In this document: in pieces, positions 1 to 64,000 of the stretch | How the letters are laid out: every line of letters begins with the position of its first letter | How positions within the stretch are numbered: position 1 is the stretch's first letter | NCBI RefSeq assembly: GCF_963921235.1 | Contig: NC_086097.1 | Location: 84,756,001 to 84,820,000, forward strand | Reading direction: 5' to 3' | DNA length: 64,000 bases | Source of the DNA: Mobula hypostoma | Lineage: Eukaryota | The notes under the pieces: model-generated | Told to the model about the DNA's origin: nothing | Databases searched by the model: none | The model's input: the letters and a program-made list of their open reading frames with translations, nothing else | Program-made: the position numbers and the translations under genes

Positions 1-247
1 TCACTAAGGATGATTTAAATATCTCTGCTAGAGCTCGGGCAATTTCTGTATTTGCCTCCTGTAGCATCAGAGGGCATACCTTGTCAGGCTCTGGGGATAT
101 ATCCACACTGATTTGCCACAGGATAGCATACACCTGTGATCTCTATATGGTCCAGGAAGTTGATGTTGCTTTGCCTCACTTCTATAGACATTGTGCCTGT
201 CTCTTGAGTAAATACAGATACAAAAAAATTATCTAAGATCTCCTCCA

Positions 248-340
248 ACACATATAAAAGTTGCTGGTGAACGCAGCAGGCCAGGCAGCATCTCTAGGAA
301 GAGGTGCAGTCGACGTTTCAGGCTGAGACCCTTCGTCAGG
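248..340 (-). mobile_element. Penelope-like pseudo-LTR fragment with a truncated hammerhead motif
   Basis: 13-bp TSD aagatctcctcca at 235-247 and 341-353; minus strand reads CTGACGA-agggtctcagcct-GAAAC-GTC-gactg. Confidence 0.8.
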
Positions 341-1171
341 AAGATCTCCTCCATCTGTTTTGGCTCCACACATGGATTCCATTCTGGTTTTCCTGAGGAC
401 CAGTTGTGTCCCTTGCAATCATTGTGCTCTTAACATATCTGTAGAATCTCTTGGGATTCTCCTTCACTTTGTCTGCTAGAGCAACTTCATGCCTAATTTT
501 AGCCCTCCTGATTTCTTTCTTAAGTGTTCTCTTGGCATTTCTTAAAGTCCGTAAGCACCTCATTTGTTCCTATCTGCCTATACCTGCTATGCACCTCCTT
601 TTTTTCTCTTAACCAGGGCCTCTATATCTCTTGAAAATCAAGGTTCCCTATACTTGTTATCTTTGCCTTTTATTCTGACAGGCACATACAAGCTTTGTAC
701 TCTCAAAATTTCCCTTTTGAAGGCCTCCCACATACCAAGTACACCTTTGCCAGAAAGCAGCCTGTCCCATCCACACTTACTTGCCAGATCATTTCTGATA
801 CCATCATAATTGGTGTTACTCCAATTTAGAATCTCAACCTGTGGATCAGACCTAACTTTTTTGCTAATTTATTTTGAAACTAATGGCATTGAAGTCACCC
901 AGATGCAAAGTGTTCCCCTACACAAACTTTTGTTGCCTTCTCTGTCTTGTTTCCTAATAGCAGATCCAGAATCGCATGCTCCCTTGTTTGGACCTCTACA
1001 TACTGATGAAGGAAGCTTTCCTGAGCACATTTGACAAACTATCCATCTAGTCCTTTTATAGTATGGGATTTCCAGTCAATATATGGAAAATAAAAATCCC
1101 CTACTAAAACAACCTTATGTTTCTCGCAACAGTCTGCAATCTCTCTACAAATTTGTTCCTTTAATTCTCTA

Positions 1172-2095
1172 AGATTTAAAGTGGCAGTGTTAGCTGTGAG
1201 GAGGATGCTAAGAGGATGCAGGGTGACTTAGATAGATTAGGTGAGTGGGCAAATTCATGGTAGATGCAATTTAATGTGGATAAATGTGAGGTTATCCACT
1301 TTGGTGGCAAGAATAGGAAAACAGATTATTATCTGAATGCTGGCCGATTAGGAAAAGGGGAGGTGCAATGAGACCTGGGTGTCATTGTACACCAGTCATT
1401 GAAAGTGGGCATGCAGGTAAGCAGGCGGTGAAAAAGGTGAATGGTATGCTGGCATTTATAGCGAGAGGATTCGAGTACAGGAGCAGGGAGGTACTACTGC
1501 AGTTGTACAAGGCCTTGGTGAGACCACACCTAGAGTATTGTGTGCAGTTTTGTTCCCCTAATCTGAGGAAAGACATTCTTGCCATAGAGGGAGTACAAAG
1601 AAGGTTCACCAGATTGATTCCTGGGATGGCAGGACTTTCATATGATGAAAGACTGGATCAGCTAGGCTTATACTCTCTGGAATTTAGAAGATTGACGGGG
1701 GGATCTTACTGAAACGTATAAAATCCTAAAGGGATTGGACAGGCTAGATGCAGGAAGATTGTTCCCGATGTTGGGAAAGTCCAGAACAAGGGGTCACAGT
1801 TTGAGGGTAAAGGGGAAGCCTTTTAGGACCGAGATGAGGAAAAACTTCTTCACACAGAGAGTGGTGAATTTGTGAAATTCTCTGCCACAGGAAACAGTTG
1901 AGGCCAGTTCATTGGCTATATTTAAGAGGGAGTTAGATATGGCCCTTGTGGCTAAAGGGATCAGCAGGTATGGAGAGAAAGCAAGTACAGAGTTCTGAGT
2001 TGGATGATCAGCCATGATCGTACTGAATGGTGGTGCAGGCTCAGAGGGCCGAGTGGCCTACTCCTGCACCTATTTTCTATGTTTCTATGTTTCTA
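1172..2095 (+). mobile_element. Young 5'-truncated CR1 LINE 3' end
   Basis: ORF 1368..1712 (LYKALVRPHLEYCVQF...VQRRFTRLIPGM); 3' tail (tttctatg)n; near-identical inverted copy at 54521-55170. Confidence 0.9.
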
Positions 2096-3604
2096 GGACT
2101 ATTGGGTGGTCTGTAATATAGCCCCATTAATATGGTTGTACCTTTCTTATTTCTCTGTTCCATCCATAATGTCTCAGTAGACAAGTTCTCCAGTCTGACC
2201 TGATGGAGCACAGCCGTGACCTTTTCCCTGGCTTGTAATGCTACCCCTCCTCCTTTAACCCCTCCCTCTCTGTCACATCTGAAACAACGGAACCCCAGAA
2301 TATTGAGCTACCAGTCCTGCCACTCCTGCAACCAAGTCTCTCTAATGGTTACAATGTCATAATTCCAGGTGTTGACCCATGTCCTGAGCTCATCCGCCTT
2401 TTCTACAATACTTCTTGTATTGAAAAATAAGCAACTTAGGACACTAGTTGCACCATGCTCAATCTTTTGATTCCTGACTTTGTTCGAGGTCGTACAAACT
2501 TCTCTCTTCACAACCTCTCCACTAACTGTTCGGGCACTCTGGTTCCTATCCCCCCGCAACTCTAGTTTGAACTCCACCATGCAGAATTAGCAAACCTTTA
2601 CCATAGAACCTTCCCCTTCTAGTTCAGGTGCAAACCATCTCTTCTGTCTGTACATAAGGAAATCAATACTGTACACAGGACTCCAGATGCGGTTTCACCA
2701 ATGCCCCATATAAGTGAAGTATAGACCTCTCACCCCTACTTTTGTGTAAAGTTCCCACCCAATAGTTAACAATTGTTCCTAATGAGTTGTATCATGTATA
2801 GTATTATGCACCAGCATGCTGAGATCCTTCTCTTTATCAGTATTCTGCAGTCTGTTCTGTCTGCATGTTAAAATGAGCTTTCTTGAGCTATAGTAATTCC
2901 AGTTTTGATGATGGGACTGTTGAGTGGAGATGGTAATTCTGTTTCTCTCTCTCCACAGATGCTTCTGGTCCTGCTCCAAAATCAAAGTATTTTAATTTTG
3001 ATTCGCCTTTTCTTGCTTTCTTTCAAATGCAAACTAGAAGACATTTCTTTTGTATTTGTGAATCTCTTTTAGAGTAAAAGCTCTGACTGCAAAAATGACC
3101 ATTTAAATTTTGTACACTTCTCCAAGAGGGAACCTGCCTACGTTTTCATGTTTGATTTTGAGCAGGACTTTTTTTCTGTTGTTTATTTGTATTTCTTTTT
3201 GTTTAAACTTTTTAAAAATGCGAAACTGATTGCATCCAAGTCACATCATATTTGATATAACATTTAATCCTGAACCACTTTCAATTCCATTTGCACTTGG
3301 TCACGAGGGCATGTATGAGAGCACTGCAGCATGACTAATTTTTGTCCTTGAGGAAGAAGTACAATTATGGATTCATGGTTTTTAGCTTATGGCAACCCAA
3401 GTCTTGGCAAGTTCATGCTGAATGTCTAACCATTTGAGTCACACATTTTATTTAATGTTTTTCTATGGTTGAATGGTTCTCTTTCAAATAATTGCCACAT
3501 TGCTAAGCCCCAGGATCTACTTTCGTCATGAACTTGATTATAAGTAAATTGGAACTGTTCAAAATTTAGGATGTGACATCAAAGTACATGTCTGGCTCAA
3601 CAAT

Positions 3605-3730
3605 AGTAGTGCTGGGTGTAGTAGAGCTGCTGCCTCAGCTCCAGTGAAGGTTCATTCCTGAGCTTCATTGCAGTTTGTTGGAGTTTACATGCAGTCCCTC
3701 CAGAGAATTGGATAGCTATTGAGTTACTGT
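3605..3730 (+). mobile_element. Decayed tRNA-derived (V-type) SINE remnant
   Basis: A/B-box-like head (ggtgtagtagagctgctgcctca...ggttcattcctg) followed by ggagtttacatg. Confidence 0.4.
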
Positions 3731-4145
3731 TGAGTTGCAACAGTAACTATTCATGGGAATCATATACAGTCAGTGGCCAGTTCATTAGGTACACCTGCTT
3801 GTTGATGCAAGTATCTGATCAGCTGATCATGTGGCAGCAACTCATCGCATAAAAGCATGTAGACATGGTCAAGAGGCTCAGTTGTTGTTTAGACTAAATA
3901 TGAGAATGGGGAAGAAATCTGATCGAAATGTCTTTGTGGAATGATTGTTGGCACCTGACAGGGTGATTTGAGTCCACGCACAAGTTTTGAAAGCTTATTG
4001 AGAATAATGCGAAAAAAAAAACAAGAATGTCCAGTGAGTAGCAGTTCTGTGGCTGAAAGTGGTCAGAGGAGAATGGCCAAACGGGTTCAAACTGACAAGA
4101 AGGTGACAGAAACTCAAATAATGTATTAAAACAGTGGTGTACAAT

Positions 4146-7100
4146 CTTCTTCGGTTGTCCATCGAAATCCGATGACGACGTCTACTCCTTTAACGGTGAG
4201 ATCTTTGATGACTACACAGTCCTATCCTGGACCCACAAGCTCTATTGCAGGCGGGACGTGTATATGTAGTAGTGGTGGCAACCATGGTTGCATTTCTCCT
4301 GGCTCTTCTGCTGTCTTCTGGTTGTTCTTTCCAACTCCAGAATACAAACCTCGTCCCTACACAGCTGTCGCCAAGTGGTACGGTCAGCAGCAACCTCCTC
4401 CAGGTCCTCGGGTCTGATCTTGCACTACCTTAAACGTTCTTCATCTGATCCTTATAGCGCTTCTTCTGTCCTCCAGCTGAGTGTCGACCATGATGTAGCT
4501 GGCCGTATAACACTCTGCAGGGTAGCCGACATAGGGGCATCCTTATCACGTGCCCCAGCCACTGCAGCTGATGCTGGGTGATCATGGCCTCAAAACTCCT
4601 GCAGTTGGTCTTTACAAGTATTTCAGTGCGAGGCACCCGCTCACGCCAGGTAATTCCCGGGATGTGCTGGAGGCAGCTAATGTGGAAACACTCCAAGGAC
4701 TTGATGTGACGGCTGTAGGTTACCCAAGCTTCACAGCTATAAAGGAGGCTGGTGACACAGACCGCCTGGTATACAGCGACCTTTGTGGAGGGATGAAGGC
4801 TCCTGTTCTGAAAGACTACGCCGAAGTCTCCCAAAGGCAGCTGATGCCTGTTTAATGCGGCTTTGGATGTCATTGCCAATGCCGCTATCCTCAGAGAGAA
4901 TGCTCCCCAGATATTTGAAAGATGGCACTACTGACAGCTCTTCATCACCAACAGTGAAGGCAGGTAGAGTGGGTGGGACACTGGTACTTCACTGGCAAAC
5001 CACTTCTGTCTTGGTGGTATTGACAGTCAGCCCCATCCTGCTGTATGCTCTCACTGCCACAGCAAGGACAGTCTAAAGATCCTCCAGAGTATGGGCCACA
5101 AGAGCACAGTCGTCTGCATACTGCAGCTCCAGGACCCGCTCTCTTCTGAGTTTGGTGGTTGCGTGGAGCCTCCTGATGTCAAAGAGGTTGCCATCTAATC
5201 TGACGTCCACTGCCACACTGCTGATGTCTTCAATCTCGTTGTGGAGAAGTTTGGTAACACACAAGAGGAAGATGTTAAAGAGTACTGGCGCTAGCACACA
5301 CCCCTGTCTCACCCCTGTGCGTAGAAGGAAGGACTCGGACTCTTGTCCTGCTACAGTCACCCGAGCAGTCATCCCATCGTGGAACTGGCGGAGGATGTTA
5401 ACAAATTTATTAGGACAGCCAAACCTGAGGAGGACATCCCATAAGAGCTCTCTTTGCACAGTGTCGAATGCTTTGGAGAGGTCGACAAAGGCCATAAACA
5501 GGACCTGATGTTGCTCCCGGCACTTTTCCTGAAGCTGCCGGGCTGTGAAGATCATGTCGATCATGCTCCTGTTCTTCCTAAATCCACACTGCGATTCAGG
5601 CAGCATTGACTCTGTGATGTTGCTGATGAGTCTCTGAAGCATCACCTCAGCCAGGACCTTTCCAGCAACGGAAAGGAGTGATATGTCCCTGCTATTGCCG
5701 CAGATGACCTTGACACCCTTGTTCTTATAAATGACAATGATGTTTGCATTTCTCCATTGCTGTGGGATGTTCTTATCAGCCCAGGCCTTGGTGATGTACA
5801 GTACTGGTAGAGGGTGCGCATACACATGTACCCTCCGTTCTTCAGTAACTCAGCAGGGATATTGTCAGTGCCAGGGGACTTGTTGTCCTTAAGGGAATGG
5901 ACAGCTGATAGAACCTCCTGGAAGGTTGGTGGTAGACTGAGGTCGTGGATAGGAGGAAGTTCAGGCAGTTTGTCCTGGATGGTGGGGTCTGCGTCAGAGT
6001 CCTCATTAAGCAGGGTGTTAAAATGCTCAACCCACCTCAGCAGAATGGTTTTCTGATTCTTCAGAAGTGTTAGATCATCTGCTGTTTTCAGGGGAGTAAT
6101 GCATCGATTTATTGGGCCATAGATGGTTTTGACAGCATTGTAAAAATTATACATGTCATTATTATTGGCAAAGGACCGGATTTCGTGTGCCTTGTCAGTC
6201 CACCACTCATTATGTGTGGCCTGTATTGCCTTTTGCACTTTCCTACAAGCTGCCTGCCAATGCTTCTTGATGCCGGTGGATGAATGGTTGTTTAAAGTTG
6301 CCCGGTGTGCTTTGTGCATGTCCTTAAGCCAGTTCTGGATGGTGTCTGAGTTATCGTCAAACCAGTCTTGGTGGTCCCTGCTCTTATGGCCGATGGATTG
6401 GGCTGCTGCCTCATAGAGCGCAGAGCTGATATAGGTCCACTGTTGTTCCGTGGTATTTTCTGAGCTCAGACAAGGTACCAGCTCCCTTAGTTTCTCAGCT
6501 AGAATGCATCAAAACTCACTTCTTGCTTCTGTGTTTCTCAGGCGGTTGCAATTTAGCCACTTTTTATTGGGTTTTTGCAGTCACGGGGGGTGCGGGCGGG
6601 GGGGAACGCACTTTCACATGGAGCTTGGCCACAATCCTATGGTGGTCAGTCCAGCACTCTGCACCTCTCATGGCACGGGTGATGAGAACATGCTTGATGT
6701 CACTACGTCTCACAATGATGAAGTCAATCATGTGCCAACGTTTAGAGCGAGGGTGCATCCACGGGGTCTTATATTTTGCCTTCTGCTGGAAGATGGTGTT
6801 GGTTATGGTAAGGTTATGCTCAGAACAAAGAGTAAGTAGCCTCATGCCATTTGCATTCACCTTGCCTATACAGTGCCTACCTAGCACTCCACTCCATATC
6901 CTGTTGTTCTGTCCCACCCTAGCGTTGAAGTCCCCAAGCAAAAGGACCTCATCATTCTTAGGGATCCGGCAAAGAGCTTCATCCAATGTCTGGTAAAAGC
7001 ATTCCTTGGCCTCATTCTCAGATGGCACAGTTGGTGCATAGGCACTGAGAAGCATGGTATAACATTTCTTTGCCGGGGGATACGGAGGGTCATTAGTCTT

Positions 7101-8359
7101 TCACTAATGCCAACAGGTGTTTCTGTGAGACTTGGTAGAAAGGTGTTCCTGATGGCCAGTCCTACTCCATGGAGATGTTGTCCGCCTGGGGGGAAACTTT
7201 TCCAGAAGAAGGTGCCTGAATCCCTTCCTCTGTTAAAGAGCCTTCATCCAGGAGCCTGGTCTCACTCAGGGCAGCAATATCAATGTTGTAGCGCCTCAGC
7301 TCAGCAGCAATCAAGGCTGTTCTCCGGTGAGGTCTGTCAGAGATGCCATATGAGTCCAGGAGAGTCCTTACCTTCCGTGTTGCCAGTTTTAGGTTGTATT
7401 GTTTCTTATTTTGACTGCAGTAGTGGAATAACTTATCCAGGTGAGTGATTGAATGGGCAATTTTTAGGCCACCTTTTCTAGGCCCTTCCCCAACTGGGTC
7501 CCCAAAGTGCAGTTCCTAAATAGGGATGCCCAGTCGCACAGGGGTCTGCAGAAAACAGTTGCCACTCAGTCCCAGCTGTTAACGACCAAATACTCTGTGC
7601 CGCTGCCATGCACGGTTCTGACTAGGAGCTCCCAGTCCATTCATACCTGCTCCCTTTGCCAGATGCCCCATTGCTGTCAGACTTCAACCAGGTATTGTTG
7701 ATCGTGGTCAGAGGTGGAGACCTGTACAAGGAAGATTTTAAAGTGCCACAGGGGGTGCGCCATCCCCAGTAGCACTATCTTCACCATGATGAGGTAAGTC
7801 CTGGTGGCAAGGGTGATCCCAGGACAACCGGTCCCACATCTTGGCTGCCGGGTCCTTGGTCTGTTAAGGCCCGCCTATTGCGTGCTGCCAGCGCATTGCT
7901 TTTCTGTCAGGGTGTGCTCCCTTAGCCTTGTCTCAATAGAGTTACCACAAGGCAGGGGGGCTATTTTCCCATAGCTGGGACAGTGGTTGACAGGCGCCAG
8001 GGCGTGTCCACACAGTGGTGGGCCTTCACGCTACGTCACTGGGGCCACTGCTGCTCCGAGATCCCCTGTAGTTTAGCCTGGGACTGTAAGATACCCAGTT
8101 TCCATGTGTGGCCCCGACAGGGCACTGCAGGAGTCTTGGTGGTGGAGAGGCTCTGTACTGGCAGGAGGAGGCTTACACACTCGGCTCCACTTTTCACCCT
8201 CTATTAAGAAGGCTAGCCAGCGGCAATAGCTGTAAGCAGAGAGCACTATGCGGCATACAGAATGCCGCATGCACTGACTACAAGCACGACAACACTATTG
8301 CACTACTGCACTAGGACACTTCACACGCACCCTGTGAGCAAATACTCCCATCCACACAC
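4146..8359 (-). mobile_element. Near full-length RTE-clade LINE (APE + RT + C-terminal C2H2-like motif), frameshifted
   Basis: APE 6564..7055 (SAYAPT, LLGDFNARVG, IDFIIVR, TDH); RT 5073..5825 (QCGFR, FVDLSKAFD, GVRQGCVLAP, YADD); 4430..4879; PACNRACGSRIGLCSHQRSH; TSD ggtgtacaat at 4136-4145 and 8360-8369. Confidence 0.93.
8063..8359 (-). ncRNA. HDV-like ribozyme fold at the RTE 5' end (L3 apparently decayed)
   Basis: P1 GUGUGUG (8359-8353)/CACACAU (8110-8104) with G1.U wobble; P2 CUCCUGCAGU/ACUACAGGGG (1 mismatch); P3 GCC/GGC; GG after P1'; P4 CUGGG..CCCAG; J4/2 GCUAA with catalytic-position C at 8076; L3 is non-canonical CUGUCGG. Confidence 0.7.
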
Positions 8360-8489
8360 GGTGTACAATAGAGCATCTCTGACCACACAATGCACCGAAC
8401 CGCGAAGTAGAGGGGCCACGGCAGGGGAAGACCACATTGGGTTCCACTCCTGTCCATAATAAAGTGGCCACTGAGTGTATACTGTTACT

Positions 8490-10100
8490 AAACATTTATA
8501 TAGCAACTTCAATGTAGTAAAACATCTCACAGCATTTCATGGGAGCATTATCAAATGAATGTTGACCTTCAGGATCTGTTGGGAATGATCAACAGAAGGT
8601 ATAACACAACAATGTTTAAGGAGCTGAATAATAGAAGAATTTAGGGAGGGAATTCCAAACTTTAGTATCTAGACAATTGAAGGTACAGTAGCCAGTAACG
8701 TCACAATTAAAAGCAGGAATGCAAGGGGGCCAATATTAGAAAAGTGTAGGGAATATGAATTTTAATGGATCTGCAGATGGAGAAGGGAAGGATGTGGATT
8801 AGCAGATTTGTAAAATTGAGCTATTGTTAGACCAGGAGTCAGTCTAGGTTCACAGGTACAGGAACATAACGGTTGAATACACTTTGGTTAAATTTAGGAT
8901 GGAATGAAGGCGAGAGGTTGACTGGAATGGTCGGAAGTGCAAGTGACAAGGGTAGAAGCCAGGGATTTAGTAGCAGATGAGTTTGGAATCTGTTTTATGG
9001 AGGTGGAAAAAGGTCTTCGTAATGAAACAGAAATTAGTTGGAAGCTGTTCTTGGGACCAAATGCAGCACAATGATGTTAGAAACCAGGAATCGTGCTTGT
9101 GACTTGGACAGTTGCCTACCCTTTTCAGTAAATGGTTGAAGGATATTTCTGCTGATTAAATATTGGATGTGACCATCAATTTAGAGATTGTGAAGGGATC
9201 AGAGAATGGTGTTTATGCCTTGGGTTGAGGACAGTTAATTCACCATTCCTAACATATGGTTGGACAATACTTCAACCGTACGCTAGGAAGTAACAGTTTA
9301 AAGTCTGTGAAGGGTTTGGAAGAGGTGGTGGTGAATGTATCAGTATACATATGAAATTTGTGTTTCTAGATAATATCAGAGGCTAAAAATAATAGGCCAA
9401 GGGTAGATATTAGGGAAATCTCCAGAGGTAATGGTGTGGGAAGATGAACCATCTCAGGAGACGTGCAATGACTGGATTGCTGTAAGTGGTGCCAGGATGG
9501 TGTGTTTCCATTCAGCACAACATGAGTGGGGAGGCACTGGACCAGGATTATGTGATGAACTGTATTCAAGGTTGTGGTCAGGCTAAGGGATAGCCATCGT
9601 CAAACACATATCATAATTTTATATTTTCAGTGCTATGTTGTGGGAAGCTGACTGGTGGGAATTAAACAACATACTTTGGAAATATGGACAAGCATCTGGC
9701 AACATGTTCACACAAAAGGAACAGACAAGAGAGTTACAAGAATGGAGGAGTCTGGTACATGTCTTGTGAGAAAAACACTGGCCAAGTATAGTGTTGTATG
9801 TGTAGGTATATGTTAATAGAATTGGCTAATGCTGACCAGAAGTAAAGTGTTGGTGATCAGTAATCTGGTCGAGGGAGCAGGAAATGGGTATAATGGACAT
9901 ACCATGAAAGAGAATATGGGCAAATTTGAGGCTGGGATGGGAGGGTGCCTTTAAGAGTTTTTTCAAATAGTCTGGCAGAGCGAGTTGTTTGAGGATGCTA
10001 CCAGAAGTGGTGGAGCGAGATGACTGGTTGGTACTTCTAGTAAAAAGCCTGGGCTCCTGGGATGATAATTGGAGCTGATGTTGAAGAAGATCAGACGGGT
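8490..10100 (-). mobile_element. Possible very old L2/CR1-group LINE remnant
   Basis: Purine-rich decayed sequence with an L2-like 3' segment (ttagggagggaattccaaac) similar to 16730-16990; no intact ORF. Confidence 0.35.
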
Positions 10101-10524
10101 TTAACAGTGCCTTTTTTTCAGCTGGGAGAAGTAGCCTGAAGTTATTGCTGCCTGAGGTATTCCAATTCTTCAGCTTCCTGGAAATTGAAATTCTCAATGT
10201 AATGCTACATTTTTTGATCTTCATTTATTGTGCTTGCTGTAGGAGCAATGTAGAATAAGCTGCAAGTTATGTGTTTCTGAGAATTTATACCAAATGTGAG
10301 AATGTGATGGCTGAGGTTAAGTATATCTGGTAATCTTCTCTGCATCTCACTTGATTGCCTTAGGGAGTTTGAGATGAATTTCACTGAGGCTTTATTTCTG
10401 AATTTGTCCACAAATGTTTAATCTTCTTTTCTGTTTCTTCAACAGTCTGCATCACCCAAGGTTTGGCAATATCACACACAATGTCTCATCAACTAATAAA
10501 CAAGATGAATATTGATGAGATAAA

Positions 10525-13330
10525 GACCATAAGACAGAGGAGCAGAATTAGGCCATTCAACCCATCAAGTCTGCTCCATCAATCCATCATATCTGATTAA
10601 TTATTCCTTTCAACCCCATTCTGCTGCCTTCTCCCTGTAACCTTTCAAACCCTGACTAATCAAGAATCTACCAACATCTGCTTTAAAAGTACCCAATGAT
10701 TTGGCTTCCACAGCCATCTGTGGCAATGAATTCCACAGATTTACTACCTCTGGCTAAAGAAATTCCCTCCTTATAAATGAACATCCCTTTATTCTGAACC
10801 TGTGCCCTCTGATCCAGAAGACCATAAGATATAGGAGCAGAATTGGGCCATTTTGCCATCAAGTCTGCTCTGCTATTTCGTCATGGCTGATCCACTTTCC
10901 CTGTCAGCCCCAATTTCCTGCCTTCTCCCTGTATCCCTTAATGCCCCGACTAATCAAGGATCTATCAACCTTTGCCTTAAATATACATAACAATGACCTC
11001 CATGGCCACCTGTGGCAATGAATTCCACCGATTCACCACTCTCTGACTAAAGGAAGTTCTCCTCTTCTCCATTCTAAAAGGATGCCCCTCTACTCTGAGG
11101 CTGTGTCCTCCGGAACAAGAGAAAATCAGCAGATGGCATTCTGTCCTCTCCTATCAGATTCCCTCTTCTCCAGCCCTGTATCTCTTTCATCAATCAACTT
11201 CCCAGTTCTTCAATTCACCCCTCCCACTCCCAGTTTTACTTATCACTTGTGTTTCTTCCTCCCCTCCCTCCACATTCTAAATTTGACTCCTCTCCTTTCT
11301 TTGTCAGTCCTACTGAAGGGTCTTGGCCGGAAACGTTAGCTATACTCTTTATTTACCCATAGATGCCTCCTGGCCTGCTGAGTTCCTACAGCATTTTGTG
11401 TGTGTTGCTGTGTCCTCTGGCCCTAAACTCTCTCACCATAGGAAACAACCTATCCACATGCACTCTATCAGGGTTTTCACCATTCAATTGGTTTCAATGA
11501 GGTCTCCCCTTGATTTTCTGAATTCTAGTGATTACGGGCCTAGAGCCAACAAACACTTTTTATATAACAAGCTGTTCAATTCTGGAATCATTTTCGTGAA
11601 CCTCCTTTGAACCCTCTCCAATGTCAGCACTCCCTTTCTATAAGGGGCCCAGAACTGCTCACAATGCTCCAAGAGAGGCCTCACCACTTCTTTATAAAGC
11701 TTCAACATTACAAACTTGCTTTTATATTTCAGTCCTCTTGAAATGAATGTTAACATTGCATTTGCCTTCCTAACCACAAACTCAATCTGCAAATTAACCT
11801 TTAGGGAATCCTCTTTTTGTTTTATGTTGGCTTTAATTTCTCTCCTATAGCCATGGTTGTGTCATCTTGTGTTTAGAATACTTCCTCCTGTTTGGAATGT
11901 ATATATCCTATGCCTTCTGAATTGCTTCCAGAAATTCCAGACATCGCTGCTCTGCTGTCATCCCTTCCAGTCTTCTTTTCAGCCAACTCCTCTTGCATGG
12001 CTCTGTAATTCCCTTTACTCCACTGTAATACTGATACATCTGACTTTAGCTTCTCCTTCTCAGATTTCAGTGTGAAAGTGATCATAATATGATCACTTTC
12101 TCCCAATGGTTCTTTAACCTTAAGATCTTTAATCAACTCTGGTTCATTGCACAACACCCAATCCAGAAAGGCTGACACCTAGTAGGCTCAACCATGAGCT
12201 GCTCTAAAACATTATCGTGTAGGCATTCTAGAAATGCCCCCTCTTGGGATCCAGCGCCATCCTAATTTTCCCAATCTACCTGCATATTGAAATCCCCTAT
12301 GACTGTTGTAACAGTGCCCTTTTGGCGTGCATTTTGTATCTCCCGTTGTAATTTGTAGACCATATCCTTACAACCCCCATCAGGGCCTTTTACCCTTGCA
12401 GTTCCCTAGCTCTATCCACAATGATTCAATGCCTTCTGACCCCATGTCACCCCTTCCTAATAATTTGATTTTGGTTTTTACCAAGAGAGCCACACCACCC
12501 TCTCTGCCTACCTGCCTTTCCTTTCGATACAATGTGTATTCATGGATATTAAGCTCCCAGCTATATTCTTCTTTCAGCCATGATTCAGTGATACCTACTA
12601 CATCAAACATGCCAATCTGTAACTATGCTTCAAGTTCATCTACCTTATACCTATACCGTGTGCCTTCAAATATAGCACCTTCAGTCTTGTATTCACGCTT
12701 TTTGATTTTGTCTGCCTTTTGCATTGCTGTTTCCTGCAATTTGACCCTATCATCAGCCTCTCCTTGCTAGTAGTCTCACTATATACTGCCTCGCCCTCAG
12801 CACTATCAATCTAGTTTCCATCCCCCTGCCAAATTAGTTAAACAATCCCAAAGAACTCTAGCAGACCTGGCTGCAAGGATTTTGGACCCCCTTGGATTCA
12901 GGTGTAACTCATCCCTCTTGTAAAGGTCGTACCTTCCCCAAAAGAAATCCCAGTGATCCATAAATCTGAACCCCTACCCCTTGCACCAGTTTCTCAGCCA
13001 CACCTGCCAAATCACGCTATACTTACCTTCACTGGCATGTGGCCTGGGCAGCAATCCAGAGATTACTACCCTGGAGGTCCTGTTTTTCATCTTTCTACCT
13101 AGCTCCCTAAAATCTCTTCATAACCTCCTCACCTTGTCTACCTATCTCATTGGTGCCAATATGCTCACCTCACATGGACCTGATTCGAATCATCCATGAT
13201 CTTGGCACCAGGGAGGCAACATACCATCCAGGTGTCTCTATTGTGCTCACAGAGTCATGTCTCTGTTCCTCTGACTGAGGAATCTCTTATCAATACTGCA
13301 GTACTCTTCACCTCTCTAATCTTCTGAGCC
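10525..13330 (-). mobile_element. CR1 LINE, internally deleted, with a duplicated 3' end (10525-10815 and from 10820)
   Basis: ORFs 11532..11792, 11873..12178 (LDWVLCNEP..EPLGESDH) and 12380..12610 (DVVGITESWL..GGVALLVK); two tandem gaccataaga 3' ends. Confidence 0.85.
11114..11406 (+). mobile_element. Penelope pseudo-LTR insertion with an inverted short 3' end
   Basis: TSD gctgtgtcctc(c/t)gg at 11100 and 11407; begins with inverted aacaagagaaaatcagcagatg; degenerate hammerhead ctactgaagggtcttggccggaaacgtt. Confidence 0.75.
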
Positions 13331-13344
13331 CCAGCACCAGACAC

Positions 13345-14490
13345 CAGACACTGGTCCTAGACTCCCCCACTATAGAAAACAGCCTCTCTATCTAGGCCTT
13401 TCAATATTTGATGGGTTTCAATGAGATCTACCCCTCATTTTTCCAGACTCTCGTGAGTACTGGCCCAGAGCCATCAAACGATTCTAGTGCATTAACCCTT
13501 TCATTCCTGAATCATTCTTGTGAATTTCCTCTGGACCCTCTCCAATGCCAGCACATATTTTCCTAGATAAAGGCCCCAAAACTGCTCATGATACTCCCAG
13601 TGCAGCTTGACCAATGGCTTGTAAAGCCTCAACATCACATCCTTGCTTTTATATTCTAGTCCCCTTGAAATGAATGCTAGCATTGCATTTGGCTTCCTTA
13701 CCACTGACTCAACCTGCAAGTTAACATATAGGGAATCCTGCATTTGGACTCCCAAGACCGTTTGCAGCTTTGAGTTTTGAATTTTCTCCCTATTTAAAAT
13801 ATAGTTTAAGCCTGTATCCTTTCTTCTGAAGTGTATGACCATATAGTTCCCTACACTATATTCCATCTTCGACTTCTTTGTTATTCTCTTCCAATCTTTC
13901 AAAGTCCTTCCAAGGGCTCCCTGCTTCCTTCTGCAGACTACCTGCCACTCCACCTATCTTTGTACCATCTGCAAACTTAGCCACAATGCCATCAGTTCTG
14001 TCATCTAAATTATTGATATACAACGTGAAAAGGAGCAGTCCCCTCACTGACCCCTGCGGAGCTCCGCTAGTCACCAGTAGCCAACCAGAAAAGGCCCCCT
14101 TTATTCTGACTCTTTGCTTCCTGCCAGTCAGGCAATCTTCTATCCATGCAAGTATCTTTTTTGTAATACTATGAGCTCTAATCTTGTTAAGAAGCTTAAT
14201 AACAAGGCCTTCTGAATATCCAAGTATCCAACTTCTACTGACACTTCTTTTATCTATCCTGCCTGTTATTTCCTCAAAGAATTCCAACATATTTGTCAGG
14301 GAAGATTTCCCCTTAAGAAAACCATACTGACTTTGGCCTATTTTGTCATGTGCCTGCAAGTACCCAAAACTTCATCCTTGATAATAGACTCCAACATCTT
14401 CCCACCACTGAAGTCAGGCTAACTGGCTATGATTTCCTTTCTATTGCCTCCCTCCCTTCTTAAAGAGTGAAGTGACATTGCAATTTTCAC
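13345..14490 (-). mobile_element. CR1 LINE RT fragment
   Basis: ORF 13856..14359 (QYGFLKGKS..VTSGAPQGSV..KFADGTK) and 13501..13953. Confidence 0.85.
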
Positions 14491-17419
14491 AATATTTGTG
14501 GTCTTTTCTCACCTTTTTTTACATCTATTCACAAAGCTGGCAGAAATGTCCATGGAATATTGAGCCGCTGAAAGAAAAAGCCATTGGAAAATTATCCTAC
14601 AGTAAAGTTTGGATTTACCATTTTCTGCCCTGTCAGCAAAAAGGCATTGATTTTAAATGTTGGATTATGTAATATATTGCAAACAAAATCACTCCTGGCA
14701 AATCTGGCAAAGATTTACGAAGTACTCCATTGTCAATTTTATCTTCAAACATGAAGTGCGAACATTTCACGATTAATACTGGTCCCCTGCTGAAGAGTAG
14801 AGATTCACTTGAGGCCTGTTAATCAAGATTTACTTGGGGATATTCCTATGTTACATTGACTATCAAAAGATTGCTTGAATTTTGGGTCACTTGCTGTAAT
14901 GAACACATAGCAAAACCACAGAAGTTAGTGCAAACTGTACAAAGCTTTTGTTATGCTTCATCAGCTTCCACAAGGAAGTATTCTATTTCCATGGAGATGA
15001 ATCCATTTCATTCCTCTGTCATCAGCAGCCATGCATGTCACATAATGGCTCTTGCTGTTGTCCATAATACACAAAGGATAAAGTGAAGCAGAACAGCATG
15101 TCCGCTGAGAAATTATTTAATTTTATAAAGCACACTCAACCCAGACAAATCAGGCAGCTACTTATCTTTAATTTGCTCAAACAAGCAACTTGTGCGCTGT
15201 CTCAAAGAGATTATGTGAATGTGTAAGAAAGCCAGAAGCTGACATGCCATCTTATCTGCTGTGCCAGTCAGACAATAAGATCAAGTCCAGATGCTCCTCT
15301 TGCCTTTCTGCCTTGTGTTAAATGCATCACTTTATTCTCTGACGGAGAATTTTATCTTGCCATATCTGGTACAATTTCCAAGTTCTGATAGTGGTGGCTA
15401 TTATCCACTAACCTTGGGTTTGGATGATTGGATTCTTTTAACATATGACAAAGATGAGAACTTCAGCATGTTGGAAGAGGAGAAATGAAAAATAAGGAAC
15501 AAAGGCAGATGAAAGAAAGACAAAAAGATAATGCAAACTCCTTTAGTTTAATTTTTGAATAGGAAAGGACGCTAAGAAAAATATCTTTTTAAGAAAAGTT
15601 TAAACAACCTAAATTTGGCGGTGTTCTTGCCCTACGAGCTAGCCTGCAAGCGACCAGCTACCAAATAAAAGGTGCAGAACTGAGCTTTGATATAACTTGG
15701 ACTATCAATTGAATGATGAGTCTTCTTTGGTAACATGATCACCATACACTGTTTAACCCTGGCACACATTGCCGTGACTGATGAACAGAGCAGTGAATGG
15801 AAGTGGGTATAAAACGAATGTATATGTGAATATCGAAACACATACAGTGTGTAAAAGCATTGGAGTAAAAAATTTACACTCAAAACTCTCAAAGCTTTTT
15901 ATTTCAGAGATTGGTATCATCAGGGAAACTTAAAATCCTCCAAAAGAAACACTGAGACTTGTCAATTTCATGTAAACCTTTCATACTACAGCCACAGGAT
16001 TCATAATAGAATCACAGCCCACCAATTCCTTTCTCCATCCAATGAGGTCATGATTGATTGTCATCAGTGAGTTCCACTTCCTGCCCTATCCTTAATGTAT
16101 TTAGTAACTGGGCATCCACTGCCCTTGGAGCTGGACACATAAAGATCTTCAAATTTCTGAAAGAAACGATTGCCCTTCACCCGAAGGATATAATGTGTAG
16201 CTTTCATCTCTACAGTTCTGGCAAAACGCATTTTGTCACATATTTTAGGCATTTCAAGATTTGTCACTTTCCTCTTAGCTCCGGAGTGCATAGCCTATTC
16301 TTCTCGTGCTTCCCTCCTGGACAACCGTTTCATCCAGGAACTATATAGTGAATCATTGTTGCATGCACTTTAAAAGGCTTGCAGCGTTGCCTTTACCACT
16401 AAACAGTAAGGAATAAAGAACTGGTGGACAAATATTACACTTTCTTTCTTGTCTTTTCTTGTTTAATAATGTGTCACATACTTAAAAAGTCTATTTGGCC
16501 CATTGAGCCTGTACAATGGGTGCTGCATTATAAGTTGGGGGTGGATGTGATCCTGCCCACAATGAGCCCCAGCTATAACCACCGCCACTTGTGTTCAACT
16601 TGAAACACTCACAACTGTAGCCTGTCTCCTAATGTTAAGATATTATGTGAATAATCTTAATTTGGATGCAACACAAGACAGGTGCAAAGGAAAATGCATG
16701 TCTAGTGTGATTGTATTAAAATATCAATATCAATGACATTGTATTTATGTGGTGTATTTTAATTAAGAAAAGCTTCCAAAGGCACTTCACTGGAGAGTTA
16801 TTAGATAAAATTTGACATTAAGATGCAAGTTCTAGTATCAGATACTAAAAAATCTTGATCAAAAGCGTATTTAAAGAGCTAGGTTGCAGTGAGTGACTTA
16901 AGGAGGCAAGGCGCAGAGGGCTGGTTAGAATTCCAGAGTTTGGGGCCTGGGTGTGGCTGTCAATAGCTGAGTGATGGCCTCAGGGAAAGTGGATGATGTG
17001 GTTATTTGGGGAGCAGGGGGATTTGGGATTGTCGAGGTGGATTTGGAAGGATAGATTTAGTTACAGAGAAAGGAAAGGTTAAGCATTCAAAGTGAGTAAG
17101 ATTGCAAAGGTGAAAGGTATTGAACTGGTTTATTATTGTATTGTGGATAAACTTTGTTTTGCATGCTATCCATTCAGATAATTTCATCACAACCGTATGG
17201 TGAGGTAGTACAGGGGAAAAGCAATAAAAGAATTCAGAATATAATGTAACCATTATAAAGAAAGTACAATACAGGCAAACAATCAGGTGCAAGTCCAATA
17301 CAAGCTAGATTGTTATGTCAAAGTAATGTATCATGCATCATGTTCCAATGAAATCTATGCAAGTAATGTAATATAAAGGGAACACTGAAAAATATCAGTC
17401 TGAGGCGCTCTCAAAGATG

Positions 17420-18146
17420 TAGTGGAGTCTAGTTAATTGGGACACCTTGGGACCAGTACATTTTGGCCCAATTAAGCGGCTGCCTCAATTAGCTGAAGTT
17501 TCAAGGAAATAGCTAAAAAGGTAAGAAAAGTCAAACTACCATTTAACCGAATTACAAATTATGTATCTCATGAAATTATGAAAAAATCAGAATTCTACTA
17601 GAGTACTATAAAACTGTGTATCGTTACTAATCATTATCAAAGGAGGAATTCATCCCTCATAGACCCCTAGTGCAGATAATAGACTGCCTTCATACAATCT
17701 TCTCGACGATTGCATCCTCCAAATCTTCATTTTCATTGCAACATTCAAGATGGTTGTTGATACCTTCAAATTCTTTGTAGTTCCTAACTTGTTGAAGTAA
17801 AATTGTTTCATTTTCACTCCGGGTTGTTTCTGGCATCTCCAAGTCTGAATGCTTGAAACCACAGTGAGCAATACGGTTCTGAAGTGTTTTACTGCACATT
17901 TCTCACCAATTATCAGTGACAAAAATCACCGATTTTTGAACACAAACACATGCAACTGACACTACTGTTCACTCTAAAAACAAGTACATGCATCAGACAG
18001 TCTCCTGTCCCGATTAAGCAGAAGAGTGTCCCAAATGAATGAAAGGAATCCAGGCTATTTTCTCGATTAGGTTTTGGTCTCTAAGAATTGTCCAAAAAAA
18101 GCAGCTGCCCTTATTAGTAGAGAGCCCAGTTAACCAGAATCCACTG
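17420..18146 (-). mobile_element. Tigger/pogo-like non-autonomous DNA transposon, copy 1
   Basis: TIRs agtggagtctagttaattggg / cccagttaaccagaatccactg; internal sequence homologous to the copies at 23794 and 59244. Confidence 0.75.
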
Positions 18147-19014
18147 CAAATCTTTGAAACCTAGACTTTACTGGTAAGATGTCATGGAAACATTTTCTAG
18201 CATTAGCTTTAAGGAAAAGAGGAGCAAAGTCCACCATCTTGGCCATTGGAACTCTGCTGAGTTCATTCATGACTGAAGCCTGATGTTGAGACACAGGGTC
18301 TGATATTCTTGCCCAAACTCCCGAGGTCCCCATAATCTCAGTCCCCAAAGAAGTTGGGCTGTGTGCAGCCGACACTTATATTGTCTGGATGGGGCCACTC
18401 TGCCTAATCCTTCTCTCACCTCGTTAGCATAATTTAACATTAGGGTGTAAGTATCATTGGGAAGAAATGGTTGAATTGAACAGCTCTAAGCAGTTTTCCT
18501 TGCACTTTATTTGTTCCCCAATGATACTAAGTTAGCTAGGACTGCCATTTTCAACGTCGTGGACAGTGTAGATCTTGATTCTGTCAGTTCTTATCACTGC
18601 CAACTCTTCCTATCAGCCTCAATGTGTTTTGCTTGACTTATTTGTAAACATAACCAGGATAAACATAATATCTGAACAAACCTGCTCCACTGGGGATTCT
18701 GACAACTCAGTTAAGAAAGTGCAGATGTGTTAAGTGTCTTGTTAAGTGATTCAGAATCCATTATCTCAGTACTTGGTGTCACTACTTCAGAAGACAGACT
18801 TTCTCCAAAACCATCCCTCTCCAAGATCAGATCTTTGCATTGAGGCAAGGAGCCCACGTTGCAGATGGAGTGGCAGACCTTAGGGAAGCTTGTGAAAAGG
18901 CAGGGCAAATGATATTTAACAACAGCTTCGGTCACTCAACCCTGAGTAACCCGAACAGTAGGTGTGGATGGACTACATCTTCCAGTCAGTAACTTCTTAG
19001 TGATGCAACATGGA

Positions 19015-19220
19015 AGGCACAGTACTACAATTAGTGGAGTTAAGGCTTCATTGTGCTGGAGACTTGGTTCAATCCAGACCTTGGGTCCTAATTGTGCGGA
19101 ATTGCCATTTTCTCCCTCTGATCACTTGAGTTTCCTGTGGGTGCTCCAATTTCCTCCCATGACCCAAAAATCTGTGACTTAGTGGGTTAATTGGTCACTG
19201 TAAATTGTCCTTAATGTGTT
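19015..19220 (+). mobile_element. V-SINE remnant
   Basis: B-box-like ggttcaatcc; V-domain-like gagtttcctgtgggtgctccaatttcctcccat; ggttaattggtcactgtaaattgtcc. Confidence 0.6.
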
Positions 19221-19289
19221 GGAGTGACACCTTGGCACCTCAAAATACTTATCACCAGCACCAGATTCTACAAATGCTAAAACTCCAGA

Positions 19290-19410
19290 GTAACATGCAC
19301 AAAATGCTGGAGGAAGTCAGCAGGTCTGGCAGCATCTATGGGGAGGAATGAAAAGTCAACAATTTGGCCCAAGACCCATCATGAATTCCTCCAGCATTTT
19401 GTGTGTGTTC
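19290..19410. mobile_element. Palindromic Penelope-derived mini element
   Basis: cacaaaatgctggagga and tcctccagcattttgtg inverted arms around a decayed hammerhead remnant. Confidence 0.65.
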
Positions 19411-19682
19411 CACTGATGCCATCAGGTTGATTACACAGCTAATTGCAATAGAGAGTTCTCAATATTATTGTGCTAAAAGTAAAAAAGAAACAATTCATAA
19501 GGTATTTTTGAAATACCTTAAATAATAATGGAAATTGTGATCACAGTAGAAACTGAAATATACACATTTAAAATATGGATTTTATGATTTCAAGATTCAA
19601 GGGAATTACAGTTGACACAAAGTCAAAATTGAATTTATTGCTATCTGCACAAGTACATGTATTCACAGGTAGATTGAAAAAC

Positions 19683-20330
19683 TCAGTCAGAACCAGAATC
19701 AGGTTTAATATCACCGACATATGTCGTGAAATTTGTTGACTTTATGGCAGCAGTACAATGCAATAATGAAAATAGAAAAAAGAATTGTGAAGTACAGTAA
19801 ATGTATATATTAGTTAAATTAAATAAGCAGTGCAAAAATAAAAAAAGTGGTGAGATCGTGTTCATGGGTTCAATGTCCATTCAGAAATCGGACGGCAGAG
19901 GGGAAGAAGCTGTTCCTGAATTATTGGGTGTGTGCCTTCAGGCTTCTGTACCTCCTTTCTGATGGTAGCAATGAGAAAGAGGCATGACCTGGGTGATAGG
20001 GGTCCTTAATGATGGATGCCATCTTTTTGAGGCATCGCTCCTTGAAGGTGTCCTGGGTAGTATGGAGGATAGTGCCCATGATGGAGCCGTCTAAGTTTAC
20101 AATTCTGTCGTTTAGTTTAGCCCTCCTCCTCCCCCTGCTGCACCAGATGGTGATGTAGCCGGTTAGAATGCTCTCAGTAGTATATCTGTAGAAATTTGTG
20201 AGTGTTTTTGGTGACATACCAAATCTCCTCAAAAACCTCATGAAATATAGCTGTTGTTGTGCCTTCTTTGTAGTGTATCGATATGTAGGATCCAGGTTAG
20301 ATCCTTAGAGACATTGATACCCAGGAACGT
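19683..20330 (-). mobile_element. Rex1/Babar-type LINE 3' end
   Basis: ORF 19921..20241 (LRRFGMSPKTLTNFYR..ESILT..DPYHPGH..LLPSERRYRS); 3' end taaacctgattctg. Confidence 0.85.
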
Positions 20331-20427
20331 AATCATGGGTACCTGGCATCAGATACACAACTTTCACAAGAAAACCATAAATTAAACATTAAATTATACA
20401 AGAAAGAGCACAATCTTGGATGACACA

Positions 20428-21268
20428 AGATTCAGGGTTTAGTGAACAGTAAGAGGGGCTATCATAGCTTGTAGTGGGATCTAGGTCAGCTGGAAAAATG
20501 GGCTGAAAGATGGCAGTTGGAATTTAATGCAGACATTAAGTGTGACATGTTGCACTTTGGGAAGATAGGACCTGCAGAATAAATGGTAAGAAACTGATGT
20601 GTGCAGTAGAACAGAGGGATCTGGGAATACAGATCCATAAGTCCTTGGAAGTGGCATCACCGGTAGATAGGTTCATAAAGAGAGGCTTTCATAAATCAAA
20701 GCAACAAGCACAGAAAGTATTGGAATGTTATGTTGAAGTTGTATAAGACATTGGTGAAGCCAAACTTGGACTACTGTGTGCAGTTCTGATCACCTACTTA
20801 TCGGAAAGATAGCAATAAGATTAAAGGAGTACAGAGAAAATTTACGAGGATGTTGCCAGGACTTGAGAACATGAGTTATAGGGAAATGTTTAATAGGTTA
20901 AGACTTAATTCCCTGGACTGTAGGAGAATGAGGGGAAATTTTGATAGAGGTGTACAATATTATAAGAGGTGTATATAGGGTAAATGCAAGCAGGCTTTTT
21001 CCACTGAAGTTAGGTGAGACCAGAACTAGATATCATAGGTTAAGGGTGAAAGGTGAAATATTTAAGGGGAATCTGAGGGGGATCTTCTTCACTAAGAGGG
21101 TGATGTGTGTGTGGACAGGCTGCCAGCAGAGGTAGTGGGTGTGTGTTCATTTTTGAAATTTAAAAGAAATTTGGATAAGTATATGGATGGCAGGGGTATG
21201 GAGGGCTATGGTCTGACACAGATTAGGTGGTCGAAGAGCCTGACTCTGTACAGTGGCACTCTATGACA
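20428..21268 (+). mobile_element. CR1 LINE 3' fragment
   Basis: LYKTLVKPNLDYCVQF-like region, ORF 20941..21135 (IEVYNIIRG..RVNASRLFP) and a CR1 tail. Confidence 0.8.
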
Positions 21269-21379
21269 CCAGAACAAAAAAAAAGTTCATTGTAGCACAA
21301 AGGGGTTCAAACTAAACATCCGAGGGAAGTAGCTGTTCCTGAATCTGCTGGTGTGGAGCTTCAGGCTTCTGTGTCTGCT

Positions 21380-22040
21380 AAACATGAGAGATTCTGTAGA
21401 TGCTGGAAATCCAAATCAACACAGACAAAATGCTGGAGGAACTCGGCAGGTCAGGCAGCATCTGTGGAAATGGATAAACCATCGGCGTTTCAGGCGGAGA
21501 CCCTTCTTCAGGACTGAAAAGGCAGGGGGAAGATGCTAGAATAAAAAGGTGGGGGAGGGTAAGAAGGATAGCTGGGAGGTGATAGGTGAAGCCAGGTGGG
21601 TTGGAAAGGTAAAGGGTTGGAGAAGGGAATTTTTAAATTTTACTAGATGGGGAAATTGATATTTATGCCATCAGGTTGGAGGGTACCCAGACGCAATATA
21701 AAATGTTGTTCCACCACCATCTTGGCATAAGAGGTGGCCATGGACTGACATGTTGGAATGGAAATGGGAATTAAAATGTTTGGCCACTGGGAAGTCCTGC
21801 TTGTGGTGGACGGTGCCGAGGAGCTCGCCAAAATGGTCACCGAGTTTACAGCGGGTCTCACCAATGTAGAGGAGGCTGCACTGGGAGCACCGGACACAAT
21901 GGACAACCCCAGCAGATTCTCAGGTAAATGCTTCCTCACCTGCACGGGCTGTTTGGACCCTGAATGGGGGTGAGGGAGGAGGTGAATGGGTAGGTGTAGC
22001 ACTTAGGCTGCTTGCAAGGATAGGTGCTGGGAGGGAGATA
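21380..22040 (-). mobile_element. Penelope-like element 3' part (GIY-YIG remnant + pseudo-LTR with hammerhead motif)
   Basis: Minus frame HCVRCSQCSLLYIGET...VAKHFNS; hammerhead-like cagtcCTGAAGAagggtctccgcctGAAACGCC at ~21483-21516. Confidence 0.8.
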
Positions 22041-22044
22041 AGTG

Positions 22045-22800
22045 TACCACCTGTGTCTCCTGCCTGATGGTAGTTGCAGGAGGATGGCATTACCCTGGTG
22101 GTGGGGACGTTGCCTTGAAGCAACACCTCAGCCGATACTCCCAATGGAGGAGAGAGATGTGCCAATGATGTATCGGGCTGAGTCAACTAGACTCTGCAGC
22201 TTCTTATAATTTTGCATTTCTGAATTGCTGTACCAGGTCATGATACAACCCATCAGTACATCTGCACTGGCTTAGCCTCCTAAGAAAGCAGAGGCATGGG
22301 TGTGGTTTCCTTGTGACTGCATCTATATGCCGGGCCCAGGACAGGTCATCTGACATGTTAACAGCCAGGAATGTAAAGCTGTTCACTCTCTCCACTGCTG
22401 ATCCACCAAAGTAGGCTGACACAAGTTCTCCCTTGTTCCTCTTCCCGAAATCATCAACCACTCTTTACTTTTACTGATGTTGAATGAAAATTTTTTATTG
22501 TGACCACCAAGTGTCCTATGTGGCTCCTTTAGGCTGACTTATTCTCTGTGATTCATCTAACAACAACGGTGTTGTCAGAGGATTTGCACATGGCATTGGA
22601 GCTTTGCTTAGCCACACAGTTGTGTGCATATAGGGTATTGATTGTCGGACAAAGCACCCGTCCTTGAGGTGCATCCCCTGTGTTAATGGTCAGTGAGGAG
22701 GAGATAGTATCAGTTCATGATTACTAGTGTTGTTCCTGACGAGGAAGTCTAGGATCCAGTTGTACAGAGAGAAGTAGAGCCCTGGGTCATGAAGACTGAC
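22045..22800 (-). mobile_element. Rex1/Babar-type LINE fragment
   Basis: ORF 22204..22461 (VERVNSFTFLAVNMSDDLSWARHID..FLRRL); GCTSRTGA resembles the RT GAPQG region. Confidence 0.7.
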
Positions 22801-23859
22801 TATCAGTTTGGAGCACTTTATGGTTAGTTTGTTAAGCGCAGCTTAGAATACCACTAAATCATTGGAGAAAGTTGCAAAACTGCACACTCCTCGGAGGAAC
22901 AAGGACTCACTGAGAGCACTCGGCATAATTTTGTTTTTGTATGTTGTACAAGTTGCTGGTGTCAGTTTCAAAGTAAAATGGTGGAACACAACATTTTTCA
23001 CCATAACAATTGAAAAATCTGAGCAAATACCTATCTCCTATCTCATATTAAGTTTGTCAAACAGGTAGACATTATTGATGATCCAACATTTTCCTCTCAT
23101 TTGTTTAAATAAAAGAACCAATTGCACTCATCAAAAGGAAATGCATGCTTATTACTAAGATAAACCTTGCATGTTATTTATTCCCTGATTTCCAGCTTAG
23201 GGGCTGTACAATAGAACCATTTTAATTTTTATCACACAAGTCCATAGGATTTTTCTTAAGGTCTGGGAATCATATTCCATTATCTATCTAATTATTGGCA
23301 CCAGAGATAATAAGTGAGTTTTAACATTTCTTTTTATGTTAACGACAATAGGAGTGTCAACTACATGAAAGCTTCATCATGGATATTTGGATACAAATGG
23401 CCAGCAAAGGAGTGATTTGACTTTGGTGTAGATCGCCAGTTGAGAATAGGCTTTTAACCAAGCAGGTAATAATGTAAAGGAAATGTTATTAATGTAAAAG
23501 AAAGAGGGAGTACAAAGATTTCTGCTCTCTGGCAGGTGCAACAGAAAACAATGCACTACGGTTGAAGACTATGATTTTGGAAATGATCTGTGATGTTCTG
23601 ACCCATTTTGTTTAGATCAAGCGAGCGCGCTCCCTGGAAAGTATGGCAAATGAAACAGAATCTACCTGTCTTTCTGTGGGTTGCTGTTGAACATAAACCA
23701 GGGATGAATGCAAAAAAGGTATATTCCTGTACTGTGCTTAATGTCACTTTATGTGCATGCAGTCAGTTAATGTATATAAGGTGACCTTACGTAGAGTGGA
23801 TTCCGGTTAATTGGGCAATTGGTTAGCCACTTATTTGGGGCAACTCTTATAGTACAAAT

Positions 23860-24411
23860 GTTGTTTGTCCATCATTGATGTCGATGAGGACCTCGACACC
23901 ATTATGATGGTGTCGAGACTAGCACGTGATTTGGATTTAAGTGAGGGAGAGTTGCGCAGCGTCAGCCTCACTCTCTCTTCCCAATTCCCATCTGGATCCA
24001 GTGGCAAGACAGAATCTAGACGGCTGGAGATGGAACTAGGTGCGGTGGATGACCAGGACATCTTCTGTGTCTTGTCCTGCTCTACACGTTCCACGACGCT
24101 TGCAGAGACCGCCTTCTTGACCGTTGGACCTTCCATTGGTCTTGTCCGCTCAATCCGCCGGAGTCTGTCTTCACATGCTGGGATAGACAACTCCCTATCT
24201 CACCGAGGGTCTGAGACCTGTCGGCTACTCTCACCTGGTTTAGCCGGCTTGTCAAAGCCGTTGCCCGGGGTGTGGCTGCTGTCGCATGCAAACAGCTACG
24301 GGGAGCCACAGGTGAGAGCTGAGTGCCAGGTGGGGACCAAAGGTGGACTAACCGCCCTGAAAAGGACGCGACATGTTCCCCACCAGAGGTGCTACCCCTC
24401 CCTGACACCCC
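23860..24411 (-). mobile_element. Full-length non-autonomous RTE-related retroelement (bipartite, SINE-like)
   Basis: TSD tat(a/g)gtacaaat at 23848-59 and 24412-23; 3' end catcgacatcaatgatggacaaacaac resembles the RTE 3' end catcggatttcgatggacaaccg. Confidence 0.8.
24228..24411 (-). ncRNA. HDV-like self-cleaving ribozyme with an extended L3
   Basis: P1 GGGGUGU (24411-05)/ACACCCC (24273-67); P2 CUCUCACCUG/CAGGUGAGAG; P3 GGC/GCC; L3 UCCCCGUA plus hairpin; GGGCAAC; P4 CGGCUU-ugac-AAGCCG; GCUAA with C at 24243. Confidence 0.85.
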
Positions 24412-26254
24412 TATGGTACAAATACTATAGCCGGGATTCCCTTCATTTATTTGGGATACTGTGTTGCTTAATTGGGGCAGGAGTCTGTTGTCAAACAATC
24501 TCTGACTAACATCAGATGTGTGCACTTGTGTGGCCTTCAGACACTACACCGAGCTTACAGCGAGCAGTTTTTAAAATAGCATCACTTGCATGTGATTGCG
24601 TTCAAAAGCAGTGATTTTTGCCACCGATAGTTGGTGGGAAATAAGCAGTAAGAAAATTTAGAACTATATTGCTCACTGTGCTTTCAAGCATTCGGGCTTG
24701 GAGATGTCAGAAACGGCCAGGAATTGAAATGAAACAATTTCACTTCTTCAGCAGGTTAGAAACTATGAAGGATTTGAAGGTTTTGAATCATCTTGAATAT
24801 TACAATGAAAATAAAGATTTGGAGGATGTAATCATCAATAGCATTGTATGAAGCAGTCCATTGCCTACACTAAGTGTCTGCACTGATTTTGTTCAATCAC
24901 AGTCAATGAAAAGAACACAGCAGCGTACAGGTACACTGGATGAATTCTACCGTTGATAACACTTAGGAACTAATACACAGTTTTATATTAACTGTAAAAG
25001 TTTTGATAGTGTTCTAATATGTTCTGTATTTCATTTAAACACTTAATTTGTTACTCTGTTGAATGGCAGTTTGTCATTTTTATACTTTTTTGACTGGTCC
25101 CATGAAACTTACAGGAGCAGCTGCTTAACTGGGCCAAAATATACTGGTCTTGATACGTCCCAATTAACTGGAATCCACTGTATTTATATTTATTGTGTTT
25201 TTTATCTGATTGTGTTCTTTTTTACTGCATCGTATCTGAGGTACAAGCATTTCGTTTTCCTTTACACTTGTGTACTGAACAGTAAAAGAGGATGATAAAG
25301 TTTTTCTTTCAGATGTATAAAGACTAACAGAGGGGTGAGAGTGGATTCTGGTCTGCTAGAAGGTGACACTGGAGAGACAAAGAAATGGTGGATGAACTTC
25401 AGTATTTTGCATCAGTCTTCACTGTGGAAGATGCTCGCAAGTATGCCAGAAATTTTAGAATGCCGGGGGGCAGGAGTAAGTGTAGGTGCTATTACGGAAG
25501 AGAAGGTGCCTAGGAAGCTGAAAAGTCTGAAGATAGATAAGTCACCTGGACCAGATGAACTGCACCCAGGATTCTGAAAGGTAGCTGAAGAGATTGTGGA
25601 GACATTAGTGATGGTCTTTCAAGAATCATTAGATTTGGGAAAGATTCCGGAGAACTGGAAAATTGCTAATTTTTACTATTTTACAATTGCTAAATTGCTA
25701 ATTGCTAATCTTTAAGAAGGGAGGGAGGGAGGGAGAAGAAAGGAAATTATAGGCCAGTAATTTGACTTGAGTGATTGGAAAGCTGTTAAAGTCCATTATT
25801 AAGGCTGAGGTCTCAGAGTCCTTGGAGGCACATGATAAAATAGGCCAAAGTCAGAATAGTTCCTTAAGGATCCTTGCCTGACAAATCTTTTAGAGTTCTT
25901 TGGGGGAACTATCACGCAGGACAGACAAAGGAGAGTCAATGGATGCTACTGACTTGGATTTTCAGAAGGCCTTTGACAAGGTGCCACACATGAGGCTGTT
26001 AGACAAGATAAGACCCCATGGTATTACAGGAAAGATACTAGCATGGATAGAAGATTGGGTGACTGGGAGGAGTGGGAATAAAAGGAGCCTTTTCTGGTTG
26101 GCTGCTGGTGGGTACTGGTGTTCCACAGGTGTTTGGACCGCTTCATTTCTCATTATATGTCAAAGATTTGGATGAAGGAATTGATGGCTTTGTGGCCAAG
26201 TTTGAGGATGATACGACGATAGGTGGAGGGACAGGTAGTGTTGAGGAAGCAGGG

Positions 26255-27841
26255 AGACAGATTGTCGACCGACCTCTTTTACAAGGCTACCGTTTCCCAC
26301 TGTTATCTTAACTATCAACCCCTCCCCCACCATTTCCCATCCCCTTGTCCCTCTCTCATGTTAACTCCTTGCCCACCCATCTCCTCCCTCTGGTGCTCCC
26401 CCTCCCCTTTTTTCTTTCTTCCATGGCCTTCTGACTCTTTCACCAATCAACTTCCCAGCTTTTTGCTTCATCCCTCCCCCTCCAAGTTTCACCTATCGCT
26501 TGGTGTTTCTCTCTCCCTTCCCCACAACTTTCAAATCTAATCCTCAGTTTTTTTTCCTCCAGTCTTGCCAAAAGGTTTTGGCCCGAAATGCTGCCTGGCC
26601 TGCTGAGTTCCTCCAGCATTTTGTGTGTGTTATCTTAACTGTATCTCTTCCCACCCTGTCTCCTGTAAAAATGGTATTTCCTTTTCTCAGTTCCTTTGTC
26701 TCCACTGCATCCGTTTCTACGATGCAGCTTTCCTTTCCAGGACATCAGAAATTTCCCGTTTCTTGAAAGAACAGGGATTCCCTTCTCCACCATTGATGCT
26801 GCCCTCAACCGTATCTCCATTTCCTGAACATTCGCGCTCACCCCATCTTCCCACCACTTTAACAGTGATAGAGTTCCTCTTGTCCTTACCTACCACCCCA
26901 GGAGCCTCTGCATTCAACACATCATTCTCTGCAACGTCCGCGATCTCCAAAGGGATCCACCAAACATATCTTTACCCCCCCCCCCCACTTCTGGCAGGGA
27001 TTGCTCGCTCTGTAATTTCCTTGTGCATTCGTCCCTCCCTATTAATCTCCCTCCAGGCACATTTCCCTGCAAGTGGCCAAAGTGGTACACTTGTCCGTTC
27101 ATCTGCTCCCTCACAGTCCCAAACAGTCCCTCCAGGTGAGGCAACACTTCAGCTGTGAATCTGCTGGGGTCTTCTATTGTGTCTGGTGCTCCCGATGTGG
27201 CCTCTTCTACACTGGTGAGACCTGTTGTAAAATGAGGGACCGTTCCATCAAGCACCTCTGCTATAACCACTAAGAGTGGATCTTCAGGGTGGCCAAACAT
27301 TTTAATTCTCATTCCCATTCCGGTTCGAACGTGTCAGTCTGTCACCTCCTCTTGTGCCAGAATGAGGCCACCTTCAGGGTGGAGGAGCAACCCCTTATAG
27401 ACCATCTGGGTAGCCTCCAATCTGATGGCATGAATATCGATTTCTCCTTCCAGTAAAAACAATTTTCCCTCCTCATTCCCATCTTCTTCTATTCCACACT
27501 CAGGCCACCTACCTCTTCTCACCTGTCTATCACCTCTCCCTGGGTTCCTTCCTCCCCTTTCTCCAATGGTCCACTCTCCTCTCCTATCAGATTCCTTCCT
27601 CTCCAGCCCTTTAGCTTTCCTACCAACCTGGCTTCAGCTATCTCCTTCTAGCTATCTTCTCCCCCCACCCCACCTTCTTATTCTGTCATCTTCCCCCTTC
27701 CTTTCCAGTCCTGAAGAAGGGTCTCAGTTTGAAACGTTGACTGTTTATTCACTTCATTGATGCTGCCTGACCTGCAGAATTCCTCCAGCATTTTGTATGT
27801 TTTCCTTTGGATTTCCAGCGTTTGCAGAATTTCTCATGTTT
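26255..27841 (+). mobile_element. Penelope-like element (RT C-terminus + GIY-YIG + pseudo-LTR) with a nested second pseudo-LTR at 26314-26627
   Basis: DRLSTDLFYKAT..YLNY / SSHPVSCKNGISFSQFL; GVFYCVWCSRCGLFYTGET (ORF 27073..27273); inner TSD tgttatcttaact at 26301-13 and 26628-40. Confidence 0.88.
27706..27743 (+). ncRNA. Minimal type I hammerhead motif (stem II weakened)
   Basis: cagtc-CTGAAGA-agggtctcagttt-GAAAC-GTT-gactg; stem I cagtc/gactg. Confidence 0.6.
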
Positions 27842-28582
27842 GGGAGTCCTTATGCAGGGCAGGACTCCCTAAAAGTTAACTTGCAGATTGAGTTTGTGTT
27901 AAGGAAGGCAAATGAATGTTAGCATTCATTTCAAGAGGACTAGAGTATAAGAGTAACGATGTCTTGCTGAGCCCTTATAAGCATTGGTCAGATCGGACTT
28001 AAGAGTATTGTGAGCAGTTTTGGGCCCTTATCTAAGAAGGGATGTGCTGGTATTGGAGAGGGTCCAGAGGAGGTTCACAGGAATTATTCTCAGAATGAAA
28101 GCGTTAACATATGAGGAATATTTGATGGCTTTGAGGCTGTACTTGCTGGGGCTTACGACGAGTGGGATCTCTGAAACTTAGCAAATGTTGAAAGGCCTAG
28201 ATAGAGTGGATGTGGAGAGGATGTTTCCTATCATGGGGGCGTTTAGAACCAGAGGGCACAGCCTCAGAACAGAAGGACGTCGCTTTAGAACAGAGATGAG
28301 GAGGAATTTCTTTTGCCCGAGGGCAGTGAATCATTGGAGTCATGGCAATGGAGGTTGATTCACTGAGTATATTTAAAACAGAGGTTGATAGATTCAGGGT
28401 GTCAAAGGCCATGGGAAGAAGACAGGAGAATGGGATTAAGAGGGGGAGAATAAATCAGCCATGATGGAATGGTGGAGCAGACTTGATGGGCCGAGTGGCC
28501 TAATTCAGCTCTTATGTCTTATGATCTAAATAATCTTGAATTAAACTTTACCTTTCTGACTTATGTATGTGTGCGCTTATCT

Positions 28583-28878
28583 ATTTATTTTGTGATACAA
28601 CATAGAGTCGGCCTTTCTAGCCCGTTGAGCCACGCTGCCCCAGCAACCCCACGGTCCTGACTAACCCTAACCTGATCACAGGACAATTTACAATGACCAG
28701 TTAACCTGCCCGTCTTTGGACCGTGGCAGGAAACCGGAACACCTGAGGAAAGCCCTTGCATTCCACGGGGAGGGCGTGCAGAGACTCCCGACAGAACGGA
28801 GCTAGAATTGAACTCTGCGCTCCGGAACGCCCAGGGCTGTACTAACTTTGCACTAACCACGACACTACCGTGGTGCCC
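28583..28878 (-). mobile_element. Full-length V-SINE (tRNA head, V domain, CR1-like tail)
   Basis: Minus strand gggcaccacggtagtgtcgtggttag...gagttcaattc...tttcctcaggtgttccggtttcctgccac...A-rich tail. Confidence 0.8.
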
Positions 28879-29749
28879 AACGTATTATAATGAGAGGAAG
28901 ATCATGCTCAAATAACTGGTGATGGCAGAGTGTAACGTATATTTACCCCAGTCTAATCTCTTGAATATTTAATATTCCAAATATCCGTCTCCAAACCAGG
29001 ATTTCCAAATCTAGAAATTCGCACTCTAAGTAAAGGGTTGTTGCGGTATAAACGCAAAAACCAATGTTTAAGGAGAAATTGATACAAATGTTGGCCAATG
29101 TTGCCTGCAAAAGTTAGACACTACGTCAAGCAATTTTGATAGGAGCTCTGGAAAACACCCAGACCCTGAGGGGCACATTACAACCTGTTATGCACCAATG
29201 CAAAGTCTGTTTAGAATTTAAGCAACTGTTTGATGCAGCTACTACATAATCTTCAAATGCGACGACTTCACCATGCATGAGAGAATAAAGTATTTATTTT
29301 TTATACCTTGTTTTTGATGCTAAGTTTTAAATAACTCGGTCATTAAACATTAGCACATGAGAGGCAGGTGCCCTTTCCAATGAAGATAAAGAAAGAATCG
29401 AGCTCTCCCTCCACCCCCACCCCCCCCCCCAAGGCACCCCACTTCAGCCTGATGTGCTTCCTATATATGAGAGAAAATCTGAAATACTGGGGCTGCGAGG
29501 GACTCTGACACGGTCTGGGAAGTAGCTCTCAGCAAGCAGACGGCGTGGTCCTGGGGTGTTACACCGAGACTGCACAGCGCCAGCCGGCAGGTGTCACCAT
29601 GCCACACTGAGCCAATGCTTTGTATCAGCAATACGACAACGGCGTATCACCTCGATCGGAAACGTTAACTCTTGCTTCTCTCTGCCCAGATGCTGCCTGG
29701 CCTGCTGAGTATTTTCTTGTATTTACTCCCCAAAAAGATTTCAGATCTC

Positions 29750-30100
29750 CGGCGACTTTTGCATGTTGCACTGCACCTGTCACCCGAGGCTCAGCTCCGG
29801 CGCCTGGAAGGAGTCGCCGCTGGCGTCCGGGAGAGGGAGTGGGCAGAAGGAGAGCTGGGGCAGGCGGTCCCCATTAAAGAGGCGGTCTCCAGCGGCAGAG
29901 CCTGTGTTTCGAGGCTGCCTGGGGTTGTTAGTAAACCCCCCCCACACCGCCCCCAACCCTGAGCTTGTGTCAGTGTCGTGCCAGCTGACAGCCTGACGTC
30001 AAGGCAGGCAGCACAGGCTGAGAGAGGCTCTGCTGTGGCTGACACATCGCTCTCTCTCTCTCGCTCTCTGTGCTGTAGTAAAATTCCGCTCATTCTGGAG
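29750..30100 (+). promoter_or_regulatory. SLC8A3: Putative SLC8A3 promoter (GC/CpG-rich) with a perfect CRE
   Basis: Local CpG enrichment, GC box-like ccgcccc (~29947), TGACGTCA at 29994-30001, (CT)n tract; ~3 kb upstream of the coding exon. Confidence 0.7.
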
Positions 30101-30449
30101 GCTCAAGCTATCTACACACACCACCCTCCTGACTCCCTCCCCAGCCCCCTCCCTTAACCTTTCACTGCAGCCAGTTTCCTGAGCGAGTCGTCGCCTCCTC
30201 CACCTCTGCCAACCAGCAGGAGGCTGACACCTGAATGGAGTTCTTCAGCCGGCACATCTCCAGTCGCACATTTCCAGCGGCAGCGGCAACACCGGCCGCT
30301 TTGTAGCAGTCCGGGTAACTTGGTGTGCCACGCACAGAATCCTTGTACATCTCGCAGCTTGATCCCAGAGGACACGATGTACAGTATTCAGCATCCAATG
30401 TATACATGTTAAGCTCTTTGTATGTGCGCGCGGAGGGAAGGAACAGCAG
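30040..30449 (+). other. SLC8A3: Putative non-coding exon 1 of SLC8A3 (5' end uncertain)
   Basis: GC-rich unique sequence ending at donor CAG|GTAACA (GT at 30450-51); mammalian SLC8A genes have a non-coding first exon. Confidence 0.55.
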
Positions 30450-30699
30450 GTAACACATCTTTTATATACATATGTTGCAACGATTTTATTTAAAGGCACT
30501 ACGTGGATTATATAACACGATCTGGGAGCGCAATGTGTTTTTAACCCCAGCCGTATTTGACGCTTGGGTCGCTTTAAGAGCGCAGAATTGATGCCAATCG
30601 TTTTTTAAAATAATTTATGGAAAAACACCTGTTTTTTCCAGAAGGCTGATTAAAAATAAGCTTTCTTCGTTGATGAGACACCTATTTTTCCACCCCCCC

Positions 30700-30702
<3 letters not shown>

Positions 30703-30746
<44 letters not shown>
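30703..30746. repeat. (CA)n microsatellite
   Basis: Pure AC run. Confidence 0.97.
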
Positions 30747-30750
<4 letters not shown>

Positions 30751-33107
30751 CCATTCCCCCTCAATCCTGGTTTTGTTTGGCTTGCAAAATCTTTCGCTTT
30801 TCCGATTGGTCACAGTGTTTTTTTTAATAAGACCCCGACCCTATCTCTCACCCCCTCTACCCTCTCCCAACTGCATTTAATGCAAATTGGGGAACCTGCC
30901 TTGCTTGGAGCCACACACATACAAATAACTATTGTACTTCGCAAATCAGTGGGTTTCTGCATAACATTTGCTCTGCAGTAGTGCTGGGATTGATTAAGCG
31001 GTTGATGTACGTTATGTGTGTGGGTATTTATACTCATTGCATTCCGGGTGCACCTTGACAGGCTGACAGCTGTCGCGTTCATTCATTTCTGCTGAGCCCT
31101 TGTTTACCTCGGTCAAATTTAGCGACTGCGCCACGGTCTTCCCTAAATAGGGCAAGCACTTGCCTTCGGGAAGGGAGGCGGTTCGAGGACGCCGAGGGGG
31201 CTGCTTGGGGACTGCGTACCCTCCTCCGGCCAAGACGGCAGGAACTGCGGCCACAACCCGCTGACAACACTCGACAGGCGCCCGGGCAGCCCGTACCTTC
31301 TTGCTGACCATCACCAAAGTAAACGGGAATCCTCCAGGAAGCCCCAGCAGTGGCACACGTTGTTGTCGTGTGTACGCGACCGTCTGAATCCAAAGTTGCC
31401 CACGGGCCATGTGCGTCTCTTGCTGTTAGTTAATGAAGCTCATGTCCGGGGCGTTTTACTTCACTGTTTACAGAGCAGCATCCAGCCCATTCCAAAGCGG
31501 CTCCTCGCCTGCGACATTCCGGCTCGTCTCAGCCTCATCTTTAAGTTATTTTTTTAAATGATTCTGATTTCCTGCTATTCGCCCCTTAAAATCTAATTTT
31601 CAATTTGTGAAACGTCGACCGTCCGTTCCCCTCCTTAGATGCTGCCTGACCTGCAGCGATCTTCCAATGTTTTGTGTGTTGTTTTAGTTTGTGGTTTTTG
31701 ACAAGGAATCAACTGGTGATTAAGGTCTTTGACTATTAGTGCCCCCTCCCCCCAGATCTAGTTAGTTGCAGCCTGGGCGAGTGATGCTATATGGCGCAGT
31801 CAGTCCCCCTTGCCTTCATCCCATTCCCGCAACTATGGTTGCTCTAAACAGTCATGCCTCGGATGGCTTTTGCACGGTGCGTGGATTCCTCTGCGTGAGG
31901 GTGAGCACCTGTCACAGCTGACCACTCTATGTGATCTCGAGTTGTAAATCTGATGCGTAAACAAGACCTCCTAGTTCTGACTTGTGGATAAGAAATCATA
32001 GTTATAATGAGTTTGACATAATATTTTGTAATGAAGGCATTGCTGGTCATCGTAAGTTACCCATGAGACGGTGCTGTTGAGCTGCTACATGAAGTGTCTG
32101 AGTTGATGGGGCAGGAACAGCGCTGTTCGGGGTGTGTGTGTGCTTCCTGGAATCTGACCTGCCAACACTGACGGACAGTTTGTAAGTTGGTACGATGGTG
32201 CTCCCAGCACCTGTTGCCCATGTTTTTTTGGAAGTGGCTCTGTGGAAGCGGGCGCTGCGGCTCAGGTGGGAGGAGTGAGTGTTCAGCACCTCCAGTGTGA
32301 GCATCCTTACAACTAACCCCTTGGCCGAAGGTGAATTCCCAGTCCAGTCATGCTAGCTTCTGCTGCTGTTCCCAGGTTCCCTTGTAACTGCTGAAGAACT
32401 CAGACTTTACCTGGTTAAGAGAATATCTCTGGCCCCTTGCTACTGATGGGTTCAAAAATTTAAGGCACATGGAGGTCCATTGACCTGACTAGGGAATGGA
32501 TGTCTCTGTTTGTCTCATTGCAGTTACATTTTTACATTTTGAAAAGTTGTGGTTGGGATCGGTTTGGAATTCTGCTCATTTGCTTAGGTAACAGGTCGGG
32601 CACCATACAGAATAACAGAGCAAATCTGAAAGGCCAATGCCTAATCTTAGTCTAAATTTCTTAAATAATTACATTCCCCCCAGTTTCTATTCAGGTTACT
32701 TTGATAGTCCTAAAGTGATTGAGCCTGATGTTTTACTGCTTATGCATGAGAGGTACCTGACCTCTTTTTGGTCCAGTGGGTGAAATCGCATGCTCATAAT
32801 GTCATGGTTCCACTTCCTGCCACACGGTGTGTGAGAGTCCCAAGGTACCATGTCCCACAGCCCAGCCAGTGGCCTGTGGAGTGTTATTGCACATCTCCTT
32901 GCTAAGTCCTGTTGTATCAAATTTTGTGAAAAGGGAAATGAAAAGCTGATTGTGGAGAGCATCTCCTGTCTTGAAAGCTGCAGCTATGCTCTGCTGGCTA
33001 ACACCGGCATTTTCTTTTTGAAATGTTTTTCAGATACGACAGTGGAGACCCTCCAGCTCTGAAAATTGATTTGATTTACGGGGGACGTCGAGAGTGAACC
33101 TGTTTGC

Positions 33108-34870
33108 ATGGCGTGGTTTGGATTGCAGACATTCATGTCATTTTGCCTCGTGGGCTTTGTATCAGTAATGTTGTTAATGCACCCACCTTCTGTGGATGCA
33201 GAAACACCTGGACCTGCAAGTTCTCCAAAGCAAAACAGCTCCTGCATGGGCAACTATGAATGTAAGCAGGGAGTTATTTTGCCAATATGGTACCCAGAAG
33301 ATCCATCCCTTGGAGATAAAATTGCCAGAGTTATTGTTTACTTTGTGGCAATGATCTACATGTTTTTGGGAGTCTCCATTGTAGCAGACCGCTTTATGGC
33401 ATCTATAGAAGTGATTACCTCGCAGGAAAAAGAAATTACCATCAACAAACCCAATGGAGAGACAAACACGACGATGGTACGAGTTTGGAATGACACTGTG
33501 TCCAACTTAACGCTTATGGCTTTGGGATCATCTGCTCCAGAAATCATGCTCTCACTGGTTGAAGTTTGTGGCCATGGGTTTGAATCTGGTGAGCTTGGTC
33601 CTGGTACCATTGTGGGCAGTGCAGCTTTTAATATGTTTGTCATTATTGCCATCTGCGTATATTCCATTCCTGATGGCGAGACCAGGAAGATCAAACACCT
33701 ACGTGTTTTTTTTGTCACAGCCGCTTGGAGCATTTTTGCCTACATCTGGCTGTACATGATCCTTGCCGTCTTTTCACCCGGCATTGTACAGGTGTGGGAA
33801 GGGTTGGTCACCTTTTTGTTCTTCCCCATCTGCGTCCTACTCGCCTGGATCGCTGACCGCAGACTCCTTTTCTACAAGTATGTGCGGAAGAAGTATCGCA
33901 CCAACAAGAACCGGGGCCTCATCATCGAGACCGAAGGTGAACATCCCAAAGGTATCGAGATGGACGGCAAGCTAGTGAACTCTCACTTCATGGATGGGAC
34001 ACTGGCAGCCTTGGATGGGAAAGAAGTGGACGAATCCCGCAAAGAGATGATCCGCATCCTTAAAGAACTGAAGCAAAAGCACCCTGAGAAAGAACTCGAT
34101 CAGCTGGTGGAAATGGCGAACTACTATGCTCTTTCCCACCAGCAGAAAAGCAGGGCCTTCTATCGAATCCAAGCCACCAGGATGATGACTGGCGCAGGCA
34201 ATATCCTGAAGAAGCACGTGTCCGAGCAAGCCAAAAGAAGCATGAGCATCCTTGAGGTGAGGCCGGACACTCCTGAAGATCTTTGCTCCCGCATTTTCTT
34301 TGAGCCATCTGCTTACCAGTGCCTGGAGAACTGTGGTGCGGTGTCACTGACTGTGATCCGCAAAGGCGGGGACATCTCCAACACGGTGACCGTGGACTAC
34401 AAGACGGAGGATGGCTCGGCCAACGCCGGTGCAGACTATGAGTTTAGCGAAGGAACCCTGGTCTTCAAGGCAGGTGAAACACAGAAAGAAATCACCGTTG
34501 GCATCATCGATGATGACATCTTTGAGGAAGACGAGCATTTCTTTGTGCGGCTTAACAACCTCAGAGTGATGGAACTGGAAGATGCGCTGGAGCCAAACAG
34601 CGTGCCGTACCCGAAAGCTTTGATCGTTTCCCCACTTGTTGCCACTGTGACTATTCTAGATGATGACCACGCAGGTATCTTTACATTTGAAAGCGATGTT
34701 GTCCATGTCAGTGAGAGTATCGGAGTGATGGAAGTGAAAGTGCTGAGAACGTCTGGGGCACGTGGGACAGTCATCGTTCCCTTTCGGACGATAGAAGGAA
34801 CGGCAAAAGGGGGTGGCGAGGACTTTGAAGACACCTATGGGGAGCTGGAGTTTAGAAACGATGAGACTCT
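33108..34870 (+). CDS. SLC8A3: Sodium/calcium exchanger 3 (NCX3), first coding exon (exon 33034-34870); the CDS continues beyond the window
   Basis: Signal peptide MAW..., alpha-1 repeat (GSSAPE, GSAAFN), XIP RRLLFYKYVRKKYRT, CBD1 (IIDDDIFEEDE, TILDDD), start of CBD2; NCX3-typical HPKGIEMDGK and MANYYALSHQQ; acceptor ttttcag at 33033; phase-2 donor CT|GTAAGT at 34871. Confidence 0.96.
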
Positions 34871-37800
34871 GTAAGTAGAATTCCTATCCCACATCTCTGA
34901 ATGTCTTGTTTTCTGTACTATTGGAAAACTAACTAGTAATACCTGTTTTGTTTAAAATTACAGCAGCAATTAAAGGAAGTTGGTGTTGAGCAGAACCATG
35001 GCTGTTTAATTTGGGAAAACATTTGTAAATATGTTTTCTTTGCACATCATTTTAACCCTTCAGTACACTCACAAAGTTAAAAAAAATGCAACTTACTCCT
35101 GGACTTGAGCGCATGGGTATTGTTTGAAGATGTCATTAATTCCACAATGCCTTATTGCTTTGGCTGACCATAGTAAAATACCTAAAAATGGACAAAACAC
35201 ACATAAGTGTTACTGTGATTGGATATTAAACAGACTTGGGCATTTCTTGACGACTGTGACTCTGCTGAGATACACATCGTGTAATGAAAGCAGCATATAC
35301 AAAAAGTCAAATCTTGCTGAAGTTTTTGTACATTGTTAATCTGATAGGCTTTTCCAGAGAGTGGGTTATATTACAATTAAACTACATACCAGAGTGCAGC
35401 CTTCCCTTATGACAAATCTTACAATAACCAGATCTCTTCCTAGACCCCTGCACTGAGATCCACAATTGTCAGGCTGCCCTTTTAAGGCAAGGAAGCAATT
35501 TTCTATGAGGAATCAGGCTCTCAATGTGCAGTACCTGTTTTTTTTTAAAGTTCCTTTTTAGTTATTTTTGTGATACTTTATCAATTAGTCAAAACAATCA
35601 TTTTAGAAAGTAAAAAAAATCGTGAGTATTGACATTGTCGTGTATCAGTTGCAGCACACTATTGTAATCCCTCCTTATTGGCATGGAGTTTTCCCGGGGG
35701 AGTACCATGGTGTTTTTTATCTAGATAGATGGATACAAGTGAAATGTTACTGGAGCTTGCTATTTTAATGTTCAGGTTAATTGTACCTTTAATAACCGTA
35801 TCCCTGATTAAAACCAGTTGAAAACTCCAAGATAATTTCCTGTTGTTTGAAGAGTCCATTGCCTCCAAATGTGGCTGCCCCTCATGTCACCAAGACAAGC
35901 TTCTGCAGCTTCCTCCCACACTGGCACCTGTTGGCACATTAATCCAGCACTAATCAGTTTTACTTGCAGCAACCAGGATTTCACAGAAGTCTGACCCAAC
36001 TGTCCCAGTTGTTACTGCTGCAGTTGCTGCAGAACACAAGACTGTAAAATCAGTTGTCTAAATGCAAATTGCTTACAACTGTTCACACTTGAGTGGCTTC
36101 AATTGACTGCTGATCAAGGAAGATCAAAGCGGTAAAAAGAAGCAAATTTAGAAAGTAGAAACAAGAGTGTCAAATTTGTAAATTAGAGGATGGCTCATCT
36201 CCAATCCACCTGCTCTTTTGGGTGCTGAGTGACAAATTCCGCCTGACTGCCTGGGTCTGTGAGAGATTATGGTCTGTGTTTATGCTGACATGTTTGCACA
36301 GAAACCTGTGTGCAACGTCACCCTGGCACTTTGCTGACTGCATCCCAAGCTAAAATTGTGCGGATCATCATTAACTACAGGTTCAATAGTGATACTTTTG
36401 ATCAAGAAATCAAAGAACTGGAATAAAATTCTTCTTGGATTGAAAAATAAGGAATTAAATATTAAAGGTACAAGCATCATCTTTGGTTTATCGCAAGTTC
36501 CTCTTGGACTTAGTTAAGCAAATTTGTGGATTAAATGATGTTGTTTCGCTTGATGGGTGATGATGTTAGTGTCAGCCATTAAAAAGGCTCCCAGGATAGT
36601 GATGTGAACTACCTCTTGTTTGGCAGTGTATCTGTTCTGTTGATGCTGGCAAGGGCATTCTGCACTGTTTCTTCCCAGCATTATTGCTGTTCACTAGAGT
36701 CACAGGACCAGGAGAATGCTAGAGTAATTTAAGAATTTGTAAGTAGAGCTGAACTCAGAACATGCGTTTAAATGGACCGGCTGGTTTCTGCCATGTGGAA
36801 TGTGCAAATTCAGCCGAGTTCAGTGCCTTGCAACCCACCTCTCGCAAGGTTGGTTTAAAAGCTGGTGTGTTGAAGTGATCTGTCTAATTTGCTCCAGAAA
36901 AAAATAAGGTGGTTGGAGTTAGATTTTTATTCTAAATTTCCAACCTCCCTTTACTCCCTTTAAAAATGATTGTAGTGTTCTCAGGAACATTATTTTTTTT
37001 TAATAAGGATTTTATCCATAAGTAGTTTCTGCTGAAATAGATGCTGAACCAATAGATGAATTTATTCAAAAATTATCTAGTTATTGTCCTCTGAATGGAT
37101 ACAGTTTAGTAATGAGTATTGGAAGTATTTGATTTTCATAATCATAATTATCCCTTTTTGAAAGGACAACATTGGACAGGCTCGTGCATTGTGTGTGTAT
37201 TAAAGAGTGAACTATGCAATGTGCCTTAAAGTGGACTGGTCTAATAAGTAAATTGATTGGCTGTGTGTTTCTCTTGCAGCAACACTGGATGTTATTGGTT
37301 GTACCATCAAATTGTTACAACCGTCAAATCGCTGTTATGTAGATCTGCAGTGATATACTGTATGTAGTCCCTAGACTGATTCTGTGGTCTGTTTATAAAA
37401 AGTCTGGAAGTAGCCAATTTTGTTTTATTTTGTTATGTGAGTAAATGTTATAGAACAGTGTCATCTGTGGTATCTTGCATCAGGACAACAAGCTGATTCT
37501 GTGTAAATTTATTTTCAACACAGCAAGTAGGAGCATTTGGTTTAAAGGTGTATGCAACCACTGACTGTGTATCTTGAACTGAAGCTGTCATTGGGAGATT
37601 TGTAAGATTAAAAAAAATATATATCCACAGGTTACTGAATGTTCAGTGTTTTTATTTATAGTACAGATCTTCAGTTCATGATGTCTGTACATTCTGTGCT
37701 GTTTCAGTGGGTATTGCATGGCTTTTGAAAGGTGTAAAGGCCAAATTTTGTAAATAAACAACGGAGGATAATATAGCTTTTTATCGCTTTTGTAACTTTG

Positions 37801-39332
37801 AGTATGCGTTGTCCTTTTAGGAGACCATTCTGCCCATTGACTGTGTTCTGGCTCCTAGAGTACATTCGATGACTCCATTCCCAAACTTATTTCCTTTAAG
37901 CCTATCCATTCCCACATCCCCATCAACTCCCCTTGATCCTCCATCAGTCCATCTGGCCTAACTTACAGTGGTCAGTTCATCTACCCATTAGCAAGTGCTT
38001 GGGATGTGAGCACTCAGAGGAGACCATGCAGACTGTACCTGAGGTCAGGATTGCTGGAGCAGGAACTCTGTAATGCTATTTACCCTGCTACTGTGCTATC
38101 CAAATGGTTTGAGACTTTTTTTTCTTTTAACACAAAAGCAGATGTTGTAAATACTAGAGATGCAGAATAAAAACTCTGAACATATTGAATAGGCTGTTCG
38201 GCAGCTTGCATCATGGGAGAGATGGTTTTAATTTATCCAATCATTGATCTTCCAGCTAATCTGGTCCTGCTGTAAATTCATCAATCCCAACACTAAGCCT
38301 GTTTTATCTCGCCAGGAATGTTGTTCTCTGCTCAGTACCTGAAGCTTCTTTTAATTGTATAAGATTTCCAGCATTTTCTTCATGAAACTAATTACAAACT
38401 AGAGACATCCAAGTTACAAGATCTATATCATCACCATAACTTTTTGCTGGCTGTCCAGAACAGAACATAGGGATCTAAATTTAATTTTGGCAGCGTTCAA
38501 TAGGATAATGATCCTTCTGTCAAAACAAACTTTTAAAAGTCTTCATCCATAAACACAGCAACAACCTTCCCTAACAAGCTCCCTGGATGCTGTGCACTAA
38601 GACTGCTGAAGGAAGTACTTTTTTTAAGGAGCAAACTGTGATCCGCTTTAGCGCTGTGCCAAGTAAAATGGTGCCGACATGCATACAACTTCTAGCAGTC
38701 AATCCAGTTGTGAACAGCAGAGCTGATTAAAGCAACCAGAGAGCCTGTTAAAGGAAAATTCTTAGATTGTGACTTTAACACAACTCTTGGCCGTGGAATA
38801 CTCTCAATCCAAGATATGACAGCCACGCAAGATTAGAATAGTGGCTTAATCAGCTGATTGGATGAGCCAGGAAGACTAGTTGTGATATACTGTTTCTTGC
38901 TTGCTGAAGGTTTTAAATTGAAGAGTGTCCTTTATTAACGAGCCAAACCATAGTTCCTCACCACAAGATCTAGAATATTTCCAGGGCTCTTTGCTGGATT
39001 TACAGTGGTTTAGAATTGGCCACTAGGCTGACAAAGAGTTGGTCAAGGCCTTCAGTCCAATGTTCTCTGCTTGGAAGTACACGCGTGACCAAATAGTAAC
39101 TGCAGGCTCTGGGTTTTCTGCAACTGGCCTAACAAGACTCCTCAGCTGGTTTTGGATATGAAACTGACTACTTGGCCTAGAATCCTGAAGGGAGCTGCCA
39201 TCTGTGAAATGGTATCTCAGCCAAAGTCTGGAATATAATTCTGTGGCGACCACTCATGGTTTTTGATGATATGTATAAGTATGGGGTAGAGACACTTAGA
39301 GAGATTATGTTCCATAAAGTAAATACTATAGC

Positions 39333-39648
39333 TTACTTAGTGCCCATTACACCACTGGCATTTAGGGCAGCAGTGAAGGTCCTACATCTTCATCTGACCT
39401 TGGCCACTCAAATGTAGAAGGATTCTTCATTGCTATTTCTGTAACAGTTTCATTTTACCATTCAGGGTTGTTGGCCCTGAGTTGAACCATGGAACTTGGA
39501 GGACCGGTGGACTGCTTTTAGTCTGGCTTTTACCCTTTGACTTGTTCGGCATGGGTGATCCTACCAAAAGCCAAAGCACAAAGCCCTGACTCCAGCCAGC
39601 AAAGCTCTCCGGGTCATTGAGGTTTGCAAGCCTCCAAACCACAACAAT
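39333..39648 (-). mobile_element. RTE (Expander-type)-derived bipartite SINE
   Basis: 5' part resembles an RTE 5' UTR (ttgtggtttggaggcttgc..caatgaccc); 3' end shared with the RTE fragment at 61772 (atttag.gcagca.tgaaggtcct.catct). Confidence 0.65.
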
Positions 39649-40164
39649 AAATTATAACTTGAGAATAAGCTGCCTGTAGTTTATCATTCAGAAAATGTTG
39701 GGTGGCTTTATAGCTGGTTTTATTGATTCACTTGATACATCAACTAATAAATTACTAAATTAAATTTAAAAGAAATTTGGATAGGTATATGGACGGGAAG
39801 GGTATGGAGGATAATGGTTCAGCTGCATGGCAAATTATTAATTCGGCATGGACTAAATGGGCCGAAAGGCCTGTTTCAGTGATGTGGTGGTCTATGACTC
39901 TGAATGGTTTATCTTGCATAATATGGGAAAATGTTTGAGATGGGATATTGGGCATACAGGAGAGTAAAAGCCTTTACCAAGTCCTGACTTCACATGCAGA
40001 AATTATTAATAAAATGTAACAAGAGTAAAAGGAAAGTTAAAAACCGTGTTTGAGGAGAACTGTTGATAATGTGCACTTTGAGTCCATGGTTTGATATATT
40101 GAAAAGTGTATTGATATCAGCAGAGGACATCCTGACGTATAAAGCACAACTATCTATATCTTGT

Positions 40165-40485
40165 GCAACACACGCAAAATGCTAGAGGAACTCAGCAGGT
40201 TGGGCAGCATCTTTGGAGAAGAGTAATTAGTCAATGTTTGGGGCCGAGACCCTTCACTGGGATTGGAAAGGAAGAGGAGAAGTCAGAGCAAGGAAGTGGG
40301 GGGAGGGGAGGAAGAAGTACAAGACGGTAGGTGAAAGGTGAAAGCGGGAAGGGGAGGGGTGACGTAAAGAGCTGGGAAGTTGATTGCTGAAAGAGAGAAA
40401 GGTCTGGATAAGGAGAGGAGGAAGACCATGGAAGAAAGTGAAGGGGGAGGAGCATTTCCAATATCTGCAGATTTTCTCATGTTTG
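40165..40485 (-). mobile_element. Penelope pseudo-LTR with an inverted short 3' end
   Basis: caacacacgcaaaatgctagaggaactcagcagg, a decayed hammerhead, then inverted atctgcagattttctcatgttt; approximate TSD ctatat(c/t)ttgt. Confidence 0.75.
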
Positions 40486-41229
40486 TGAAACTATATTTTG
40501 TATGCTGTTGTCCTTGGGTTGCTAGCAACAATATTGTGGAATATGCAAATATTTAAATACCTTTAGTCAGTGAATATTATGAGGTAACTGCATCACTAGT
40601 ATTTGTCGCTGAACTGCTTTTTTAGAGGGCTTCACAGATGTGCCAACTGTTCAGGAGCAGACCATGTACAGACATGGCTTTCTGTAGCCCCAGATAGTAC
40701 ATCTTTATGGCCATTACATTCGATCATTTCTCAAAGAAGACAATGGCAAAATCTGTAGTGGATATTAAACGCCTACACGTGGAGTAGAAATATAGTGGTT
40801 GACAGTTGCAGCAAATTGTTGTGTTCTATGATCCACTACAGTGCTAAAAGGTGAAACAAGCTGTACTTCTGTTATGGTTTTGGCTTCTGTTTAGTTGGTA
40901 CTGTTTTGTGAATGCTTATCATTAAGTATCTTTCAGTCTGCCATATTTACCACACTGTGCTGTAAAATCATTCAACCTGAGGCATTAAATGAAAATTGTC
41001 AAGGTACTCGAGAAACCTTTGAAGGAATTTTTAGATTAACATCATACAGAGTTGGACAGAATTGACTTGATACAATCATAGATATTCTCTTTTACCCCCT
41101 ATAGGCTGTCAACTCTGGATGTTTTGAGTATATTTTGTAGACATCATTACAAAAAAGTACAACTTCAAATGAATGAAATCCTCTTGAAGGTAAATTGTGA
41201 AAAAAGCGAGCAAAACAAATATAACATGC

Positions 41230-41769
41230 TGTAAGGTTTCACTGCTAATGTAACGGTTTCTCTGTCGCAGCAATGTTTGGTTATGGCTAAAGATAACAGG
41301 GCCTTTGGAATGTGTGCTATCCAATGACAGGCATGTTGTTCTTTCTTGTGGGTCTGAGAGAAGGGATTTCATGGTCTTTGGTCAGCGAGAGATGAAGAGT
41401 GGAGATGCGAGTGGAGAGAGTTGACTTGCTGGACGGAGTGGACTTGGAGTGAGGGTCCGAGGGTCAGCAATGCTCAGAGGAGGTCGATGGGGAACGAATG
41501 GACGGAACCGAGAGCTCCAACATATGCATTAGACTGTTTCATTAAGATGGGCCCTTTTTAGTTTTCTTTATTAACCCTATAGTCCGATTAAGAATGATAA
41601 AGTTCAGTCGTTTAATTGCATACGGTGTACTGTCTGATATTTTGCGGTGCGGATTTGTAACCGGGCAACACATCACGCAAGATCCACACAAACGAGATTT
41701 CTCAGTTCGGCTGGGCCAGAGGCTGTCTTCCCCCAGACAAACACATGCCGGCCAAACCTGAGGGTTACA
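41230..41769. mobile_element. Possible solo LTR
   Basis: TGTAA...GTTACA termini, ~520-540 bp; no clear TSD. Confidence 0.4.
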
Positions 41770-41775
41770 CAACTA

Positions 41776-41956
41776 CGAGGAATTCTGCCGATGCTGGAAA
41801 TTCAAGCAACATACATCAAAGTTGCTGGTGAACACAGCAGGCCAGGCAGCATCTCTAGGAAGAGGTACAGTCGACGTTTCAGGCCGAGACCCTTCGTCAG
41901 GACTAACTGAAGGAAGATGCTGCGTGGTCTGCTGCGTTCACCAGCAACTTTGATGT
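41776..41956 (-). mobile_element. Young hairpin-shaped Penelope-derived mini element
   Basis: 14-bp TSD gggttacacaacta (41762-75, 41957-70); ~42-bp inverted arms acatcaaagttgctggtgaac..gcagcatct / agatgctgc..gttcaccagcaactttgatgt. Confidence 0.85.
41868..41905 (-). ncRNA. Minimal hammerhead ribozyme with an intact core
   Basis: uaguc-CUGACGA-AGG gucucgg CCU-GAAAC-GUC^gacug; stem I AGUC/GACU; palindromic ACGU stem III. Confidence 0.75.
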
Positions 41957-44900
41957 GGGTTACACAACTATTCAGGTTTTAGAATTATTATACTATTTTC
42001 CCTTTCTTTCATGTCACCAGATGTCATTCCCTGGTACAATAAAACAACTTCTTTGGAATTTGCACTGCATTATGGTGTAAGAGTACCTCTGGGGTGCTAT
42101 GACATCATATCAGTTTGTTTTGTTTCAGCCAATTGCAGATGTGCTGGCTCTGCTTGGCACAGTATCTCAGTATCTTAGCCAGTTAACACATCTGAATCTG
42201 TGGGATTCAGCAGATGGAACGCAGAATGCCCTAGGTACACCTCTGCACACCGCGACACAGACTGAATGTGCTGGCTACTTGCCTGTGCCTTGACAGAAAT
42301 ATGAGCTCAAACCTCAGCGGAACGCATTTGAAAGAGAAAATCTTCCTCCTCAAAGCTTTGTTTTGTTTAATTCCTCTTTTACTTCGTCCACGCAGAACCC
42401 GGCCTTGTGGCCAAGAATGGAAACCAGTGTTTAGTTTCTCAGCACATTCAGAGAAGTACAGTGATGCTTTTGCGAACGCTACAGATGTTATGAAGGGATG
42501 GTGTAAAGAGGCTAGAGGGCTGGGGAAGGGTTGGTGGAGAGACCAGAAACAATTCAAAATAGATTTTATCCTCTCAATGCCAAAGAGACCCTATAAGAAA
42601 AATATGGCGGGTTGGTAAATAAAACTCTGGTTAAAGTAATGGAGGGACTGATTGGAGGTCTGAGACAGCTGAGTCCATATGGAGTATCCACAACCCATGC
42701 AAATGCCTGCTGGTTCAGGGTTTCTGCTGAAGCAGTCACAAGTCTTGTGGTTATCTATATTGCTGTACTGAGAGCTTTGCTAATTATGAAATAAATATTA
42801 TTTTAAAATGTTTCTGTCTGACATATTACACAAAGCATAGTTCTGTATACAAGGTATAGGAAAAATACCATTGTTAGAGATTTCTCCAGATTAGTAACTC
42901 TAACCCAATTATATTTATGCATTGAAGACTATTTAGACTTCCTGAGATTTGCACTCCACAGTCATAATTCATCTAATTACATGCTAGTAATTGGTTTTCA
43001 GTACAGCAGTGGTCAGTCTCTACTCTGCTGTATTCTCCATTTTTGGTACTTAGTTTGGAATTAGATGAATATAGGACTGAAATAAAGAATATCTGGGGGC
43101 TTCATAAAGATAATTGGTGAATGAAATGAGGGGGGGGATAATGTAAACTTTTAATAATTACTTGTGATGGTATTGAGCTTGCCCTATCAGATATAAATAG
43201 CCACAAGATCTCTCACTAAAGGGAGATTATACTGTAACTACCCAATCTTCAAAGACTAGTTTACTTTCCTGTTTATTCTCCACAGTGAGTTTAGCTGCCA
43301 ATACCCACTATTCAAGTGATGGATCCCCTCTCCTTACTAAGGAGAAGATGCTTCCACCTAACAAATTGTTTAAACACTGTTCTTTTATTTTCAGTGATTC
43401 ATGTTTAAATATTCTTAAAAAACATTTAAAACTTAGAGGATTTCAATCTGAAATATTTACAAATTACAAACCATTTCTAAAACACAAAGCATTTCCTCTC
43501 ATAAAACACAAAGGATTTTCAAAACACATGTACAGTTCCTATAAACTAAAAAGACATACTGCAATGCAGACGAACAAGTCATCCATGGCAGAACCAAATC
43601 TGGAGGAATATATTCTAGTTCACCCCTTACCTCATTCATAATAAACCTGAACTTCTATTTGCATTAATACCCTTTTTCTTCCACTTGGGTGACTTCACAC
43701 GCATATGCTACTTCCTCAGATATTCTTTTAATACAGTCTAAAAACATCTTGAAGACAAAGTTCCACAAATAATGCTGTAAATACTGTGCAGCTAACTTCC
43801 TTAAGTACATAAAACTTTCCAACTATAAACACATCAGTTATTGATATGCTAAATGATTTTATCCACCTGTTATGCAAGCTTCCTTGAACTAAGCAACTTA
43901 ACAGTCAGCTTGTCTGTTTGAAACAACGCAAATTAAACAACCCATTGTATTATACTCTACTCTTGAGCAATAATTACAGAGCATCTTCAAAGTTGCTCTA
44001 TTGACAACACTTTTTATAAACTTCAAGCTGATTACTGCTTTCCATTTTAAGAATGGAAGACTGATTCATTAATGACAAATTGTTAGTTGGAAGATTACTT
44101 ACATCTATTTTTGACCTTACAAGTATCAGATGCTGTGTTTAGAAAGCCAGGATTAGCAAATAACCACGGGCCCATTGGCCTAGGAGTTACTACCTTCCTA
44201 TGGACATCAGCCTCCTGATCAAGGCTCCTCCTGGGATCAGACTATCACTTCTCTATCCGTTCCAGTAGGTTATCAGTTCTAGAAAGGCTCTCTTTGCTTC
44301 GGTGCTCAAGGTACTCATTGACTACTTCCCGATGTAGGGGTTTCTGTGAGATTTTTTAAAGAGTATTCACTCCCTCAATCTCAGCAGCACACATTTTCCA
44401 AACCTCAAACAAATGTCTCCATTATAATCTTCATAAACATGTGACAACAATGCATCAATGTTCATATTTTAGGTCTATATTAGTCCATCTTTAGAATCTT
44501 CTTCCCCACAAACAGTTCTTGCCATTTCCTTGATACAAGTTTGAATCAGTGTCTCGGTCACTGTTAGTTTATAAGGTCAGCTGGCAATGTCTTTCACTAA
44601 GATGAAGATAGATCGTCTCTTTCACAGGAGTGTTCACATTTGTTTCGATGCAGTGCATAAATTTATTCATGTTTCCTGAAAACAAGCTACTAATCATGTG
44701 TTGATGTTCTCTATAACCTAAGGATTAGTAATTTCACATTTTAATTGCAGAAAATCATCTCCATACATGATTTCATAATATAATAATGTACATAAAAAAT
44801 AAACATTTACAGAAGTAATGAAGCATATGGTTCTTCTGTACCTTAACTCGAGGCTCTCAGAAAAAAGTAAGTCACAATGTAAGGGTTGGTTATGTCCCTC

Positions 44901-46012
44901 CCATGGGAGTGAACACCCAATGGTATACTGTAACTTAACATTCTGGCACCAACCATACCACTGCATAAGCTCCTTCCCGTTTTCATGATTCTGAACTCTG
45001 GGTATGATTGTTCAGCTCTTCGACCTTTACTTTCTTAAGGTTTGGGCCTAACTGAGAAGAATTGACACTTCTTCCTTACTTTTATGTTTTCCCAGAAAAC
45101 TTTAATTGAGTTCTGTTCTGTCAAACCATAGGATTTTATCAACCAAATATACAAATAGTTCTGGTAATGTTAAATATAAAACAAATAGCAACATTGATAG
45201 GCTTGCTGGTCCTACTAGTTGCATTGTAAGAGTACCACATACACAATATATGCTTATACCCAAGTAGTAAGTTAATAGCAAATACATCCAAACTGTTCTA
45301 CTTTGTGACAATATAATGCTTTGTAAAACTTGGAGGCTGTAGGATTCCATCAATGTTTCTGAAGAAATCGCAATAGATTAGGTTAAAAGTATTGCATTCC
45401 TCAAAGGTATCTATCTTTCCCCTGGTAAATCTTCCACCATTGTATAATTTTGCACACAAAATCAAGTAAAATAGATGATTTTAAACGTTAAAGGTGTAAG
45501 CCATGGTACTATGATGCCATCATTAGCAATGAACAACATATTTACAAAGTACGTTATATTGAATTTAAGAAGCATATATTGTATATGAAAAGTTACCCAT
45601 ATTGAAATGTAAATATGCAACATCCTCAAAGGTAAGTAAAAATAATGTTTGTTGACTTATCTTTCTGTGGGATCGTGTTATTAGACCATCTACTCGTGAC
45701 AGACACATCCCAAGCCCACCCCTCCTCCCAAGTGAGGCAAGAAACATGCAAACCTGTATACAACGTCAGTATCAGGACTAGGAAAAGGAGAGGAGCAAGA
45801 ATAATAGATCAGATCTGTCTCTGCTCTTCACTCTTCCAGGGTTAATGATGAACCAGAGGAAAAGGCAAAGAGGTGAGTACGAGGCAATGTATACAAAGCA
45901 GACGTATGGGAGATAACTCATTGTGGTGCAGTTTAGGCATTGGAGTCAATGCAGTCTTAGGACTGGAACTGTTATACAATAAGCAGAAGTCAAATTTCCA
46001 TCCTTGCAGGCT

Positions 46013-48059
46013 TCAACATCTCAACAAAAAGAGCACTACAAAGACAATTATTCCAATAGCTAGGGGAATTGTCCATTGTAAAATTGCAAAAAAAATATAT
46101 ATAGCCCAATTTAAGTAGTGCCAATCCATCCGGAAACTGTGTTTGCTGCTGCAGAGACAGAATTTGCAGCAGTTAGAAAGGCCTGAGCTATTGTGTCAAC
46201 TAAAGTGCCAATCAGGGGCTTCGTATAAGTCTGCAAAGGAAACTTGTGAAAGGAGATGCCTCACACATCTAATTATGTCAGTTCAGTGACTCTCAGAGTG
46301 TATAAAGAAATATTCCTTTAATTAGACTGTTTCTTCTAGCCACTGTTGACAAATATCAAGTCCCTCTAGAACATTCTATGTTGCATCCATCATAAACCAT
46401 TCCTTAAAACTGGATTTGCATTTTCTGCCTTGAGATACCCAACATTGATTAAATCATCAAATTACTCTAAGTCATTTCCTTTATAAAGCTGAAAAAGTGA
46501 GTGATCCTCTGATAGCTGTATGTCTGAACAACTTTTGTTATCAGGAACTTCTACTTTCTGAGAGAACCAAAGGATCACGCCATTGCTATTGTAAGAATGA
46601 GCACTGTCAGGGCATGGCTGTACGAGCAGTGTTCCCCTTTTTTTATCATGAAAATTGTTAATGGCAGAATTGGTTTTTTCTCTCTGCTTGTTGATGACAA
46701 TGCTATGCGAGTGAATATACAGCAATAGTTGAAAGCTTGTCTGTGTATATAATTGGCATTATCAATTGGTCTCCAACAGTAAAATTTATCACAGGATTGT
46801 TTCCCCATTTTTCAACTTGTAGTCGAAGTCTATCTGAAATATAATTGAAGTTGTAAGGACACCAATAGTAAAGAACTAATTTTCATCATAAGACATTACT
46901 CGCACCATAGCGTGAACTATTCATGACTTTTTGATTAATAACAAATAAGAAATCTGGGTAGATGCAATAGCCTATGGAACTAAAATATCTAAAAATCTTA
47001 TTGCACTTTTCAGTTTTGTTTCATTTAGCTTCTGCTTCAGTGCATCTTTCCATCTTATCTTCACATGCAAAAACCCGGATCAAGGCTTTGCTGAATTTTT
47101 TTAGAACATAAGCCAGAAATGCAGACAATTGTCATGTTACCTTGATGTTTAACAATGGAATGGAAAAGTGGCCATAACTGGAGAAATGGAAAGGTCTAAC
47201 ATCTTCGTAGTAAGCATTTTCATAGGGTTGTTGGCCATCAAACTAAAGTGCAATAAGATATCTGGTTAATGGAGAAATCTTCATTAAGAAAGAAGTTCCC
47301 ACATTGTTCTAGTCTAAAGGTTTCAATGTCATGTTCCCATGAGTGGGATCATTCAATGACACAACAGTGCCTATACTTTTCTTCAAGTGTAGAGGGACCC
47401 ATGTCAAGGGATTACTCTATTAGTTTACCTTCAGTATCTGGGCTGGAATCTTTCAGTTCTGTTGGGGCATTAGTAATCATTTCCACAAGTGATTCTTTGC
47501 CTTCCCATGTTCATTTCATCTGCAATGCAGTCAGAGTGAATGTTTAAGTAGATGAGAGCAATTACTTTGCCTGAGGCAAGATTTAAGGGTTCCAGTGTAT
47601 GAGTTCACACATGACCAAGAGGTAAGGGCCATTTGGTGATCTTTAAATTAGAATCATCATAGCTCACAGATCCCCTTAATTTAATATTCTCTCTGAATCA
47701 TTAGGTTTTAGGCATGTCAGAGCCAGATGAGCCAATTTCTGTAGTAAATGTGACTTTGTCTGCGAGAAAGCAAATGGTAAGCAAGGCAGCACTGAACAGT
47801 ATTGCTATAAGCACAAATATTAGAAGTAAAATACAGCAAAAGCAAAATTTTTTCCTAGAGTTTGAGTCTGCCTTACTCTGAAAACAACAGCACATCCTGG
47901 ATGTATTATCCATGATAATCTTGGAGATCTTCCTCAAGCTTTTCAGATCTAAACAGGTGTTTTTATCTTTTCAGTAGATCGCATCCCCTCTCCACTCGTC
48001 AGGGTATAGGGATTCAGTGGTGGACCCGTGCTCTGGCCAAATATAAGAGTTGCACTCAT
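46013..48059 (-). pseudogene. Foamy-type env pseudogene
   Basis: ATG overlapping the pol stop (48059); Cys-rich leader + hydrophobic segment (ORF 47701..47937); PLGHV*THTLEP..LNIHSDCIADEMNMG/EGKESLVEMI; C-terminal AANSVSAAANTVSGWIG...LQWTIPLAIGIIVFVVLFLLRC*. Confidence 0.7.
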
Positions 48060-48360
48060 TCGAGGAGGATAAGTCGCGCCGTGGTAGGTTTGATATTCTC
48101 TATGTAAACAGTTCTGCTTTCAGTCCTGTTTCCCCTCCCAGCCTCGATTGCCACAGTCTTGTTGTAGGTAACCTTGTAATGATACAAGGAGCTTTCCATC
48201 TAGGATCGAAACTAGGGACAGAAATATTTTTATGGAATTTCCTTTCCTTGGACCCAGGCCCCATTCTGTGGTCTCCAAACTTTCCAGTTAGGTTCTTTTG
48301 CTTTCTCTTGAATTCCCATAAACACTCTCAGTTTCTTGAGACGAGTTGTATCGGGTACAG
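48056..48360 (-). pseudogene. Retroviral integrase C-terminal domain, spumavirus-like
   Basis: With two frameshifts: WRPQNGAWVQ/ERKFHKNISVPSFDPRWKAPCIITRL../TVAIEAGRGNRTESRTVYIENIKPT..*. Confidence 0.75.
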
Positions 48361-48632
48361 GCAATAGTTGACTGTGTTAGCAATCAAGAGTGTAATTAGG
48401 TGAACTGTATATTTTACAAATAAGGTGTAACGTTCTTGTATATTCCTATTTTCACCACTGACACTTTGCTAATGGACAGTTGCATTTCAGGGGCAAGTAT
48501 AGCCTACTTTGTGTCTCGAGTAGACCAGTTTTGCTAGCTCTCCTTAATCTCTCAATTCCTTTCCTCCGCCACGTCATTTGTGTGCAGCTGGAATGGAGTG
48601 CTGCTCTCCACTTCTGTGCCTGTTTGGTCTTA

Positions 48633-48924
48633 CGAGGGGTGATTGATAAGTTCGTGGCCTAAGGTAGAAGGAGTCAATTTTAGAAAACCTAGCACATTTA
48701 TTTTTCAACGTAGTCCCTTCCTACATTTACACACTTAGTCCAGCAACCATGGAGCATACAGATCCCTTCTTTGTAGAAGTCGGTGTCTTGGACCTCCAGA
48801 AGTGGTCCACAGCAGGGGTGATTGATAAGTTCATGGCCTAAGGCAGAAGGAGAAGAGTTATACAGCTCAACTCTTTGAGTGATTATCCAGAAAGTTTGAA
48901 GTTAATAACTCTTCTCCTTCTACC
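48633..48924. mobile_element. Mariner-like MITE remnant
   Basis: TA + cgaggggtgattgataagttcgtggcct terminus, repeated internally at ~48813; partial inverted copy at ~48901-24. Confidence 0.6.
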
Positions 48925-49774
48925 ATGATGTGTACCTGCTGCACACAGTTCTGTTCTTTGCTCTGTGTTTGTGTGCTTACATCCACTGAGGGATGGCTGG
49001 ATCAAGAGTTGTACTGGGAAGGCTGGGGTTGATGGGATGTTGCAGAGAAAGGGGCAGTACTTGTGCAGACCTGGAAGTGCTTTACACAATGTGTATTGGA
49101 TTCTGATTTGAATATCTGTAGTCCTAATTTGTGTGTCAATTTAACTGGATTTCAGCCATTGGTCCATAATCTGTGAGATCAGTAATCTGATTAGCCACCA
49201 ACTGTATTTATGATATTCCTGTCTTCTGCGTTCAGATTCCAAAAGCTGATGAAACGTGATTTGGATCAATTCTATTAATTTTCTAGTTTTCTGTATTGTA
49301 TACTAACTGTTAGAGCAAGCTATAGCTGGAGGCAATTATTTATTAAAAAAACAGCTCTTGACCTGTGTAGCTGATTCAGCAATAGAGCTAGTTGGAAAAT
49401 TTGTTCTTAAGTGGAGAAATCAGTTTATTTTCATGTCTGATAACTTGCTGCAGGATGTGAACAGGTTGACTCAGAGGCTTTGGTTGATTTAATCATCATT
49501 CACAGGCTAAAAAATGCCAAACATCATTCAGAGTACTCTTTACAGCTGCTATACCAATTGGTCTCTGCTATGCATTATGGGTTCCAACGTCAGCAAACAA
49601 ATCACTTTTCTTATGTGTTCGTAGTAGAAGACTTTTTCTGTCGTGAGACTTGCCCCTTGGAAAAAGCTTATTATTTATTTGGAAAGCCATGTCAATGTGC
49701 CTTTGGTACCATCTTCTAGGATATGAGGAATCAAAGTGGCTCAGGCAATTTGAGTTGGGTGTACTTTTCATCCA

Positions 49775-50253
49775 TCTATCATTGAAGCCTACGTCATCAA
49801 GAACCACCTAAGATGGAGCGGTCATGTTCGGATGAAAGATGAACGTCTGCCGAAACAAATCTTATACTCCCAGCGTAAAGAAGGCAAACATAAAAGAGGC
49901 GGACAACAGAAGAGATTTAAAGATGTCTTAAAAGCCAACATGAAGAAATGTAGCATCGACATGAACAATTGGGAAACCAATGCCAAGGACAGGAAACTCT
50001 GGCACACCATCACCCGAGAAGGAACAACAACTTTCGAAGCCAACAGTTGTGCAGAATTAGAAGAAAAGAGAAGAAACTGGAAAGAGAGGCAGCAACAACC
50101 AAAGTCCGATCTGTCATCTGGAACTACCTGTCCAGAATGCGGAAGAACTTTCAAAGCCAAGATTGGACTCATAAGCCAGTTGAGAGCCCATAAGTAGATC
50201 AATAGAATGAAGACCCTCATCCTCGACCTCGAGGGATAGCCACGATGACGACG
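49775..50253 (+). mobile_element. Young 5'-truncated RTE LINE 3' end
   Basis: Open ORF 49832..50197 (RLPKQILY..KRGGQQKRFKD..CPECGRTFKAKIGLISQLRAH); (gac)n tail; TSD acttt(t/c)catcca at 49763 and 50254. Confidence 0.9.
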
Positions 50254-51438
50254 ACTTTCCATCCAGTACCTTTTTTTTTATATTGAATTTAAGTTTCTTT
50301 TTACAATGTTCCCAACCATGGTCAGTAGCAGGTTGAAGATAAACTATTCCTCCATTTGCAAAACATTTTCAAATTTTCTATGTTGTAGTTTATTCAGCAT
50401 TAGGTCAGATGAATGATCAAATCCACGATACTTCCCTTTCAAATTTTTAATCTCTGTATTAGAGGTCAGAGGTGATTGGAGTTCAGTATTGTCAAGAAAT
50501 AGCACAAACTGACTTTATGTGTATTGCTGCAGAGCAAAAAAGGCTTCACAGTTCTACCAGTAAAAGCTGGTGGGGTATAGATAACCTGCTTGTGCAGCAA
50601 TTACTAGTTAGATTTTTGAACAATGGTCATGATAACATTTAATTTCTTCTCAACATAACTCTTTGACTCAGTATAGACTTTGAGTATTCTACTATAATGA
50701 GAGATCAAGACAGGGTTAATGGGAATTATATAAACTGAAAGATCACTAACTCAGGATTATGGATTTACAGTGGGGGGTGCTTTCAAATACTGGAAATGTG
50801 ATGGGGGGGGAACAGCAGAAACTGCTTGAAATGCTCAGCAGTGTGGATGCATTTGATTCCTTCACTATAGGATATAGGACACTGGGCTGAAAGCCAAGGT
50901 CCTTTGTCAACCTGACCCTGCAAATCAGTTCTCTTCCTGAACATCAGGATCTGTGAGACCTTGGTCAAAGTGCATCACCTTGCAGTGAGTGTAATCATCG
51001 ATAACAAAATTCACTGCCACTTTCAGTATGTCAGAGCAACCTTTGAGGAAAGGATTATGAACATAAAACTCTCAAATATGACACCAAACTTGTAGTCAGC
51101 AGAGCAACAGTAATTCCCGCATATGGTGGAGAAGGAGATAATTGCAAAGTGGACTTCTCCAGGCAGTGGAAGAGCAGCCTGTTGCCTCTGCAAAATCTTC
51201 CAACCTCAGCGGTGAATCAGTAATCCTAAGAACCCAAGCTGATAAACCCGAAAATCTGAAATAAAAACAGAAGATGCTCAATTTGCTCAAGTCAGGCAGC
51301 ATCTGTGGAAAGAGAAACAGTTTCCGGTTGAAGAACTTTTGTTAGAATTGGAGAAGAAAGAAAGCAAGGTGGTATTTCATTGCAGAGAGTGTACATGATC
51401 CTGAATATTTCTGGTATTTTGTATTTTTAGAACCAATA

Positions 51439-52137
51439 TTTGAATTTGAATTGACTTTATTTCTTACATCCTTCACATATATGAGAGTAAAAATCTTTAT
51501 GCTACGCCTCCATCTAAATGTGCAATGTGCAGTCATAGTAATTTATAATAGTTTATAATAAATAGAACAGTCAATGCAATATAGAGTACACTCATATCAA
51601 CGTGAATTCATCAGTCTGATGGCCTGGTGGAAGAAGCTGTCCTGGAGCCCGTTGGTCCTGGCTTTTATACTGCGGTACTGCTTCCCAGATGGTAGCAATT
51701 GGAATAGATTGTGGTTGGGATGGCTTGGATCCCAATGATCCTATGGGCCCTTTTTACACACCTGTCCTTGTAAATGTCCTGAATCATGGGAAGTTCACAA
51801 CTACAGATGCACTGGGCTGTCCGCACCACTCTCTGCAGAGTCCTGCGATTGAGGGAGATACAGTTCCCATACCAGGCAATCAGGATGCTCTCAATTGTGC
51901 CCCTGTAGAAAGTTCTTAGGATTTGGGCGCCCATTCCAAACTTCCTCAACCATCTGAGGTGAAAGAGGCGCTGTTGTGCCTTTTTCTCCACACAGCTGGT
52001 GTGTACAGACCACGTGAGGTCTTCGGTAATGTGGATGCTAAGGAACTTAAATCTGTTTAACGTCTCAACCCCAGATCCATTGATGTCAAAAGGGGTAGCC
52101 CGTCTCCATTCCTTCTGAAATCCACAACCAGCTCCAA
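51439..52137 (-). mobile_element. Rex1/Babar-type LINE 3' end
   Basis: ORF 51665..52180 (FKFLSIHITEDLTWS..KAQQRLFHLR.LRKFGM..FYRGTIESIL); tail caattcaaattcaaa. Confidence 0.85.
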
Positions 52138-52409
52138 AGCTACTGCGGCAACTCTTTTGAAAAAGCATCCCCAGCATCAAGGACTACGATTAAGTTCATC
52201 CACTCTCAATTTGTCCACTTGCTCCATTCCAAGACCCCAAAGCAAGAACTCCACTCCAAACCTTGCCGTAGCAAGTGGTTCCTCGGGGGTTAGAGATAAA
52301 CCCCTTCATGTCTTCTGAATGAAATATAACATCCCGTTAAGCAGGATCCCCCAGCTCAAGACCATTCAGACTGAGGGAGACCATTCATATTGGGAAGCAC
52401 TGAGCACGT

Positions 52410-52770
52410 TCAGTCTTTCTAAGAAGAGGACGTGGACTTCATGAGCAAGGAATATAGTTAGGACTGATGTGCACTGCCTCTTTCCTAGGGTTGGGGAATT
52501 AGGAACTAGATGGTATAGTTTAAGGTGAGAGGAGAGAGATTTAATAAGAACTTGAGGGGCAATGTTTTCACCCAGATGGTGGTCAGTAGATGAAATGAGC
52601 TGCTAAACAAATTGATTGAAGCAGGTACATTAAAGGCACTTGGAGAGGTACGTGGATAGGAATAGGATAGAGTGTTGGAGGCCAAACGTGGGCAAGTGGA
52701 GCTGGTTTAGATGGGAATCTAGGTTGGCGTGGACCAGTTGAATGGGTGGATCTTTTTCTGTCCTCTCTGA
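52410..52770 (+). mobile_element. CR1 3' remnant
   Basis: ttaaggtgagaggagagagatttaataagaacttgaggggcaatgttttcacccag motif. Confidence 0.65.
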
Positions 52771-53239
52771 CGGAGTGGGAGAAGAATGCACTATTACAAG
52801 CAACTCACCAATCTATCTCCTCCCATCTGTGGCAGAGATTGCAGAATCTGAATAGGGCGCTTCTCTCACCACAGAACGTACAGGACAGGAAAGATATGAC
52901 GTTACCACTGACTCTGAAAGAAGACTGAGCATTCTAGATCAATACCTTTGAATTCCATGTTGACCCTGGTCAAAACTGTCATTAATGGACACATGCATAC
53001 ATGTGTCTGTGTACGAACCTTGACAGACACAATGCATCTTAAAAGTCTTTAGGGTATTTGTAAACATGAGAAAATCTACAGATACTGGAAATCTGGAATG
53101 GGATATTATTACTGGCTGAACATTCTTCCGATAGGTAGACTTTTTCAGGTTCCTGCATCTATTAACTGATGTAATGTGTCCTTTATAAGGAGTATAATGT
53201 ATTGCCAATGGTGCTATAATTAAGCATGGAAAGCAAATG

Positions 53240-53760
53240 TTTTGTGAACTTGGACAGGGTTCAGAGAATGTTCACTAGAATGATTCCAGGAGTGAAAGGG
53301 TTACCATATAAGGACTGATTGTTTGCTCTGGGCCTGTATTCCCTCGAATTCAGAAGAATGGTTGGGGTGGGGGGTGGTTGGGATCCCATTGAAAGCTATT
53401 GAACATTGAAAGGCCTTGATAGAGTGGATGTGGAGAGAATGTTTCCTATGGTGGGTGAGTCCAGGATCGGAGGGCAGAAACTCAGAAAACAGAGACATCC
53501 ATTTAGAAAGGAGATGAGGAGGAGCTTCTTAAGCCAGAGAGTCGTAAATCTGTGGAATTCATTGCCACAAGCGGCTGTGGAGGCCAAGACTTTGGGTATA
53601 TTTAAGGCAAAGGTTGATAGATTCATGATTCGTCAGGGCATGAAGGATTATAGTGAGAAGGCAAGAGACTGGGGCTGAGAGGGAAAATGGATCAGTCATA
53701 ACGAAAGGGCAGAACAGACTTGGTGAGCCGAATGGCCCAGTCCTGCTATCATCTTATTGA
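53240..53760 (+). mobile_element. CR1 3' fragment
   Basis: ORF 53406..53678 (KGLDRVDVERMFP..EMRRSFLSQRVVNLWNSLPQ). Confidence 0.85.
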
Positions 53761-54520
53761 AGAACTGTGATTCTTTGCTATTCTTCCTGGTAGCTGGCAT
53801 TTAATGAATATGGTGGAACTGGCAGCTCATAGAGTCATTGGCTTTACCGATGCTCAGGACTGAACCCAGGATTACTGAAGCTGTGAAGCACCAACTTTAA
53901 CAGCCTGATTGCCTCAGAAACAGATTTGGATGTGTTGCCCACTGATTGCATTGGCAGGAGGTCTTGCTGGCAACTTGAAATGATCCATAAGTAGACCTGA
54001 CATTGTTTGCCAGTGAAGTATTTTTGTCTGGAATGGTGGTGTAAAGCTCACTGCCGCCACTGGACTGCTGTTTTACCGGAGGTGTCCTGAAAGCAGTCAG
54101 TGGTAAGAATAGCTTTGATTGACGGCTGCAGAAAGCATTCCTCACCTGGACATGCTGCAGAACAAGCCACACCCCTCATTCCAATGGTCCTGTCAAAAGT
54201 CACAGATTAACTCCACTGTGATTATCTTCAATCGATTTAATTGACAGAGACCCTGGCTGGCCTGATCCCATTTCTGCTGATTCGTAGATATTTGGTACAG
54301 CATCAGCTTGGGCCTGGAATAGAGTGAAGTTCTCATGTTCGCCTCTCTCTTTGCTTCAGGTAATTGAAGCAGGAGAGCCTGTCCATTGAAACTCTGTCTC
54401 CGGCATTCATTTCCTGCTTGTTTGTGCAGCTGTAGTGAGAACATTTTTATCAACTGCCAGACACAGGACTAAAGGCGACTTTTGTAGCCAGAGATGATTG
54501 AACAATGTCAAATTTGGTTA

Positions 54521-55170
54521 CATAGAAACATAGAAAATAGGTGCAGGAGTAGGCCATTCGGCCCTTCGAGCCTGCACCGCCATTTATTATGATCATGGCT
54601 GATCATCCAACTCAGAACCCCACCCCAGCCTTCCCTCCATACACCCTGATCCCCATAGCCACAAGGGCCATATCTAACTCCCTCTTAAATATAGCCAATG
54701 AACTGGCCTCAACTGTTTCCTGTGGCAGAGAATTCCACAGATTCACTACTCTCTGTGTGAAGAAGTTTTTCCTAATCTCGGTCCTAAAAGGCTTCCCCTC
54801 TATCCTCAAACTGTGACCCCTCGTTCTGGACTTCCCCAACATCGGGAACAATCTTCCTGCATCTAGCCTGTCCAATCCCTTTAGGATCTTATACATTTCA
54901 ATCAGATTCCCCCTCAATCTTCTAAATTCCAACGAGTACAAGCCCAGTTCATCCAGTCTTTCTTCATATGAAAGTCCTGCCATCCCAGGAATCAATCTGG
55001 TGAACCTTCTTTGTACTCCCTCTATGGCAAAGATGTCTTTCCTCAGATTAGGGGACCAAAACTGCACACAATACTCCAGGTGTGGTCTCACCAAGGCCTT
55101 GTACAACTGCAGTAGTACCTCCCTGCTCCTGTACTCGAATCCTCTCGCTATAAATGCCAGCATACCATTC
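54521..55170 (-). mobile_element. Young CR1 3' end, same family as 1172-2095
   Basis: Intact ORF 54612..55178; (catagaaa)n tail. Confidence 0.92.
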
Positions 55171-55993
55171 AACGCCAAAAGTAATTGTTATGCATTATTT
55201 CAGATTTCTACTATAATTAGAATTGTTATACTATATAATAATTTCTACTATATTTCTACTATAATCTCTGTTTGAAAAACTGAGTTGAGGTTTCACTTTT
55301 GTAAATGTCCCTGTACCTCTTTGTTTTTGGTCTCAAATGAAAATGAGGCTAATTGGGTAGTCATTTTTTTCTGGGTATTGGATTTCAACTGAAGTAAGTT
55401 TGGCTTCTTTTAGTACATTACAGAATAGTCATTAATACAATATAAAGTCCTCTGCTTCATCAAATATTGAGGATTACAGTTGTAGTTTATCCCAGCTGTT
55501 GTATCCAGATGCACGTTGTCAGGTGCCACAGTGTCTAACTCAGCTCTTTTCCGAATGCTGAGTTTTGGAGAAATAGTTCCCTGGAGTTCTGAAGGATTGG
55601 GGAAAATAACAATGCTAAAAAATGACATTGTGTCAGCAGTGACTGTACTTTATGCAGTATGCAATGCTACCTCAATGAAAATTAACTCACAAACCAAAAT
55701 CGGGGGCTCATTCTGTGCTTCTTGAGTATGTTTTTCATTCTGAGTTACTTTGTGAATCTGCCAGGTAATGTACCCTGGTCCCTGGAGGTGTGAGGTCCTG
55801 TCTAACAGTGGTCCTCCTGGGTCATTCACAATGGAGTAGGCCACAGGCTGATGTTGAGGTAGCAAGTTTTCACATTGCCACGTAAAGGGAAGTTACTTTG
55901 TGACTAAAGGGGTTCTTAGGATGGTGGTGAATATTGGTAGCTCAGGATGGGGCATTTGATGTTGTGGTGTTCGTCGAGCTTGGCATTTAGCTT

Positions 55994-56033
55994 GCAGACA
56001 TTTCATCACCAGTCGAGGTGACGTCCCCAGTGC
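55994..56033 (-). ncRNA. Degenerate hammerhead motif of a second Penelope-like family
   Basis: gca-CTGGGGA-c-gtcacc tcgact ggtgat-GAAAT-GTC-tgc; stems present, core mutated. Confidence 0.45.
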
Positions 56034-56682
56034 ACAGTGTGGTCATCACTGTAAGTGTGAAATAGAGCAATGAACTCACTCACGGGCAAAGTTCCACAGT
56101 GGTAAATGACTGGACAATGTGCTTTAATGGGATTGTGGGGTAAATGTTAGTTTGTGCACAGGAGAAATCTCTTACCTTGGGCAGAGGCATAGAAATTTTT
56201 TATTTTATATGTCTACGACTGAGAGTGGGAAGGGGACAGGGAGAGGGGAATTATGGTTGGGAAAAGGGGAAAGGGGAGGGAGGGGAGGGGAGGGAGCAGG
56301 AAACATCAGAGAGACATTCTGTAATGGTCAATTCTTTAGAATCAAAGGCCTTGCCTAGTGTCTCAGCGCTGGGTATATTTGCACCCCCCCCCCCCACCCT
56401 TGACACTCTTTCTTTGTTGTCTGTCCCACATTTCTGCTGTGGTGTTCCCCCTTTGCCATTCCCAACATCCTTTGCTCCCACCAGATTTACAAACTTGCTC
56501 CCTGCTTCACGTTGACCTCTTGTGGAGACCATTGCCTGGTCCTTAATTACACTGTAGGTGGGAAGGGTTCCTGACCTGAAACTTTGACAGATCTTTTCCC
56601 CTCACAAAAGCAACTTGAGCTGCTGAGTTCATCCAGCAGACTGTTTGTTGCTCCAAATTCCAGTGTGTGCGTATATACATAT

Positions 56683-56687
56683 ACACA

Positions 56688-56738
<51 letters not shown>
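56683..56738. repeat. (CA)n microsatellite
   Basis: AC run with one interruption. Confidence 0.95.
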
Positions 56739-56741
<3 letters not shown>

Positions 56742-59243
56742 AAATCAGTGCTAATCCTAACCAACAATGCAACAATGTGTCTTCAGGAAATTCCTGATAT
56801 TGGTTGTGTTTTAACCTTTCACCGGTTTGAATCTTTAACTCATCGTCTCACTTAAAGTGCTGTTCAGATTTATCTGTTCTATATCTTCTTGCTGTAGTAA
56901 AAGCTTCATGAAGACTTCTCTCACTTTCTGTCCCCTCATTCTGAGGAGGTTTGATGACCAAAGGAGCGGGGAGACTGATGGAGGCAGTTAGCTGAAGAGG
57001 AGAGGAGATCTGGGTGCTGGGGAAGGGAAGAAGTTAGCCAATTGGATGTGATTACGTGTCTGCATTCAAGATGAATGAGTATAGACACATAACCATACCT
57101 TACTCTGCACTGTTAAATGTGTGTGTGTATATGTATGTATGTATGTGCGTGTTTGTACGTGTGTGTATATGCATGTATATGTGTGTACATGTGTATGTAC
57201 TACAGAACTTGGCTTCAAGTTGTTTTGCACTCATAAATTTATATAATTTGGACAGATTTGCTGGTTATTATAAATTTATACACTCTGGACAGTTATGAAG
57301 GTTATTACAAATTCATACTCTCTGGACAGTTTTGCCAGTATCCTGTGGTTGATGCCCCCCAACCTATCGTGCCTATTGACTACTTCCTTAAGGATGACAC
57401 GTAGATTATTTCAGCAGGCTTAACATAAATCCCACAGAAACATCTAGACAGCTGGTTAATCCTTGGCCCTATTCTGACATTCAAGAACTAGTGAAAATAC
57501 ATCAAAAAGATAAATAATATAAAAGTTAAAATGGAGAGTTATAAATATTGTAATATGAATAAATATGTTTGTTGGAAAAAAACCCTAAATTACCTGTAAT
57601 TTACTACTTTTACTTTTTTTACTCCTCTGCATTGAAGGGGATGGAATTGCATCCGGTCACGGCTGACAGTATTTTGATGAGCTGATTTCCTGGTTTAACT
57701 ACTGGGAATTCATGGAACTGATTTACAAAAAATCGATTATAACAACCTCAGGTGAAAATGATTTTGGATTTTATTTTTTATTTCAGGGTGATATTACCTA
57801 GTTTGAAGGAGACCTTAAACATTCATTCTGTGTCTCCCTCCTCATCTGGTCTCTGAACTGAGTATCTAAACATTTACTTTGGTAACGTGCTTTTCTCAAA
57901 CTAAAATGTTTGCAGCATCTGTGGAAAAGGAACTGTTCCGAGTCTGCTGTCCTTCAGTAGCAGAGAAGGTGGGGGACTGATGAGCTGAACAAAGGAAATA
58001 TCCCTGAAAGGGTGAATGTGAACTGCTATTGACATTTATTTCACAGATTGTTTACAGCAATTTTTATTTGTTTCACATTTCCAACTTTTGCAAACTTTGA
58101 ATTCACCAATATAGATTTACAAGTTCTATTGTGCTCAATAAGATGATAATCAAGGCATCTTTTATGCTTCAGGCTAGCCATTGCTGGTTATAACTCGTTA
58201 TTATTAGCCATTCTGGAGTAGATGGATTTAGCTACAGGAATAGTCTGGGGCTGCTTTCATAGGTGGCTGAGAGTTGACCTTACAGAAGTTTATAAAATAA
58301 TGAGGGACATAGATTTTTCCAAGATTGGGTGAGTCTAAGACTTCAAGACATAGGCCTAGAATCAGAGGAAAGATTTAAAGACGACCTGTTTTCCACACAC
58401 AGGGTGGTTGGTATAGGCGACAAATAGCTAGAGGCGGGTACAATACACAGTTTGAAAGGTATTTGGACAAGTGCATGGATAAAACAACATTGATTAACAC
58501 AGATGGGCCCCTTGGTTGTCATGATAATTTCCATGATGTATAGTATGCCTGTAAAACCTGTCTCCACCTTTAAGCAGGGAGGAGATAGGGAAATTATTTT
58601 CTCATAATGGAACTACTGTCCAGGCTCCTGAGCCTGTGAATATGGTTGCAGCAATGCCTGACTATAACGAGGGTGTCCTAACAGAAGCACAGGAACCTTT
58701 CACACTGTTTCTCTCCAAACTGTGGGTAGGAAAATTACTCCCTGAACCCCTAAGATTGCTCAGTTCTTCCTCTTTCTTCGGTTGCTTGCCCAGCTCTGCA
58801 TACATCCTGTTCCTTCTCCATTCTTGCCACATTTAGAAGAGAATACTAATAAGGAGGCACCTTTCAGATTAAGACCCAATCAGGCGAAAAATTCCAGTGG
58901 CACAACACTGGGCTCTGTGGTGTGTGTTATTTGGGCACAGTGGGTACTGATTCACTTCTAGGTTGGAGCACATGGGCACACATCTTACAGCCATGAATTA
59001 TTGGATGCCTTTGGTGACTTGCTTTATTAATTTCACATCAATAGTAAATTAATTTCCATTACCATCTGCCCTACCCCAGGCTGTAGTACTTTCAAAAATA
59101 TAGTTTTAAGTAATAAATAAATAATTCAATCACCTTCTGTGATTGCCATTTCCATTTGTAGCCCACGATTACATACAGCACCAAGATACCGGGAAAGGCT
59201 TTTGTTTGTGTCTCATTGAGACAGATCATTCCACACGTAAGTA

Positions 59244-60084
59244 CAGTGGATTTTGGTTCGTAGGTTAATTTGGGCCATTGGTTAATCAGGGCTGTCACTC
59301 TTTTGGAACAACTCTTAAAGAACAAAAACTAATTGAGAAAATAGTTGCGATTCCCTTCATTTATTTGGGACACTGCCGCTTAATTGGGACAGGAGACTGT
59401 TGCCGAACAATTCCTATCTAGCATCAGTCGTGAGCACTTGTGTGACTGTTAGACACTGTATTTTGCTTAGATAGTTTTTAAATAGTGTCAGTTGCATGTA
59501 TTTGTGTTCAAAGTGCAGTGATTTTTGTCACTGATAGTTGACGAGAAGTAAGCAGTAGGGCAAACCAGAACGGTTTTGTTCACTGCAGTTTCAGTCATTC
59601 AGGCTTGGAGATGCCAGCAATGACCAAGAGTGAAAATACAATGATTTCACTACTTCAGCATGTTAGGAACTACGAAGAATTAGTATGAACAATTATTTTG
59701 AACGTTGCAATGAAAATGAAGATTTGGAGGATGCAATCATCGTATGTATTGTATGAAGACAGTCTATTATCTCAACTAGGTGTCTGTACTAATTTTGTTC
59801 ATTTACAGTCAATCAAATGAACACGGCAGTGTACACTGGGTATATTCCTCTGTCAATAACTATTAGGAACTAATATACAGTTTTATAGTACAGTAATGGT
59901 ATTGGTGGTGTTCTAATTTGTTCTGTATTTTATTTAAATACATAATACGTTATTCCATTAAACAATAGCTTGTTTTTTAATACCTTTTTTAGCTATTTCC
60001 ATGAAATTTAGGCTAATTGGGACAGCAGCTTAATTGGGCCAAAATACACTGTCTTAATGTGTCCCATTTAACTGAATTCTACTG
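59244..60084 (+). mobile_element. Tigger/pogo-like non-autonomous DNA transposon, copy 3
   Basis: TA-cagtggatt ... cccatttaactgaattctactg-TA; colinear with the 23794 copy. Confidence 0.8.
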
Positions 60085-60159
60085 TATGTTGAGGTAGTAT
60101 AAATAGGGGATAAAAACAAGGCAGAACATAGTGTTACACTCATAGTGTTAAATTCAAAA

Positions 60160-60460
60160 AGACGGCATCCATCATTAAGGACCCCCCCCCCCATCACCTG
60201 GGGCATGCCCTCTTCTCATTACCACCATCAGAGAGCAGGTACAGGAGCCTAAAGATTAAGGAGCATCTTCTTCCCCTCTGCCATCAAATTTCTGACCATA
60301 ACCTCACTATTTTTGCTCTCTTTTTGTACTACTTATCTAATTATTTAATATACTGTTTATATCTCATTATAATGTATAGTATATTTTAAGTATTGCAGTG
60401 TACTGCTGTTGCAGAACTGCAGATTTCATAACGTGTCAGTGATAATGAACCAGATTCTTG
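60160..60460 (+). mobile_element. Rex1/Babar 3' UTR remnant
   Basis: Homologous (inverted) to 19690-20020: catccatcattaaggacccc..gggcatgccctcttctcattaccaccatcag. Confidence 0.7.
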
Positions 60461-60611
60461 TGCAGTTTAGGTAGACCAGTAAGGTGAAAAGGCCACAACA
60501 AGGTAGGATAAGAGAAAGAAATCAAGTGCTTATCTTTATCATGAGCCCAATGGCCCAATTCTGCTCCTGTTGTCTTATAGTCTTATAGTACAGGAAGCTC
60601 GTTCAGACTCA

Positions 60612-60743
60612 TCTGACCTACTGAAGGGTCTTGGCCCAAAACAGCGACTCTTTTTCCATAGGTGCTACCTGGCCTGCTGAGTTCCTCCAGCATTTTGTGT
60701 GTGTTGCTTGGATTTCCAGCATCTGCATATTTTCTCTTGTTTG
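60612..60743 (+). mobile_element. Penelope pseudo-LTR fragment with a decayed hammerhead
   Basis: ctactgaagggtcttggcccaaaacag ... gctgagttcctccagcattttgtgtgtgttg ... catctgcatattttctcttgttt. Confidence 0.7.
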
Positions 60744-61567
60744 AGTCCGGCTTGTTTCAAGCTTTTGTATCTTCTACCTGACGGAAGCTGGGGTAGGGGT
60801 GAAAAGAGAATGGCCTGGGTGGGATGGATCTTTGATTATATTGGCTTTCCCAAGGCAGTGGGAAATATAGATGAATATTGGGGGGGGGGGTTGGTGGGGT
60901 GGTGGCTGCTTTTTGTGACCAACCGGGCTACATTCACAACCCTCTGCGATTTCCTGCAGTCTTTGGCAGAGCAGTTGCCATGTTAAGCTGTAATATACCT
61001 GGACAGGATGCTAATCTTTTTTCACAAGTCTCAAATTGGAATCAAGTACAGCCTTTGGAAATAAACAGAACCTAATATGCCCAAAAACATAGGTGGTACA
61101 AATTCAAAGCTACCTCTTAGATGCTTCCTGCTTGAGTTCTGCAGTAGCCCTAATTTTCCAGTGGAGTGGCCTAGGCTCGAAGCCTGTGAGCTCAACTGAA
61201 ATGAGATATAGGCTTCATTCCTTTGGGGAAAAAAAAACAGCAGCAGTGTAGTTGAAGGCTTGAGGATTACAAATCTCTTCTAAACTTAACCAGGTGTTCG
61301 GTATGTTGGATATTATAAATACTTAATTCTGAATTTCAGATATTTAATTTGGCATTTAGTGGCAGAACCTCAGGGACTTTCAGAGCCAGACTGTCACAAG
61401 CCACAGGCAGGTAGACAACTCTTATGCTCCATTCATGTGATGGAAGCAGTATCATATTTATGTGAATGCCAGTGACATTGAGATGCATTTGATGACTGTT
61501 TGAAGTGAATGTCACGTTGCTGCCGAGCGGTGTTGCTGGTCCTAAATTAGAATCAGCACCAGAGTGA

Positions 61568-61569
<2 letters not shown>

Positions 61570-61629
<60 letters not shown>

Positions 61630-61630
61630 G
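61570..61630. repeat. (TG)n/(CG)n microsatellite
   Basis: TG run followed by (CG)4. Confidence 0.95.
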
Positions 61631-61771
61631 CACGCACATGCGCGAGCTCAAGAGACTGGGCGCTAGAATCTGAATCATCAATCTGGTGGAGGAACTCTGT
61701 GGATCAAGCAGCATCTGAGGTGAAGAATTGTGGATGTTTTGGATCAAAGCCTTGAATCAGACACTTTTATT

Positions 61772-62220
61772 TTATTTACTTACTGCCTGTTATGCTGCTG
61801 GTATTTAGAGCAGCAATGAAGGTCCTCCATCTCCGTCTGTCCTTGACATTTTCTCTACTTTACCCCAGAGTCCTCATTTCTGTCTCTACAGTATGTCTCC
61901 AAATTGTCTTTGGTCTCCTGCGTTTCCTTCTCCCTCAGGGGTCCAATGAGGTGCTGTCTTGATGATGGAGTTGGCCTCTGTTCTCATCACATGCCCAATC
62001 CACCAATCCATCCCCATTGTTTCCTCATGGTGATTGCAGCCATGTCCTCTTGATGACACTGGAGGAGTAGGGCACTTTTGGAGATCATTCTAATGGAGGC
62101 TCGTGGTGTGGAATGACAACAGCTTGGCAAGGTGGCTCTCTGTCATGCGGCAGCAGTCTGACCTGTACAAGAGTGTGGACGGAACACAGCTCTGGCCCAG
62201 CTTCCCGTTGGTGCGGGTGC
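61772..62220 (-). mobile_element. RTE (Expander-type) LINE 3' fragment
   Basis: Minus frame WIGHVMRTEANSIIKTAPHWTPE..RRPKTIWRHTVETE; taag/taaa-type tail. Confidence 0.75.
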
Positions 62221-62935
62221 ATCAGGACACACTGCATCATAAAGAGCGGATGTGAGAGTCACAAGGTTCCCTGAGGTGGCTTTCTGTCGCTCCCTAATAT
62301 GTGTGTGTCTGTCTTGGTATTTATCAAGTGCAATAACGATGTCTTCTCACGTTGCTGTTTATTGATTGGTACAGGGAGCTGTCCTGTATACGTCATATGA
62401 AGTAATTACTCTTGTCTTTTAAATTAAGTTAGGAATTGTAATAAGGGTAGGGAAGAACAAATGAGTTCACATATAACTTGTCACATCCAAGTCATTGGGC
62501 TCCCCTGATAGGGTGAAGTGACTAATCTCACAGTCCTCATGAATAACTGAACATGAAATTTATTGTCCTTGACCTATTTGAGGACAGTTTGCATTCAGCT
62601 TCAACAGGAGCTTGTCTAGACTGTAGCTGGGGTCCCGTCATTTCACAGACGTTTGTGTGGCCACGTCCCCGGCTCCTTGCGTGCTTGTGCTTCTCTATCC
62701 TGTAGAGAATCCAGTCTTTTTCATTCTGCTTCTGCTGCACCTATGGTTATGATGACAATGTTGGAGCCTTGGAGAGCTGAGGTATCCCCGTGGTAGATCG
62801 GCGGATCCTGCAGGCACTCAAAGCATCAGAGGGAACTTACCTGTCAGCAGCTCGGCAGTGGGTCCTCAGTTAGAGTTGAGCAATAGTCTTGTGTTCCAAT
62901 GAAGGACCCTCGCCTGAGACATCAACTTGCCTGAC

Positions 62936-63453
62936 TGTTACGGGGAAACAGACTCCCAGATTGAGTAGACATTGACAGCAAGTAAGCACGTTTACACAAA
63001 CTTTGTATTTACAAACAAATAAACACTCAACCAAAGATCTAATTCAAACAAGTACTTACTCAAGCCCCCAAGTTACAAAACAGCAAAGCTAAACATTCAG
63101 TAACGCTTCTACTGTAAGTCAAACTTATTTTGTTAAGTCCCCCATTACACAACTGCAGCATTAAACATTCAGCCAACAGGTACTTCTCCAAGTAAGGGGG
63201 CCTTCCTTTCTGCAACACTTTCCCAATGGTCCTTCGGTATTGGTCGTGACCCACTCTGCAGGTGAGCCCCTAGTCCGAGGCTTTCACACGCACCATTCTT
63301 ATACCCCTGGGGTGCCCAGAATCAGAAGACGGTGCTGTGGCTTGAAAACCAGCCAATGGGGAAGTGCTGCAGCATCCTTCGCACGGGCCAATCAGTAACT
63401 GGCAGGGTGGAAGTAGCTTTCAACCGGCAGGTAAGTTAACCCTTCACGTTACA
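62936..63453 (-). mobile_element. 3' LTR of an endogenous retrovirus
   Basis: Minus strand: PPT-like gaggggtgact, then TGTAAC...GTAACA (~518 bp); ATTGG boxes and TATAA at ~63300. Confidence 0.7.
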
Positions 63454-64000
63454 AGTCACCCCTCGAAAATTGAGACACCGTGACATTCGGACACCAGGCA
63501 GGGATAACCCTTGCGAATGCCCCACTAAACTACATATAAAACGCAAAACCTGAATACTAGTACTATCAGCCCAATGGTCACTACCCAGTCCATCAACCTC
63601 CTAATGCCCCCAAAAGCTGCCACCTTCCTTCCGGAGTGTAATAGCCATAGAACTGGTCCCCCACTTGATCTTATTCTTTAACTATTGGGTTAATCAGCCA
63701 GGTGGTGGTGGTCCCTGACACATCAGGTATGTAGGTGCAAGATCCTTGACAAATGACACCTTTCTCTGCAAGCAGGTAGCCTAAGGCTATTTGACTCTGT
63801 AAGGCAACCATTCAAATAGCCGATACTCGGATCAGCGCATACTCTGTGTGCTTGAGAGCTAGTTAGGCAGCGTCTCCAGCACAGGGGTCATACATATCAG
63901 TTCCTGGGTCTGTCTGGCTGCACCATACTGGAAGAGCTATTATCCAAAGCCTTTCTGCCTCTGTGATAGCCCTCTTCCTACACTGACCATCAGGGGCAGG
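63454..64000 (-). pseudogene. Gamma-type retroviral env TM remnant
   Basis: Minus frame ~63710-63810: MVALQSQIALGYLLAEKGVICQGSCTYIPDVS, a decayed immunosuppressive domain and Cys motif. Confidence 0.75.

Follow-up and report, generated by a model that had tools for sequence, protein, structure and literature searches.

Does the LINE copy on the minus strand at 4146–8359 of this window (the whole stretch of DNA analysed here, 64,000 nucleotides) begin with a self-cleaving ribozyme, and if so is the ribozyme of this copy still able to cut? A sequence-only reading of the window placed an HDV-like fold at the element's exact 5' end and judged the copy probably inactive. HDV-like ribozymes that cleave at the precise junction have been described at the 5' ends of RTE elements, as stated, citing Ruminski 2011, in passages of PMC6765202, PMC5786205 and PMC3774820. 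The same passages report the proposals that such ribozymes release the element from a co-transcript and aid its translation. Is the fold seen here one of this kind, or chance pairing in GT-rich sequence? Or does the element start at its first base for another reason, such as a promoter?

The host element

The element is a full-length (~4.2 kb), decayed and frameshifted RTE-type non-LTR retrotransposon, and the copies of its family are collinear with it. One copy of a 10 bp target site duplication (TSD), GGTGTACAAT, abuts its first nucleotide, G1, at 8360–8369, and the other, GGTGTACAAT, lies beyond a short GAA-type tail at 4136–4145. Within these bounds is a single ORF with frameshifts and stops (4217–7480, minus strand), comprising an APE endonuclease (~7428–6600) and a reverse transcriptase (RT, ~5798–4818). 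This bears out the earlier description of a near full-length RTE LINE whose first nucleotide adjoins a TSD at 8360. The Pfam matches in the ORF are PF14529 and PF00078 only. Intact homologues are ~1000–1100 aa long and alignable across the whole ORF, with up to 85% identity over the RT piece. The 5' UTR of ~900 nt contains no long reading frame.

Elements of the RTE clade have one ORF, encoding an APE endonuclease and an RT, and are without ORF1 and RNase H. The TSD is 10 bp in the window copy and 8–13 bp in other copies, and the tail is GAA/GA. RTE TSD lengths peak at 10–12 bp and RTE 3' tails are microsatellite-like, according to passages of PMC4245944 and PMC6007223, respectively. The single ORF, the TSD length and the tail therefore fit the RTE clade, a placement made by anatomy rather than from a tree.

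In the 3.48 Gb genome an initial search yielded 427 candidate matches to the 5' region; for the 3' end the figure was 1305, and scoring covered 40 of each. Four copies (L041, L031, L023 and L028) are broken at element base 650–672; in L041 base 672 is fused to base 4054, resembling a bipartite non-autonomous derivative. The RT piece at 5076–5849 (minus strand) has 74–78% identity to proteins named from four teleost fishes, which suggests horizontal transfer if the host is not a teleost. Elsewhere in the window, a large coding exon of an Na/Ca exchanger (SLC8A-type, with Na_Ca_ex and Calx-beta domains) lies at 33075–34874 on the plus strand; the LINE is antisense to it and 25 kb away.

Layout of the fold

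The first 297 bases of the element (8063–8359, minus strand) have the layout of an HDV-like ribozyme, with P1, P2, P3 and P4 in the order and pairing of that class and a predicted cut 5' of G8359. The 5' strand of the 7 bp P1, GUGUGUG, is the first 7 nt of the element (8359–8353) and is led by G1. It is followed by a J1/2 insertion of 219 nt (8352–8134), the 5' half of which is rich in indels between copies. The catalytic core occupies 8063–8133 and begins with the 5' strand of P2 (8133–8124), the P3 strand GCC (8123–8121), an L3 of CUGUCGG (8120–8114) with three substitutions private to this copy, and the P3' strand GGC (8113–8111). The 3' strand of P1, CACACAU (8110–8104), leads into GG (8103–8102), the P1.1 partner of the L3 cytidines. 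P4 is formed by CUGGG and CCCAG (8098–8094 and 8082–8078), and J4/2 is GCUAA (8077–8073), in which C8076 is equivalent to C75. The 3' strand of P2 (8072–8063) makes nine of ten pairs with the 5' strand, the tenth being C·A. Every part that the sequence-only reading had named was found in its place on the minus strand, including the J1/2 of about 220 nt.

This region has the highest HDV-descriptor score in the window, 40, the next best being 33. The same score was reached in one of 195 shuffled windows, a rough figure since shuffles could come out shortened. Folding energy does not set the region apart from shuffles (z -0.73). No match to the Rfam HDV-type models was obtained in the window at E≤10 or in 14 loci at E≤5; a J1/2 of 219 nt probably falls outside these models.

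The family core and the damage to this copy

In HDV-like ribozymes L3 has the form YCC.CG, with P1.1 pairing to GG. The family has this form and the window copy does not. L3 begins with UCC in 28 of 29 other genomic copies, which were chosen by overall similarity to the window and not by L3; it is UCCUCGG in 19 of 28 parsed copies, and CUGUCGG is found in the window copy alone. Whether the family consensus would revert at L3 was a check set beforehand, and it reverts to UCCUCGG. The same family bases at 8118–8120 are present in contigs from seven other runs, three possibly RNA and four other; a fourth possibly-RNA run has no coverage of the L3 site, and as contigs these data are unable to show an RNA start. 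The change from UCC to CUG is thus private to the window copy and alters both of the cytidines through which L3 would form P1.1 with GG, for which reason this copy likely no longer cleaves, as had been supposed from its departure from UCCUCGY.

The remainder of the core is variably preserved. The catalytic C of J4/2 is present in 41 of 44 parsed family copies. The C·A mismatch in P2 is the majority state, with the G-paired form in only 4 of 44. Copies differ from the family majority by a median of 4%, and 8 of 42 parsed copies pass a test for a fully intact core. A genome search with the core pattern gave 52 matches, against 1 for the reversed control. Four of the matches are not from the family, and two of these, L035 and L043, do not fold as a ribozyme.

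Two details of the sequence-only reading apply to this copy and not to its family. The first is the G1·U wobble in P1. The last base of the P1 3' strand and the base after it are U|G in 23 of 44 copies, C|G in 10, C|A in 7 and G|G in 3, with one misparse and no instance of U|A; C is also the majority base at that position in contigs from the runs of four other organisms. Such a distribution is what decay of a C|G state at a CpG leaves behind, and the master therefore had a G1–C pair. The second is a 9 bp hairpin within J1/2 (8248–8270, strands 8270–8262 and 8256–8248), which is perfect here, as claimed, and in only 3 of 30 copies, 21 of the 30 having a U·C mismatch in it. Separately, a contig over 8041–8197 from possibly-RNA run X6 shows, at high depth, a core that has diverged, with the U-A pair at the end of P2 changed to A-U on both strands.

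Where the copies begin

The claim that full-length copies begin at G1 holds in two sets of copies, which start at or just past this base. In the similarity-picked set 28 of 29 copies start at element base 1–5, 18 of them at base 1, and the DNA upstream is unrelated; this set is biased toward full 5' ends. Among 21 non-redundant copies picked by the core pattern only, 11 start at base 1–5 and 16 at base 1–19. Seven duplicate loci and two non-family matches had been dropped ahead of these counts. In the runs of four other organisms, where the family L3 is shown, contig cover falls near zero past 8359–8367.

Of the 39 copies selected through the 3' end, 10 lie in runs of (GT)n (L188, L193, L195, L198, L202, L203, L204, L208, L210 and L217), against a background of 0.7–0.8%, and the element itself starts with GUGUGUG. 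That this start aids full-length insertion into (GT)n was considered and rejected, (GT)n being upstream of only 2 of 29 5'-complete copies.

Inverted 5' ends

In some insertions the 5' segment is inverted and the 3' segment that it joins is in sense orientation. This is the case in 8 of 50 other 5'-containing copies (L004, L007, L021, L024, L025, L034, L045 and L056), in addition to the complex case L036. The 39 copies picked by their 3' end comprise 34 that are 5'-truncated, 1 that is full-length with later insertions and 4 (~10%) that are inverted (L201, L206, L209 and L223). TSDs of 8–13 bp surround the whole inverted insertion in L004, L007, L021, L025, L034, L045 and L223, and one of 7 bp does so in L206; none was found for L024, L056, L201 and L209. 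In the copies with TSDs both segments lie inside one TSD pair, as twin priming would leave them. In 8 inverted copies the inverted part reaches base 1–9 and joins ORF sequence within 0–5 nt, without upstream host DNA. Often 1–3 kb of the element is missing at the inversion junction.

In twin priming the second cDNA extends to the 5' end of the RNA, as described in part of PMC2912911. As the inverted part often stops at or close to G1, the template RNA likely began at G1, the predicted cut site, although this support is indirect. Such inversions are compatible with cleavage, and also with transcription initiated at G1 by a promoter.

Distant relatives

A metagenome scan yielded 66 RTE-like loci with ~38–72% protein identity, 47 of which have DNA upstream of the ORF start. 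Three descriptor passes, together with inspection by eye, found sense-strand HDV-like cores upstream of the ORF in 10 of the 47 (L062, L067, L070, L075, L077, L089, L096, L101, L113 and L125). The two stricter passes gave 3 sense loci versus 0 antisense and 8 versus 0, and the loosest 11 versus 8. Only 4 or 5 of these loci have a clear P1 led by G1. A further descriptor allowing an insertion in L3 found no convincing additional ribozyme among the 47.

The sequences of P1, P2 and P3 differ in the relatives and their pairing is retained. A table of 12 rows shows pairing in 100 of 108 cells for P2 and in 35 of 36 for P3, and more than one type of pair occurs within each column; the comparison is partly circular, since a pairing descriptor was what found the relatives. 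The catalytic C in J4/2 is present in all 12 rows. The L3 UCC.CG, the J4/2 C and the GG are kept between elements that are ~40–53% identical in protein.

A three-way junction in J1/2

Just upstream of P2, within J1/2, the window copy has a three-way junction at 8221–8157 (minus strand), in the order stem A, UA, hairpin B, GAAAA, hairpin C, CU and stem A'. It is common to this copy and five of the distant relatives, with compensatory changes, and was noticed after the relatives had been chosen on other criteria. A descriptor of the junction has exactly 5 matches in the 258 kb of metagenome loci, none antisense, and 1 in the window. In an alignment of nine rows, four of them from the window family, 97% of cells pair, compared with 38–56% in slid controls, and 8 of 15 pairs have double changes. 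A model of the junction run on 325 kb matches only the five training loci and the window copy. No description of it was found in literature drawn mostly from outside subscription journals.

The layout of the junction is like that of the int-alpA RNA motif (Rfam RF02996), which matches it weakly in L077 (E 0.4, 25.7 bits) and L113 (E 0.96, 24.3 bits). These are the only non-microsatellite Rfam matches in the 14 loci, and the Rfam scan gave no int-alpA match on the window copy. Unlike the bacterial int-alpA RNA, the junction stands in a eukaryotic LINE, and its scores are below the gathering threshold of 35.8.

The hammerhead ribozyme carries a CUGANGA strand. The junction was rejected as a twister or a hammerhead, for neither has an Rfam match in the window or the 14 loci and the CUGG letters of the junction are paired and covarying. 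A link with a missing start codon was likewise dropped: 4 of the 5 junction-bearing relatives are AUG-less, compared with 19 of 32 relatives overall, which is no signal.

Other RTE-derived elements in the window

A second element with an HDV-like head is present at 23860–24411 (minus strand), in agreement with the earlier claim of two such RTE-related elements. It is young, bipartite, RTE-derived and short (~550 bp), and the 5' strand of its P1, GGGGUGU, is at its 5' boundary. The genome has 3399 candidates for it, with copies ~95% alike. Its L3 is 28 nt with an inserted hairpin. Many copies of this family have a 9 nt duplication of the GGGGUGU start, which gives two possible P1 registers. The wider proposal, that ribozyme 5' processing is common in the RTE families of this genome, rests on these two families only; that they share the design is supported. 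A further RTE piece at 49780–50260 (plus strand) belongs to a different family (~40–48% protein identity). As a 5'-truncated 3' piece without a ribozyme, it was rejected as the second HDV-headed element.

What the fold did, and alternatives

The best explanation of the locus is a decayed RTE-type LINE headed by an HDV-like ribozyme, the active master of which probably cut its own RNA from host read-through just before G1. The fold has the layout of the class, its first base adjoins the TSD, the family core is canonical and the window copy is damaged. A read-through host transcript would carry the element, and the fold would cut it just before G1. If the master behaved as published HDV-like ribozymes do, cleavage mediated by C8076 would leave a 5'-OH RNA beginning at G1, reverse transcription up to that end would yield copies starting at G1, and a structured J1/2 would, as in drz-Agam-2, hold P1 close to P2. 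Translation of the uncapped RNA would then proceed without an AUG. Among the 23 family copies in which the endonuclease start can be read, 21 have no in-frame AUG after the last upstream stop; the same is true of 19 of 32 relatives, and the window copy has none ahead of the endonuclease. The AUG-less ORF is compatible with the IRES-like role proposed for such ribozymes in a passage of PMC6765202.

Could the element instead contain an internal promoter starting at G1, with the fold retained chiefly because it shields the RNA as a cap would or serves translation, cleaving little or not at all? A promoter would likewise give a fixed 5' end, and the long 5' UTR of ~900 nt, the P2 mismatch in most copies and the ORF without AUG would suit it, as would the cap-like protection credited to the R2 ribozyme fold in part of a review (PMC13708176). 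However, the residues specific to catalysis are those kept across the ~40–53% protein identity of the relatives, and the element start is G1 to the base in two families, so that we regard this explanation as unlikely. It is very unlikely that the window copy is itself still an active ribozyme cutting a local transcript: although P1, P3, P4, GG and the catalytic C are intact, L3 positions 1–3 are all changed with the loss of both P1.1 cytidines, and the element, being antisense to the exchanger exon, would not fold in that pre-mRNA. Chance pairing, aided by GT-rich sequence and a 220 nt search space for P1, draws on the low complexity of GUGUGUG, the (GT)n surroundings of the family, the z-score and the one equal shuffle, but is hardly credible and already largely refuted by the canonical L3 of the family, the 52 versus 1 core-pattern matches and the distant relatives whose different P1, P2 and P3 sequences still pair.

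Beyond cleavage by the master, a further proposal is offered tentatively and may well be wrong. The elements may form a subgroup of RTE 5' ribozymes with a conserved, undescribed J1/2 junction of int-alpA-like layout that has its own job, for example ribosome recruitment to the AUG-less ORF or binding of the RTE protein. With this would go twin priming in about one insertion in ten, the inversion junctions recording the in-vivo cut site.

Comparison with known systems

Judged by its sequence, the family appears to be one of the known HDV-like RTE 5' ribozymes, and the window copy to have lost the L3 of that class; the design itself is published, large J1/2 included. As in the RTE 5' ribozymes of Ruminski et al. 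2011, compared here through descriptions in parts of the citing papers (PMC6765202, PMC5786205 and PMC3774820), the carrier is an RTE-type LINE and cleavage is predicted at the exact 5' end. The difference is that this is a family of a 3.5-Gb animal genome, so that 5' processing by a ribozyme would take in a further RTE family from a large animal genome.

In drz-Agam-2-1 of Anopheles gambiae, the stability of J1/2 speeds cleavage (part of PMC4908430), and by analogy a stable J1/2 would do so here. The two are alike in their large structured J1/2 and extended P2 (12 bp there, 10 bp here). In place of a conserved UA/GAAAA/CU three-way junction, the passages of PMC4908430 on drz-Agam-2-1 have a P1.2 helical domain. 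The R2 5' ribozymes share the core. Silkmoth R2 ribozymes have a J1/2 of 216–498 nt, and a change in L3 can abolish cleavage (part of PMC3774820). R2, according to the same source, is specific to rDNA and its P1 often comes from 28S, whereas P1 of the window family is encoded by the element and insertion is dispersed; the silkmoth R2 J1/2 is little conserved, whereas one part of J1/2 covaries here.

The inversions resemble those left by L1 twin priming as treated in parts of PMC4245944 and PMC2912911, being flanked by TSDs with an inverted 5' and a sense 3' segment. They differ in belonging to an RTE-type family and in often having lost 1–3 kb at the junction. Apart from a single Nimb-2 insert, the one element to yield inversions in the assays of PMC4245944 was human L1 in human cells, and RTE was not among the elements assayed (part of that paper). 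No description of RTE 5' inversions was found in literature drawn mostly from outside subscription journals, which is weak evidence of absence. Our copies point to twin priming outside L1 as well, and their inversions would mark in the genome the position at which the template RNA started.

The covarying J1/2 junction and the TSD-flanked 5' inversions are thus modest additions to a known kind of element. The junction is a well-delimited structure on which roles of large J1/2 domains other than faster cleavage can be studied, and a family containing both intact and broken natural copies supplies ready test material. RTE 5' UTRs are used in gene-insertion platforms (part of PMC13708176), where it is useful in practice to know that a UTR of this sort may cut off whatever is put upstream of it.

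What the first reader, a model, noticed from the sequence alone, without database searches (positions are those of the whole stretch)
24228..24411. HDV-like ribozyme with a hairpin-extended L3 defines the exact 5' end of a non-autonomous RTE-type element
Seen (minus strand): a complete nested double pseudoknot. P1 GGGGUGU/ACACCCC (7 bp), P2 CUCUCACCUG/CAGGUGAGAG, P3 GGC/GCC. L3 starts UCCCCG, keeping the U20/G25 equivalents and the P1.1 CC. GGGCAAC matches genomic HDV G38-C44, followed by a 6-bp P4 and J4/2 GCUAA with the catalytic-position C at 24243. G1 (24411) abuts the TSD at 24412, as expected if self-cleavage created the inserted RNA's 5' end. Unusually, a ~19-nt hairpin (GCUGU-uugcaugcg-ACAGC) sits inside L3, which is normally 7-8 nt. 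Established: HDV-like ribozymes process the 5' ends of R2, RTE and other LINEs. Inference: a promoter-independent ribozyme SINE released from host transcripts, and possibly a new structural subclass.
Basis: partly seen in the sequence, partly recalled or inferred. Interest (0 to 1): 0.9.

Follow-up and report, generated by a model that had tools for sequence, protein, structure and literature searches.

The report
HDV-like ribozyme on ray SINE
A short jumping-gene copy in a ray genome starts with a self-cutting RNA of the hepatitis-delta type that has an unusual extra hairpin in its core, but this copy has lost the nine bases that hold the family's real cutting site.

Summary
The fold is real. 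Homologous 5' modules in two other ray families and in related LINE contigs keep P1, P2, P3 and P4 through many compensatory changes. The CC/GG of P1.1, the L3 motif UCCNNGN and the J4/2 C stay fixed.

Two corrections apply.
1. Of 1693 exact genomic copies of the adjoining 24-mer, 842 carry the exact leader. Only 50 have a non-T base at -1, as the window copy does.

The 21-nt L3 hairpin is confirmed. It recurs in two intact autonomous LINEs that are 54% identical in protein. Other relatives have a 7-nt L3.

The element is the 5' UTR plus 3' tail of an RTE-like LINE, which is a SIDE-type non-autonomous element.

No Rfam HDV model matches it. No RNA or cleavage data exist.

Verdict: a new structural variant of a known kind. 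The scan had not noted this family before.

The parts
24412..24423 (-). 5' copy of the target-site duplication (ATTTGTACCATA)
   Evidence: it matches 23859-23848 at 11 of 12 positions
24405..24411 (-). In the family it is the second of two heptamers and forms the base of the J1/2 (P1.2-like) domain. The native P1 strand (GGGGTRT plus AT) is missing from this copy.
   Evidence: 18 of 29 other copies carry the full 9-nt leader
24319..24411 (-). Structured J1/2 peripheral domain (long stem-loop)
   Evidence: RNAalifold on 5 lineages gives 28 pairs, 12 of them with compensatory change; the nested MFE forms this stem.
24309..24318 (-). P2 5' strand, CUCUCACCUG
   Evidence: 9 of 10 P2 pairs show both-sided changes across 13 sequences
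24305..24307 (-). P3 5' strand, GGC
   Evidence: GC/AU and GC/CG exchanges
24298..24304 (-). L3 core, UCCCCGU (the UCCNNGN motif; its CC pairs with GG 24266-24265 as P1.1)
   Evidence: every core with E up to 0.03 has the UCC..G motif; variants fall at L3 positions 4-5 only.
24277..24297 (-). 21-nt hairpin inserted at the 3' side of L3 (stem GCUGU/ACAGC, 9-nt loop)
   Evidence: It is present in family A, L075 and L098, and absent from B, C, L079 and 7 further LINE cores. The stem is kept (U-A becomes U.G in L098) while the loops differ.
24274..24276 (-). P3 3' strand, GCC
24267..24273 (-). P1 3' strand, ACACCCC
   Evidence: it covaries with the 5'-terminal heptamer at P1 positions 1, 2 and 6 across lineages
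24260..24266 (-). P1.1 GG and J1/4 (GGGCAAC; its last C, 24260, is also the first base of P4)
   Evidence: P1.1 is C-G in all lineage consensus sequences
24245..24260 (-). P4 stem-loop, CGGCUU-UGAC-AAGCCG
   Evidence: 4 of 5 P4 pairs show both-sided changes
24238..24244 (-). J4/2, GCUAAAC, with the C at the catalytic position at 24243
   Evidence: the motif GC-N-A-A is kept in the lineages
24228..24237 (-). P2 3' strand, CAGGUGAGAG
23905..24227 (-). Body of the element, homologous to the 5' UTR of related LINEs
   Evidence: element positions 6-508 match L075:92-590 (E 9e-103); positions 220-504 match the ray LINE 5' UTR (E 2e-52). The boundary at about 23905 is approximate.
23860..23904 (-). 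3' tail: a short stem-loop plus GGAC(A/G)AACAAC, followed by (AAC)n in other copies
   Evidence: the last ~14 nt match the ray LINE tail GGACGAACAAC(AAC)n
23848..23859 (-). 3' copy of the target-site duplication (ATTTGTACTATA)

Best explanation
Window 24411-23860 (minus strand) is a dead copy of a young, high-copy non-autonomous retrotransposon. It is truncated by 9 nt at its 5' end. The element consists of the roughly 510-nt 5' UTR and the roughly 45-nt 3' tail of an RTE-like, single-ORF APE+RT LINE.

The first roughly 194 nt of the full-length element encode a large HDV-like self-cleaving ribozyme, laid out as follows:
- P1 is the 5'-terminal GGGGURU paired with ACACCCC.
- A 2-nt linker follows.
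- Next comes a structured J1/2 domain of about 95 nt.
- P2 is 10 bp.
- P3 is GGC/GCC.
- L3 is UCCCCGU followed by a 21-nt hairpin.
- P1.1 is CC/GG.
- P4 is 6 bp.
- J4/2 is GCUAAAC and carries the catalytic C.

Inferred mechanism: elements lying inside host or read-through transcripts cut themselves free immediately 5' of G1 of the upstream heptamer. This gives the RNA the exact 5' end that is then copied into new insertions by the LINE's reverse transcriptase, which recognises the shared 3' stem-loop and (AAC)n tail.

In the window copy the native P1 strand is absent.

Shown: the fold and its conservation, where family 5' ends lie, and the LINE relationship. Inferred: catalysis, the activity of the L3-hairpin form, and release from host transcripts.
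For: Family size and age
- The own-genome search gave 4591 first-look candidates. All 40 scored copies are 96-100% identical over the whole element.
- The L3-hairpin core 42-mer has 2704 matches at up to 2 mismatches, against 0 for the control.

5' ends
- Of the 29 other copies, 18 carry the full leader GGGGT(G/A)TAT before GGGGTGTCAGG. Five lack or mutate only its first base, and 6 are shorter.
- Read by eye, target-site duplications abut the first G in L003, L014, L023 and L029.
- Genome-wide, 842 of 1693 exact 24-mers have the exact leader, and only 50 of 1693 have a non-T base at -1.
- In family C, flanks diverge right before GGGGTAT.

Covariation including P1, across 6 lineages
- 141 of 143 cells form standard pairs, and 9 of 25 pairs show both-sided changes. 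Slid controls give 38-56% pairing and 0-1 such pairs.
- P1 position 1 is G-C or A-U.
- P1 position 2 is G-C or U-A.
- P1 position 6 is G-C or A-U.
- P2 position 8 is C-G, U-A, G-C or A-U.

Covariance model
- A model built only from relatives with a canonical L3 finds the window core at 61.3 bits (E 3.7e-13), with a 24-nt insert in L3. It also finds cores upstream of the ORF in 7 further LINE contigs.
- On 13 sequences, 97.8% of cells pair and 15 of 18 pairs show both-sided changes. None of 500 shuffles reaches this, and slid controls give 31-50%. That alignment is fitted to the model.

J1/2 domain
- RNAalifold gives 28 pairs, 12 of them compensatory.

LINE link
- Element positions 6-508 match the L075 5' UTR (E 9e-103).
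- The ray LINE has Exo_endo_phos and RVT_1 domains and a matching tail.
- L075 and L098, which carry the hairpin form, have intact ORFs of about 1100 aa.

Literature
- Large structured J1/2 domains and an extended P2 are described in Agam-2 ribozymes (PMC4908430, Results read).
- Ribozyme cleavage at the 5' junction is reported for RTE (PMC3774820, passage citing Ruminski 2011).
Against: - No cleavage assay or RNA 5'-end data exist.
- No HDV-type Rfam family matches at E up to 10, either in the window region or in 10 related loci.
- The first P1 pair is G-C (A-U in family B and L098), not the G.U wobble that I recall for HDV.
- 18 of the first 100 listed exact-leader copies, and 9 of my 18 sampled full-leader copies, have A at P1 position 6 opposite C.
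- The hairpin sits in the catalytic-core loop, and its effect on activity is unknown.
- The nested MFE of a full-length copy is not better than shuffles (z -0.66).
- A transcription start site at G1 would also give uniform 5' ends.
- No ray LINE with the hairpin-type ribozyme was seen among the 40 best matches to L075:78-1300.
Confidence: 0.8

Rival explanations
1. The second heptamer (24411-24405) is a working P1 strand. The window copy's RNA was released by self-cleavage exactly at G24411, for example through alternative P1 pairing in a source transcript that carried both heptamers.
For: - The target-site duplication abuts G24411 exactly.
- In family A the second heptamer is identical to the G-type first heptamer and can pair with ACACCCC.
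- The other truncated copies in my sample of 29 end at about -1 to -5 (read by eye), and none ends at 0. An end exactly at 0 is therefore not simply the commonest truncation point.
Against: - At most 50 of 1693 copies (3%) can start there, and 20 of those 50 have C at -1, which fits a T>C change.
- In L075, L098, B and C the aligned positions are not complementary to the P1 3' strand. They pair inside the J1/2 domain instead.
- Using this heptamer as P1 leaves no linker between P1 and the J1/2 stem. Webb et al. found that having no spacer abolishes activity in Agam-2-1 (PMC4908430, Results).
- 5' ends scattered over the first 9 nt fit ordinary 5' truncation or microhomology joining.
Confidence: 0.1
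2. The conserved fold is not catalytic. It would be a structured 5' UTR element, serving for example translation initiation, RT binding or RNA stability. The uniform 5' end would come from an internal promoter that starts transcription at G1.
For: - No biochemical data exist and no Rfam HDV hit was found.
- L1Tc Pr77 is reported to be both an internal promoter and a ribozyme (PMC3383444, abstract as listed).
- HDV-like ribozymes are also proposed to act in translation initiation (PMC6765202, passages).
Against: - The residues specific to HDV catalysis are the ones that stay fixed: L3 U, CC and G, the P1.1 GG, and the J4/2 C-N-A-A. Helices vary freely by compensation.
- P1 always starts at the element's first base.
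- A non-coding derivative that keeps the module has no ORF to translate.
Confidence: 0.08
3. The match is a chance resemblance to the HDV fold in GC-rich repeat sequence.
For: My loose descriptor gives about 0.2 hits per shuffled window. The MFE z-scores are weak.
Against: Covariation in 13 sequences from 11 or more lineages: 15 of 18 pairs show both-sided changes and none of 500 shuffles reaches this. There are also three P1 exchanges.
Confidence: 0.02

Closest known systems
HDV-like ribozymes at the 5' ends of RTE retrotransposons, e.g. the mosquito drz-Agam-2 group (Ruminski et al. 2011, not held here; Webb et al. 2016, PMC4908430, Results read)
   Same: - The ribozyme sits at the very 5' end of a single-ORF LINE.
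- It has a large base-paired J1/2 domain (P1.2) with short linkers.
- P2 is extended (10 bp here, 12 bp in Agam-2).
- Cleavage is expected at the first base of P1.
   Different: - Three lineages carry a 19-21-nt hairpin inside L3.
- The first P1 pair is G-C or A-U.
- The host is a cartilaginous fish.
- No Rfam model matches, including the Agam models that I recall being in Rfam.
R2 SIDEs (Short Internally Deleted Elements) of Drosophila (Eickbush and Eickbush 2012, PMC3414825, abstract read)
   Same: A non-autonomous element made of a LINE's 5' ribozyme joined to its 3' end, propagated by the parent's reverse transcriptase, with 5'-junction variation typical of target-primed reverse transcription.
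   Different: - The parent is RTE-like, not R2.
- Insertions are dispersed, with 8-13-bp duplications, rather than site-specific in rDNA.
- There are thousands of copies, not rare ones.
- The element keeps about 310 nt of 5' UTR beyond the ribozyme.
L1Tc/NARTc Pr77-L1TcRz of Trypanosoma cruzi (PMC3185411 and PMC3383444, abstracts as listed)
   Same: An HDV-like ribozyme shared by a LINE and its non-autonomous partner at the RNA 5' end.
   Different: That one is a 77-nt minimal ribozyme that doubles as an internal promoter. This one is about 194 nt, with a peripheral domain and no evidence of promoter activity.
Genomic HDV and CPEB3 ribozymes (recalled; no reference sequence fetched)
   Same: The same nested double pseudoknot, the L3 U-C-C-N-N-G motif, the two-pair P1.1, and a C followed by N-R-A in J4/2.
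   Different: - J1/2 is about 95 nt instead of a few.
- L3 is 28 nt instead of 7-8.
- The first P1 pair is G-C instead of G.U.

Membership tests
HDV-like self-cleaving ribozymes | Nested double pseudoknot: P1, P2, P3 and P4 in the order P1a-P2a-P3a-L3-P3b-P1b-P4-P2b | tested here: met
   - 6 lineages: 141 of 143 cells pair, and 9 of 25 pairs are compensatory.
- 13 sequences: 97.8% of cells pair, 15 of 18 pairs are compensatory, and none of 500 shuffles reaches this.
HDV-like self-cleaving ribozymes | P1.1: two C of L3 pair with two G that follow P1b | tested here: met
   C-G at both positions in all lineage consensus sequences. The pairs never vary, so there is no covariation to support them.
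HDV-like self-cleaving ribozymes | Catalytic C in J4/2 (C-N-R-A) | tested here: met
   GC(U/G/A/C)AA is kept in A, B, C, L075, L098 and L079. In the window the C is at 24243. Its catalytic role was not tested.
HDV-like self-cleaving ribozymes | Short L3 of 7-8 nt | tested here: not met
   - L3 is 28 nt in the window, in family A and in L098, and 26 nt in L075, because of a hairpin insertion.
- Relatives B, C, L079 and 7 further cores have 7 nt.
- The 7-nt motif itself is intact 5' of the insert.
HDV-like self-cleaving ribozymes | Self-scission 5' of the first nucleotide of P1, Mg2+-dependent | not testable with these tools
   Only indirect evidence: element 5' ends coincide with the first base of P1.
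HDV-like self-cleaving ribozymes | Match to a curated Rfam HDV-type covariance model | tested here: not met
   No such match at E up to 10 in window 22000-27000 or in 10 related loci. The ~95-nt J1/2 is a likely reason, which is inference.
RTE clade of non-LTR retrotransposons (for the parent LINE) | Single ORF with APE endonuclease and RT, no ORF1, element of about 3-4 kb, short 3' UTR ending in a simple repeat | tested here: met
   - Pfam finds Exo_endo_phos and RVT_1.
- Related contigs of about 4 kb hold one ORF of about 1100 aa.
- The tail is GGACGAACAAC(AAC)n.
RTE clade of non-LTR retrotransposons (for the parent LINE) | Placement inside the RTE clade in an RT phylogeny with named references | not tested
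No named RTE reference sequences were available. Database names were uninformative.
SIDE-type non-autonomous LINE derivative | Made of the parent's 5' end joined to its 3' end, with no coding capacity | tested here: met
   - Positions 6-508 match a LINE 5' UTR.
- The last ~14 nt match the LINE tail.
- The 122-aa open frame has no Pfam match.
- The tail match is short.

The most novel reading that the evidence does not exclude
HDV-like ribozymes with a hairpin grafted onto the 3' side of L3 would be an active, conserved structural subclass. The graft turns the P3/L3 loop into a small three-way junction. LINE lineages that are only 54% identical in protein retain this form, and it heads a family of 2700 or more copies in a ray. 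Current descriptors and Rfam models, which assume a 7-8-nt L3 and a short J1/2, would miss it. That would mean the delta-fold core tolerates, or uses, an extra helix next to the metal-binding loop.
Probability: 0.55. Interest if true: 0.65.

Novelty: new variant of a known kind. Interest (0 to 1): 0.55.

Why it matters
HDV-like ribozymes are the known way for promoter-less LINEs such as R2 and RTE to make a defined RNA 5' end.

If the hairpin form is active, three things follow.
- L3, a loop treated as invariant in length in the searches and models I know of, can carry a whole helix. That would widen the search space for delta-type ribozymes and give structural biologists a natural test case.
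- A ribozyme-headed, internally deleted LINE can reach thousands of copies in a vertebrate genome.
- There would be a ready covariance model and a set of natural variants for cleavage assays: with and without the hairpin, G-C or A-U or A.C in P1, and two competing heptamers.

If the hairpin form is inactive, the family would instead show that such elements can spread without cleavage.

Tried and rejected
- **Rfam scans.** E-value scans of window 22000-27000 and of 10 related loci gave only weak snoRNA, miRNA and c4 matches. No HDV-type family matched.
- **Abundant 5.8-kb LINE.** The commonest LINE found with Pfam RVT_1 has a 1264-aa ORF (L031-L033). It has no similarity to the element and was rejected as partner.
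- **Partial copy in L013.** It led only to an unrelated older repeat.
- **MAFFT alignments A1 and A3.** They misplace the L3 gap and shift P2a/P3a of families B and C by 3 columns. I used anchored segmentation and a covariance-model alignment instead.
  - The regex left out 1 of 43 rows (A_L027, which has a mutated linker). The version left out 2 of 40 rows (C_L065 and C_L069).
- **L076.** It carries a decayed relative of the module with no clear core.
- **P1 partners for the additional LINE cores.** They were found for only some of the 11 cores examined, so they were not used as evidence.
- **Ray LINE with the hairpin-type ribozyme.** None turned up among the 40 best matches to L075:78-1300.
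- **Sequencing runs.** No RNA holder is listed, and all runs are kept as contigs. Laying 4 runs therefore cannot show RNA 5' ends or expression.
- **Papers not held.** Ruminski et al. 2011 and Webb et al. 2009 could not be read, so what they show for RTE ribozymes is taken from citing passages or recalled.
- **Literature searches.** Searches for an L3 insertion, for HDV-like ribozymes in SINEs or non-autonomous elements and in cartilaginous fishes found no description of this form. These searches cover only the held library.

Full report
**1. The observation**

- GGGGTGT is at 24411-24405.
- CTCTCACCTG (24318-24309) pairs with CAGGTGAGAG (24237-24228).
- GGC (24307-24305) pairs with GCC (24276-24274).
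- L3 begins TCCCCGT (24304-24298).
- A 21-nt insert follows at 24297-24277, with stem GCTGT/ACAGC and a 9-nt loop.
- ACACCCC is at 24273-24267, and GGGCAAC follows it.
- P4 is a 6-bp stem within 24260-24245.
- GCTAAAC carries its C at 24243.
- A 12-nt target-site duplication (24423-24412 and 23859-23848, 11 of 12 identical) bounds a 552-bp element and abuts G24411.

A loose HDV descriptor of my own hits the window once, at this site. It also gave 2 hits in 10 shuffled windows. The motif match alone is therefore only modest evidence.

Rfam finds no HDV-type family here at E up to 10.

**2. The family and where its 5' ends lie**

The genome is 3.48 Gb. Earlier notes of this scan call it a ray or devil ray. 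I did not check that.

The element is a young, high-copy repeat.
- The own-genome search gave 4591 first-look candidates. All 40 scored copies are 96-100% identical over the full length.
- The L3-hairpin core has 2704 matches at up to 2 mismatches, against 0 for the reversed control.

In 18 of the 29 other copies I fetched, the element extends 9 nt further 5', as GGGGT(G/A)TAT followed by GGGGTGTCAGG. Five more copies lack or mutate only the first base, and 6 are shorter.

I read the following junctions by eye.
- Duplications abut the first G in L003, L014, L023 and L029.
- Several other copies have a few extra bases there, as is usual for non-LTR 5' junctions.

Genome-wide counts agree.
- 842 of them carry the exact 9-nt leader.
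- Only 50 have a non-T base at -1, as the window copy does.

The window copy is a 5'-truncated member.

**3. Relatives and the structure**

From it I reached a LINE of about 4 kb.
- It has Exo_endo_phos and RVT_1 domains.
- Its tail is GGACGAACAAC(AAC)n.
- Its 5' UTR is homologous to element positions 220-504.

Seven copies of this LINE carry, further upstream, a diverged version of the same module without the L3 insert (family B, L3 UCCUCGU). A third family (C, 78-81% identical to B) also lacks the insert. Its flanks diverge right before GGGGTAT.

A scan of metagenome contigs with an alignment of the LINE's protein relatives returned 80 related LINE loci. Three of them carry the homologous module.
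- L075 has a 19-nt L3 hairpin insert.
- L098 has a 21-nt L3 hairpin insert.
- L079 has no insert, and its contig is cut at the 5' end.

An anchored segmentation placed 42 of 43 sequences; one row did not fit the pattern. It shows the same architecture everywhere, with exchanges that keep pairing.
- P1 position 1 is G-C or A-U.
- P1 position 2 is G-C or U-A.
- P1 position 6 is G-C or A-U.
- P2 position 8 is C-G, U-A, G-C or A-U.
- P2 position 9 is U-A or A-U.
- P3 position 1 is G-C or A-U.
- P4 positions 2, 3 and 5 show several pair types.

Over six lineage representatives, 141 of 143 cells form standard pairs and 9 of 25 pairs show a both-sided change. With slid partners the figures are 38-56% pairing and 0-1 such pairs.

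I built a covariance model only from the canonical-L3 cores of B, C and L079, covering P2, P3 and P4.
- It finds the window core at 61.3 bits (E 3.7e-13), with a 24-nt insert in L3.
- It finds L098 and L075.
- It finds cores upstream of the ORF in L115, L111, L125, L108, L143, L117 and L074, all with a 7-nt UCCNNGN L3.

On the 13 best matches, 97.8% of cells pair and 15 of 18 pairs show both-sided changes. None of 500 shuffles reaches the observed values, and slid controls give 31-50%. That alignment is fitted to the model and does not include P1.

The invariant positions are the L3 U, CC and G, the GG after P1, and the C-N-A-A of J4/2. These are the positions that I recall as defining the HDV active site.

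**4.

In alignments with L075, L098, B and C, the first heptamer of family A is the one that covaries with the P1 3' strand.

- RNAalifold on five lineages gives 28 pairs, 12 with compensatory change.
- The nested MFE of a full-length copy forms this stem, P2 and P4, and leaves the leader single-stranded.

Large base-paired J1/2 domains with an extended P2 are described for the mosquito Agam-2 ribozymes, where they speed cleavage (PMC4908430, Results read). J1/2 loops of 216-498 nt are reported for silkmoth R2 (PMC3774820, passages).

That the two heptamers are identical is peculiar to family A. L075 has GTGGTGT and GGGTATT at the two positions.

**5. The L3 hairpin**

The insert lies between the seventh L3 base and the P3 3' strand.

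| Lineage | Stem | Loop |
|---|---|---|
| Family A | GCUGU/ACAGC | UUGCAUGCG |
| L075 | GCUG/CAGC | UAACAUGUG |
| L098 | GCUGU/ACGGC (one U.G) | UUCUGCAUG |

The stem is kept while the loop drifts.

L075 and L098 have intact ORFs of about 1100 aa and are 54% identical in protein. L079 is 66% identical to L075 and lacks the insert. The hairpin is therefore old and patchy in distribution, and it sits on elements that look recently active.

Contigs of four coded organisms show family variants at L3 positions 4-5 (CC to AA). No variants at 20% share or more are listed in P1b, P2, P3 or J4/2.

Whether the hairpin form cleaves is not known. My searches found no description of an L3 insertion. They cover only the held library.

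**6. What the element is**

Positions 6-508 of the element match the 5' UTR of L075 (E 9e-103). The last ~14 nt, and a preceding short stem-loop, resemble the LINE tail. Its 122-aa open frame has no Pfam match.

It is thus a 5' UTR plus 3' tail derivative. This is the design described for R2 SIDEs (PMC3414825, abstract) and for NARTc with L1Tc (abstracts listed).

The parent fits RTE architecture, but I did not place it in an RT phylogeny. No ray LINE with the hairpin-type ribozyme appeared among the 40 best matches to L075:78-1300. The resident LINE with the related tail is therefore the likely, though unproven, mobiliser.

**7. Mechanism, rivals and limits**

Best reading (0.8): this is a large HDV-like ribozyme that cuts 5' of the first G of the leader, which sets the RNA 5' end that is copied into new insertions. 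The window copy lacks that strand.

Against this reading:
- There are no cleavage or RNA data. No RNA holder is listed, and only contigs are available.
- No Rfam HDV-type family matches.
- The first P1 pair is G-C or A-U.
- 18 of the first 100 listed exact-leader copies have A opposite C at P1 position 6.
- The effect of the insert in the core loop is unknown.

Rivals:
- Alternative cleavage at the second heptamer made this copy (0.1).
- The fold is non-catalytic and a promoter sets the 5' end (0.08).
- The resemblance is chance (0.02).

**8. Verdict**

This is a new structural variant (L3 hairpin) and a new host and setting for a known kind of ribozyme. It is not a new class. Earlier notes of this scan hold no look-alike of this stretch, and none of the notes returned for the HDV/RTE ribozyme words concerns this family.

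Noticed in passing
L050, L044, L042 and other loci (ray LINE 5' ends); L052:340-352: Many full-length copies of the ray LINE start at the same base...ACTAG|GTGATCATCC, about 24 nt 3' of the ribozyme. They are preceded by differing GC-rich, exon-like sequence. This looks like a splice-acceptor site, so host first exons would be spliced onto the LINE and the ribozyme removed.
   Followed up: partly
L046, L047, L048, L052, L053, upstream of the family-B ribozyme (e.g. L052:1-154): Five dispersed LINE copies have TCT in place of the first three P1 bases. Upstream they carry a tandem array of variable length, made of a C-rich unit of about 50 nt (...CCTCCTGTTCAAACCCCTCCCTC...CTCTGTAA). Two copies with an intact P1 strand (L054, L055) end exactly at P1. 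The array could be a monomer-type promoter, or a read-through 5' extension of copies that cannot cleave.
   Followed up: partly
L031-L033 (G000:C1:82501300-82511200 and two others): A different, very abundant and young LINE of about 5.8 kb with an intact 1264-aa ORF. It tops the RVT_1 search (332530 first-look candidates in all; the three fetched copies are 98% identical). It is unrelated to the element studied.
   Followed up: partly
5' junctions of family A and family C: The base just before G1 is T in 13 of 18 full-leader family-A copies, and in most family-C copies. In four family-A copies this T lies inside the target-site duplication. This may reflect a target preference or one untemplated base added by the reverse transcriptase.
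   Followed up: no
L013:3050-3552 (minus strand) and L035-L039: An older unrelated repeat (8817 first-look candidates, about 85% identity) ends exactly where a 5'-truncated copy of the element (positions 345-551, 88% identical) begins.
   Followed up: no
L073-L152 (metagenome contigs): Contigs of about 4 kb holding intact RTE-like LINEs with 5' HDV-like cores are common in public metagenome assemblies. They are presumably animal DNA in environmental samples. They give a ready comparative set for LINE 5' UTR structures.
   Followed up: partly
window 23831-24199, minus strand: A 122-aa frame stays open through the whole non-ribozyme part of the element and past its 3' end. It has no Pfam match.
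   Followed up: partly

What the first reader, a model, noticed from the sequence alone, without database searches (positions are those of the whole stretch)
43300..48410. Foamy-virus-like endogenous retrovirus antisense in the SLC8A3 intron
Seen: minus-strand translation (two frameshifts) gives WRPQNGAWVQ/ER...FDPRWKAP..I.../TVAI...RTVYIENIKPT. As I recall it, this resembles the prototype foamy virus integrase C-terminus (WSP..G.LVQER...PRWHKP...RTVVI...RTVSIDNLKPT). It is followed directly by an env-like frame with a long Cys-containing leader and hydrophobic helix. The block IHSDCIADEMNMG/EGKESLVEMI recalls foamy Env INSENIANNANLTQEVKKLLTEMV, and a C-terminal anchor IPLAIGIIVFVVLFLL recalls KPILIGVGVILLVILIF. 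Established: foamy-like ERVs are known from fishes, amphibians and a chimaera. Inference: a possibly undescribed elasmobranch spumaretrovirus lineage. Env (~2 kb) is shorter than the typical ~3 kb, suggesting an internal deletion.
Basis: partly seen in the sequence, partly recalled or inferred. Interest (0 to 1): 0.85.

Follow-up and report, generated by a model that had tools for sequence, protein, structure and literature searches.

The report
Decayed foamy-like endogenous retrovirus copy
This stretch is the broken 3' half of an ancient foamy-virus-like retrovirus, fossilised backwards inside an intron of a sodium/calcium exchanger gene; it is one of hundreds of decayed copies and belongs to a kind already reported from cartilaginous fishes.

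Summary
The quoted peptides are all present on the minus strand. Window 48629-43181 (minus) is a copy, cut short at both ends, of an old LTR element with at least 145-180 scored copies in the genome, all broken.

**Pol is foamy-like.**
- The integrase core profile hits PFV integrase at E 1e-16. The next best hit is HTLV-2 at 2e-5.
- The C-terminal domain, N-terminal domain and RNase H profiles hit only foamy proteins.
- The best hit among 1.84 billion proteins, P0030, is 34% identical to feline foamy virus Pol over 1047 aa.
- An integrase tree groups the family with P0030 and six foamy viruses, SH-aLRT 90.
- The primer-binding site resembles the foamy tRNA-Lys site.

**Env homology is weaker.**
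- Three collinear env blocks match foamy Env 171-244, 353-411 and 912-969 above shuffle controls.
- Pfam's Foamy_virus_ENV cut-off is never reached.
- Env is about 680 aa in every copy, about 340 aa short where foamy Env has its fusion region.

**Age.** The insertion is old and shared with at least one other organism.

Foamy-like ERVs of cartilaginous fishes are already published, so this is a new member of a known kind.

The parts
48300..48629 (-). Remnant of the end of the integrase catalytic core. The copy is cut off at about 48629, so the 5' LTR, gag, protease, RT, RNase H and most of the integrase are missing.
   Evidence: Homology with 10 other copies starts at 48603-48629 in six of them. 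A fragment of this stretch matches integrase seeds from other copies. No family sequence is found upstream within the part compared, window 36000-60000.
48061..48299 (-). Integrase C-terminal (SH3-like) domain remnant, read across two frameshifts, ending at the pol stop at about 48061.
   Evidence: Strings located. window:48103-48327:- is a row of alignment A3, whose profile hits only PFV integrase 322-376 in the PDB, at E 1e-5. It also hits all six foamy Pol proteins above 2900 shuffles.
45847..47895 (-). Env remnant of about 680 codons, broken by many frameshifts and stops. It starts at a methionine kept in 10 of 14 rows and has a Cys-rich hydrophobic leader (47895-47700). The frame is also open upstream to about 48117, overlapping the end of pol.
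   Evidence: Fragment alignments. The coding frame in most 90-base bins has 0.2-3% stops, against 5-19% in the other frames across copies.
47340..47604 (-). Env block homologous to foamy Env residues 171-244.
   Evidence: Profile A10: two of the three PDB hits are foamy Env entries, at E 0.24 and 0.7. Five of six foamy Envs beat all 2900 shuffled decoys, best E 2.6e-4. hhalign gives probability 89% and P 2.2e-6; 0 of 30 column shuffles reach the score.
46754..47020 (-). Cys-rich env block aligned to foamy Env 353-411. Its spacing from the previous block is about the same as in foamy Env (about 117 vs 120 residues).
   Evidence: hhalign of A7 vs A11 gives P 0.0012. Real score 32.3 against a shuffle maximum of 19.8, 0 of 30. 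A member of this block is the top hit of a foamy Env HMM among 3196 ORF pieces.
46022..46260 (-). Membrane-proximal stretch and C-terminal transmembrane anchor of Env (anchor at 46069-46022), followed by a tail of about 55 codons to 45847. This copy has an in-frame stop between anchor and tail (the 9 bases 46013-46021).
   Evidence: A9 alignment. hhalign places it on foamy Env 912-969 at P 0.013; 0 of 30 shuffles reach it and the reversed control scores 14.6 against 25.2. The match is weak and partly anchor-on-anchor.
43974..45846 (-). Region of about 1.9 kb between env and the 3' LTR, conserved among copies. It is possibly former accessory gene(s); this is inferred.
   Evidence: Collinear in other copies. 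Several bins have one frame with 0-1.5% stops. No Pfam match in 0 of 29 fragments and no similarity to foamy Tas/Bel2 profiles.
43181..43973 (-). 3' LTR, lacking roughly its last 75 bases.
   Evidence: The same ~790-base sequence lies upstream of gag-pol in copies C50, C91, C73 and C21. In other copies the LTR continues about 70 bases past the point where the window copy stops.
48631..48924 (.). Very high-copy short repeat that abuts the 5' break of the provirus. It is context, not part of the element.
   Evidence: Summed word depth of 2-4 x 10^5 in four runs, against about 5-9 in the single-copy flanks. It matches an unrelated place in locus C22 at 85%.
33075..34871 (+). Large exon of a Na+/Ca2+ exchanger (NCX / SLC8A family) gene. 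The provirus lies downstream of it on the opposite strand.
   Evidence: 599-aa open frame. Pfam Na_Ca_ex, Na_Ca_ex_C and two Calx-beta domains. TIGR00845 positions 11-586 of 921, E 7e-289. Best Calx-beta match in the genome.

Best explanation
Window 48629-43181 (minus strand) is a non-functional fossil. It is the 3' part of a provirus of an old, abundant foamy-virus-like (spumaretrovirus-like, class III) endogenous retrovirus family. The parts present are the integrase tail, env, a post-env region and most of the 3' LTR.

Shown:
- It is a copy of an LTR element family.
- The family's RT, RNase H and integrase are closest to foamy virus Pol.
- Parts of env are remotely homologous to foamy Env.
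- The copy is cut short at both ends, full of frameshifts and stops, and shared at this locus with at least one other organism.

Inferred:
- The ancestor replicated like a retrovirus, primed by a tRNA-Lys-type primer-binding site and integrated by its integrase.
- It spread in one burst, because the copies are about equally distant from each other.
- It still had open env and post-env frames when it spread.
- This copy survives in antisense inside the NCX intron because that orientation disturbs the host transcript least.
- It has no function now.
For: **Family and LTRs**
- 60 DNA matches at 69-84% identity.
- At least 181 integrase matches and 145 env matches, none with an open frame over 346 aa.
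- LTR copies lie on both sides of the internal region in other loci.

**Pol**
- Integrase core profile: PFV integrase E 1e-16 (64 bits) against HTLV-2 at 2e-5 and HIV at about 1e-3.
- C-terminal domain: only PFV integrase.
- N-terminal extension and zinc domain: PFV integrase at 7e-7. RNase H: only foamy entries.
- All six foamy Pol proteins beat 2900 shuffles for all three profiles.
- A foamy Pol HMM hits family fragments over RT, RNase H and integrase, down to E 1.8e-16.
- The best hit in 1.84 billion proteins is P0030 (104 bits). It carries RVT_1, tether, RNase_H, H2C2, rve and the foamy-type SH3_11 domain, and is 34% identical to feline foamy virus Pol over 1047 aa.
- Integrase tree: family 98*, joined with P0030 at 81, and with the six foamy viruses (plus two long-branch rows) at SH-aLRT 90. 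Gamma-like integrases and GIN1 sit across a 99* branch.

**Primer-binding site**
- It lies directly after the LTR in the two copies that keep it. It matches the site of six foamy virus genomes at 12 of 18 and 11 of 18 positions, and three of the 13 mismatches in all are CpG decay.

**Env**
- Three collinear blocks lie above shuffle controls.

**Gag**
- One fragment hits Pfam Gag_FV_central at E 0.008. The two gag-region pieces rank 1st and 3rd of 3196 for a foamy Gag HMM.

**Age**
- K2P between this copy and 10 others is 0.22-0.24. One LTR pair gives 0.169.
- A contig of organism B spans the 3' junction at 1.6% difference.
Against: - No Pfam Foamy_virus_ENV match reaches the curated cut-off. 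There was nothing in the three window frames at E <= 1, none in the whole genome in a stricter first look, and 1 of 13 block members at E 0.21.
- A fragment from the RT region of one copy also hits that model at E 0.039, so weak hits to it can be chance.
- Four of seven env blocks show nothing against foamy Env: the leader, E3a and A8 by hhalign, and A7, A8 and A9 by plain hmmsearch.
- Env lacks about 340 residues where foamy Env has its cleavage site, fusion peptide and first heptad repeat.
- On the integrase core alone GIN1 scores 59.6 bits, between feline foamy Pol (55.8) and PFV (64).
- The clade with foamy viruses has SH-aLRT 90 only, from a quick search, on decayed fragments with long branches, and includes two long unrelated-looking rows.
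- No Spuma_A9PTase protease hit in 0 of 114 fragments. P0030 carries RVP instead.
- No similarity to Tas or Bel2.
- The gag evidence is weak.
- No published fish or shark foamy-like ERV sequence could be put in the tree.
Confidence: 0.85

Rival explanations
1. It is a retrovirus fossil of a deep class III or unclassified lineage that is only the nearest neighbour of foamy viruses among what could be compared here. It would not be a member of the foamy-like ERV clade proper. Its short env would then be a different or recombinant glycoprotein sharing only some segments with foamy Env.
For: - The support for the clade with foamy viruses is moderate, and it holds two long rows, one named pol-like protein ENS-3.
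- Env is about 340 aa shorter, and four of seven blocks show no foamy similarity.
- P0030 has RVP rather than the spumavirus A9 protease, and reads as one Gag-Pro-Pol frame.
- No Tas/Bel2 similarity.
Against: - All three integrase sub-domains and RNase H hit only, or far best, foamy proteins in the PDB.
- P0030 aligns to feline foamy virus Pol over 1047 aa at E 2e-158.
- The primer-binding site is foamy-like.
- The env matches are collinear and one spacing is conserved.
Confidence: 0.1
2. It is a Ty3/Gypsy-type or GIN-related LTR retrotransposon with an env-like ORF, not a retrovirus.
For: - Pfam on fragments gives only Integrase_H2C2 and RT_RNaseH_2, which Gypsy elements share.
- GIN1 scores 59.6 bits on the integrase core profile.
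- Several Gypsy/Copia polyproteins rank high. The higher-ranked of these (P0031-P0035, P0037, P0039-P0041) match in two or more stretches; P0042 and P0062 match in one.
Against: - A retroviral RNase H follows a tether domain.
- The foamy-type integrase N-terminal extension and SH3 domain are present.
- GIN1 and the Gypsy rows fall outside the family + P0030 + foamy clade. GIN1 lies across a 99* branch.
Confidence: 0.03

Closest known systems
Foamy-like endogenous retroviruses of fishes and cartilaginous fishes: FLERVs (Aiewsakun & Katzourakis 2017, PMC5512871); ERV-Spuma.0-Sca of the small-spotted catshark (PMC10699275); 'cartilaginous fish endogenous foamy virus' (Wang, Chen & Cui 2023, J Virol, title only seen)
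   Same: An LTR provirus with a foamy-like Pol, a region between env and the 3' LTR without known homologues, many decayed copies and great age. A tRNA-Lys-type primer-binding site is reported for a ray-finned-fish FLERV (PMC5512871, passage read).
   Different: No sequence of these elements was at hand, so identity with, or distance from, any published lineage is untested. For the ghostshark, PMC5512871 says no gene other than pol could be detected. [quoted passage not shown] Here three env segments and, weakly, gag show foamy similarity. Whether the 2023 J Virol paper already reports this is unknown.
Exogenous foamy viruses (Spumaretrovirinae): six genomes fetched as L041-L046, and PFV integrase and Env in the PDB
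   Same: Integrase architecture (N-terminal extension, zinc domain, core, SH3 domain), RNase H, primer-binding site, env overlapping the end of pol, Env with a hydrophobic leader and a C-terminal anchor, and collinear Env segments 171-244, 353-411 and 912-969.
   Different: Env is about 680 aa rather than 982-989 aa. No match was detected to the cleavage site, fusion peptide or heptad region. No Spuma_A9PTase, Tas or Bel2 similarity. Amino-acid identity is low: P0030 is 34% identical to feline foamy virus Pol, and the family fragments are 25-45% identical to P0030.
P0030, an unnamed 1687-aa polyprotein from a 10,956-base contig of a public run assembly
   Same: It is the closest protein found (104 bits on the integrase core, against 75 or less for all others). 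It aligns to the family over RT, RNase H and integrase, and is its sister in the tree.
   Different: It is intact, whereas every family copy seen is broken. Identity to the fragments is only 25-45%, so it is a relative and not the same family. Its origin and its env were not examined.

Membership tests
Foamy-like endogenous retrovirus (Spumaretrovirinae-like, class III) | Pol groups with foamy viruses in a phylogeny | tested here: met
   Integrase tree of 47 rows. Family (98*) + P0030 (81) + six foamy viruses (94) form a clade at SH-aLRT 90, with two long rows inside. Gamma-like integrases and GIN1 lie across a 99* branch. It was a quick search on fragments only. No RT tree was made and no published fish FLERVs were included.
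Foamy-like endogenous retrovirus (Spumaretrovirinae-like, class III) | Integrase with N-terminal extension, zinc domain, core and SH3 domain most similar to foamy integrase | tested here: met
   PFV integrase at E 1e-16 (core), 1e-5 (C-terminal domain, the only hit) and 7e-7 (N-terminal part). All six foamy Pols rank above 2900 shuffles.
Foamy-like endogenous retrovirus (Spumaretrovirinae-like, class III) | Retroviral RNase H downstream of a tether (degenerate RNase H) domain | tested here: met
   Only foamy RNase H / PR-RT entries are hit in the PDB, at E 0.004-0.03. Pfam RNase_H appears in 3 fragments and RT_RNaseH(_2) in 3 of 114. A foamy Pol HMM covers 625-745 at E 1e-12.
Foamy-like endogenous retrovirus (Spumaretrovirinae-like, class III) | Foamy-type Env (Pfam PF03408 at its curated cut-off) | tested here: not met
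   No match at the cut-off. Remote homology of three collinear blocks is supported by profile comparison with controls. Four of seven blocks show nothing, and about 340 residues of the foamy layout have no counterpart.
Foamy-like endogenous retrovirus (Spumaretrovirinae-like, class III) | Foamy-type Gag | tested here: inconclusive
   Gag_FV_central at E 0.008 in 1 of 114 fragments. A foamy Gag HMM ranks two gag-region pieces 1st and 3rd of 3196, at E 0.3-0.7. Only three copies with gag were at hand.
Foamy-like endogenous retrovirus (Spumaretrovirinae-like, class III) | Primer-binding site for tRNA-Lys(1,2) directly after the 5' LTR | tested here: met
   12 of 18 and 11 of 18 positions are identical to the site found in all six fetched foamy genomes, at the LTR boundary. 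Three of the 13 mismatches in all are CpG decay. The tRNA assignment of that site is recalled knowledge. No tRNA gene was compared (one search found none in the loci held).
Foamy-like endogenous retrovirus (Spumaretrovirinae-like, class III) | Spumavirus A9 protease at the start of Pol | tested here: not met
   0 of 114 fragments hit at E <= 0.5. The intact relative P0030 has RVP. The protease region of the family copies was not identified.
Foamy-like endogenous retrovirus (Spumaretrovirinae-like, class III) | Accessory genes (tas/bet type) between env and the 3' LTR, with an internal promoter | tested here: inconclusive
   A conserved region of about 1.9 kb with low-stop frames exists. It has no similarity to Tas/Bel2 or to Pfam (0 of 29). 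The promoter is not testable here.
Ty3/Gypsy or GIN1-type integrase elements | Integrase groups with Gypsy/GIN1, and there is no retroviral RNase H | tested here: not met
   GIN1 and the Gypsy rows lie outside the family's clade. A retroviral RNase H is present.
Gamma/epsilon-type (class I) ERV | MLV-type integrase C-terminus, gamma-type Env (TLV_coat) | tested here: not met
   Neither domain was found in the fragments scanned. Gamma-like integrases lie across a 99* branch.

The most novel reading that the evidence does not exclude
The family and its intact relative P0030 may represent a deep spumaretrovirus branch of cartilaginous fishes. Its Env would be a compact ~680-residue version of the foamy glycoprotein: the receptor-side segments and the anchor are kept, but the part that in foamy viruses carries the cleavage site, fusion peptide and first heptad repeat is missing or replaced. 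Either this is a different fusion design at the root of the foamy Env/paramyxovirus F-like fold, or the family spread to hundreds of copies with a fusion-dead env. An intact relative in a public run could mean that such viruses still circulate.
Probability: 0.15. Interest if true: 0.6.

Novelty: new member of a known kind. Interest (0 to 1): 0.35.

Why it matters
Foamy viruses are the oldest known retrovirus lineage, and their history is read from fossils such as this one. A cartilaginous-fish family with recognisable foamy-type env segments, a foamy-type primer-binding site and a dated, shared insertion adds a calibration point. It also adds a short Env variant to compare with the recently solved foamy Env structure.

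For the host gene it probably matters little, since this is an inert antisense intronic fossil. As a find it is modest, because foamy-like ERVs of sharks, a chimaera and 'cartilaginous fish' are already in print.

Tried and rejected
**Pfam and family scans**
- Pfam on long stop-masked frames of the window and of three other copies gave almost nothing: nothing for the C50 copy, and only a below-cut-off Integrase_H2C2 and RT_RNaseH_2 hit for the other two. The frames shift too often, so I went over to natural ORF fragments.
- PF03408 over the whole genome found nothing, under a stricter first look.
- Foamy Tas/Bel2 profiles against the ORF pieces found nothing.
- The P0030 Gag part against the pieces gave a best E of 0.13.

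**Alignments and word-indexed searches**
- Alignments A1 and A5 stacked non-overlapping fragments on each other and were discarded.
- The word-indexed protein search gave only generic retroviral integrases of 53 bits or less for the core. It gave nothing for the integrase C-terminal domain or the env block. At that database size, scores under about 35 bits cannot pass.

**Env blocks**
- A7, A8 and A9 had no foamy Env hit in the PDB by hmmsearch.

**Genome fetches**
Better-preserved copies were therefore not examined.

**Other look-ups**
The NCX exon was found another way.
- ARAGORN found no tRNA genes in 26 loci.
- Earlier notes of this scan held nothing for this place, sequence or topic. The 8 shown of 21 'foamy' notes concern other genomes and other matters.

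**Sequencing runs**
- No RNA holder was listed.
- Parts of the stretch without listed contig cover are not read as absence.

**Papers not held**
- Wang, Chen & Cui 2023 and Chen et al. 2021 in J Virol.

**Not attempted**
- Structure prediction, because only fragments of about 180 aa or fewer with shallow alignments were available.


Full report
**1. The observation**

The integrase-like strings lie at 48277-48083 and are read across two frameshifts. The env-like strings lie at 47541-47475, and the hydrophobic anchor at 46069-46022. The region has few long open frames, and Pfam finds nothing in its three minus frames read with X at stops. By itself the copy is therefore too decayed to classify.

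**2. It is one copy of a repeat family with LTRs**

The window's own genome is held: 3.48 Gb, with the window at contig C1:84756001-84820000.

- Window 46000-48400 finds 60 matches at 69-84% identity, out of 459 first-look candidates.
- I fetched 20 kb around ten copies. Their homology with the window runs from 48629 to 43181.
- The last ~790 bases (43973-43181) recur several kb upstream of the internal region in copies C50, C91, C73 and C21, so they are an LTR.
- In other copies the LTR runs about 70 bases further than in the window.
- The window copy therefore lacks the 5' LTR, gag and nearly all of pol, and also the end of its 3' LTR.
- In the fullest copies, about 4.1 kb lies between the 5' LTR and the point that corresponds to 48629. 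The whole element was thus roughly 10-10.5 kb.
- An integrase fragment finds at least 181 matches and an env fragment at least 145. No open frame exceeds 346 aa.

**3. Pol is foamy-like**

I used only natural, uninterrupted ORF fragments of different copies, aligned per sub-domain.

- Profiles against all PDB chains:
  - The integrase core gives PFV integrase at E 1e-16, with HTLV-2 next at 2e-5 and HIV at about 1e-3.
  - The C-terminal domain, whose alignment includes the window's own fragment, gives only PFV integrase 322-376, at E 1e-5.
  - The RNase H end plus integrase N-terminus gives PFV integrase 24-91 at 7e-7, and otherwise only foamy RNase H / PR-RT entries.
- Against 1.84 billion representatives, the core profile's best hit is P0030: 104 bits in one stretch. 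Feline foamy virus Pol scores 55.8 and GIN1 59.6. Most of the other hits ranked above them (75 bits or less) are Gypsy/Copia polyproteins that match in two or more stretches.
- P0030 carries RVP, RVT_1, tether, RNase_H, H2C2, rve and the foamy-type SH3_11 domain. It is 34% identical to feline foamy virus Pol over 1047 residues, E 2e-158.
- P0030 also aligns to the family copies over RT, RNase H and integrase at 23-56% identity.
- A Pol HMM made from six fetched foamy genomes hits family fragments from RT to the integrase C-terminus, down to E 1.8e-16, against a background of 3196 ORF pieces in all six frames.
- In an integrase tree of 47 rows, the four family fragments (98*) join P0030 (81). 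Together with the six foamy viruses (94) and two long-branch rows they form a clade with SH-aLRT 90. Gamma-like integrases and GIN1 lie across a 99* branch, and the Gypsy rows form their own groups. This is a quick tree on decayed fragments and should be read as moderate support.
- Right after the 5' LTR, the two copies that keep that part carry an 18-mer matching the primer-binding site shared by all six foamy genomes at 12 and 11 of 18 positions. Three of the 13 mismatches in all are CpG decay. That this site pairs with tRNA-Lys(1,2) is recalled knowledge.

**4. Env**

The fragments give a path of about 680 codons from 47895 to about 45847:
- a methionine kept in 10 of 14 rows;
- a Cys-rich hydrophobic leader;
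- a helical-looking charged block;
- two Cys-rich blocks;
- a membrane-proximal stretch, the anchor, and a tail of about 55 residues.

Across copies, in most 90-base bins one frame has 0.2-3% stops against 5-19% in the others. The best frame relative to the window changes often. The ancestor was therefore open, and the window copy has many indels.

Against foamy Env:

| Block | Window / foamy Env region | Result |
|---|---|---|
| A10 | 47604-47340 → 171-244 | Two of three PDB hits are foamy Env (E 0.24, 0.7). Five of six foamy Envs beat all 2900 shuffles (best E 2.6e-4). hhalign probability 89%, P 2.2e-6. |
| A7 | 47020-46754 → 364-411 | hhalign P 0.0012. An overlapping block maps to 353-381. 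|
| A9 | C-terminal block → 912-969 | hhalign P 0.013. |

- For these blocks, 0 of 30 column shuffles reach the real score, and the reversed controls are low.
- The leader, block E3a and block A8 are not above the controls.
- The matches are collinear, and the first spacing is conserved: about 117 against 120 residues.
- Between the second and third match the family has about 163 residues where foamy Env has about 500. All ten copies have the same length there.
- Pfam's Foamy_virus_ENV never reaches its cut-off. One RT-region fragment hits it at E 0.039, a warning that weak hits to this long model occur by chance.

I conclude that env is a remote, shortened relative of foamy Env. This is solid for one block, fair for a second and weak for the anchor region.

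**5. Gag and the post-env region**

- One gag-region fragment hits Gag_FV_central at E 0.008; it is 1 of 114 fragments.
- A foamy Gag HMM ranks two collinear gag-region pieces 1st and 3rd of 3196, at E 0.3-0.7. This is suggestive only.
- The ~1.9 kb between env and the LTR is conserved and has low-stop frames. It matches nothing in Pfam (0 of 29) and neither Tas nor Bel2.

**6. Age and sharing**

- K2P between the window copy and ten others is 0.22-0.24. This is very even, as after a single burst. The two LTRs of copy C91 differ by K2P 0.169.
- Four coded runs of other organisms were laid on window 42300-49700.
- A 1292-base contig of organism B covers 42310-43239 with 15 differences, so it spans the 3' junction at 43181.
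- Single-copy-depth contigs of organisms C, D and G cover parts of the provirus and its flanks at about 4-10% difference. That is far closer than the ~20% between paralogues. It suggests, by inference and without a spanning contig listed, that they carry the same insertion.
- The burst would then be roughly 2.5 times as old as the deepest of these splits. No absolute date is given, because no substitution rate for the host is at hand.

**7. Context**

- Window 33075-34871 (+) is the large exon of a Na+/Ca2+ exchanger. It covers TIGR00845 positions 11-586 of 921, with Pfam Na_Ca_ex, Na_Ca_ex_C and two Calx-beta domains.
- The rest of the protein must be encoded downstream. The provirus therefore lies in an intron, antisense.
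- Which of the four loci with two Calx-beta matches each is SLC8A3 was not tested, nor was the host's identity.

**8. Comparison with what is known**

- Foamy-like ERVs are described from ray-finned fish, coelacanth, amphibians and the ghostshark (PMC5512871, passages read). For the ghostshark, no gene other than pol was detected there.
[quoted passage not shown] I saw only its title and its text is not held.
- The finding is therefore a new member of a known kind, possibly one already described.
- What may be new is the evidence for foamy-type env segments, the short Env, the foamy-type primer-binding site and the shared insertion. This cannot be claimed without reading that paper.

**9. Verdict**

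- The core of the interpretation, a foamy-like ERV antisense in an NCX intron, is supported.
- The novelty claim is overstated.
- The 'internal deletion' is a family-wide trait of uncertain origin.
- Interest is modest.

Noticed in passing
window 48631-48924: A short repeat of extreme copy number abuts the provirus's 5' break. Summed word depth is 2-4 x 10^5 in each of four runs of four organisms, against 5-9 in single-copy flanks. Many contigs end at 48630/48631. It looks like a SINE-type element, and it may have been inserted at, or have caused, the break.
   Followed up: partly
window 43041-43534 and 43782-44028: Parts of the LTR, and the bin that holds its truncated end, have about 300-900 times the single-copy word depth at 88% likeness. 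The internal region has about 3-65 times. There may be many solo LTRs, or a younger LTR-derived repeat.
   Followed up: no
window 45846-43974 (minus) and the same part of 10 other copies: The ~1.9 kb between env and the 3' LTR is conserved among copies and has frames nearly free of stops. These include a hydrophobic stretch around 45660-45460. It matches no Pfam family (0 of 29 fragments) and no foamy Tas/Bel2. It may hold unknown accessory gene(s).
   Followed up: partly
P0030 (protein from a 10,956-base contig of a public run assembly): An intact 1687-aa Gag-Pro-Pol-like frame, 34% identical to feline foamy virus Pol, is the closest relative of the family. It has RVP rather than the spumavirus A9 protease. 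An intact foamy-like virus or young provirus may therefore exist somewhere.
   Followed up: partly
window 33075-34871 (+): A 599-codon exon of a Na+/Ca2+ exchanger gene. Four loci with two Calx-beta matches each were seen in the genome (C1, C2, C40, C82).
   Followed up: partly
window 49754-50197 (+) and 51665-52183 (-): Open frames that look like the C-terminal parts of LINE-type reverse-transcriptase proteins. The same repeats recur near other copies. Nested LINE insertions also interrupt copies C18a, C50 and C73.
   Followed up: no
L028:4609-4914:- (copy C21, RT region): A 102-aa fragment from the RT region hits Pfam Foamy_virus_ENV at E 0.039 and a foamy Env HMM at E 0.024, where no env should be. 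It is taken as a chance hit and as a caution on weak hits to that model.
   Followed up: partly
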